A stretch of 15,583 nt of DNA from Candidatus Vampirococcus lugosii (lineage in GTDB: Bacteria > Patescibacteriota > Gracilibacteria > Absconditabacterales > Absconditicoccaceae), in contig NZ_JAEDAM010000019.1 in assembly GCF_018420025.1 (NCBI RefSeq), forward strand, positions 1 to 15,583, in the 5' to 3' direction. Below are positions 1-15,583 of the stretch, in pieces. A program made the position numbers and the translations under genes. How positions within the stretch are numbered: the first letter of the stretch is position 1; the number at the start of each line of letters is the position of its first letter. The notes below the pieces were generated by a model. The model ran no database searches and was not told where the DNA came from. It worked only from the letters and a program-made list of their open reading frames with translations.

Positions 1-65
1 TCAACAAGATAATGAGTGACATAAGTTTTTCAATTATATTTGCGAGTACTTTTTTTAATAAACAT
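1..65 (-). CDS. 5' end of a CDS running off the left edge (MFIKKSTRKYNGKTYVTHYLV...); possibly an IS4/IS1634-like transposase N-terminus
   Basis: ATG at 65-63 on the minus strand. The frame is open to position 1 if TGA is Gly (one in-frame TGA). The basic N-terminus with GKTY...LV resembles transposase N-termini from memory. Only 21 codons are visible. Confidence 0.3.
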
Positions 66-313
66 ATTATAATTATTACCACTTAAAATAATAAAAGATA
101 AAAAATAATATATTTCATTATAATAAAAAAAATCATAATTTCAAGAGAAAATACAATAATACTCGCCACTACAAAATAAAATATTTTCTGTTTACAAAGA
201 TGAGATTAAACAAAAATAAAATATTTTAAAATTTAAAATAAATTTCTATTGATTTTTAAAAATTAATATGTAATGTATATATACATTTATATTTTAAAAA
301 TAAAAACAAAATA

Positions 314-1576
314 ATGGATTATAAAAAAAATACACAATATGATAACAAAACATTAGATAATGATGATATAGTTAGTTTGAATAATAAATGATTAGCATTA
401 TATGATTCATGAAAATATGAAGAAGCTATTGAATATTATGATAAAGTATTGGAAATAGATCCAAATTATACTACTACTTTGAGTAATAAATGAAGTCTAT
501 TGCAATATTTATGAAGGTATGAGGAAGCTATTGAATCTTATGATAAACTTTTAAAGTTAGAATCTAATAGTACTAATATTTTAAACAATAAATGATTAGC
601 ATTGCATAATTTATGAAGATATGAAGAAGCTATTGAATCTTATGATAAAGCATTAGAAATAACCTCAAATTATGCTATTACTTTAAATAATAAATGACTA
701 GCATTAATCTTTATATGAAGATATGAAGAAGCTATTGAATGTTATGACAAAGTATTAGAAAAAAATCCTAATGATACTAAAGTAATAGTTGATAAAGCAT
801 TAGCATTATATAGATTATGAAGATATGAAGAATCTATTAAATTTCTTGATATAGCATTGGAAATAACTCCTAATGATCAGTCTATATTGGATAAAAAATG
901 AATTGTACTACAAACAATTTTAAATTCTAAAAAAGATAAAGATAGTGCAGAAATTTTTTTGGAAAATATATGTAAAGAACTAAATGTTATAGATGAATGA
1001 TACAAAACCAATAATATAAGTGATATAAAAAGTTCTTATTTTTGAATATTAAGAAAAATTGTTGATAGTAAAATTTATGATTCTTATATATTACAAAAAT
1101 TTTCTTTATCTTATACTTTAGCATATATATTATCAAATGAAAGTGATGAAGCAATTGATATATGGTTACAGCAAAGTGATTATGAATTGCTTAATCAATG
1201 AATGGAGTATATAAAAAAATGACCACTTTCATTATCTGTAAATGATACATTATTGTATAATGAAATATGTTGATATTTGTATTGTTCCAATTTAATTACA
1301 AATCCATTACAAGAAAAACAATCTAGTTTGGAAAACTATATGAGAGTAAATTGTAATTATTTTATTGAAAATGAAGATGATGATAATCTTATTAGGGTTT
1401 TGTGAATGTGGAAATATTTATTAAATAAAATATATAATTCTAATCCTCCAAAAAACACATTATATGATGATTATTTAAAAATAATAGTAGATAAAAAATC
1501 AAAGAAAAAAGAAATGTTTTTTATGAAAGAAATATGTAATTTTTTATTACCTGATAAATGGGAATTACCTAATTAA
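314..1576 (+). CDS. Tetratricopeptide-repeat (TPR) protein, 420 aa
   Basis: ATG 314, TAA 1574-1576. I checked the frame codon by codon; it is open only when TGA is sense. It has five to six 34-aa units with consensus NNKGLALxxLGRYEEAIExYDKALEIxPN, in which both Gly residues are encoded by TGA. The C-terminal ~250 aa are not repetitive. Confidence 0.9.
371..880 (+). repeat. Five tandem 102-bp coding repeats (TPR units), highly similar at the DNA level
   Basis: The string aataaatga recurs at 383, 485, 587 and 689, with degenerate copies at 791 and 893, giving an exact 102-bp period. The core tgaagatatgaagaagctattgaatcttatgataaa is nearly identical between units. Confidence 0.8.
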
Positions 1577-1687
1577 AAAGGAACTAATACTATAAGTGAG
1601 TAGAATTATTTGAAATGTGAAGATATTATTTTCAGAAGCTTAGATGTGCAATTACTTGAAAAGTATCACAAAATATGTATAAAAAAT

Positions 1688-1713
1688 ACTGAAATTAGTT
1701 TTCAGTGTTTTTT
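1688..1713 (+). terminator. Rho-independent terminator downstream of the TPR gene
   Basis: Stem actgaaa (1688-1694) pairs with tttcagt (1700-1706) around a 5-nt loop, followed by gtttttt. Confidence 0.55.
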
Positions 1714-1909
1714 AATCAATAAAAAATAATAATAATCAGAAGATTAGAATAATTTTTTATTGACTTTTATTTAAAAATAATTAGTTATATATTAACTATA
1801 AATTATTTTATATTTTTGTATTTTATTTTTTTAAGTGCTAATAATCATAATATTTTTATTTCCTTTTAAATCTTTTATTTAATCAAGGATTTGGTCTACA
1901 AAATTGAGA

Positions 1910-2035
1910 TTAACGACAAATTGATTGAAAAGCTCTAACTGATGTACATTTATTTTCTTCAGAAATAATATGTAATGAATACGATAAAAAAGATAACAAC
2001 AATATTAATGTAATTATAATAGATAATTTTTGCAT
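1910..2035 (-). CDS. Small hydrophobic peptide, 41 aa (MQKLSIIITLILLLSFLSYSLHIISEENKCTSVRAFQSICR), translationally coupled to the upstream redox gene
   Basis: Its ATG (2035-2033) overlaps the upstream TAA (2037-2035) as TAATG. It has an N-terminal signal/TM-like segment and two Cys in the tail. The ORF is short, so support is weak. Confidence 0.3.
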   Translation of the reverse strand: MQKLSIIITLILLLSFLSYSLHIISEENKCTSVRAFQSICR

Positions 2036-3648
2036 TATTCAAATTTTTCATAATAAATATTTTCATATCACATTTTAATTAATTTTTCTTTTGATTCTAT
2101 TACTAATCAAGGATTTCAACATATGTAAAATTCTATTTCTTTATCATATTTGAAATTTTCAACATTAATTCTTCAATAATTATATATATTTATATTTTCT
2201 TTTGATAAATAAATATTGATTTCCAAATTTTCTATTTTTTTCAATTCATCTAAATAAAATAAATCATTTTGATTAGCTACTCAAAAGTGCAAATATTTTT
2301 TACAGTTTTTAATATTTGGATTATTGATCATAGAATATATAGGTGCCAAACCCGTTCAAGTTGCCAAAAAAACTTTTGATTTATTATTAATTTTTAATTT
2401 AAATTCACCAAAAATTCAAGCAATTTTTAAATTATCTCATTTATTTAATTTTGGAAATAATTTACTAGCTCTACCATTTGCTTTAAGTTTTATAAAAAAA
2501 GTAAAATTTAATCAGCTTTTATCTGCTATACTATACTGTCTTATAAATTCTCAATCAAAATCTTCAAGCACAAATTTAATAAATTGTCAATCAAAATATT
2601 CCAAATTAGAATTTGATTTTATAACTAATTTAATTACATCTTTAGTAAGATAATGAATTTCTGCTATTTCAACTTTTTTATAATTTTGTTTTTCTTCATA
2701 ATAAGGGATAAAATCTTTTTTGCTAACTCAACATAAAGGACAAACCCAATCATTTGGAATGTCTTCAAATTTAGTTCAAGGAAGTAAACCTCAATCTGGA
2801 TCTCCTTTATTTTCATCATAAATATATCAACAAACTATACATATATATTTAGTAGTTTTTCAAGCTTTAATATTTTTGTATACAGAATTTTTTTTGAAAA
2901 AAACAATAGTTCTAAAAATAATAACACTTGAAAACAAAATCATATAAAATAAATCAATCCTACTAGCAAAAGCTATATGAATCATACTCAATAAAAATAA
3001 TGGATACACCATATAATGAATTCATTTCCAAATAGAACCTAGAATTTTTTGAGAAAAATTATTTGAACTTATTCATAAAATTAACATTATAAATCAAGCA
3101 ATAAGTCAAGTTAATGCATCCATTCTATTTTTAATATTTTTGAATATATACTCCAATAAACTTGAATCTCAAAAATGATAATATCTTTCAAGTTCAATAT
3201 AATTTAACAAATGAATCATAAAAAATAAAAATGATAATATTCCAAATATTTTTCTAATAAATATTAATTTACTATAATATTTATCACTAACAAAATAAGA
3301 TAATGGATTAATCAATAGTGCCATAGACAAATAAAAAAAAGCTATTTTACCTGAAATTCTTAATATACTATTATCATAAGATTGCATAGTATTTGCAAAA
3401 AAATATCATAATATTATTCAAGGAATTAATAAAATTATTAAACTTATAGAAAATATAGAAAAATTTTTTAAAGATTTTTTTTCTTTAAAGAAAAGCAAGA
3501 AAAAAACAGAAAAAATTATATACACTAATATTGTATACCAAAAAAATTGATTTAAATAAAAAATATTTTCCAAATCTAATTTCAAAAAAGAAATAATTAA
3601 AGGTAATTGAAAAATTGACTGTATTAATAATAATATATATTTTTTCAT
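2035..3648 (-). CDS. Three-module membrane oxidoreductase, 537 aa: ferric-reductase/NOX-type haem TM domain, rubredoxin, and an FNR-like FAD/NAD(P)H-binding domain
   Basis: ATG 3648-3646, TAA 2037-2035. I checked the frame codon by codon and it contains many in-frame TGA. The N-terminus is a multi-TM region with His pairs (FFMIHLLNYIELERYYHF; WKGIHYMVYPLFLLSMIHIAF, an H-x12-H spacing). The centre is a rubredoxin, [46 protein letters not shown]. The C-terminus carries the FNR motifs RQYSIA, GRASKLF, ATGTGLAP and YICGNPGL. Confidence 0.9.
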
Positions 3649-3655
3649 AAATTTA

Positions 3656-4039
3656 TTACAAATTAGATACAAATTCTTGGAAAGCTTCTGTAGTTAAACT
3701 AGCTCATCACAAAGTATCACTTATTTGAACTTCAGATGGAATTAATCAAACTACTTCATCATTAACTTCCTGAGCAAATGCTTCTTGTGATGGATTTTTA
3801 GGATCTACATTTATTGATGTAATTATTCATTTATTGTCCAAACTAATTTTTCAATCCAAAAAAGCTACTGAATTATCTGGCAAATTATATTCAATTGAAA
3901 AATCTATAACTTCATCATTTTTATCACTAGTTTGATTATTATTAGTTTGTTCATTCTCTTCTTCAGAATTTCATCAAATACAACCTGATAAAACAAAAAT
4001 TGATACAAAAGGAAGTAAAAATAGAGTTTTATTATTCAT
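3656..4039 (-). CDS. Lipoprotein with a C-terminal FMN-bind-like domain, 127 aa
   Basis: ATG 4039-4037, TAA 3658-3656. The signal peptide MNNKTLFLLPFVSIFVLSGC carries the lipobox LSGC. The C-terminus (...GIITSINVDPKNPSQEAFAQEV...QISDTLGGASLTTEAFQEFV) resembles the FMN_bind domain and its flavinylation-type motif Dxx(s/t)GA(S/T). It ends 7 nt before the next gene's start. Confidence 0.85.
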
Positions 4040-4204
4040 AATTATAATACAATTAATTTAATAAAATGAAATAGTATAATAATTTTTTAAATAATAAAAT
4101 CAAGTAAAAATACTTTTATATTTGAATTTTTTATTAAAATAATTATTATATACTTTAATTTAAAGTTTAGTTTAATTTAATATTTTTTTACAAAAAATAC
4201 AAAT

Positions 4205-6628
4205 ATGTTAATTTTTTTTATTATATTATCTATATTGTTTTTATTTTTTTTCTTTTTGATAAAATATTTAATTTTTCATATGAAGAAAAAAAATATACTA
4301 AAAAAAGCAGATGATATTAGATTTATTCAAGTAAAAATTTCTAGTAATAATTCTGAATGAACTGATCAAACTTCTTCTATGAAACAAAATATTGAAATAA
4401 TGAATCAATTGTACAAAAATTTGTGATCAGTTTATTCTGGAGATTATATGAGTACTAAGTTTGGTCAAAATTTCATAGTATTAGAAATGATTGTAGAAAA
4501 AGAAATGATAAATTATATAATGTGAATTCCTCAAGATTATGTTGAATCATTTGAAAAATTAATTTCATCATTTTATCCTTGATCTGTAGTAGATAAAATT
4601 TCACAAAATAAAATATTAAATGCATGAAATTGTGTTTCTGCTTGAGATATAGTTCTTTCCAAGTCTGATACTTTACCGATCAAAATTTATGATGATTTTG
4701 AAGCTGATCCTATAGATAGTATTTTATCTTCATTTTCAAAAACTAATTGGGATGAAAAATTAATTTTACAATTTGTAATAAGTCCATTATCCGATTGAGA
4801 ACAATCTAATTTTTCAAAAGCAGTAGAAGCTTGTAAGACAAGTAAAAAAAAGTCAATTTTTTGATTAATTAAAAAAATATTTGATTTTAATTCTGATGAA
4901 TGAGAATCAAAGTGAGAAGAAAAAAGTAAATATACATCTTCACAAACACAAGATATAGATAAAAAATGAGAATGAGAATTTTTTAATGTAAAGATTAGAA
5001 CATTAGCAATAAGTCCTGATCAAAATAGAGCAGATAAATTTTTGAGAGATATTCAAAGATCTTTAAGTCAATATAATTATGCATGATTAAATAAATTATC
5101 TGTAAAAAAACCAAAAAATTTAGATGATTTTTTATATAATTTTATTTATAAATCTCCTATTAGTTTACAAACTAATATAAGAAATATTCTCAAAACAGAA
5201 AAAGGTCATATATTTAGTATCAAAGAACTTTCTTCTCTTTATCATTTTCCTCATTCCAAATTTAATAAAAATCCAAGAATTAGATGGCAAAATTTTAAAA
5301 TAGTTCCAGCACCTGATACTATTCCTTCTGATTGATTATATATATGAAATAATTTATATTCTTGAGTTAATAAGAAAATTAGAGTAAAACCGGAAGATAG
5401 ATTTAGACATTTTTATTGTATTGGTCAAACTGGTACTGGTAAATCAACAATGCTTACTGTACAAGCAAAAGATGATTTAATTAATTGAAGATGATTTTGT
5501 ATGATAGATCCTCATGGGGATTTATGTGAAAGTCTTTTATGATATTTTCCCAAAGAAAGAATTAATGATCTTATTTATTTTGATGCAGCAGATTTTCAAA
5601 ATCCTATATGATTAAATGCTTTTGAAGCAGAAAATGAAGAACAAAAAGATGTAGTTGTAAGTGATTTGGTAGATATGTTTGTTAATCTTTATTGACATGA
5701 AATTTTTGGTCCTAGAATTCAAGATTATTTTAGAAATGGTGCATTAACACTTATGGATCAACCTGATTGATGAACTATGGTAGAGATTGTAAGACTTTTT
5801 GCAGATGAAGCTTTCCAAAAAACTAAACTTAAAAATGTAAAAAATCCAGTAGTAAGAAATTGGTGGGAAAAAACTTATGCAGCTATGTGAGATAGAGAAA
5901 AGGCTGAAGCTATTCCTTTTTTTCAAGCTAAATTTGGACAATTTACTACTACTCCTATTTTGAGAAATATAATATGACAAACTGAATCATCTTTCAAAAT
6001 GTCTCAAGTTATGCAAGAAAATAAAGTTTTGTTAGTAAATTTAAGTAAATGAAAATTGTGAGAAATAAATTCTGAACTTATCGGTAGAATTATTACTACA
6101 CAAGTAAAAGTTGCAGCATTACAAAGAGCATCTATGCCTGAAAATGAAAGAATTCCTTTTTATTTGTATATAGATGAATTTCAAAATTATGTAAGTCAAT
6201 CTATAGAAAGTATATTATCTGAAGCAAGAAAATATAAATTATGACTTACTGTAGCTCATCAATATATTGATCAACTTAGATCTCATTGATTATGATGAGA
6301 TTTGGATTTGTCAAAAGCTATTTTTGGTAATGTTTGAAGTATTATGGCATACAAAGTATGACCTGAAGATGCAGAATTTTTGGAAAGAGTTTTTGCACCA
6401 GAATTTAGCAAATCTGATTTGGTAAATATGGATAAATACAAATGAGTTATGAGATTATCTGTAGATAGTCAGCCTACTAAACCTTTTAGTATTGCAACTT
6501 TAAATCCATTTACTCCTTTTATAAATTCTCCTGAAAAAATTAAAGTAATAAAAGAAATTTCTTCTCTTAAATGGGGAAGAAAAAAAGAATTAGTAGAAAA
6601 AGAAATTTATTATAAAGTATGAGTTTAA
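4205..6628 (+). CDS. Membrane-anchored P-loop ATPase of the VirD4/TraG/TraD (type IV secretion coupling protein-like) family, 807 aa
   Basis: ATG 4205, TAA 6626-6628. There is an N-terminal TM segment (MLIFFIILSILFLFFFFLIKYLIF). Motifs are Walker A GQTGTGKST (5423-5449), MIDPHGDL, Walker B FYLYIDEFQNY, and ARKYKLGLTVAHQYIDQL, which is typical of the TraG/TraD C-terminal module. Confidence 0.88.
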
Positions 6629-6652
6629 TTTATTTTTAAAATTTTTTGATTA

Positions 6653-7318
6653 ATGAATTCAACTATTAATTTATCTGAATTATTCTTGGGAACTTGTTTA
6701 CATTTTTTTGTAAATAATTTTTTTGATGAACAAAATGAAAATGAATTATTAAGTGATAATGAAATTTTACAAAAAATAATTGATTGAAATAAAAATATTT
6801 TTTCTTTATTGTTGGATAGATATTCTGATAAAATATATAGATATATTTTTTACCATTTTAATTTTGATAAAAAAATTTCTCAAGATCTTACTCAAGAAGT
6901 TTTTCTTCATGTTTGGAACAAATTAAATAAATTTGATAATGAACAAAAATTTGAACCATGGCTTTATAGATTGGCACATAATTGCTGTATTGATTGGATT
7001 AGGAAAAATAAAAACAATTTAAGTGAAAGTTCTTTGGATAATATTTCGTATGATATATGAGAAGCATTTGATGAGAATGATCTTGAAAATAATTATAAAC
7101 AAAAATTAATTTATCAAATACTTGAAAAATTGGATCATAAATCTAAACATATAATTATATTATCATATTTTGAACAAAAATCTTATGATGAAATTGCATA
7201 TATTATTTGAATATCAAAATGAGCTGTATGAACTAGTCTTACTAGAGCAAGAAATAAATTGAAAGATATCATAAACTCGGATGATGTTTTGAAAGATGCA
7301 CTTAATTTTGATTTATAA
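6653..7318 (+). CDS. ECF-type sigma-70 family RNA polymerase sigma factor, 221 aa
   Basis: ATG 6653, TAA 7316-7318. Region 2 reads DLTQEVFLHVWNKLNKF...FEPWLYRLAHNCCIDWIRK. The region 4 HTH reads SYDEIAYIIGISKGAVGTSLTRARNKLK, with three Gly encoded by TGA. The gene starts 24 nt after the ATPase stop. Confidence 0.9.
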
Positions 7319-7346
7319 AATTTATTTTACTATAAAATATTTTAGT

Positions 7347-8063
7347 ATGAAAAAAAAGCTTGATTTATCAAAACTACTTTCAAAAGATAATTATCAAGAA
7401 ATAAAATTATCAAAAGATATAAAAGATAATATATTGAAGCAAACTATTTACAAAAAACATAGTTTTTTGAGTAAGTTTAAATTTTATGCATTACCAAGTT
7501 TTGCTATATTATTAATATTTGTTTTTTGATTTTATTTTTATGAAATAAATAAAAATAGTTTTGTAAATCAAGAAAATCAAAAAAACATAAATATTTGACT
7601 TAATAATATTGAAAATCAAGAAGTTTGAAATTTTGAAGAAAATGAAGAAATTCAAGAAAATAGTATACAAAATTTTGCAAAAAATAGAAGTCTAGATCAA
7701 ATTTCTGAAGATGTAGAAATGTTTGATACTGATTCAAGTAATGATATTGAACAAAATATAGGTACATATTCTATGGAAGAATCTAATACTTGATTTGGTA
7801 GAGCTTGATTTGGAGCTAAAACAGTAGATGTTGCAAGTAGTTGAGTTTATGAAAAAGATGATTTTTATAATAAATTAAAAAAATATTTTGTAGAAAATTA
7901 TATTAAATTTATAATTTTATCTATATTAATAATTATTAATATTTTGATTTTATTTTATACATACAAATATTTTTCATTAAACAAAAAAATGAAAATATTG
8001 TTAATTATTTCATTTTTTGTAGATATTTTATTGTTTTATTATGTAATATTTATTTTAATATAG
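7347..8063 (+). CDS. Membrane protein, 238 aa; putative anti-sigma factor by position
   Basis: ATG 7347, TAG 8061-8063. It starts 28 nt after the sigma stop. It has a ~50-aa N-terminal cytoplasmic segment, a TM segment (FYALPSFAILLIFVFGFYFY), an acidic low-complexity middle and two C-terminal TM segments. No ZAS motif is present, so the function is inferred from synteny only. Confidence 0.65.
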
Positions 8064-8090
8064 GATTTTGAAATTAAACTAAAATTTATT

Positions 8091-10847
8091 TTAAGAATTA
8101 AGTATTGAATCGGCTCTTTTGAAAACACTAAATAAAGTTCATATACAAATATCTTTTTTTCACATAGGAACTGGTAATGTAGCATTATTTTCTTTATGTT
8201 TCATAATTCTGTGAGAAGTAGAGTTTTGTCTATCTTCTTCAAAACCAAATTTTTTCAATATTAAAACCATATCATTTGAGGATAAATCTTTTCTGAAATA
8301 TTTCAAAATATTATCATAATCTACTGTATTATCTTGTAATTCATTAGAATTTTTTTCTATTATTTCATCTATTGAAAAATATTTATTAATTCCAAACAAG
8401 AAATTAAATAAATTATGAGATATATTTGATAAATTTTTATTAAGTAAATCTTGATTAATATTTTGTGAACAGAATAAATCTAGTAAAAAATTAATTTTTT
8501 CTTCATCAATAGATTTTATAAAAAAATCAATATTATACAAAGATAAAAAATTTTTAATTATTAAATTATGATTTATAATATTTGATAAAAAATTTATATT
8601 TTTTATATTGACAAAAAAGATATCTAATTTTTCCAAATTTAGATTATTCATAATATTTTCAAAATAATACCAAATTCATCAATTTGAATTATTTTCAGAA
8701 TCTATATATTTCAATAATCATCTATTTTCCAAAAATGATAATATTTGAAAAAAGTTATAATATCAATTATTAATATTATCCAAGTTTTCAATTATAGAAT
8801 GAGTATCAATTTCATAATTTTGTAATATATTATAAATATTTGATATAATAGAATTATTAGTATTATGATTATCAATTGAATATAAAAAATCACTTAAACA
8901 ATTACAATCATCAAAATCATAATTCAATATAAATTCTTCAAAAATGTATTTATTACTAAAATATTTATTTATAAGTAAATTCATATTAATATCATCTATA
9001 TTTGAACGAAAAGCTAACTTATAAAGAACTGAAAATAAAATACTGTAATCGTTTTCATTATTTTCAAAAAAGCTTTTCCAAGTATTAATTTTTATTGAAT
9101 TTTTTCAAAATTTATTTTGTATATATAAATAATCAGAAAGTTTATCTTTTTGGTATTTAAATATTTTGCTTCTATTTTGATATTCATTTTCTATATTGTA
9201 AGAATTTATAATTTTATCAAAATAATTATTAAATTTATTAATATTATTTATAGTTTTGAATATATCGTTTTTATTATTTTCATAATAATCTTTAATTTCA
9301 TATACATATTTATCAACAGTTTTTTTATAAGTTGGATCAAAAAATTCTTCAAAATTTTGTAATTTAGATATATTTCATTTAATTTTCACTATAGCTTGTA
9401 CAAAATTTATAACTTCAGTTTTATTTTGTAGTTCAAATATTTTTTCAACTAAATTTATGTTATATGATAATAAATTTTTGATAAAACATAAATCAGCATC
9501 CAATAATTTAACTATATTATTAAATCATAATCTATTATTAATATTTTTATGTATAAAATCTAAATCCAAAAAATACATAAAATCTAATATATAACTTCAA
9601 TATGAATTAAAAAAATCTTGATTTTGAATCAAAAAATCATAATCAAATTTTTCAAATAAATATTTTTTATCTTCATTTGAAAGTGAATTAAGAAATTGTA
9701 AATTTAATAAAACTTCATCTTTTTTTACAAGTTCTAAAATATCATCTTTATTTAATATATTTCATTTATTATACATTTTATAAAATGATTTAATTTGCAT
9801 ATTTGATATATTTAAATCATTCAAATTTCATATTGAAAATATAATTTCCAAAAATTTTTTATCAAAATTATTTTCATAAAAGAAAATAAAATTAGATTCT
9901 ATATAATCTTTATCATCAAAAAAGGATAATAAATTATTATAATATTTATTTTTATTAAATAAATCTTTTATATAAAAAGAAAATCTATCAAAAAATTCTT
10001 GAGATATATAAAAATCTCTAATTCTTTTCTTTTCATAATTTAAAACGGCAGTAGTAGGACAGTTTTTGTTCCAAGAAATTAAAAAATCACATATATCATT
10101 ATAAATTATTTTTGGTAAAGATAATTTTTTATTAAAAAGATTGTAAAGCTGATCTATTAAAATATTGTTTTTAGTAAAATCTATATTTGAAATAGCAAAA
10201 TAATCTATTATATATAATATATCAATATATTCATATATTCATATTTTATCATTATTTATAAGACATATATCTTTTAGTTCATCTGAAAAATTAGAATAAT
10301 TTCTTAAAAAATTTGGTTTTTTAAATTTGAAAATAAATTTATCATCATTATGTACATTTCTGTATGAAAATGCTAATGTTCTATTCAAAGAAGTTAACCA
10401 ATAACAAAAAGACAAAACAATATCAAATATTTCAGAATTTCATTTGTATCTTATAATATCTTCTTCATAATCAATATCAACTCCAATATTTTCCAAAAGA
10501 TTTAAAAAATCTTTATATTTATTAACAAAAAATTCATAATATTTATCATCAGATTTTAATATATTAAACATATCATTACATACTTCTATCAAATCATCTA
10601 CTCATCATACATTAACCATTTTAGTCATATATCAAAAATTTCTTATAGAATCAAAAAAAATTCAAATATTATTTAAATTTTTTGATTTTAAAAAAGAAAA
10701 AAATTCTTTAATATTTTCATTTTCAATAATATTTTCAACATCATCTCAAACAGCAAGAAACATTTCATGTGCTATTTTTTTTAAATTATCGTTATTATTC
10801 TTTATATTATTGATATTATTTACAGGAATACTATTTTCTAAGCCCAT
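8091..10847 (-). CDS. Large (918 aa) uncharacterised cytoplasmic protein with a complete C-terminal HicA (mRNA interferase toxin) domain
   Basis: ATG 10847-10845 with an in-frame TAA five codons upstream; stop TAA at 8093-8091. I checked every codon on the plus strand for tta/cta and found none. The track ORFs 8160..8651 and 8763..8984 are in-frame fragments of this CDS. The last ~60 aa (MVLILKKFGFEEDRQNSTSHRIMKHKENNATLPVPMGKKDICIGTLFSVFKRADSILNS) match the HicA consensus (...L.k.GF...rq.GSH......vtvP.h..kdl..gtl..ilkqag). Confidence 0.85.
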
Positions 10848-10883
10848 ATTTATTAAATATTAAATATTTAAATTAAAATATAA

Positions 10884-10911
10884 TATATAATTACTAATAA
10901 TAAAAAGTCAA
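10884..10911 (-). promoter_or_regulatory. Candidate sigma-70 promoter for the HicA-fusion gene
   Basis: On the minus strand, TTGACT (10911-10906), a 16-nt spacer and TATATA (10889-10884), about 35 nt upstream of the ATG. Matches like this arise easily by chance in AT-rich DNA. Confidence 0.4.
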
Positions 10912-11088
10912 TATAATGTTTTTTGATTTTTGTATGATTATATTTTTTAATATTTTATTTAAATTGTTTTTAATTGAAACGATATATTATAAAAAAAATA
11001 AAAAATCTCTTGAAGATAAGGAAAAATTAATTATATAGATATTACTTTAATTATCAAAAATTTATTTATTAAAATTAATTATTACACA

Positions 11089-11346
11089 ATGGCGGATAAA
11101 GTTTTTTTTGGGAATGTGAAAGAGATGACAAATAATTATTGAACTATGTATAGTATATGAATAACAAAAGAAGATCTAGACAAACTTGTGTTTAATGAAA
11201 AATGATGGGCAAATATAAGTTTAAAAAAATCTAGTAAATGAAATTGGTATATGGAAATATATAATCCTCAAGATAATAATAATACACAAAAAACATCGCA
11301 AACTGAAGTAGTAAATGAAGAAGAGGATGAAGATTTACCTTTCTAA
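11089..11346 (+). CDS. Small (85 aa) beta-rich protein with an SSB-type acidic C-terminal tip (...EEEDEDLPF)
   Basis: ATG 11089, TAA 11344-11346. Sequence: MADKVFFGNVKEMTNNYGTMYSIGITKEDLDKLVFNEKGWANISLKKSSKGNWYMEIYNPQDNNNTQKTSQTEVVNEEEDEDLPF. It has four in-frame TGA codons. The tail matches the bacterial SSB C-terminal tip (D-D-D-I/L-P-F). Confidence 0.75.
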
Positions 11347-11422
11347 AGAGTAGAGTGGGTAATTATAAGAGTGGATTTAAATAAGATAAAAGTAATTAAG
11401 TTTATAAAAAAAGTATTTTGAC

Positions 11423-11450
11423 TTGACAAATTATTAAAAATGTTTATAAA
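11423..11450 (+). promoter_or_regulatory. Sigma-70-type promoter of the GC-enriched RNA island
   Basis: TTGACA (11423-11428, in a tandem ttgacttgaca context), a 16-nt spacer and TATAAA (11445-11450) preceded by TGT. The predicted transcription start is around 11456-11458. Confidence 0.55.
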
Positions 11451-11455
11451 GTAAA

Positions 11456-11818
11456 TCCCTTGTAAGCTTCATATTTGGAGGCAGTCATGTTAAGTATTAG
11501 TCTAAATTCGGTTAATGCCAGAAACAAGGATTTTACTACATTTGTTTATGAGTATCCTTTGGATATTTCTATAGCAAGTATAGAGAAATTCTTGAAATTA
11601 AGGACATTTAGGAAAGTAGAAACTTGCTTTCTTTCAAATGAAGGCAAGCCTTTCTTTTCGGGTGAAAGGATTTTACTTGGCAATGATACAAGTGCAAGGA
11701 TACTAACAGCTATAACGGGAATTTATCCAAAATTAAGGGAGATTCCTATCGTGAAATCTAATCACTAGAATTTCTCATTTTTTCTTTTCTTCCTATGAAT
11801 TTCATAGGAAGTTTTTTT
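11456..11818 (+). ncRNA. Probable structured non-coding RNA of ~360 nt, class unresolved (RNase P RNA considered but not demonstrated)
   Basis: The segment is clearly more GC-rich than the flanking genes and has its own promoter and terminator. Long-range complementarity: 11456-11461/11735-11740, 11474-11479/11726-11731, 11504-11514/11713-11724 and 11551-11559/11696-11704 (9 bp). Local hairpins lie at 11565-11588, 11636-11657 and 11675-11693. The embedded 93-codon ORF has flat GC across codon positions (about 32/38/28 percent by my count), uses AGG for Arg and never uses TGA for Gly, unlike the neighbouring genes. Confidence 0.5.
11789..11818 (+). terminator. Rho-independent terminator
   Basis: Perfect inverted repeat cttcctatgaa (11789-11799) / ttcataggaag (11801-11811), followed by seven T (11812-11818). 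Confidence 0.85.
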
Positions 11819-11859
11819 ATAAAAAAAATATATTAATATTTAATTAATATATTGTCAAA

Positions 11860-11947
11860 CGGTGAGGATGGGATTCGAACCCATGGTACAAATAAATTGT
11901 ACACATGTACTCCAAACATGCGCTTTCGACCACTCAGCCACCTCACC
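11860..11947 (-). tRNA. tRNA-Ser (anticodon GGA), class II with a long variable arm; no encoded CCA
   Basis: The reverse complement is GGTGAGGTGGCTGAGTGGTCGAAAGCGCATGTTTGGAGTACATGTGTACAATTTATTTGTACCATGGGTTCGAATCCCATCCTCACCG. The acceptor stem is GGTGAGG/CCTCACC. The anticodon stem is CATGT/ACATG with loop TTGGAGT. The variable arm has a 6-bp stem. The T arm is ATGGG-TTCGAAT-CCCAT. The discriminator is G, followed by TTT. Confidence 0.95.
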
Positions 11948-12133
11948 ATCAACTTAATGTATAATAAAAATTTTACAAAATACAAGAAATAATTTAATAA
12001 AATCACAATTTAAAAAATGATTGTATAAATATGTAGAAATAAAAATTAAATAAATTTGTTGATTTTTGAAAAAAATTAAGTATATTATAAGAACTATAAT
12101 AAATTTATCATATAAATATTAAAAAAACAAATT

Positions 12134-12463
12134 ATGGATAACATAAATAAAGCTATAAACTATAATTATAAATTTGATTGAATAACTGAAGTTCTTAAAA
12201 ATGATATAATTGATCTTGTAAATAAAAATATTAATGGTAAAGTTAATTGATATTTGAAAAAAATATTAGAAAAAAAAGACTCAAAAGTACATATTGATAT
12301 GGATATTAAAAAAAATAAACAAGAAAAATATGAATCATCATTTAGATTTGATTTAGATTGAAAAATTATTGTTTACAAGAATTCTGTTCCATTCAAAAAT
12401 ATTAATGATCTAATAAATCATGCATTTGATCATCTAAAAAGAGAAATATCAGATTCAAAATAA
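12134..12463 (+). CDS. Ribosome hibernation/ribosome-associated inhibitor (HPF/RaiA/YfiA)-like protein, 109 aa
   Basis: ATG 12134, TAA 12461-12463. The predicted beta-alpha-beta-beta-beta-alpha layout and the C-terminal helix NINDLINHAFDHLKREIS resemble the HPF family (...MYaAID...dKLerQl.K). This assignment is from pattern recall only. Confidence 0.6.
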
Positions 12464-12497
12464 TTTTTTTTTATCAATATAATTTAAATATTTAAAT

Positions 12498-12965
12498 ATG
12501 TCAAAAAAAGTAAAATATCTAACTCAAGTAGGTTATAATAAGTTACTAAATGAACTTGATGAGTTACAAAAGGAAAAACTTCCTGAAGTTTTGCAGAGAT
12601 TAAAAGAAGCAATAGAACAATGAGATATTTCTGAAAATTCTGAATACGATGATGCTATGTCTGAAAAAGATTTAGTAGAGGTTAGGATTAATGAAATTAA
12701 ATGAATGCTTGAAAATGTAGAAATAGTTAAAGAATGAGCTACATGATGAATTATTAAATATTGATCAATAGTGCATCTTAAAGATGAAAATTGAAATGAA
12801 TATAAATTTACTATGGTTTGAACTTGAGAAGTGGATATATTGGATTGATCTATAAGTTTTGATTGTCCAGTATGAACTGCTATTGCAGGTAAAGTAAAAT
12901 GAGATAAAGTAAGTGTTAGATCGCCTAGGAAAAGATATGAAATGGAAATTATGGATGTTAAGTAA
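12498..12965 (+). CDS. greA: Transcription elongation factor GreA, 155 aa
   Basis: ATG 12498, TAA 12963-12965. The N-terminal coiled coil reads LTQVGYNKLLNELDELQKEKLPEVLQRLKEAIEQGDISENSEYDDA. The C-terminal domain reads ...ISFDCPVGTAIAGKVKGDKVSVRSP. The invariant G of GD(L/I)SEN is encoded by TGA (12621-12623). Confidence 0.95.
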
Positions 12966-12994
12966 AATATAAATATTTTTTATGTTAATATTTA

Positions 12995-13025
12995 AGTGTA
13001 GTTTAAAACTACACTGATTTTTGTT
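12995..13025 (+). terminator. Rho-independent terminator after greA
   Basis: agtgtagtt (12995-13003) pairs with aactacact (13007-13015), followed by gatttttgtt. Confidence 0.7.
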
Positions 13026-13068
13026 ATTTAATAATGTTGTATTTAATATATTTTTAATAAAAAATATT

Positions 13069-13536
13069 ATGATTTCAATAGTTGTTGCAATGTCATTAAA
13101 TAGAGTTATTGGAAATAATAATTCTTTGCCTTGGAATGTACCAGAAGATTTGAAGAATTTTAAGAAAATTACTTCAGGTAAAACTGTTATAATGTGATAT
13201 AAAACATATCAATCTATATGATTTCCATTAAAAAATAGAAAAAATATTATATTATCAAAAGAAAATATTAAAATTGAATGATGTTATATTTTTTTTAGTA
13301 TGCAAGAGATTATTGATTATATAAATCAATCTGATGATAGTGAAATTATGGTTATATGATGAGAAAGTGTTTATACTCAATTTATAGAAAGAAATTTAAT
13401 AGATAAAATTTATTTAAGTCTTATTCCTCAAGTTGTTGATTGAGATAAATATTTTCCTATGTTTGAAGATAAATTTAAATTAGTTTCTGAAGATACTAGG
13501 CAATGATATATATTTAGAGAATATTTAAGAAAATAA
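13069..13536 (+). CDS. folA: Dihydrofolate reductase, 155 aa
   Basis: ATG 13069, TAA 13534-13536. [63 protein letters not shown] and IMVIGGESVY match the DHFR signatures. The conserved Gly residues are encoded by TGA (13195-13197, 13357-13362) and the Trp of PW by TGG (13132-13134). Confidence 0.95.
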
Positions 13537-13593
13537 TTTTTTTACTTAAATCAATATGAGTTTTTAAAAAGTTAAATATTTATTTGCAAAATA

Positions 13594-13629
13594 AAAAAAG
13601 ATATATATTATATAGTGTATATCTTTTTT
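13594..13629. terminator. A-tract/hairpin/T-tract element; possible bidirectional terminator after folA
   Basis: aaaaaagatata (13594-13605) pairs with tatatctttttt (13618-13629) around a 12-nt loop. The stem is AT-only, so support is weak. Confidence 0.4.
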
Positions 13630-13683
13630 GTTTATATTTAAAAAAATATATTAAATAATATTTATAAATTATAATTAATAATA

Positions 13684-14001
13684 ATGGACTATAGTACTAA
13701 AAAAGAAAAAATTATTGAAATTTTGAAAACTTATGAAAATAAGGAATTTTGTGATTTTTTTATGAAAGATTCTGATAAAATGTCGCCTGAAGATATAAAT
13801 GATATATATGTATGTCTTACGGTAGATGATGAAAATGCTATTAATGAAATAGTAAAAAAAAGAAATGAAAGATTTAGTGAATTGATATCAAGATTGGATT
13901 TGTTGGATACAAAAGTTAGGAGGAAAATATTGAATCATAAAGAACAAAAAGAAAACAAAAAAGATATGAAAGATATTGAAAATTTATTTGATAATATATA
14001 A
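13684..14001 (+). CDS. Hypothetical acidic, glycine-free protein, 105 aa
   Basis: This is the only track ORF that is intact in the standard code, because the protein contains no Gly at all. ATG 13684, TAA 13999-14001. The C-terminus is rich in charged, helix-prone residues. Confidence 0.7.
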   Translation: MDYSTKKEKIIEILKTYENKEFCDFFMKDSDKMSPEDINDIYVCLTVDDENAINEIVKKRNERFSELISRLDLLDTKVRRKILNHKEQKENKKDMKDIENLFDNI

Positions 14002-14004
14002 ATA

Positions 14005-14490
14005 ATGTGATTAGAAAATAAAGATGTACAATTAGATGATAGAGATTCCATAAAAGAATGATTAGATATGGAAGAATATCAATTATCTGAAAATACGAAG
14101 TTTATGCAAGAATTATATAAAAGTGCTGTTGATAAATTATGAAAAATGGAAGATAAGTTTTGAGAATTAGTAGAAAATGATGAATATAACGATTATGATT
14201 GAGATGTTGATGTTATAAATCCTAGAACAGAGTTTGAACAGCTTGCAAGTGAATTTATGCAAGAACTTCAAGAAATTCAAGAAATTAGATCTGAAATGGG
14301 AATAGCTGGTCGTATTAATTCGGAGATAAGTAATGTTTTGTATAGATTAAATCCTATGAATGCATTGTGAGAAAAAATTGATCATGCTATTAGTGGTTGA
14401 GAAAAAGGTTCAGATAATTATATGGCATTTAATAAAGTAGTTCAACAAATGTTGGATGCTCAGGAGAGAGAATTACAAAACTTAGAATAA
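14005..14490 (+). CDS. Hypothetical acidic helical protein, 161 aa
   Basis: ATG 14005 lies one codon after the previous stop and in the same frame; TAA 14488-14490. I checked the frame codon by codon, and the eight in-frame TGA codons read as Gly. I recognise no family. Confidence 0.7.
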
Positions 14491-14598
14491 TTAATGAAAA
14501 TAATTTTTATTTTTTATGATTATGTGTTTTATTAAAAATATTTGTGTATAAGTTGCTTATATTAAAAAATAAATTTATGAAAAAAAACAATTTTTGTA

Positions 14599-14627
14599 TT
14601 GACAAATATAATTAATTTATATATAAT
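14599..14627 (+). promoter_or_regulatory. Consensus sigma-70 promoter upstream of the secreted Cys-rich protein gene
   Basis: Exact TTGACA (14599-14604), a 17-nt spacer and exact TATAAT (14622-14627), about 58 nt upstream of the ATG at 14686. Confidence 0.6.
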
Positions 14628-14685
14628 ATATTTGGAATTAATAATTTAAGAATTAATTATATTTATATAATGAAAAATAATAAAT

Positions 14686-15583
14686 ATGAAAACAAAAATA
14701 AAAAAAATATTTGGAGTGCTTTTTGTTGTTTTATTGCTTTTGATTTGATGAATTACTAAAGCAGATAAACATTTTGTTAGTTGTGATTTGGAGTTCAAAA
14801 TAGGAGATAATATAATATATGAAAATAATAATTCGCAGAAAGTTTTTAGATTTAATACTAAAGGTTCTTTGTTATTTTATACTGATCCAGCAAATATTTA
14901 TTTTGGTTTGGATAATTATACTGGGCTATGATATAATTCATTGTATGTAAATAGAAAATCTTGACAAGATGGGATTAGAGATGTTTCGCCTGAAATACAT
15001 AGATCATCTTTGCCAAATAATTGACTTGAATTTGTAAATACAAGTGGTGATAAGACAATATTATGGTGAGATGATGGTGCTTTAAATTCTAATAGATTTA
15101 TTGCTTATGATGGATTTCAAGCTGGTTGCTCTGATTCTGGTTGGAAAAATGAATTAACTAATAATTGGAATAGATATGATTATACAAATGATCCTGGGAC
15201 TTTTTATCCACAACCACTATGTTGAAATGAAAATGGTAAAGTTTATGCTTGGAATGAAACAAGTTGGGATACACAAGATTTTTGTACAGAAGGAACAGTA
15301 AATCCATCAAATCCAATTTTCCCTGATGAAGGAGAGACTAGGGCATGGACTTGTACCGCTCCTTCTCATAGTCCAGTAACTTGTAGTGCAAGGAGAGAGA
15401 CTGAATCACCTAATGATTGTACAGGTCCAGATTGAGCTATTATTGCTCATGGTGATAGTAGAACTTATTATAAAAATACTGTAGTAGATGGTGAAGAAGA
15501 TGATAATGCTTGTGTATTTGGTGAGTCCACCTTTCCTTGTATTATAGATGGAACAGGTGCAACTGGGGAAAATAATGTTTGTG
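14686..15583 (+). CDS. Secreted cysteine-rich protein, 3'-truncated by the window edge (299 codons visible)
   Basis: ATG 14686; I checked the frame codon by codon to the window end. The signal peptide is MKTKIKKIFGVLFVVLLLLIGGITKA. There are many Cys and W/N/D/T-rich segments (e.g. ETRAWTCTAPSHSPVTCSARRE). The gene is more GC-rich and uses GGN for Gly more than its neighbours do. Confidence 0.85.

Follow-up and report, generated by a model that had tools for sequence, protein, structure and literature searches.

Candidatus Vampirococcus lugosii is predicted to use the SR1/Gracilibacteria genetic code (translation table 25), in which UGA specifies glycine and UAA and UAG are the sole stop codons, with a probability of about 97% on the comparative sequence evidence from the window, that is, the whole 15,583 bp stretch of DNA that was analysed (contig NZ_JAEDAM010000019.1). 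This reassignment is already known, both from earlier work on the phylum and for this organism itself: the contig was deposited under table 25, and the genome paper gives UGA as glycine and Prodigal with table 25 (PMC8080830), in agreement with the sequence-only reading, which had called the reassignment known. That reading had also placed the source among Gracilibacteria/Absconditabacteria-like CPR bacteria, and this was borne out by the glycine translations of 10 window CDSs, which match exactly the NCBI proteins of V. lugosii, a member of the Absconditabacteria (taxonomic lineage Candidatus Absconditibacteriota).

Differential frame structures were observed in the window, which has a GC content of 20.7%, depending on the reading of TGA. 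When TGA is counted as a stop, no more than 10 stop-to-stop frames reach 100 codons, summing to 3,828 nt, the longest of them with 172 codons, whereas with stops restricted to TAA and TAG the longest frame reaches 923 codons, and with TGA as a sense codon 84.5% of the window is covered by 14 non-overlapping CDSs. The frequency of out-of-frame TAA and TAG is about 8.5% per codon, so that a 923-codon frame without either has a chance of about 1e-36. In total, 153 in-frame TGA codons are spread over 13 of the 14 CDSs, as against no internal TAA or TAG in 4,373 in-frame codons, while the two alternative frames of these genes hold 313 and 433 TAA/TAG codons. The 13 complete CDSs terminate with TAA (12) or TAG (1), indicating that UAA and UAG remain stops. 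The claim made from the sequence alone, that UGA is a sense codon and that the standard-code ORF track is misleading, is thus upheld, with fragments of 3.8 kb in total on the one reading and 84% of the window open on the other; its count of about 16 CDSs over most of the window was right in coverage and not in number, as 14 solid CDSs and one tRNA were recovered.

The CDSs of the forward strand comprise a TPR-repeat protein (314..1576, MBS8121857.1), which holds 16 in-frame TGA and zero GGN codons; a VirD4/TraG-like coupling ATPase of family DUF8128 (4280..6628, an NCBI V. lugosii protein; 35 TGA), the frame of which is already open from 4205; an ECF-type sigma factor (6653..7318, MBS8121861.1; 5 TGA); a hypothetical membrane protein with an uncertain start codon (7281..8063; 7 TGA), which ends with TAG; a hypothetical 85-aa protein (11089..11346, MBS8121849.1; 4 TGA); a 109-aa protein carrying the UniRef name 'ribosomal subunit interface protein' (12134..12463, MBS8121850.1; 3 TGA); GreA (12498..12965, MBS8121851.1; 12 TGA); dihydrofolate reductase (DHFR, 12982..13536; 8 TGA), which starts at 12982 in GenBank (184 aa) and at 13069 in RefSeq (155 aa); a hypothetical 105-aa protein (13684..14001) with neither TGA nor Gly; a hypothetical 161-aa protein (14005..14490, MBS8121854.1; 7 TGA); and a secreted Cys-rich protein interrupted by the contig end (14686..15582), with 8 TGA versus 22 GGN codons. 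The reverse strand encodes a three-domain membrane protein with ferric-reductase-like TM, rubredoxin and FNR-like FAD/NAD domains (2035..3648, MBS8121858.1; 23 TGA), a tripartite TM-rubredoxin-reductase protein type that is described in the consulted part of the genome paper (PMC8080830); a small lipoprotein-like CDS (3656..4039, MBS8121859.1; 7 TGA), for which a weak FMN_bind match was obtained with TGA as Gly (E=0.022) and none with Trp; a 919-aa Asn/Ile/Lys-rich protein (8091..10847; 19 TGA), with a C-terminal HicA-like domain at residues 858–912 (HicA_toxin, E=5.9e-11); and the sole tRNA of the window, tRNA-Ser(GGA), at 11859..11948.

A structured, GC-rich non-coding island, which is a candidate ncRNA, was also observed at 11458–11828. 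No Rfam family was recovered for it, including with the threshold relaxed to E up to 10 for the short stretch, the motifs checked by eye do not fit an RNase P-like or SRP-like identity, and no tmRNA was found in the window. Searching 84 loci with the island by nhmmer gave zero matches, and exact 20-nt matching against metagenome contigs yielded a single match on an unrelated contig, inside an ORF that looks NadA-like from its translation; we take this match as chance. For the ORF at 11487–11768 within the island, 5.8 billion proteins yielded no homologue and Pfam no match, and it is probably non-coding.

The VirD4-like protein was aligned with 71 CPR orthologues without in-frame TGA, from Peregrinibacteria, Saccharibacteria, Doudnabacteria and others. 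At twelve of the V. lugosii TGA columns, 66 or more of the 71 orthologues have Gly, at six of these all 71 do, and no TGA column exhibits a Trp consensus among these standard-code sequences. Summed over the 32 occupied TGA columns, the log-odds are +63.6 bits for Gly, followed by Ser at -38.4 bits, with Trp at -102.2 bits, whereas residue 554, encoded by TGG, is Trp in 71/71 orthologues. Two TGA columns of this protein are conserved as another residue, namely residue 257, which is Asp in 106 of 119 relatives, and residue 74, which is Tyr.

Alignments with solved structures display a comparable pattern. All six alignable TGA columns of DHFR are Gly in 4/4 solved chains, and the TGA codons of this gene include the one at 13195–13197 (VIM[x]) and the TGATGA at 13357–13362 (VI[xx]); three of the four TGA columns of rubredoxin are Gly in 5/5 chains, including both CxxC knuckles (CIVC[x], 2827–2829, and CPLC[x], 2728–2730, both on the reverse strand), with the fourth, residue 29, carrying Asn/Ser in homologues; the first position of the FNR GTGxAP motif (LAT[x]TGLAP, 2356–2358, reverse strand) is Gly in 5/5 FNR-family chains; the TGA at 12621–12623 in the G-D-(I/L)-x-E-N tip of GreA (EQ[x]DISEN) aligns with Gly in both chains that have a GreA-type tip, and with Ser in both Gfh1 chains; and TGA residues 45 and 190 of the ECF sigma factor are Gly in 5/5 chains, with residue 193 aligned with Lys/Arg. 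The conserved TGA columns in the DHFR, rubredoxin, FNR and sigma-factor alignments are Gly and never Trp, and the off-Gly columns of the VirD4-like protein, sigma factor and rubredoxin fit ordinary substitutions, none of which indicates Trp. The proposal that TGA falls on invariant glycines therefore stands in standard-code homologues, as does the argument that conserved tryptophans are encoded by TGG, which was seen in rubredoxin (ND[W], 2746–2748, reverse strand) and DHFR (LP[W], 13132–13134) in addition to the VirD4-like gene, and all eight coordinates that had been quoted for these codons are exact. The statement that TGA encodes both Gly of every TPR unit has to be narrowed, as it holds for 5/6 repeats at each position, with Ala at the first Gly position of repeat 5 and the second position missing from repeat 6.

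Pfam bit scores, computed with TGA read as Gly, X and Trp, respectively, were 152.8, 88.7 and 73.4 for TPR_1; 155.5, 132.9 and 126.4 for DHFR_1; 64.0, 43.1 and 35.3 for GreA_GreB, the C-terminal domain of GreA; 79.7, 70.5 and 67.9 for Rubredoxin; 33.2, no hit and 14.1 for NAD_binding_1; and 46.4, 39.4 and 34.0 for Sigma70_r4_2. The opposite direction was observed for the marginal TraG-D_C domain, with 24.7 bits for Trp versus 21.2 bits for Gly.

Recoded relatives suggest how UGA may be decoded. In seven recoded VirD4-like orthologues, TGA and GGN alternate at the same columns, and the TGA share of Gly codons, which is 153/215 (71%) in the window, drops with rising GC (Spearman rho -0.83, p=0.01, n=8). 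The recoded Gracilibacteria loci L007 and L028 encode a tRNA(UCA) whose acceptor stem reads GCGGG and which has U73, as in the tRNA-Gly(UCC) of L007, so that the glycine identity elements G1:C72, C2:G71, G3:C70 and U73 are all present; the same elements served as the criteria for Gly identity of tRNA(UCA) in Shulgina & Eddy (PMC8629427). In both loci this tRNA adjoins a conserved membrane-protein gene, for which the best 120 homologues comprise only Gracilibacteria and no V. lugosii orthologue. Neither a UCA-anticodon tRNA nor a release factor gene lies within the 15.6-kb window, and the consulted supplementary files of the genome paper tabulate neither tRNAs nor release factors (PMC8080830). 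Apart from the VirD4-like gene, no matches to window genes were found in loci L001, L002, L007, L013, L014, L016 and L028; in the loci of the closest relatives (L081–L084) the VirD4-like gene is likewise followed by the sigma-factor gene, and no tRNA was found in these loci. In the literature, RF2 was reported for only two Gracilibacteria species, without tRNA(UCA), in which UGA apparently is still a stop (PMC8629427), and the proteomics of a Gracilibacterium gave 97 peptides unique to UGA as Gly versus 3 unique to UGA as Trp (PMC4032931). By analogy with these relatives and reports, UGA in V. lugosii would be decoded by a dedicated UCA-anticodon tRNA, which would retain the bacterial glycine identity set and therefore be charged with glycine by GlyRS; release factor 2, a competitor at UGA, would have been lost, with RF1 serving UAA and UAG; and strong AT mutational pressure at 20.7% GC may have made UGA, the most AT-rich Gly codon, the main one.

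Two other readings of UGA were weighed against this. Under the standard code, the TGAs would be real stops in pseudogenes, sequencing errors or a chimera, or be passed at some sites by readthrough or selenocysteine insertion, and the ORF lists of table 11, which hold fragments only, are what such a reading would give; we attach practically no credence to it. The asymmetry between 153 in-frame TGAs and the zero internal TAA/TAG rules out both its selenocysteine and its pseudogene forms, open frames of up to 923 codons are not expected by chance, full-length Pfam and PDB domain matches span the TGAs, the same proteins are encoded in an independent Logan assembly, and TGA makes up 3.5% of all codons, which implies no SECIS-like or selenocysteine machinery. 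Table 4, with UGA as tryptophan, is used by Mycoplasma/Spiroplasma and several insect endosymbionts, and it opens the frames equally, as its ORF boundaries are identical to those of table 25. The genome is very AT-rich, as in table-4 lineages, TraG-D_C gains 3.5 bits with Trp, and 94 of the best 120 database homologues of the VirD4-like protein contain more than 2% Trp and appear to have been translated with UGA as Trp. Nevertheless, this reading is refuted by the column statistics and is highly improbable: Trp occupies none of the TGA columns as consensus in the 71 orthologues (-102 bits) and never the conserved ones in the structural alignments, the Pfam scores with Trp are 8–80 bits lower per family, the conserved Trp residues already have TGG, and the tRNA(UCA) of relatives carries Gly rather than Trp identity elements. 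It would also imply 4.1% Trp and 1.4% Gly, as against 0.6% Trp and 4.9% Gly with TGA as Gly. Most public entries of the VirD4-like family appear to have been translated with the wrong table, with Trp for Gly.

A further reading keeps UGA as glycine and regards table 25 as incomplete for V. lugosii, though sufficient to translate the window, in that CGA and CGG may encode Trp or be unassigned; we give it slightly less than an even chance. CGA, CGG and CGC are absent from the 4,373 in-frame codons, although the two remaining frames of these genes contain them 9, 7 and 6 times. The VirD4-like genes of the Absconditabacterales loci L001 and L002 (51% and 49% identity) place CGA/CGG on Trp/Phe/Tyr columns, three of these aromatic columns are TGG in V. 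lugosii, and W and R alternate at Trp columns among the best 120 database homologues, while the Gracilibacteria loci L016, L028 and L014 have CGA/CGG on invariant Arg columns of this gene. CGA/CGG as Trp has been inferred for Absconditabacteria (Shulgina & Eddy 2021, eLife, PMC8629427). Against this, a window without any in-frame CGA or CGG gives no direct readout, the pattern in the relatives rests on one gene family, and CpG is strongly depleted (39 observed versus 164 expected), which by itself suppresses CGN codons. If this is true, the code of V. lugosii would depart from the standard one at three points, in an organism from the lowest-GC end of its clade.

With UGA as glycine, as preferred here, the code decides all other annotation in the window, which agrees with the earlier claim to this effect: table 11 yields fragments and makes the contig look like debris, and table 4 would misassign about 3.5% of residues, with Trp for Gly at catalytic and structural glycines. 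The dominance of UGA, together with a share that tracks GC across relatives, offers a clean illustration of AT pressure on a captured codon.

Known systems with table 4 include Mycoplasmatales, Entomoplasmatales, Hodgkinia, Nasuia, Zinderia and Stammera, which resemble V. lugosii in that UGA passed from stop to sense in reduced, AT-rich genomes, and in identical ORF boundaries; they differ in that UGA of V. lugosii is Gly rather than Trp, and in that the tRNA decoding it in relatives combines U73 with a Gly-type acceptor stem. The CGA/CGG reassignment to Trp in Absconditabacteria (PMC8629427) shares the phylum and the low GC, and its pattern is reproduced by the VirD4-like genes of relatives, although the V. 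lugosii window uses neither codon. The V. lugosii genome itself (Moreira et al. 2021, Nat Commun, PMC8080830) is the same sequence as the window, and the searched passages and supplements of that paper do not mention the UGA share of glycine codons, the use of CGA/CGG or the island at 11458–11828. The closest match is the table 25 clade, whose SR1/Gracilibacteria code was described in 2013 (in PNAS and by Rinke et al.), according to the citations in PMC8629427 and PMC8080830, and which shares UGA as Gly, UAA and UAG as stops, a low-GC CPR genome and, in relatives, a tRNA(UCA) with Gly identity. Nothing qualitative separates V. lugosii from this clade, in which GC ranges from 0.21 to 0.53 (PMC8629427); its contig lies at the low-GC extreme, with UGA as the majority Gly codon.

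When TGA was treated as a stop, the window (15,583 bp, 20.7% GC) yielded no more than 10 stop-to-stop frames of 100 codons or longer, totalling 3.8 kb and reaching 172 codons at most, whereas frames of up to 923 codons appeared when TAA and TAG alone were taken as stops. These counts bear out the sequence-only reading, which had described mere fragments with TGA as a stop and long CDSs with TGA as a sense codon. With TAA/TAG stops, 14 non-overlapping CDSs cover 84.5% of the window and contain 153 in-frame TGA codons; the long CDSs over most of the window thus stand, and the earlier number of about 16 was slightly too high. No internal TAA or TAG was observed in these CDSs, against 313 and 433 when those genes are read in their other two frames, and the chance of a 923-codon open frame at that TAA/TAG density is about 1e-36. 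The CDSs end in TAA (12) or TAG (1), and none ends in TGA. Pfam domains were recognized even with an undefined residue (X) at each TGA, including TPR; rubredoxin, ferric-reductase TM and FAD-binding; a TraG/TrwB-like ATPase; an ECF sigma factor; GreA; and DHFR. The glycine translations of ten window proteins exactly match NCBI entries of Candidatus Vampirococcus lugosii, such as GreA (MBS8121851.1), DHFR (WP_213348779.1) and 'Rubredoxin-NAD(+) reductase' (MBS8121858.1), and the largest recoded ORF, with Gly at every TGA, is identical to a V. lugosii protein, its best match. The species is placed in Candidatus Absconditibacteriota, in agreement with the CPR/Absconditabacteria-like source proposed from the sequence.

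The residues at TGA columns were compared with chains of solved structures, all from standard-code organisms. For DHFR, six of the six alignable TGA columns carry Gly in all four chains; for rubredoxin, 5/5 chains have Gly at both CxxCG knuckles and at the PGT glycine; the same 5/5 count holds for the FNR GTGxAP glycine and for two ECF sigma columns; and at the GreA tip, E. coli GreA and a GreA/Gfh1 chimera, the two chains whose tip is of the GreA type, both read GD. The eight coordinates quoted earlier for such motifs and for TGG tryptophans were all exact, with codons and sequence contexts as described, and the accompanying claim that TGA falls on both glycines of every TPR unit holds for five of the six repeats at each of the two positions, 'every' being too strong. 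Pfam bit scores were compared with TGA set to Gly, X or Trp, giving 152.8, 88.7 and 73.4 for TPR_1; 155.5, 132.9 and 126.4 for DHFR_1; 64.0, 43.1 and 35.3 for GreA_GreB; 79.7, 70.5 and 67.9 for Rubredoxin; 46.4, 39.4 and 34.0 for Sigma70_r4_2; and 33.2, no match and 14.1 for NAD_binding_1, respectively. Reading TGA as Gly gives a composition of 4.9% Gly and 0.6% Trp, and reading it as Trp gives 1.4% Gly and 4.1% Trp. The exceptions are few and none points to Trp: two TGA columns of the VirD4-like protein carry Asp and Tyr in homologues, one ECF sigma column carries Lys/Arg, one rubredoxin column carries Asn/Ser, and one marginal domain scores 3.5 bits higher with Trp.

Species-representative genomes were also scanned with the VirD4-like coupling ATPase (4280-6628, plus strand), giving 80 loci, among which seven orthologues carry 7-22 in-frame TGA each and 71 usable orthologues carry none. 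The latter represent Peregrinibacteria, Saccharibacteria, Doudnabacteria, Woesebacteria, Uhrbacteria and other lineages, and so use the standard code. At twelve of the V. lugosii TGA columns, 66 or more of these 71 sequences have Gly, with 71/71 at six of the twelve, and at none of the TGA columns is Trp the consensus, while the seven recoded relatives show TGA or GGN at the matching columns. The log-odds summed over 32 occupied TGA columns amount to +63.6 bits for Gly, -38.4 for Ser as the next residue and -102.2 for Trp. Residue 554, encoded by TGG in V. lugosii, is Trp in 71/71, as expected from the earlier statement that conserved tryptophans use TGG. The placement of TGA on glycine columns is thus upheld by the structure chains and the orthologues alike, and the argument against code 4 by the Trp log-odds and the lower Pfam scores with Trp. 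This confirms the observation and supports reading UGA as glycine.

Across all CDSs of the window, TGA accounts for 153 of 215 glycine codons (71%), compared with 62 GGN, and the TPR gene (314-1576) uses 16 TGA and no GGN. Among eight VirD4-like orthologues, TGA makes up a smaller part of the glycine codons as GC rises, 73% at 20.7% GC and about 20% at 35-41% GC (Spearman rho -0.83, p=0.01, n=8), as would be expected if TGA and GGN were synonymous with a ratio set by AT mutation pressure. The gene of a secreted Cys-rich protein (14686-15582, plus strand), truncated where the contig ends, has TGA at only 8 of 30 glycines, whereas the other genes have it at 145 of 185 (Fisher p=5.5e-8), although its GC3 is typical; it is possibly a recent acquisition or under different constraints.

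Other features of the window were also observed. A GC-rich stretch of 370 nt (11458-11828, plus strand; 30-38% GC in a 20.7% GC contig) is preceded by a promoter-like site, TTGACA-18-TAAAGT (11423-11452), contains a strong terminator consisting of a 10-bp hairpin at 11789-11811 with a T run after it, and folds 4.8 SD below shuffles (z-score -4.76). It gave no Rfam match, and no homologue was found by nhmmer against 84 loci or by a 20-nt exact scan of metagenome contigs. The 93-codon ORF inside it (11487-11768, plus strand; TAG stop, no TGA) has a GC3 of 0.29 versus 0.08-0.17 in real genes, lacks their codon-position GC pattern and by eye contains many AGG codons (AGG 11 versus AGA 89 in the other genes); it is without NCBI annotation and without a homologue among 5.8 billion proteins. 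The island is probably an unclassified structured small RNA of about 360 nt. At 2035-4039 (minus strand), a tripartite ferric-reductase-TM/rubredoxin/FNR protein lies with a small lipoprotein directly before it on the same strand, the latter named FMN-binding in UniRef and matching FMN_bind weakly (E=0.022), and then only with TGA as Gly. The arrangement resembles an operon serving transmembrane electron transfer, and the V. lugosii paper highlights tripartite proteins of this type as candidates for generating PMF or detoxifying ROS (PMC8080830). The 919-aa Asn/Ile/Lys-rich protein (8091-10847, minus strand) carries a C-terminal HicA-toxin-like domain (residues 858-912, Pfam E=5.9e-11). In loci of the closest relatives (L081 and L082), no gene of similar size was called just downstream of the sigma-factor gene, although some 3.8 kb beyond that stretch L081 encodes a protein of 638 aa on the minus strand.

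The only tRNA in the window is tRNA-Ser(GGA), while two recoded Gracilibacteria relatives, L007 (22.7% GC) and L028, each encode a tRNA with anticodon UCA (3692-3770 and 5398-5476, respectively, both minus strand). These tRNAs have G1:C72, C2:G71, G3:C70, discriminator U73, a 7-bp acceptor stem and a short variable loop; their identity elements are those of the L007 tRNA-Gly(UCC), unlike selenocysteine or tryptophan tRNAs, and the ARAGORN label tRNA-SeC is due solely to the anticodon. Both are located some 6 kb upstream of the VirD4-like gene and divergently adjoin a conserved 230-250-aa membrane protein (PF05552). These are the identity elements on which Shulgina and Eddy based their assignment of tRNA(UCA) to glycine, and the two Gracilibacteria species with no inferred UGA meaning are without tRNA(UCA) and encode RF2 (PMC8629427); Gracilibacterium proteomics gave 97 peptides unique to UGA=Gly versus 3 to UGA=Trp (PMC4032931). 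Together, the tRNAs of the relatives, the RF2/tRNA pattern and the peptides suggest that in V. lugosii a tRNA-Gly(UCA) is most likely charged by GlyRS, with RF2 lost and RF1 terminating at UAA and UAG.

Both the phylum and V. lugosii were already known to use UGA=Gly, here a published property of a published genome, so it is of low interest as a discovery, but the annotation of the window hinges on it. Among the best 120 database homologues of the VirD4-like protein, 94 exceed 2% Trp and show W exactly where others have G; table 4, rather than table 25, appears to have been used for most public entries of the family, which, if true, would leave Trp-for-Gly errors for this clade in public protein catalogues. 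In the same homologues, V. lugosii TGG columns alternate between W and R. In-frame CGA, CGG and CGC are absent from the window CDSs (9, 7 and 6 in other frames of the same genes), and CpG is strongly depleted across the window (39 observed versus 164 expected from base composition). In the VirD4-like gene of two Absconditabacterales loci from the genome scan, L001 (10001-12391) and L002 (10001-12382), all CGA/CGG fall on Trp/Phe/Tyr or variable columns and none on conserved Arg columns, three of the aromatic columns being TGG in V. lugosii, whereas in the Gracilibacteria L016, L028 and L014 they fall on invariant Arg columns. Table 25 is therefore sufficient for the window but may not be the whole code of V. 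lugosii, as the pattern in L001 and L002 matches a reassignment of CGA/CGG to Trp that has been inferred for Absconditabacteria (PMC8629427).

Follow-up and report, generated by a model that had tools for sequence, protein, structure and literature searches.

A membrane protein in which three modules are joined on one polypeptide has been described from Vampirococcus lugosii as Vamp_33_45. Its eight transmembrane (TM) helices resemble flavocytochromes, a rubredoxin sits in the middle, and the C-terminal domain is a ferredoxin reductase that binds NAD; the protein is conserved across Absconditabacteria (Moreira et al. 2021, PMC8080830). That study took Vamp_33_45 alone, proposing that it serves in PMF generation or ROS detoxification, and made no mention of an ApbE neighbor, a flavin-carrier lipoprotein, a Cys-containing peptide or a single-heme/flavin-site signature (PMC8080830). 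Judged by this published description, Vamp_33_45 and its Absconditabacteria/SR1 orthologs share the tripartite architecture of the protein analyzed here, and their lineages use the same genetic code (code 25).

A second relevant group is made up of the bioinformatically defined 'MsrQ-like' flavinylation-associated systems, which comprise 1,797 clusters, 1,437 of them with a NAD-binding domain (PMC8238504). As at the present locus, these systems have two highly conserved His residues, one heme site and a proposed route from NAD(P)H to an extracytosolic flavin (Meheust et al. 2021, PMC8238504; Huang et al. 2024, PMC11334425). They are mostly actinobacterial, flavinylation is reported to be strikingly under-represented in CPR, and the word rubredoxin has 0 occurrences in the two papers that describe them (PMC8238504, PMC11334425). 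In comparison to these systems, the present variant has an extra rubredoxin, two more TM helices and a Cys-containing peptide, and the ApbE proteins of its relatives lack export signals, with none encoded in the DNA analyzed here.

Several characterized proteins resemble parts of this locus. The TM core is homologous to that of E. coli MsrQ (YedZ), which works with the reductase Fre, and every known heme-ligand and FMN-site residue of MsrQ is kept. In both cases the cytosolic donor is an FNR-family NAD(P)H reductase, but in E. coli it is a soluble protein of its own, Fre, which hands flavin over, whereas the reductase is fused here via a rubredoxin (PMC12525009). The acceptor of E. coli MsrQ is the molybdoenzyme MsrP, in place of which we find an FMN_bind lipoprotein. 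STEAP metalloreductases also combine a single outer heme with a flavin in an inner-leaflet pocket, have Arg (TM3) and Gln (TM5) at the former inner-heme ligand positions, and act as ferric/cupric reductases (PMC3591440, PMC12525009). Unlike the present protein, they are eukaryotic, carry an N-terminal, F420-oxidoreductase-like NADPH domain, and lack an Fe-S module and a covalent-flavin partner. The best full-length structural match is SpNOX of Streptococcus pneumoniae, in which one chain carries an FRD TM domain and, C-terminal to it, an FNR-type dehydrogenase (PDB 8qt6, 8qq7; PMC11564096, PMC11031084). Long forms of the NOX type use four His residues and two hemes, passing electrons from FAD straight to the inner heme and on to O2 (PMC3591440); they have no rubredoxin or flavin-carrier partner, and where they have the inner TM3 His, an Arg is found in the present family. 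For the order of rubredoxin and FNR, a parallel is found in class IB ferredoxin-FNR reductases such as BenC and MmoC, in which a small one-electron Fe-S domain fed by FAD directly precedes the FAD/NAD module, although that domain is a plant-type [2Fe-2S] ferredoxin and these soluble proteins feed oxygenases. Finally, in the extracellular electron transfer (EET) system of Listeria, the lipid-anchored FMN_bind lipoprotein PplA is flavinylated by FmnB/ApbE and is the last carrier to extracellular acceptors (cited in PMC8238504, PMC9973259). That system regenerates NAD+ in a fermentative cell, the same purpose that we propose here. Listeria crosses the membrane with Ndh2, a dedicated quinone and EetA/B, and an ECF transporter supplies external flavin, whereas at the present locus one fusion protein would carry the electrons across and nothing implies a quinone.

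Results

Gene layout and genetic code

We analyzed a contiguous stretch of DNA of 15,583 nucleotides (nt), referred to below as the window. Its minus strand carries three genes at 4039-3656, 3648-2035 and 2035-1910 which, in code 25, encode a 127-residue lipoprotein, a 537-residue fusion protein and a 41-residue peptide. The lipoprotein gene runs from an ATG at 4039 to a stop codon at 3658-3656 and is followed by a 7-nt gap. The fusion gene then starts with an ATG at 3648 and stops at 2037-2035, where its stop codon overlaps (TAATG) the ATG at 2035 of the peptide gene, which ends at 1910. The 7-nt gap and the TAATG overlap couple the three genes as an operon, and the tight minus-strand coupling claimed in a preliminary description of this DNA was recovered at all of these coordinates. 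Publicly available gene predictions for the source contig (Logan SRR13241708_22) agree, giving products of 127, 537 and 41 residues.

When read with table 11, the region falls apart into ORFs of at most 85 residues, and recoding UGA raises the amino acid total in long ORFs of the window from 1,266 to 6,181. UGA is read as Gly and not as Trp, since the two rubredoxin knuckles are spelled CxxCG and CPxCG only with UGA=Gly, and since the conserved Trp codon is TGG. Homolog columns at these positions show G or W, according to each database's translation. The preliminary description had assigned the DNA to a CPR-type organism, an assignment that was borne out with the addition that code 25 is in use.

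Architecture and topology of the fusion protein

The fusion gene (2035-3648, minus strand, stop included) contains 23 UGA=Gly codons and encodes eight TM helices forming a predicted MsrQ-type cytochrome domain, then a rubredoxin, then an FNR-type FAD/NAD(P)H module. All Pfam domains scored above their gathering (GA) thresholds: Ferric_reduct (PF01794; aa 100-221, 43.8 bits, GA 28), Rubredoxin (PF00301; aa 267-313, 79.7 bits, GA 23), FAD_binding_6 (aa 327-417, 31.1 bits, GA 21.1) and NAD_binding_1 (aa 427-516, 33.2 bits, GA 22). These matches confirm the domain order on one polypeptide that had been claimed earlier, as well as the ferric-reductase assignment of its membrane part. About 29 homologs have this architecture in common, and only about 17-25 full-length representatives were found among 1.84 billion proteins. 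A full-length fusion homolog with 39% identity is encoded in an SR1 genome (locus L009), and others occur in Gracilibacteria genomes.

Hydropathy and the helices of an AF2 model give eight TM cores, with 15 K+R inside and 6 outside for an N-in/C-in topology. This predicted topology places the rubredoxin and the FNR module in the cytosol, as had been proposed, and turns H146 and H224 toward the outside. The first two helices (aa 1-57; 3478-3648, minus strand) lie upstream of the canonical 6-TM ferric-reductase core; AF2 places them at residues 2-22 and 35-53, in agreement with the hydropathy cores. They are confined to a long form of the protein, as short forms of 460-491 residues do not have them.

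The AF2 model, computed from the code-4 translation with Trp at UGA positions, had a pLDDT of 84.5 and a pTM of 0.54, so the relative placement of rubredoxin, FNR module and TM domain is not fixed by it. In Foldseek searches, the top match of this model was SpNOX (8qt6, E = 8e-16; 8qta and 8qq7, E about 1e-15), with NOX5 and DUOX1 next. The rmsd to SpNOX was 12 Å, which for these modelled coordinates is modular similarity only.

The rubredoxin domain (aa 267-313; 2710-2850, minus strand) is preceded by a low-confidence linker at aa 257-263. Its predicted Fe(Cys)4 ligands, C270, C273, C303 and C306, do not vary among 29 sequences, and it scored 93.1 bits against the NCBIfam rubredoxin equivalog NF045768 (cut-off 90). 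The FNR-type module (2101-2670, minus strand) consists of the FAD_binding_6 region at nt 2398-2670 and the NAD_binding_1 region at nt 2101-2370. It contains the motifs R370-x-Y-S373, G431-T-G-x-x-P436 and C510-G, in which R370, Y372 and S373 are invariant and G431, T432, G433, P436, C510 and G511 are at least 90% conserved. In NCBIfam, this part was most similar to the BenC (E = 1e-26) and MmoC (E = 1e-23) reductases, and Foldseek matched FNR-family reductases with a TM-score (target) of up to 0.79. The search among 1.84 billion proteins also turned up related proteins with other arrangements. In variant P0195, a Fer4_13 ferredoxin occupies the exact slot of the rubredoxin, and we also recovered permuted Fd-FNR-TM forms and one Fd-FNR-PepSY_TM form. 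These domain arrangements support a putative Fe-S relay on the electron path. Variant P0176 has no Fe-S module at all, from which it follows that such a relay is not obligatory in principle.

Predicted heme and flavin sites of the TM core

The MsrQ/YedZ-type ferric-reductase core (aa 73-247; 2908-3432, minus strand) aligned with E. coli MsrQ by hhalign with 97.1% probability (E = 4.9e-11). The preliminary description had presented the TM domain as NOX-like and His-rich, with membrane hemes in the plural; a di-heme reading of this kind did not survive comparison of 29 sequences. Among candidate heme-ligand His residues, only H146 (nt 3213-3211) and H224 (nt 2979-2977) are invariant, and H158 and H211 of the window protein are not conserved. 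Position 211 is Gln in 21 of the 29 members, and the inner TM3 ligand position is occupied by the invariant R132, 14 residues before H146. L191 and S195 are also invariant, and W207 and K208 nearly so.

Residue pairs in the MsrQ alignment were H146=H91, H224=H164, R132=R77, K133=R78, L191=L131, S195=S135, W207=W147 and H211=H151, such that all eight heme/FMN-site residues of E. coli MsrQ fall on conserved positions of the fusion family. In MsrQ, these residues hold one periplasmic-side heme and a cytosolic-side FMN, with R77/R78 essential for FMN (PMC12525009), and Arg in TM3 with Gln in TM5 is the single-heme signature of YedZ and STEAP (PMC3591440). This mapping indicates that the TM domain is of the MsrQ/STEAP type, with one outer heme at the predicted ligands H146 and H224 and a predicted inner flavin pocket formed by R132-K133 (nt 3255-3250), L191, S195, W207 and H211. 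The "membrane hemes" of the earlier account are therefore better read as one outer heme plus an inner flavin site.

With PF01794 above GA, one His each in core TM3 and TM5, and an Arg/Gln-or-His signature, the protein has the features of the YedZ/MsrQ/STEAP single-heme branch, and it also has the fusion of an FRD to a C-terminal FNR-like FAD/NADPH dehydrogenase that is found in the NOX type. We rejected a NOX-type four-His di-heme domain on the two invariant His residues and the Arg at the inner TM3 position. We also rejected MsrQ proper, as the NCBIfam MsrQ equivalog scored 54.7 bits against a cut-off of 130; Pfam scans found no MsrP-type gene among window ORFs or in Pfam-annotated related loci.

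An FMN_bind-type lipoprotein next to the fusion

The lipoprotein gene (3656-4039, minus strand, code 25, stop included) encodes a signal peptide with a lipobox, an acidic linker and a C-terminal FMN_bind-type domain, and has orthologs in the same position at four related loci (L004, L005, L006 and L012). As read from the sequence, the signal peptide (3980-4039; maximum 15-residue hydropathy 2.41) ends in the lipobox L-S-G-C with Cys20, which predicts a lipid-anchored extracytoplasmic protein. The lipobox is kept in the orthologs and throughout a 118-member lipoprotein family. The core of the protein (aa 43-126; 3662-3913, minus strand) was modelled by AF2 with a pLDDT of about 90, again from the code-4 translation with Trp at UGA positions, as three β-strands (43-52, 58-67 and 73-79) followed by two helices (83-96 and 111-126). 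This modelled order agrees with the β-β-β-α-α description of the flavinylated domain 8P2A (PMC10339131).

Against Pfam FMN_bind (PF04205), the window lipoprotein scored 15.8 bits (E = 0.022), below the GA of 22, and the best E-value among four close orthologs was 0.0014. A family profile search recovered 212 relatives, many annotated as FMN-binding; 93 of the 118 family members matched PF04205 (E ≤ 0.01), and hhalign of the family with the solved, flavinylated 8P2A gave 93% probability (E = 3.5e-7). A Foldseek search with the lipoprotein model gave no significant PDB match, RnfG appearing only at E = 0.18. On these profile comparisons, the family is FMN_bind, though the window member misses the Pfam cut-off. 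The FMN_bind assignment made earlier thus held for the family and fell short for the single protein.

The candidate ApbE flavinylation motif is D108-T-L-G-G-A-S114 (3698-3718, minus strand), both Gly residues being UGA codons and Ser114 the predicted FMN-phosphoester site. Among 118 homologs, Ser114 is invariant and Ala113 at least 90% conserved. The motif aligns by hhalign with DAVSGAT of 8P2A, in which the Thr carries FMN (PMC10339131), and Ser114 stands opposite this Thr. Relative to the motif Dxx[S/T]GA[S/T], position -3 is Gly, not Ser/Thr, across the whole lipoprotein subfamily. Together, the lipobox, the family profile and the position of Ser114 are consistent with the external, flavinylatable partner that the preliminary description had predicted.

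In 11 of 14 related loci, the fusion gene has an ApbE gene about 3 kb away or closer; the 15.6-kb window has none. The expected ApbE link was therefore found in relatives and not in this DNA, and flavinylation in the source organism stays putative. By definition, 'MsrQ-like' flavinylation systems have a PF01794 gene clustered with apbE and/or a gene for an FMN-binding domain (PMC8238504). When compared with this definition, the window contains an adjacent FMN_bind-type gene without an apbE on the contig, and apbE is adjacent in those 11 related loci. The cassette ApbEs of all 11 relatives have no signal peptide, lipobox or TM anchor. The textbook ApbE reaction is extracytosolic. A cassette ApbE that is predicted to be cytosolic conflicts with that reaction when the carrier is exported, so the simple picture of external flavinylation is not secure.

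A conserved two-Cys membrane peptide

The third gene (1910-2035, minus strand) encodes a peptide that begins with MQK, continues with one TM helix and ends with NKCTSVRAFQSICR. All 10 of the long-form loci have it in the same place, against 0 of 4 with short forms, and it has no Pfam or NCBIfam match. Its motif is N-x-C-[TS]-[GS]-V-R-x-[FY]-x(1-3)-C; at the loci L001, L003-L006 and L008-L011, where it is kept in place, Y19, S25, N28, C30 and V-R are invariant and a second Cys is present. Judged by this conservation, the peptide is the product of a conserved gene and not a chance ORF. It is seen with the 8-TM form only. Most probably it serves as a small subunit in the membrane, docking on the pair of extra N-terminal helices.

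Discussion

We propose that the three genes probably form a self-contained outward transmembrane electron-transfer module. It would be a 'MsrQ-like' system associated with flavinylation, in a form that is specific to Patescibacteria using code 25 (Gracilibacteria/Absconditabacteria). That the genes make up a module was already the thrust of the preliminary description, and our analysis bears this out. Its statement that no characterized example has a rubredoxin between TM and FNR modules stands for biochemistry; the architecture itself was published in 2021 as the uncharacterized Vamp_33_45 (PMC8080830), and clusters of FRD, FMN_bind and ApbE were defined in the same year as 'MsrQ-like systems' (PMC8238504). 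What appears to be new is the joining of the two.

From the gene structure, domain identities, topology, conserved residues at ligand and cofactor-site positions, and the ApbE genes linked to the cassette in relatives, we infer which cofactors are bound, in what order they pass electrons, what the peptide does and what the acceptor is. Cytosolic NAD(P)H would reduce the FAD of the C-terminal FNR module, which would give single electrons to the Fe(Cys)4 center of the fused rubredoxin. The rubredoxin would feed a cofactor in the cytosol-facing membrane pocket, presumably a flavin by homology with E. coli MsrQ (R132/K133, L191, S195, W207, H211), and the electron would move to a single heme b near the outer face, ligated by H146 and H224. 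The heme would then pass it to FMN on Ser114 of the lipid-anchored lipoprotein, and this carrier would deliver electrons to an external acceptor, for which Fe(III), soluble flavins or quinones, and O2 are candidates; a Pfam scan found no acceptor or terminal reductase gene among window ORFs. The most likely role of such a path is NAD(P)H re-oxidation (redox balancing) in a fermentative, non-respiring cell through reduction of an extracellular acceptor. Rubredoxin potentials are usually higher than those of flavin couples, so a relay from FAD through rubredoxin to flavin would include an uphill step.

Other functions have been weighed against this module. If the fusion were a bacterial NADPH oxidase, O2 would be the dedicated acceptor, superoxide/H2O2 would serve as a predatory weapon against the host, or the enzyme would scavenge O2, and the lipoprotein and peptide would be accessory. 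The closest full-length solved structures are indeed SpNOX, then NOX5 and DUOX1, reduced covalently flavinylated domains can pass electrons to O2 (PMC10339131), and the organisms are epibiotic or predatory (PMC8080830). We nevertheless consider an oxidase unlikely, as the defining four-His di-heme site is missing (R132 for the inner TM3 His and Gln for H211 in 21/29), the conserved dedicated flavin carrier and ApbE favor carrier hand-off over direct heme-to-O2 chemistry, and the likeness to SpNOX is modular. Repair of the MsrPQ type, in which the membrane protein would feed a periplasmic MsrP that mends oxidized methionines, has the clear homology of the TM core to MsrQ in its favor and is nonetheless scarcely credible, given the score far under the MsrQ equivalog cut-off, the absence of MsrP or Oxidored_molyb genes from the window and Pfam-annotated related loci, and an FMN_bind lipoprotein as the partner instead of MsrP.

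Two further possibilities assign the electrons to other ends. Rubredoxin potentials suit partners of the rubrerythrin, flavodiiron or superoxide-reductase type, and a membrane-tethered NAD(P)H:rubredoxin oxidoreductase might mainly serve such cytosolic partners in oxidative-stress defense, with the TM domain as an anchor or side outlet. Anaerobes commonly encode soluble proteins in which a flavin reductase is fused to rubredoxin (L029, L034, L037), and ROS detoxification was offered as an alternative by Moreira et al. (PMC8080830). Such a role is nevertheless improbable, as conservation in the protein is highest at the heme/flavin-site residues of the TM domain, the Fe-S module is swapped for a ferredoxin at the same junction in P0195 and absent in P0176, the operon partners are exclusively exported or membrane proteins, and no rubrerythrin or FDP gene is found among window ORFs. 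For an identical architecture (8 TM, rubredoxin, FNR), Moreira et al. proposed an unconventional respiratory chain that is built around the tripartite protein and makes PMF for an F1Fo ATP synthase. Electron export from cytosolic NAD(P)H, as studied by NOX electrophysiology, frees H+ inside and carries negative charge out. By this general knowledge of NOX, it would depolarize the membrane and acidify the cytosol, a polarity opposite to a usable PMF. Quinone-loop and pump elements are absent, the conserved partners (flavin carriers and ApbE) point to delivery outside the cell, and a closely related epibiont without the protein still has the ATP synthase (PMC13059738). The protein is the only obvious membrane redox protein of these genomes, which encode an H+-type ATP synthase (PMC8080830), and a 2026 paper still cites it in this role (PMC13059738), but we regard PMF generation as very unlikely.

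The signal-less ApbE of relatives leads to a more speculative extension of the electron-transfer module, which we put forward tentatively. Flavinylation may take place inside the cell, the ApbE loading FMN on a Ser at or near the carrier C-terminus before Sec export, in which case FAD export would no longer be needed. In sister clades, the folded FMN_bind domain would have shrunk to 'flavin-tags', that is, mini-lipoproteins and signal-anchored peptides ending T-[K/R]-T-[K/R]-A-S-COOH; ORFs with exactly this end number 13 of 653, all on the cassette strand. Such tags might act as lipid-tethered shuttles fed by the single-heme MsrQ-rubredoxin-FNR fusion, in which the rubredoxin would replace the lost inner heme as a one-electron bridge between FAD and the membrane pocket. 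The whole could then lie at the heart of a minimal chain for extracellular electron transfer that only code-25 Patescibacteria have.

As an outward electron-transfer module, the cassette resembles a complete wire encoded in one operon, with cytosolic NAD(P)H at one end and, on the far side of the membrane, a lipoprotein that carries flavin, and it may be the sole membrane redox system of these non-respiring, host-dependent bacteria.

Cassette genes are read with UGA as glycine

The window has a GC content of ~20%, and under translation table 11 the cassette region contains only ORFs of 85 aa or fewer; we rejected this reading, as it yields fragments only. Once UGA was read as sense, stop-to-stop ORFs of at least 100 aa in the window went from 1,266 to 6,181 aa. 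With UGA as glycine, and only then, the rubredoxin knuckles become C-I-V-C-G-Y and C-P-L-C-G, and the conserved rubredoxin tryptophan is encoded by TGG. Code 4 (UGA as Trp) was rejected because it disrupts these knuckles along with the nucleotide-binding glycines and the flavinylation motif; in this window UGA encodes Gly. Database homologues carry G or W at identical columns, varying with the code used by each pipeline.

Under genetic code 25 (UGA as Gly), and only there, the three-gene layout of the preliminary description, with its 7-nt gap and TAATG overlap, was borne out. On the minus strand, the lipoprotein gene (4039-3656) is followed after 7 nt by the fusion gene (3648-2035), which overlaps the 41-aa peptide gene (2035-1910) at TAATG. 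The source contig (Logan SRR13241708_22) carries identical calls for the three genes. A promoter scan was uninformative (32 sites vs 33.8 expected), and a terminator scan found none.

Public protein databases store the entries P0001 and P0035 and most homologues as code-4 translations with Trp at every UGA, which inserts Trp in the Cys knuckles, the GxGxxP motif and the flavinylation motif. For most family members, precomputed Pfam lists lack at least one of the four fusion domains, probably in part due to this mistranslation.

The fusion protein has eight predicted membrane helices and cytosolic redox modules

Using Pfam gathering scores as the domain criterion, we found Ferric_reduct (aa 100-221, 43.8 bits), Rubredoxin (aa 267-313, 79.7 bits), FAD_binding_6 (aa 327-417, 31.1 bits) and NAD_binding_1 (aa 427-516, 33.2 bits) in the fusion protein, all above their gathering scores, so the order of TM domain, rubredoxin and FNR stands as first described. 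The rubredoxin also scores as an NCBIfam equivalog (93.1 vs 90), and the closest NCBIfam likeness of the FNR part is to MmoC/BenC reductases. Our AlphaFold2 models rest on the code-4 database versions P0001 and P0035; that of the fusion, built on P0001, has a mean pLDDT of 84.5 and a pTM of 0.54, and contains eight TM helices, a low-confidence linker (aa 257-263), the rubredoxin and an FNR fold, in that order. Hydropathy also gave eight TM cores, and a positive-inside count placed 15 K+R on the proposed cytosolic side vs 6 outside, so the N-terminus, rubredoxin and FNR module are assigned to the cytosol, in keeping with what had been proposed for the latter two. In a Foldseek search over the full length of the fusion, the bacterial NADPH oxidase SpNOX ranked first (E 8e-16), followed by FNR-family reductases, NOX5 and DUOX1.

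The membrane domain resembles MsrQ

In an alignment of 29 family members, H146 and H224 are the only invariant TM histidines. H158 and H211 of the window fusion are not conserved (H211 is replaced by Gln in 21 of the 29), and Arg132, located 14 residues N-terminal to H146, is invariant. We used hhalign to compare the family profile with E. coli MsrQ from the MG1655 record, and obtained a match of 97.1% probability (E 4.9e-11, 167 columns). In this alignment H146 and H224 correspond to MsrQ H91 and H164, R132 and K133 to R77 and R78, and L191, S195, W207 and H211 to L131, S135, W147 and H151, respectively. E. coli MsrQ contains a single periplasmic-side haem ligated by H91 and H164, and its residues R77, R78, L131, S135, W147 and H151 line a cytosol-facing FMN pocket in which R77 and R78 are essential for FMN (PMC12525009). 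NOX and DUOX proteins have an inner-haem His in place of MsrQ R77, and STEAP proteins have Gln at the H151 position. An Arg in TM3 and a Gln in TM5 were described by Zhang et al. as the signature of the single-haem YedZ/STEAP branch (PMC3591440).

The pattern of His conservation and the mapping onto MsrQ led us to reject a di-haem NOX model, and the NOX-type, His-rich TM domain of the preliminary description was not borne out: only H146 and H224 are invariant, and Arg132 is retained. Instead, the TM domain is predicted to be of the MsrQ type, with one haem and a flavin pocket. Because the sole conserved haem would lie near the outer face, a cofactor in the inner pocket should be needed to bridge the membrane, as we infer from electron-tunnelling limits. 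Whereas the dehydrogenase-bearing "long forms" of Zhang et al. retain all four His (PMC3591440), the present family is unusual in combining a predicted YedZ-type one-haem domain with a dehydrogenase, and it has a rubredoxin between the two.

Modules at the rubredoxin position are exchanged among relatives

Out of 1.84 billion representatives, an exhaustive profile search recovered only ~17-25 full-length TM+rubredoxin+FNR proteins. Other database entries from this search carry related modules in different arrangements. P0195 (Ferric_reduct TM, Fer4_13 ferredoxin, FNR) has an unrelated Fe-S carrier, a single-cluster 4Fe-4S ferredoxin, exactly at the rubredoxin slot; P0178, P0184 and P0194 have the permuted order Fer4_13, FNR and C-terminal TM domain; P0224 joins Fer4_13 and FNR to PepSY_TM; and P0168 has rubredoxin-FNR on a different, unidentified TM domain. 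P0249 is also among the relatives with shuffled modules. The repeated occurrence of a small one-electron Fe-S domain beside FNR, as in BenC/MmoC, supports by analogy a role for the fused rubredoxin as a relay on the electron path. The TM-FNR protein P0176, which lacks an Fe-S module, shows that such a relay would not be strictly required.

Within the genome collection, full-length relatives were confined to records under the labels Gracilibacteria, SR1, Peribacteria or plain "bacterium", and every one of these relatives depends on UGA recoding. Locus L008 (CAYXBC010000054.1) is titled "Candidatus Peribacteria" yet requires UGA recoding (3,621 vs 358 aa in long ORFs); its cassette layout is nearly identical to that of SR1 locus L009, and its taxonomic label may be wrong. 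"TM + rubredoxin" matches in Bacteroidales, Acidobacteriota and Armatimonadota (L029, L034, L037) were rejected as relatives of this architecture, being soluble flavin-reductase-rubredoxin fusions.

The lipoprotein is probably a divergent FMN_bind domain

The lipoprotein has a classical signal peptide with the lipobox L-S-G-C20, and its C-terminus reads S-D-T-L-G-G-A-S-L-T-T-E-A-F-Q-E-F-V-S-N-L. Its assignment to FMN_bind failed for the window sequence alone, which scores 15.8 bits against a Pfam cut-off of 22, and held at the family level. Orthologues occupy the same position in L004, L005, L006 and L012, with ends of V-D-T-V-S-[R/E]-A-S-L or V-D-A-I-G-G-A-S-L, and an ortholog profile search returned 212 relatives, of which many bear the name "FMN-binding domain" or contain PF04205. 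PF04205 was matched individually by 93 of 118 relatives, among which Ser114 is invariant and Ala113 is conserved in at least 90%. A PDB profile search from four orthologues only found nothing relevant; the deeper 118-sequence profile was required to reach 8P2A, a solved covalently flavinylated domain (E 0.021). By hhalign, the family matches 8P2A with 93% probability (E 3.5e-7), with D108...S114 aligned on D-A-V-S-G-A-T.

The AlphaFold2 model of the lipoprotein, built on its code-4 database version, has a core pLDDT of ~90 and comprises three strands then two helices, as described for 8P2A (PMC10339131), with the flavinylation motif at the start of helix 2. A Foldseek search of this model against the PDB gave no significant match (RnfG at E 0.18). 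From the family alignments and the model, we conclude that the lipoprotein is probably a divergent FMN_bind domain with a plausible acceptor Ser for ApbE.

Cassette ApbEs are predicted to be cytosolic

An ApbE gene (PF02424) lies within ~3 kb of the fusion gene in 11 of the 14 related loci whose fusion gene is complete (L001 11898-12791; L003 4566-5465; L004 2012-2878; L005 4301-5164; L006 4069-4941; L008 3367-4266; L009 3305-4198; L010 8720-9616; L011 3229-4122; L012 4104-5000; L017 3799-4851), the usual order being carrier, fusion, peptide, ApbE. The search for ApbE suggested by the preliminary description thus placed it beside the cassette in relatives, and found no gene or remnant in the window, where neither an HMM search of the ORFs nor a code-25 tblastn search produced matches above chance level. 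As the contig is only 15.6 kb, ApbE may be encoded elsewhere in the genome.

Each of the 11 cassette ApbEs opens directly with strand 1 of its catalytic domain, and none has a signal peptide, lipobox or TM anchor. The maximum 15-residue hydropathy of their N-termini is at most 1.48, vs 2.41 for the lipoprotein signal peptide, and in 10 of the 11 loci an in-frame stop precedes ApbE by 0-16 codons; in L004 and L006, ApbE begins directly next to the peptide gene or overlaps it. Lacking an N-terminal hydrophobic segment and bounded by these stops, the cassette ApbEs are predicted to be cytosolic, though the proteins that they presumably modify are exported. Most ApbEs are themselves exported, as lipoproteins (PMC12052999). 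Flavinylation before export, a true ApbE substrate that is cytosolic, or unconventional export are possible readings. In a survey with a signal-peptide requirement, flavinylation was under-represented in CPR (PMC8238504). Signal-less ApbEs may help explain this scarcity, and our data suggest that it may in part be an artefact of demanding ApbE export signals and of code-25 genes mistranslated in databases.

The 41-aa peptide is conserved in 10 of 10 long-form (8-TM) loci and in none of the 4 complete short-form (6-TM) loci, a distribution that suggests a partnership of the peptide with the additional pair of helices at the N-terminus of the fusion. The peptide begins with MKK/MQK, which makes an N-in, C-out orientation more likely; its two Cys would then be outside.

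Where a clade's cassette lacks the FMN_bind lipoprotein, the C-terminus of exported proteins encoded next to the fusion gene is exactly [D/N]-T-[K/R]-T-[K/R]-A-S-stop, or T-T-T-G-A-S in one case. Among these proteins are mini-lipoproteins (57-68 aa), homologues of the Cys-peptide extended by long Gln/Ala-rich stretches, and secreted proteins of larger size. The ending occurs in 13 of 653 six-frame ORFs, all on the cassette strand and, except for that of L017, within ~2 kb of the fusion gene (L001 8581-9642, 9664-9837; L003 7633-8043, 8105-8311; L008 6578-7150, 7240-7440; L009 6660-7100, 7189-7368; L010 3456-4505, 4523-4696; L011 6432-6944; L017 9028-10914). As the tail resembles the internal DTVSRAS flavinylation motif ended directly after the acceptor Ser, these sequences may be natural C-terminal flavin tags.

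Genes flanking the cassette

Directly beside the cassette of the closest relative, L004 2880-6640 (minus strand) encodes glucose-6-phosphate dehydrogenase, a 309-aa unknown protein and 6-phosphogluconate dehydrogenase; these NADPH-producing neighbours give a weak hint of NADPH as donor. Two-component systems of a response regulator and a histidine kinase flank the cassette in L006 (90-1771, with PAS/HisKA domains annotated) and in L010 (6808-8739, between the peptide gene and ApbE), and cassette expression may be regulated there.

The neighbours in the window (TPR protein, TraD/HerA-like ATPase, ECF sigma factor, GreA, DHFR) gave no clue to the electron acceptor. Upstream of and divergent from the cassette lie genes at 4205-6628, 6653-7318 and 7281-8063 (plus strand). 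They encode a membrane-anchored P-loop ATPase of 807 aa, which matches HerA/TraD-TraG weakly, an ECF-type sigma factor and a 260-aa membrane protein; the gene of the latter overlaps that of the sigma factor, and its product could be the anti-sigma factor. A 918-aa Asn/Ile-rich protein (8091-10847, minus strand) had no family match in the window; a HicA_toxin match is recorded for its gene on the source contig (L089), and the protein is unusually large for a HicA-like end. At the contig end, a partial gene (14686-15583, plus strand) encodes a secreted protein of at least 299 aa with a signal peptide and many Cys, Asp and Gly, without a Pfam match.

The cassette as a route for outward electron transfer

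We consider outward electron transfer the best-supported role for the cassette. Electrons from NAD(P)H would enter the FAD of the FNR module and pass through the rubredoxin iron, the inner-pocket flavin, the outer haem b and the lipoprotein FMN to an external acceptor, and the purpose would be regeneration of NAD(P)+.

Among other roles, that of a dedicated NOX is unlikely, as it fits poorly with the lack of inner-haem ligands and with conservation of the flavin carrier. A purely cytosolic rubredoxin reductase is hard to reconcile with strongly conserved TM cofactor sites, and we regard it as improbable. NOX enzymes export electrons and release protons inside the cell. This direction of charge movement runs counter to generation of a PMF by the tripartite protein (Moreira et al. 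2021), to which we give a slightly lower likelihood still. An MsrPQ role fails for want of MsrP and is very improbable.

The architecture was described by Moreira et al. 2021 as Vamp_33_45, conserved in Absconditabacteria/SR1, with PMF generation or ROS detoxification as proposed functions (PMC8080830), and a 2026 paper cites the tripartite protein only as a proposed PMF alternative (PMC13059738). Meheust et al. 2021 defined MsrQ-like flavinylation systems with rubredoxin unmentioned (PMC8238504), and Huang et al. 2024 reported two conserved His in MsrQ-like proteins (PMC11334425). In open-access text we found no link between Vamp_33_45 and MsrQ-like flavinylation systems. The cassette-level picture thus appears new, around a central protein that is already published but uncharacterised. 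The three-gene module first noticed in the window is confirmed as an observation, and its first interpretation is supported in part, with the TM domain corrected to a predicted MsrQ-type single haem and flavin pocket and with the caveat that ApbE is missing from the window and looks cytosolic in relatives.

Gracilibacteria and Absconditabacteria live in dependence on hosts or as predators; their genomes are tiny and, to our knowledge, encode no recognisable respiratory chain. The cassette bears on how they shed reducing equivalents and whether their membrane can be energised, for which the tripartite protein has been the field's sole candidate since 2021, without a mechanism attached. This protein is now set in a cassette of three or four genes that also encodes a flavin-carrier lipoprotein, a small Cys-peptide and, in relatives, ApbE. 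Together with the MsrQ-type domain, the cassette would give the loosely defined "unconventional respiratory chain" a concrete form, a wire that is expressible in E. coli and has named residues to mutate, and the charge-movement argument speaks against the published PMF idea and favours NAD(P)+ regeneration by outward electron transfer.

What the first reader, a model, noticed from the sequence alone, without database searches (positions are those of the whole stretch)
8091..10847. 918-aa protein with a full HicA toxin domain at its C-terminus and no HicB in sight
HicA toxins are normally stand-alone proteins of about 60 aa encoded next to a HicB antitoxin. Here a complete HicA-like module (last 59 aa, 8091-8270, with the catalytic-position His in ...STSHR...) is read in one uninterrupted frame with ~860 aa of N/I/K/F/D-rich sequence. 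I cannot assign that upstream sequence to any family. It has no signal peptide or TM segment. No small antitoxin gene flanks it: the downstream neighbour is convergent and the upstream neighbour is divergent. One possibility is a fused sensor or autoinhibitory domain joined to an RNase effector, analogous to fused toxin-antitoxin defence proteins such as CapRel. Another is a very large cis-acting antitoxin. A third is internal initiation at Met 8270-8268, which would yield a canonical 59-aa HicA from inside the larger ORF. The standard-code track hid the last 23 residues of the domain, because the track ORF stops at a TGA (8160-8162).
Basis: partly seen in the sequence, partly recalled or inferred. 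Interest (0 to 1): 0.8.

Follow-up and report, generated by a model that had tools for sequence, protein, structure and literature searches.

The report
Giant HicA RNase fusion, predatory CPR
A real 918-residue protein of the predatory bacterium Vampirococcus lugosii carries an intact HicA ribonuclease "toxin" module at the end of a large, otherwise unknown helical region, with no antitoxin gene nearby; the same design recurs in one other predatory relative, but similar long HicA fusions have been described before and its function is untested.

Summary
Read with TGA as glycine (code 25), 8091-10847(-) is one 918-codon ORF. Its last ~60 residues are a bona fide HicA domain: Pfam 42.7 bits against a cut-off of 27, an a-b-b-b-a model matching solved HicA structures, and an invariant catalytic His (H879). 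The window equals a whole 15.6-kb contig of Candidatus Vampirococcus lugosii, where NCBI already names the protein "HicA family toxin".

An exhaustive HMMER search of 1.84 billion representatives with residues 1-844 found one relative. It is a 930-aa protein of Ca. Absconditicoccus praedator, collinear end to end (27% identity, HicA part 44%). The fusion is therefore conserved and is not an assembly artefact. Neither locus has a hicB, and the two share no neighbour.

The N-terminal region is modelled all-helical at low confidence. It has no TM segment, signal peptide, repeats, NTPase motifs or family hits.

My best reading is a single-chain HicA RNase whose N-terminal region replaces HicB as a cis regulator or sensor. 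This is inference, at about 0.4. A prey-directed effector and a lineage-specific RNA-metabolism role remain open.

Fused HicA proteins are already catalogued (Gerdes 2024 classes 13 and 14; HicA-tipped polymorphic toxins). This is a new variant of a known kind, of moderate interest.

The parts
8091..10847 (-). Complete gene: 918 codons plus a TAA stop, with 19 TGA codons read as Gly. Identical to NCBI MBS8121847.1 / WP_213348771.1 of Ca. Vampirococcus lugosii.
   Evidence: P(no TAA/TAG by chance) 1.7e-39; the start 'MGL' is shared with the orthologue
8358..10847 (-). N-terminal orphan region, about aa 1-830. Modelled as some 45 short helices at low confidence. No TM segment, signal peptide, repeats, Walker motifs or family hits. 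15.4% G+C.
   Evidence: the only homologue is P0002
9471..9569 (-). Best-conserved block of the N-terminal region, aa 427-459: LDLDFIHKNINNRLGFNNIVKLL..DADLCFIKNL. Sliding-window identity here is 0.32-0.38, against about 0.2 elsewhere.
8310..8363 (-). Polar, poorly conserved linker, about aa 829-846, modelled mostly as coil in both proteins.
8298..8312 (-). Conserved 'NILxY' motif (aa 846-850) just upstream of the canonical HicA N-terminus. It is a family-specific extension.
8112..8276 (-). HicA domain (PF07927), aa 858-912, a-b-b-b-a. The full C-terminal module runs to aa 918 (8094).
8211..8213 (-). Codon CAC for His879. It aligns with the catalytic His of canonical HicA.
8160..8162 (-). TGA codon for Gly896 in 'VPMGK'. 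It truncates the ORF under the standard code. Gly replaces the His of the canonical 'PxH' motif in both fused proteins.
8268..8270 (-). It is not supported.

Best explanation
The gene encodes a cytoplasmic, single-chain HicA-type endoribonuclease. A catalytically competent HicA domain (His879) is tethered by a polar linker of about 20 residues to an all-helical N-terminal region of about 830 residues. That region is found only in the two described predatory Absconditabacteria.

I infer that the N-terminal region takes over the role HicB plays in two-gene systems. It would keep the RNase inactive in cis and release it in response to a signal such as phage infection, stress or proteolysis. On this reading the gene is a one-gene toxin/regulator module of the type Gerdes calls fused hicBA.

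Shown: the ORF, the genetic code, HicA domain integrity, conservation of the fusion in a second genus, and the absence of an adjacent or conserved partner gene. Inferred: RNase activity, autoinhibition, and the nature of the trigger.
For: The HicA domain is intact, with an invariant catalytic His and the HicA fold.

The fusion is collinear over its full length in Ca. A. praedator and is reproduced in independent assemblies.

There is no HicB in six frames of either locus, and no neighbour is shared within +-10 kb. An active RNase therefore needs some other restraint.

The three canonical HicAs recovered as closest relatives (36-43% identity) are all hicBA pairs, with a small HicB directly upstream and overlapping. 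That is the position now occupied by the N-terminal region.

The N-terminal region diverges faster than HicA (about 20-30% versus 42-48% identity) and has drifted to lower G+C (15.4% versus 25.0%; 23.8% versus 35.4% in the orthologue). This pattern is typical of regulator or sensor parts evolving faster than toxin parts.

There is no signal peptide or TM segment.

Precedent exists: monocistronic HicA fusions with helical N-terminal regions, and CapRel/EzeT-type cis regulation (PMC10865869).
Against: There is no direct evidence for autoinhibition. AF2 models of both proteins are unusable outside the HicA domain (pLDDT 34-36).

The N-terminal region shows no similarity to HicB or to any sensor or defence family (PADLOC none).

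Neither locus looks like a defence island. The neighbours are housekeeping, pilus, sigma-factor and redox genes.

A hicB elsewhere in either genome could not be excluded.

The Gly of the canonical 'GSH' motif is not in register (STSH), and the 'PxH' His is Gly. Activity could therefore be altered.
Confidence: 0.4

Rival explanations
1. Predation effector. The protein is exported by an unrecognised route into the phototrophic prey. There the C-terminal HicA RNase degrades prey RNA, shutting the prey down and/or supplying nucleotides. The N-terminal region would serve delivery, as in polymorphic toxins that carry their toxin domain at the C-terminus.
For: The family was found only in the two described epibiotic predators among 1.84 billion representatives (PMC12428579). 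The toxin domain is C-terminal behind a flexible linker. HicA is documented as the C-terminal toxin of S8-PTS and RHS polymorphic toxins (PMC9424270). V. lugosii depends on its host for nucleotides (PMC8080830).
Against: There is no signal peptide or TM segment, and no known trafficking domain. There is no downstream immunity gene and no conserved neighbour. The C-terminal domain is the most conserved part, whereas polymorphic toxins vary at the tip. The two-genome distribution may simply reflect common ancestry.
Confidence: 0.2
2. Lineage-specific RNA-metabolism protein. The HicA/dsRBD-like domain acts as an RNA-binding or substrate-specific RNase module on a large scaffold, for example in mRNA turnover in a reduced genome. 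It is not a toxin, so no antitoxin is needed.
For: The gene is chromosomal and single-copy, sits in housekeeping surroundings in both genomes, and has no mobile-element genes nearby. The ORF has been kept open over 918 AT-rich codons in two genera. The 'GSH' and 'PxH' motifs deviate from canonical forms.
Against: It was found in only two genomes, so it is not a core function. The catalytic His and overall HicA profile are retained at about 44% identity to phage and TA HicAs. No RNA-degradosome-like motif or partner was detected.
Confidence: 0.15
3. Two products from one ORF. Internal initiation near the domain boundary (Met860) yields a free HicA of about 59 aa, and the long protein or its N-terminal part acts as antitoxin.
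For: Both proteins have a Met within a few residues of the canonical HicA N-terminus. 'MGSREVEALLKRFGF' in A. praedator resembles a canonical HicA start.
Against: The two Mets are not at aligned positions. No Shine-Dalgarno motif is seen at any window gene, so no start signal can be scored. The orthologue's Met is preceded by C-rich sequence, unlike the AT-rich leaders of real starts. A start at Met860 would clip helix 1. Promoter-like hits in the gene are fewer than in shuffles (40 versus 51.6).
Confidence: 0.05
4. Inactive relic. The HicA domain is a fossil of a former hicBA pair that was captured by an upstream gene and no longer cleaves RNA.
For: There is no antitoxin. 'PxH' has become 'PMG' and the 'GSH' loop is lengthened.
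Against: The HicA part is the best-conserved segment between genera (42-48% identity). It retains the catalytic His and higher G+C than the rest of the gene, which argues for continued selection on the domain.
Confidence: 0.1

Closest known systems
Gerdes 2024 Class 13 'fused hicBA' proteins (PMC10865869)
   Same: Monocistronic. A predominantly alpha-helical N-terminal region is followed by a canonical C-terminal HicA domain. There is no separate hicB, and regulation is unknown.
   Different: Class 13 proteins are 340-440 aa, whereas this one is 918 aa. The N-terminal region here has no detectable homologue other than the A. praedator protein in an exhaustive search. Class 13 sequences could not be retrieved for a direct comparison.
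Gerdes 2024 Class 14 SMC-HicA fusions (PMC10865869)
   Same: A large, mostly helical protein with HicA at the extreme C-terminus, in a single gene.
   Different: No Walker A, Walker B or SMC signature motif. No SMC or any other Pfam hit in the N-terminal region. Modelled helices are mostly short rather than long coiled coils.
Polymorphic toxins with a C-terminal HicA domain (S8-PTS BetaH toxins, one RHS toxin; PMC9424270)
   Same: The HicA RNase is the C-terminal module of a long protein and has closest relatives among TA HicAs.
   Different: No signal peptide, BetaH, RHS or other trafficking domain. No downstream immunity gene. The tip is conserved rather than polymorphic.
Canonical type II hicBA modules (Gerdes class 2), e.g. 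loci L002-L004
   Same: The HicA domain is 36-43% identical by tblastn, shares the 'ILKKFGFE' helix and the catalytic His, and the partner is encoded directly upstream.
   Different: In those loci a separate 59-81 aa HicB overlaps the hicA start. Here the upstream sequence is about 857 residues in the same polypeptide, with no HicB similarity.
CapRel(SJ46) / EzeT single-chain toxin-antitoxin proteins
   Same: They offer a proposed working analogy: toxin and its regulator in one chain, with no partner gene.
   Different: The toxin folds are unrelated. Domain order and size differ. No experimental or structural evidence for autoinhibition exists here. This is an analogy only.

Membership tests
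HicA toxin domain (PF07927) | Profile match above the curated gathering score, covering the whole domain | tested here: met
   42.7 bits against a cut-off of 27, E 5.9e-11, profile 2-56/58. The orthologue scores 55.3 bits.
HicA toxin domain (PF07927) | dsRBD-like a-b-b-b-a fold | tested here: met
   The AF2 model has H857-866, E869-875, E879-884, E890-894 and H902-917, at pLDDT 50-71. The Foldseek top five are all HicA, with TM 0.65-0.85.
HicA toxin domain (PF07927) | Conserved catalytic His in the loop before strand 1 | tested here: met
   His879 aligns with the His of 1whz, 9svk and 4p78. It is invariant in alignment A4. The flanking motif is 'STSH' rather than 'GSH'.
HicA toxin domain (PF07927) | Ribosome-independent RNase activity / toxicity | not testable with these tools
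   Needs expression of a recoded gene and in vitro cleavage assays.
Type II HicAB/HicBA toxin-antitoxin module | Adjacent, co-oriented hicB antitoxin gene | tested here: not met
   The neighbours are convergent and divergent. No neighbour has a HicB Pfam family. A HicB HMM finds nothing in six frames of either locus.
Type II HicAB/HicBA toxin-antitoxin module | Small stand-alone toxin (about 60-100 aa) | tested here: not met
   The protein is 918 aa in a single ORF, and the orthologue is 930 aa.
Type II HicAB/HicBA toxin-antitoxin module | hicB anywhere else in the genome | not testable with these tools
   Only the 15.6-kb contig and 22.8 kb of A. praedator could be read.
Fused hicBA with a HicB-fold N-terminal domain (Gerdes class 12) | N-terminal domain with the HicB (partial RNase H / DUF1902) fold | tested here: not met
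   No hit with a HicB HMM with filters off. No Pfam HicB family. The region is modelled all-helical.
Fused hicBA with a helical N-terminal region (Gerdes class 13) | 340-440 aa protein, helical N-terminal region plus C-terminal HicA, with family-level homology | tested here: inconclusive
   The architecture type is shared, but the protein is twice that size. An exhaustive search with the N-terminal region found only P0002.
SMC-HicA (Gerdes class 14) | SMC ATPase head (Walker A, Walker B, signature motif) and long coiled coils | tested here: not met
   No such motifs in either protein. No SMC Pfam hit at E<=10.
Polymorphic toxin system | N-terminal secretion/trafficking domain and a downstream immunity gene | tested here: not met
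   No signal peptide or TM segment. No trafficking domain. The downstream gene is convergent and not conserved.
Known anti-phage defence systems (PADLOC) | Match to a defence-system protein model | tested here: not met
   0 families at E<=1.

The most novel reading that the evidence does not exclude
The 830-residue orphan region is a new kind of delivery or sensing module specific to 'vampire' Absconditabacteria. On this reading the protein is a predation weapon: a HicA RNase injected into, or activated on contact with, the phototrophic prey to shut down and digest its RNA. That would be the first molecular effector of CPR predation, and a repurposing of a TA toxin for feeding.
Probability: 0.15. 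Interest if true: 0.8.

Novelty: new variant of a known kind. Interest (0 to 1): 0.45.

Why it matters
HicA is usually studied as a 60-aa toxin held in check by HicB. Here an intact HicA has been kept for a long evolutionary time at the end of a large orphan protein, in two reduced-genome, obligately predatory CPR bacteria that have no adjacent antitoxin.

If the N-terminal region is a cis regulator or sensor, it adds a very large and entirely new regulatory domain to the catalogue of single-chain toxin systems. It would also show that such systems persist in CPR genomes of about 1.1 Mb. If instead the protein is an effector against prey, it would give a first molecular handle on how these epibionts exploit their hosts.

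In either case it is a concrete two-member family with a clear experimental test: recoded expression with and without H879A, and with and without the N-terminal region. The limits are that the domain annotation already exists in NCBI, comparable fusions are published, and nothing about function could be established here.

Tried and rejected
- Word-index protein searches returned only the query itself for P0001 and P0002, and nothing for the HicA alignment. The first two were saturated by low-complexity words.
- Pattern scans for further family members found none. I ran both N-terminal and HicA-junction patterns against genome contigs, metagenome contigs and viral contigs. The genome collection did not return even V. 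lugosii or A. praedator, so it apparently holds neither genome. The scan with the HicA alignment returned only canonical hicBA loci.
- tblastn of the orthologue's N-terminal region against 50,697 phage records gave no match.
- AF2 with the two-sequence alignment, in both orders, gave pLDDT 34.5 and 36.0. I therefore attempted no fold search on the N-terminal region beyond one Foldseek run, which matched only HicA.
- Internal repeats are absent by chunked BLASTP self-comparison and chunked hhalign, where all probabilities were below 7%.
- SMC or other NTPase: rejected, because no Walker or signature motifs are present.
- HicB-like segment upstream of HicA: rejected.
- Hidden antitoxin on the opposite strand: the three antisense ORFs of 87-115 residues lack usable Met starts and look like mirror-frame artefacts.
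- Synteny between the two loci: none.
- Promoter scan: fewer hits than in shuffles. No terminators were found.
- The V. lugosii paper and its supplements do not mention HicA. The A. praedator paper is not held. No paper links HicA with Absconditabacteria.
Full report
**What the sequence is**

The window is very AT-rich (14-31% G+C). Under table 11 the region 8091-10847(-) is broken by 19 stops. All 19 are TGA, and the frame ends in TAA.

TGA is a sense codon here, and it encodes Gly. Neighbouring genes need Gly at those positions: the Walker A motif of an ATPase, TPR 'NKGLAL' turns, GreA and DHFR. Within the protein itself, TGA codons align to GGN-encoded Gly in the orthologue at three positions, and the orthologue's TGA at residue 2 aligns to GGC here.

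At the local composition, the chance of 918 codons with no TAA or TAG is about 1.7e-39. The ORF is real.

**Identity of the window**

The translated protein is 100% identical to NCBI MBS8121847.1 / WP_213348771.1. That entry is named 'type II toxin-antitoxin system HicA family toxin' of Candidatus Vampirococcus lugosii and sits on a 15,583-bp contig, which is the whole window.

V. lugosii is an epibiotic predatory member of the Absconditabacteria (PMC8080830). That paper reports an AbiE toxin-antitoxin system. It does not mention HicA in the text or in the supplements held.

**The HicA module**

- PF07927 matches aa 858-912 over essentially the whole profile, at 42.7 bits against a gathering score of 27. 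PHROG 353 'toxin' matches as well.
- A profile of the two family members hits solved HicA structures 4c26, 6g26, 1whz, 9svk and 4p78. His879 aligns to the active-site His in 1whz, 9svk and 4p78.
- The AF2 model is only moderately confident in this segment (pLDDT 50-71) but has the a-b-b-b-a topology. Its five best Foldseek PDB matches are all HicA, with TM up to 0.85 and rmsd 1.5-2.0 A for the top three.
- The domain is about 44% identical to stand-alone HicAs of Streptococcus phages.
- Two deviations are shared by both family members. The loop reads (G/N)STSH instead of GSH. The His of the common 'PxH' motif is Gly ('VPMGK').

**The N-terminal region (about 857 residues)**

It has no Pfam, NCBIfam, PADLOC or PDB sequence hit, even at permissive thresholds. 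The only PHROG hit outside the HicA domain is a weak 26-residue stretch at E 0.63.

It also lacks the following:
- a hydrophobic segment (maximum 19-residue hydropathy 1.2) and significant self-similarity;
- repeats by chunked hhalign;
- Walker A, Walker B or SMC signature motifs.

Two AF2 runs gave pLDDT 34.5 and 36.0. They agree only that the region is essentially all-helical, mostly short helices, and is followed by a coil linker. No fold assignment is justified.

**Relatives**

An exhaustive phmmer search with aa 1-844 against 1.84 billion cluster representatives found exactly one other protein, P0002. P0002 is 930 aa and is annotated as a HicA family toxin of Candidatus Absconditicoccus praedator, from a complete 1.13-Mb genome.

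The two proteins align collinearly from the shared 'MGL' start to the C-terminus at 27% identity. Sliding-window identity is about 0.16-0.38 in the N-terminal region, best in aa 419-465. It rises to 0.42-0.48 across the HicA module.

P0002 also scores for PF07927, at 55.3 bits. It carries 15 in-frame TGA codons.

Logan re-assemblies of the raw runs contain the same 918- and 930-aa ORFs. They differ only in reading TGA as Trp.

The fusion is therefore genuine and conserved between two genera. None of them is met.

Pattern scans of genome, metagenome and viral contig collections, and tblastn against phage genomes, found no further members. A review describes both carriers as epibiotic CPR predators (PMC12428579).

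**Context**

In the window, the downstream gene is convergent. It is a membrane protein following an ECF sigma factor. The upstream gene is divergent and encodes an 85-aa protein of unknown function.

In A. praedator the flanks are unrelated. On one side lie FtsH, a polysaccharide synthase and a divergent 183-aa unknown. On the other lie a PilT-like ATPase and a cNMP-binding protein.

BLASTP finds nothing shared within +-10 kb except the gene itself. A HicB HMM finds nothing in six-frame, code-25 translations of either locus.

By contrast, the three canonical HicAs that share the 'ILKKFGFE' helix all have a small HicB directly upstream, overlapping the hicA start. The orphan region thus occupies the position of the antitoxin in hicBA-type modules. 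It shows no HicB similarity.

**How it most likely works**

The intact catalytic domain is held behind a flexible linker. There is no partner gene and no export signal. The N-terminal region evolves faster and is more AT-drifted than the HicA part (G+C 15.4% versus 25.0% here; 23.8% versus 35.4% in the orthologue).

Together these fit best with a cytoplasmic single-chain RNase whose N-terminal region restrains or gates HicA in cis. I give this about 0.4. Autoinhibition and the trigger are inferences, not observations.

The rivals are:
- a prey-directed effector (0.2), favoured by the restriction to two predators and the C-terminal toxin position, but lacking any secretion or immunity signature;
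- a lineage-specific RNA-metabolism role (0.15);
- an inactive relic (0.1);
- internal initiation (0.05).

For internal initiation, the Mets near the domain boundary are not aligned between the two proteins. No Shine-Dalgarno signal is seen at any window gene. The orthologue's Met sits in C-rich sequence, unlike real starts.

**Comparison with what is known**

Gerdes (mBio 2024, PMC10865869) classified 14 HicA contexts. Among them:
- Class 12 and 13 are monocistronic 'fused hicBA' proteins. Class 13 members are 340-440 aa with a helical N-terminal region.
- Class 14 is large SMC-HicA fusions.

That paper suggested CapRel-like cis regulation and a defence role.

Separately, HicA occurs as the C-terminal toxin of S8-type and RHS polymorphic toxins (PMC9424270).

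The present protein shares the general design but fits none of these groups. It is twice the size of Class 13, has no SMC motifs, and has neither a trafficking domain nor an immunity gene. Its N-terminal region is an orphan. I could not retrieve Class 13 or 14 sequences for a direct test, because the relevant supplement sheets are truncated.

**Verdict**

The finding is a new variant of a known kind, restricted as far as can be seen to two predatory Absconditabacteria. Interest is moderate (0.45). The effector reading would be much more interesting, but it has little direct support.

Noticed in passing
window 11455-11822 (+): A stretch of about 365 nt with raised G+C lies between the 85-aa gene and the tRNA. 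It has a TTGACA-17-TATAAA-like promoter upstream and a hairpin plus U-run at its end. It folds far better than shuffles (MFE -100.6 versus -73.5+-4.9 kcal/mol, z -5.5). No Rfam family matches at E<=10 beyond noise, and ARAGORN finds no tmRNA. From memory, GGAGGCAGUC, GGGUGAAAGG and ACAGCUAUAACGGGAAUUUAU resemble RNase P RNA conserved regions CR-I, CR-II and CR-V, and they occur in the right order. It may be a reduced RNase P RNA that current models miss. The overlapping table-11 ORF 11475-11768 is probably spurious.
   Followed up: partly
window 11089-11346 (+): An 85-aa protein, divergent from the HicA-fusion gene, ends in an SSB-like acidic tip (...EEEDEDLPF). It has no Pfam hit above noise and no counterpart next to the A. 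praedator gene.
   Followed up: partly
window 2035-3648 (-): A single 537-aa protein combines a ferric-reductase-like transmembrane domain, a rubredoxin domain and FAD/NAD-binding oxidoreductase domains. This is an unusual all-in-one membrane electron-transfer chain for a CPR bacterium.
   Followed up: no
window 4205-8063 (+): A membrane-anchored VirD4/TraG/HerA-like ATPase, with Pfam hits just below threshold, is followed directly by an ECF sigma factor. Next comes a 260-aa protein with hydrophobic segments and no family hit, possibly an anti-sigma factor, whose start overlaps the sigma gene's end.
   Followed up: no
window 14686-15583 (+), runs off the contig end: A Cys-, Gly- and Trp-rich protein with an N-terminal hydrophobic, signal-like segment has the highest G+C in the window (31%) and no Pfam hit. 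It may be a surface protein.
   Followed up: no
window 11859-11948 (-): tRNA-Ser(GGA), 90 nt, is the only Rfam/ARAGORN gene in the window.
   Followed up: yes
window 8091-10847 versus L001 10001-12793: Within both orthologues the HicA-coding end is about 10 points richer in G+C than the rest of the gene (25.0% versus 15.4%; 35.4% versus 23.8%). The V. lugosii gene is the most AT-rich in its contig. This is consistent with weak amino-acid constraint on the orphan region.
   Followed up: yes
Genome-contig collection: Scans with patterns that occur in the V. lugosii and A. praedator genes did not return either genome. These two genomes appear to be absent from that collection, so negative results from it say little about Absconditabacteria.
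   Followed up: partly

What the first reader, a model, noticed from the sequence alone, without database searches (positions are those of the whole stretch)
11347..11830. GC-enriched transcription unit of ~360 nt with its own promoter and terminator: probable unclassified structured RNA
A TTGACA-16-TATAAA promoter and a perfect 11-nt inverted-repeat terminator with a T7 tract bracket a segment much more GC-rich than the surrounding genes. It contains nested long-range helices, including a 9-bp pairing AGUAUCCUU/AAGGAUACU (11551-11559/11696-11704) and AAAUUCGGUUA/UAACGGGAAUUU (11504-11514/11713-11724). It also contains several local hairpins. A few strings resemble RNase P RNA conserved regions: AGGAAAGU at 11610-11617, GGGUGAAAGG at 11660-11669, GUGCAAGG at 11692-11699 and ACAG at 11706-11709. 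However, I could not build the canonical P4 pseudoknot or find GAGGAAAGUCC, and the order and spacing are wrong for type A or B. It also lacks tmRNA, SRP and 6S hallmarks. The region carries a 93-codon ORF preceded by GGAGG (11477-11481), which is a puzzle. No other gene in the window has a Shine-Dalgarno sequence. The ORF's codon-position GC is flat and its codon usage differs from its neighbours (AGG for Arg, GGN only for Gly). The unit sits between the SSB-tip gene and a convergent tRNA-Ser.
Basis: partly seen in the sequence, partly recalled or inferred. Interest (0 to 1): 0.75.

Follow-up and report, generated by a model that had tools for sequence, protein, structure and literature searches.

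The report
Small protein gene with folded mRNA
The GC-rich unit is not a new non-coding RNA but an unannotated gene for a 93-residue protein of unknown function in the predatory bacterium Vampirococcus lugosii; it is odd because its mRNA is unusually tightly folded and it carries a ribosome-binding motif and codon choices that its host genome otherwise does not use.

Summary
The observed features are real: promoter, hairpin+T7 terminator, GC island (34% vs 20.7%), lone GGAGG, odd codon usage, and strong folding (z -4.2 to -5.0; window background -0.4 +/- 1.3). The window is a Ca. Vampirococcus lugosii contig (Absconditabacteria, code 25, TGA=Gly).

The non-coding-RNA reading fails. Rfam finds only the neighbouring tRNA. 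An exhaustive protein search found one homologue (43% identity, E 1e-12) in another code-25 genome, with the same promoter-leader-GGAGG-ORF-terminator layout. Between the two, third codon positions differ most (0.39/0.39/0.67), 21 of 37 identical residues use different codons, indels are whole codons, and pN 0.40 < pS 0.78. The RNase-P-like strings are codons and are not conserved. The two mRNAs share no base pairs and show no excess covariation.

One thing remains unusual. Both mRNAs fold far better than synonymous-codon permutations (z -4.4, -3.8; six controls -1.6 to +1.4). Both avoid TGA-Gly (0/4, 0/8) and carry (A)GGAGG in genomes with almost no SD.

Verdict: an orphan small-protein gene with a selected, compact mRNA. 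Protein function and the reason for the atypical signals are unresolved.

The parts
11423..11428 (+). -35 box TTGACA
   Evidence: Aligned with TTGACT in the homologue's promoter.
11445..11450 (+). -10 box TATAAA (16-nt spacer). The inferred transcription start is about 11457.
   Evidence: Aligned with TATAAG in the homologue. The start site is inferred, not measured.
11453..11460 (+). Leader motif AAATCCCT at or near the 5' end of the transcript
   Evidence: Shared with the homologue (AAATCCTT) and with the leader of an unrelated 83-aa gene of Absconditicoccus praedator, L003:4631.
11466..11482 (+). Leader hairpin GCUUC-N7-GAGGC, which holds most of the GGAGG motif in its 3' arm
   Evidence: The homologue has ACACC-AGGA-GGUGU at the same place. 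On its own the hairpin is not more stable than shuffles (z +0.2).
11477..11481 (+). Shine-Dalgarno-like GGAGG, 5 nt before the ATG
   Evidence: It is the only such motif before any of the 16 gene starts in the window. It is conserved as AGGAGG in the homologue.
11487..11768 (+). Coding sequence of a 93-residue protein (ATG to TAG), a new orphan family with a predicted beta-alpha-beta-beta-alpha-beta fold
   Evidence: Homologue P0052. Coding signature. AF2 on the two-sequence alignment gives pLDDT 68.7 and pTM 0.61. The ATG start is preferred over the TTG at 11475 because GUCAUG aligns with the homologue's start.
11550..11568 (+). Internal mRNA hairpin (GAGUAUCC-UUU-GGAUAUUU) over codons 22-28
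   Evidence: The homologue has a different hairpin 4-5 nt away in the alignment.
11623..11648 (+). Internal mRNA hairpin (CUUGCUUUC-N8-GAAGGCAAG) over codons 46-54
   Evidence: The homologue has a hairpin at the same site but in a shifted register.
11649..11669 (+). Internal mRNA hairpin (CCUUUC-N9-GAAAGG).
11789..11818 (+). Intrinsic terminator: 10-bp stem, 3-nt loop, T7
   Evidence: (z -3.7). The homologue has a 13-bp stem plus T8 at the equivalent place.

Best explanation
The unit is a monocistronic protein-coding gene. It appears to be unannotated in the published Ca. Vampirococcus lugosii genome (Absconditabacteria, genetic code 25).

A sigma-70-type promoter starts an mRNA of about 360 nt. 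The mRNA has a leader of about 30 nt, a 93-codon ORF (11487-11768) and an intrinsic terminator. The product is a small soluble alpha/beta protein of a new, lineage-restricted family. Only two members are known, both in TGA=Gly genomes. The biochemical function is unknown.

What is special is the message. In both members the mRNA is far more base-paired than its composition, its protein sequence or its codon usage require. I infer that selection acts on synonymous sites for a compact fold. That selection would raise GC at all three codon positions and favour AGG over AGA and GGN over TGA. It would also bury the start codon in long-range helices, with the GGAGG partly held in a leader hairpin. 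The result would be a long-lived message that is translated poorly until it is unfolded.

Shown: the coding signature, the conserved gene architecture, the excess folding in both members, and the absence of a shared base-pair pattern.

Inferred: that the folding serves stability or translational gating, that the GGAGG acts in translation at all, and the exact transcript ends.
For: Organism and code:
- TGA is the main Gly codon in all neighbouring genes.
- The GreA protein of this contig is named as V. lugosii by NCBI.

Coding evidence:
- One homologue among 1.84 billion cluster representatives (43% identity, E 1.2e-12; BLASTP 41% identity, 61% positives).
- Mismatch fraction by codon position is 0.386/0.386/0.67.
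- 21 of 37 identical residues use different codons.
- Indels are whole codons.
- Frame-0 identity is 42%, against 20-24% in the other frames, which also contain stops.
- pN 0.40 vs pS 0.78.
- A stop-free run of 100 codons is unlikely by chance (p 0.027 under code 25, 0.005 under the standard code).
- The homology is weak at the DNA level: nhmmer finds it at E 6e-11 and blastn finds nothing significant.

Shared architecture:
- -35 box, -10 box, AAATCCYT, (A)GGAGG, GUCAUG start, ORF, and a terminator hairpin with a T-run.

Folding:
- Dinucleotide-shuffle z is -5.0 for the window ORF and -5.4 for the homologue's ORF. The full homologue transcript gives -7.4.
- Synonymous-codon permutation gives z -4.38 and -3.83 (0 of 200 permutations as stable in each). 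Six control genes from the window give -1.6 to +1.4.
- The + strand folds better than the - strand, with 10-12 G-U pairs per fold.
- The start codon has P(unpaired) of 0.01 and 0.16.

Lineage-native signals:
- The same leader motif precedes an unrelated, normally composed gene of A. praedator.
- No relatives were found outside code-25 genomes in any collection.
Against: - Only two family members exist, so all comparative statistics rest on one pair.
- The helices are not conserved base pair for base pair (0 of about 90 shared). Compensatory changes do not exceed shuffles (8 vs 8.1 +/- 2.8). 'Selection for folding' therefore rests on within-sequence permutation tests only.
- Those tests may be somewhat biased in genes with locally uneven GC. 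Two other GC-richer genes of A. praedator give z -1.8 and -2.5.
- Low start-codon accessibility is not unique: three control genes have P(unpaired) of 0.03-0.13.
- Folding selection does not obviously explain a canonical GGAGG at SD spacing. The lineage is reported to have 2-7% SD genes and no conserved CCUCC anti-SD (PMC10783764).
- There is no expression data.
- The protein fold prediction is only moderate (pLDDT 68.7) and has no significant structural match.
Confidence: 0.6

Rival explanations
1. Foreign-composition gene. ORF93 and its homologue were acquired from a donor that uses the standard code and Shine-Dalgarno initiation and has higher GC. The donor could be an unsampled phage, plasmid or bacterium. 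The GC excess, the GGAGG, the absence of TGA codons and the AGG/GGN usage would then be donor traits not yet ameliorated. The mRNA folding would be a donor-family trait or incidental.
For: - The gene is a compositional outlier in both hosts: GC3 0.28 vs 0.07-0.17, and 0.53 vs 0.11-0.17.
- TGA-Gly use is 0 of 4 and 0 of 8 where the host genes would predict P = 0.008 and 3e-7.
- The homologue's ORF ends at TGA, exactly where the alignment ends.
- Genomic context differs between the two genomes, and the gene is absent from the syntenic GreA loci of four relatives.
- The window's left side has mobile-element-like genes: a TraG/VirD4-like ATPase and a protein with a HicA domain.
- Two other orphan A. 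praedator genes combine an SD-like leader, higher GC and few or no TGA codons.
- The V. lugosii paper reports 126 HGT genes (PMC8080830).
Against: - No relative exists outside code-25 genomes among about 15 billion proteins, phages, plasmids, IMG/VR or JGI metagenomes.
- The two copies are only 42% identical and differ strongly in GC. That means either two independent acquisitions from an invisible donor family, or long residence without amelioration.
- The leader motif is shared with a normally composed native gene.
- There is no att-like repeat of the tRNA end and no flanking direct repeats.
- Donor composition does not explain the synonymous-permutation result.
Confidence: 0.22
2. Dual-function RNA. 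The transcript is both an mRNA and a structured regulatory or scaffold RNA, and the RNA function explains the nucleotide-level constraint.
For: Strong, strand-specific folding in both members that exceeds synonymous permutations. Hairpins recur at roughly the same alignment positions. The alifold energy gives z -4.7 against column shuffles.
Against: - No exactly shared base pair and no excess compensatory pairs.
- Synonymous sites are saturated (pS 0.78), so the primary sequence is not conserved as in known riboregulators.
- The ORF fills about 78% of the transcript.
- No Rfam match in either locus.
Confidence: 0.08
3. One reading: a free-standing, unclassified structured non-coding RNA (possibly RNase-P-like) that happens to contain an open frame.
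For: GC island, own promoter and terminator, fold z -4 to -5. Short strings resembling RNase P CR-I, CR-II and CR-III. The ORF is not present in the NCBI protein set for this contig.
Against: - All the coding evidence.
- No RNase P, tmRNA, SRP or 6S match even at E <= 10 on a 600-nt search, and none in the homologue.
- The RNase-P-like strings are not conserved in the homologue.
- No covariation.
Confidence: 0.03
4. Cross-code expression cassette. The gene is built to be read by a standard-code, SD-dependent translation system, either the prey cell or a second host of a shuttling mobile element, rather than by the code-25, SD-poor producer. This would be analogous to T-DNA genes carrying the recipient's expression signals (analogy from my own knowledge).
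For: - Canonical sigma-70 promoter, (A)GGAGG at ideal spacing, no in-frame TGA in either member, and stop codons readable in both codes (TAG; TGA).
- The lineage is reported to lack the anti-SD core.
- V. lugosii is an epibiotic predator (PMC8080830).
- A TraG/VirD4-like coupling ATPase and a protein with an SSB-type acidic tip lie nearby in the window.
Against: - There is no evidence of nucleic-acid export.
- The homologue's neighbourhood has no such transfer genes.
- The window copy's codon usage (ATA, AGG, TTA) would be poor in a high-GC prey (my own inference).
- A similar leader precedes a normal native gene that does use TGA.
- Simpler explanations cover the same facts.
Confidence: 0.04

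Closest known systems
Ordinary monocistronic small-protein gene of the Firmicutes type (sigma-70 promoter, GGAGG Shine-Dalgarno, intrinsic terminator)
   Same: Exactly this architecture: -35/-10 boxes, a leader of about 30 nt, GGAGG 5-7 nt before the ATG, a 90-93-codon ORF, and a hairpin with a T-run.
   Different: It sits in code-25, 20-25% GC genomes where no neighbouring gene has an SD and where the anti-SD core is reported to be missing. Its composition and codon usage are outliers. The protein family is new.
Compactly folded, stable mRNAs of type I toxin-antitoxin systems (hok/mok-type fold-back mRNAs; comparison from my own knowledge)
   Same: A short monocistronic mRNA folded nearly end to end. 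The start region is paired by long-range helices. In the homologue it pairs with the 3' UTR just after the stop codon.
   Different: The product is a 93-residue soluble alpha/beta protein, not a small hydrophobic peptide. No antisense RNA gene was identified. The closing helix is not conserved between the two members. PADLOC finds nothing.
Dual-function RNAs such as RNAIII/hld, SR1/SR1P and SgrS/SgrT (from my own knowledge)
   Same: A structured RNA that also encodes a protein.
   Different: Here the ORF fills most of the transcript and is the conserved part. The RNA helices do not covary.
Bacterial RNase P RNA (Rfam RF00010/RF00011)
   Same: Similar length (about 360 nt), a GC island in an AT-rich genome, and a few short strings resembling CR-I, CR-II and CR-III.
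   Different: No covariance-model match even at E <= 10. No P4 pairing could be built. The strings are codons and change in the homologue.
rpsU (bS21) of Flavobacteriia: a rare strong-SD gene in an SD-poor lineage, proposed to be autoregulated through anti-SD availability (from my own knowledge, not checked here)
   Same: A lone canonical SD in a lineage that otherwise hardly uses SD.
   Different: ORF93 is not bS21-like: its net charge is about +3 and its predicted fold is alpha/beta. Absconditabacteria are reported to lack bS21 (PMC9297842) and the CCUCC core, so the same mechanism cannot simply be assumed.

Membership tests
Protein-coding gene | Open frame maintained in homologues, with indels in multiples of three | tested here: met
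   Both members are open over 90-93 codons. The two indels are 2 codons each. The other frames carry stops.
Protein-coding gene | Codon-periodic, synonymous-biased substitution and significant protein-level similarity | tested here: met
   Mismatch fractions 0.386/0.386/0.67. 21 of 37 identical residues use different codons. pN 0.40 < pS 0.78. phmmer E 1.2e-12 against 1.84 billion proteins. Only one pair is available.
Protein-coding gene | Evidence of translation (peptides, ribosome footprints) | not testable with these tools
   No expression data can be reached from here.
RNase P RNA (bacterial type A/B) | Match to the Rfam covariance models RF00010/RF00011 | tested here: not met
   No match at gathering score or at E <= 10 on 11300-11900. 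None in the homologous locus.
RNase P RNA (bacterial type A/B) | Conserved regions CR-I to CR-V kept in relatives, and the P4 pseudoknot | tested here: not met
   The look-alike strings AGGAAAGU, GGGUGAAAGG and GUGCAAGG correspond to AGGAAUGC, UGUGGUGAUU and UCAGCCAGG in the homologue (codon alignment). No P4 pairing appears in the folds.
tmRNA / SRP RNA / 6S RNA | Match to the Rfam models; tRNA-like ends, domain IV, or a long hairpin with a central bubble | tested here: not met
   No matches. ARAGORN finds only tRNA-Ser. The only tmRNA 'hit' is the T-arm of that tRNA.
Conserved structured RNA (ncRNA or dual-function RNA) | Homologous helices supported by compensatory base changes | tested here: not met
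   0 of about 90 MFE pairs are shared. Consensus pairs changed on both sides number 8, against 8.1 +/- 2.8 in column shuffles (114 of 200 shuffles reach the observed value). Power is limited to two sequences.
Conserved structured RNA (ncRNA or dual-function RNA) | Thermodynamic stability beyond what composition explains | tested here: met
   z -5.0 and -5.4 by dinucleotide shuffles; -4.4 and -3.8 by synonymous permutation.
Type I toxin mRNA (hok-like) | Small hydrophobic membrane peptide as the product | tested here: not met
   A 93-residue protein with mixed charge, a predicted beta-alpha-beta-beta-alpha-beta fold and no hydrophobic helix.
Type I toxin mRNA (hok-like) | Cis-encoded antisense RNA and a conserved 5'-3' fold-back | tested here: inconclusive
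   A minus-strand promoter-like site at 11858-11830 exists, but such sites are at chance frequency. Start-region pairing is present in both members but with different partners.
Shine-Dalgarno-led gene | GGAGG-type motif 4-9 nt upstream of the start codon | tested here: met
   GGAGG-N5-ATG in the window and AGGAGG-N7-ATG in the homologue.
Shine-Dalgarno-led gene | Complementary anti-SD (CCUCC) at the 3' end of the organism's 16S rRNA | not testable with these tools
   The 16S gene is not in the window or in any fetched locus. The literature lists two SR1/Absconditabacteria genomes as lacking a conserved CCUCC, with 2-7% SD genes (PMC10783764).
Ferredoxin-like alpha/beta plait proteins (ACT, RRM, CutA-like) | Significant structural or profile similarity to a member | tested here: inconclusive

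The most novel reading that the evidence does not exclude
ORF93 and its homologue may exemplify a class of genes in TGA=Gly, SD-poor bacteria that are deliberately 'code-neutral'. They have no in-frame TGA, a canonical SD and sigma-70 signals, and a nuclease-resistant folded mRNA. They could therefore be expressed by a standard-code translation system, either in the prey cell of this epibiotic predator or in an alternative host of a shuttling mobile element. The nearest known parallel is T-DNA genes carrying the recipient's expression signals.
Probability: 0.05. Interest if true: 0.9.

Novelty: new member of a known kind. Interest (0 to 1): 0.4.

Why it matters
The finding removes a false lead: this is not a new ribozyme or RNase P variant in the Candidate Phyla Radiation. 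It adds a missed gene to the V. lugosii genome.

It also exposes something worth a genome-wide look. Stop-codon-reassigned, SD-poor Absconditabacteria contain a few orphan genes that carry a canonical SD, avoid the reassigned codon, are GC-enriched and, in this family, have mRNAs under apparent selection for compact folding.

Whether this marks foreign origin, a special translation or stability regime, or something more exotic bears on two questions. One is how translation initiation works in lineages said to lack the anti-SD. The other is how genes move across a genetic-code boundary.

Tried and rejected
- Rfam, at gathering thresholds and at permissive E-values, on the window and on the homologous locus. 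It found only tRNA-Ser and chance-level hits.
- RNase P, tmRNA, SRP and 6S identity: rejected.
- Table 11 and table 4 translation: rejected in favour of code 25.
- The Logan contigs L001/L002 as an independent comparison: they are the same organism (99.99% nucleotide identity). The '92% GreA' figure was TGA translated as Trp.
- Synteny-based comparison through GreA loci of four relatives (L003-L006): the element and the tRNA-Ser are absent there.
- DNA similarity to phages and plasmids: only chance hits of 30-40 nt.
- Protein- and pattern-based scans of IMG/VR and JGI metagenomes: nothing. The GTDB genomes yielded only the organism that also carries L007.
- Pfam, PHROGs, NCBIfam, PADLOC and PDB sequence search: nothing.
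- AF2 from a single sequence: uninformative (pLDDT 49.6).
- The 83-aa A. praedator ORF with a similar leader as a third family member: rejected. It is Lys/Glu-rich, 21% GC, uses TGA and does not align.
- Integration at the tRNA: no att-like repeat of the tRNA-Ser 3' end and no flanking direct repeats.
Full report
**1. What organism and code**

The window is 20.7% GC, and under table 11 it shows only short ORFs. Treating TGA as a sense codon restores long genes. The TGA positions fall where glycine is expected, for example in GreA and in the ferredoxin-reductase-like protein. TGA is the dominant Gly codon in every neighbouring gene. The GreA protein of this contig is in NCBI as Candidatus Vampirococcus lugosii, on a contig of exactly 15,583 bp. 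The window is therefore a contig of this Absconditabacteria (CPR) epibiotic predator, which uses genetic code 25 (PMC8080830).

**2. The observation**

- Promoter: TTGACA-16-TATAAA at 11423-11450.
- Terminator: 10-bp stem, 3-nt loop and T7 at 11789-11818. Terminator-like sites number 3 where 0.2 are expected, and the hairpin has z -3.7.
- GC island: 0.335-0.34 against 0.11-0.27 nearby.
- ORF: 93 codons at 11487-11768, preceded by GGAGG at 11477-11481.
- Codon usage: flat codon-position GC (0.32/0.37/0.29), AGG for 5 of 6 Arg, GGN for 4 of 4 Gly, while neighbours have GC3 of 0.07-0.17 and mostly TGA-Gly.
- Shine-Dalgarno: none of the other 15 gene starts has any SD-like motif; their upstream regions are pure A/T.

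The named long-range complements exist, but a single 9-mer complement is about what chance gives and is not used in the MFE fold. The global folding signal, however, is real. The transcript gives z -4.2 on the + strand. The ORF interior gives z -5.0 on the + strand and -2.1 on the - strand. The background over 110 windows of the same contig is -0.4 +/- 1.3, and only the tRNA/terminator window is stronger.

**3. Not a known RNA**

Rfam at gathering thresholds finds only the convergent tRNA-Ser(GGA). A permissive scan of 11300-11900 (E <= 10) gives only chance-level hits and nothing from RNase P, SRP or 6S. The only tmRNA match is the T-arm of the tRNA.

**4. It is a protein gene**

The word-indexed protein search found only the ORF itself. 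The exhaustive HMMER search of 1.84 billion cluster representatives found one relative, P0052 (90 aa, 43% identity, E 1.2e-12). BLASTP gives 41% identity and 61% positives.

P0052 lies on a 641-bp ENA contig (L007). That contig is contained at 100% identity in a 58-kb GTDB MAG contig (L008). The MAG is also about 25% GC and code 25: TGA sits at the conserved VGGxIRD glycines of its CCA-adding enzyme. That enzyme is 62% identical to, and syntenic with, the one in an Absconditabacteria relative.

The codon alignment of the two genes gives these results:
- Mismatch fractions of 0.386/0.386/0.67 at codon positions 1/2/3.
- 21 of 37 identical residues encoded by different codons.
- Both indels are whole codons.
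- 42% identity in frame 0, against 20-24% with stop codons in the other frames.
- pN 0.40 against a saturated pS of 0.78.
- At the DNA level the homology is only weakly visible: blastn finds nothing significant and nhmmer gives E 6e-11.

A stop-free run of 100 codons in this composition has p of about 0.03 under code 25 and 0.005 under the standard code. The RNase-P-like strings turn out to be the codons R-K-V, G-E-R and S-A-R, and they are not conserved as nucleotides in the homologue.

**5. Shared gene architecture**

Both loci have the same layout:
- A TTGAC(A/T) -35 box, a 16-17-nt spacer and a TATAA(A/G) -10 box.
- A leader beginning AAATCC(C/T)T.
- (A)GGAGG 5-7 nt before a conserved GUCAUG start.
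- A 90-93-codon ORF.
- A strong hairpin followed by T7 or T8.

In both leaders the GGAGG lies partly in the 3' arm of a small hairpin: GCUUC/GAGGC in the window and ACACC/GGUGU in the homologue. In both, the start codon is mostly paired by long-range helices, with P(unpaired) of 0.01 and 0.16. Some control genes are equally low, however.

**6. The unusual part: the mRNA**

The homologue's ORF is as over-folded as the window's. It gives z -5.4 on the + strand and -3.6 on the - strand, and the full transcript gives z -7.4.

Permuting synonymous codons keeps the protein and the codon usage fixed. Under this test the native sequences are still far more stable: z -4.38 and -3.83, with 0 of 200 permutations as stable in each. 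Six control genes of the window range from -1.6 to +1.4.

Yet the two folds share no base pair (0 of about 90). Hairpins recur at roughly the same alignment positions but in shifted registers. The consensus structure has no more compensatory pairs than column-shuffled alignments (8 vs 8.1 +/- 2.8).

I read this as selection for a compact message in general, not for one specific RNA architecture. Such selection would also explain three things: the GC excess at all three codon positions, the AGG and GGN preferences, and part of the TGA avoidance. TGA use is 0 of 4 and 0 of 8 Gly codons, where host usage predicts P = 0.008 and 3e-7.

**7. What stays unexplained**

The canonical (A)GGAGG is conserved in two genomes where SD-like motifs are otherwise almost absent: 1 of 16, 1 of 6, 2 of 17 and 1 of 17 gene starts. 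Published analysis lists SR1/Absconditabacteria genomes with 2-7% SD genes and no conserved CCUCC in 16S rRNA (PMC10783764). I could not reach the V. lugosii 16S gene.

The leader motif AAATCCCT...TTTGAGGCAG.GCATG also precedes an unrelated, normally composed 83-aa gene of Absconditicoccus praedator. This argues that the leader is native to the lineage.

Two other orphan genes of A. praedator combine an SD-like leader, raised GC and few or no TGA codons. Their folding signals are weaker or absent: synonymous-permutation z of -2.5 and -1.8, and dinucleotide-shuffle z of -3.3 and -0.9. ORF93 may therefore belong to a wider class of atypical genes. Foreign origin, a special expression regime and an exotic cross-code role are the candidate reasons.

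Foreign origin is weakened by the total absence of relatives outside code-25 genomes. It is also weakened by the absence of insertion scars. It is supported by two things. The two copies sit in different genomic contexts. The gene is absent from the syntenic loci of four relatives.

**8. The protein**

Pfam, PHROGs, NCBIfam, PADLOC and PDB sequence searches find nothing. AlphaFold2 on the two-sequence alignment gives a moderate model (pLDDT 68.7, pTM 0.61). It has an N-terminal helix followed by beta-alpha-beta-beta-alpha-beta, a ferredoxin-like plait. Foldseek finds only weak generic hits to CutA, ACT and RRM-type domains (E >= 0.16, TM <= 0.41). The most conserved block is I-L-x-G-N-D-x-S-A-R...I-T-G-I-x-P. 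Function is unknown.

The ORF appears only in Logan-derived gene calls and not among the NCBI proteins of this contig. It therefore seems to be unannotated in the published genome.

**9. Verdict**

The unit is a small orphan protein gene with a compact mRNA that is apparently under selection, and with expression signals atypical for its host. My confidence that it is protein-coding is about 0.9. My confidence in the full explanation, including selected folding that stabilises or gates the message, is about 0.6. Interest is moderate. The ribozyme lead is closed, but the combination of SD, TGA avoidance and folding in a recoded, SD-poor lineage deserves a genome-wide follow-up.

Noticed in passing
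window 11089-11346 (+): The upstream 'SSB-tip gene' encodes only 85 residues and ends in EEDEDLPF, the acidic tip typical of SSB. It has no Pfam SSB/OB-fold match, or any other Pfam match. It may be a short SSB-tip-bearing protein or a mimic rather than a true SSB.
   Followed up: partly
window 11453-11489; L008 5964-5997; L003 4631-4656: A leader motif, AAATCC(C/T)T ... (G)GAGG(CAG) ... ATG, lies just after a -10 box. It is shared by ORF93, by its homologue and by an unrelated, normally composed 83-aa Lys/Glu-rich gene of Absconditicoccus praedator. This may be a lineage-specific leader or translation signal.
   Followed up: partly
L003 1876-2403 and L003 19333-19806 (the latter also at L006 9852-10325): Two orphan genes of A. 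praedator with SD-like leaders are GC-enriched (0.35 and 0.32) and nearly free of TGA-Gly (0 of 12 and 2 of 15). One has a canonical TTGACT-17-TATACT promoter with GGAGG-N9-ATG and a fold z of -3.3. This hints at a class of genes in code-25 genomes that carry an SD and avoid TGA.
   Followed up: partly
window 4280-6628 (+), 6653-7318 (+), 8091-10847 (-): The left side of the window looks like a mobile element or defence region. It holds a TraG/VirD4/HerA-like ATPase (weak DUF87, TraG-D_C and TrwB hits; DUF8128), an ECF-type sigma factor, and a 918-residue protein with a C-terminal HicA-toxin domain. None of this block is present at the syntenic GreA locus of four relatives.
   Followed up: partly
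window 311-1576 (+), repeats at 373-984: A TPR protein gene contains five tandem 102-nt (34-residue) repeats. All 16 of its Gly codons are TGA.
   Followed up: no
window 14686-15582 (+): A Cys-rich protein with a signal-peptide-like N-terminus runs off the contig end. It has unusually high GC2 (0.43) and mostly GGN glycine codons (22 of 30), unlike its neighbours.
   Followed up: no
window 1681-1960 and 6161-6440: These are the only other windows with fold z near -3. The first is the convergent intergenic region between the TPR and ferric-reductase genes (+ -3.0, - -2.5). The second lies inside the 3' part of the ATPase gene (- strand -3.1). They were not examined further.
   Followed up: no
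L007 571-603 (= L008 6265-6297): The homologue's ORF ends at TGA exactly where the protein alignment ends. Under code 25 it would read on for 9 more unconserved codons to a TAG inside the terminator stem. Which stop is used in vivo is unknown.
   Followed up: partly
window 11830-11858 (-): A TTGACA-17-TAATAT promoter-like site lies on the minus strand just downstream of tRNA-Ser. It would drive antisense transcription through the terminator into ORF93. Such matches occur at chance frequency in this AT-rich DNA.
   Followed up: no
L008 (CAZACQ010000003.1): The GTDB/NCBI record is titled 'Candidatus Peribacteria bacterium', but the contig clearly uses TGA as glycine. It is syntenic with, and about 62% identical in its CCA-adding enzyme to, an Absconditabacteria-like relative. 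The label may therefore be imprecise.
   Followed up: partly
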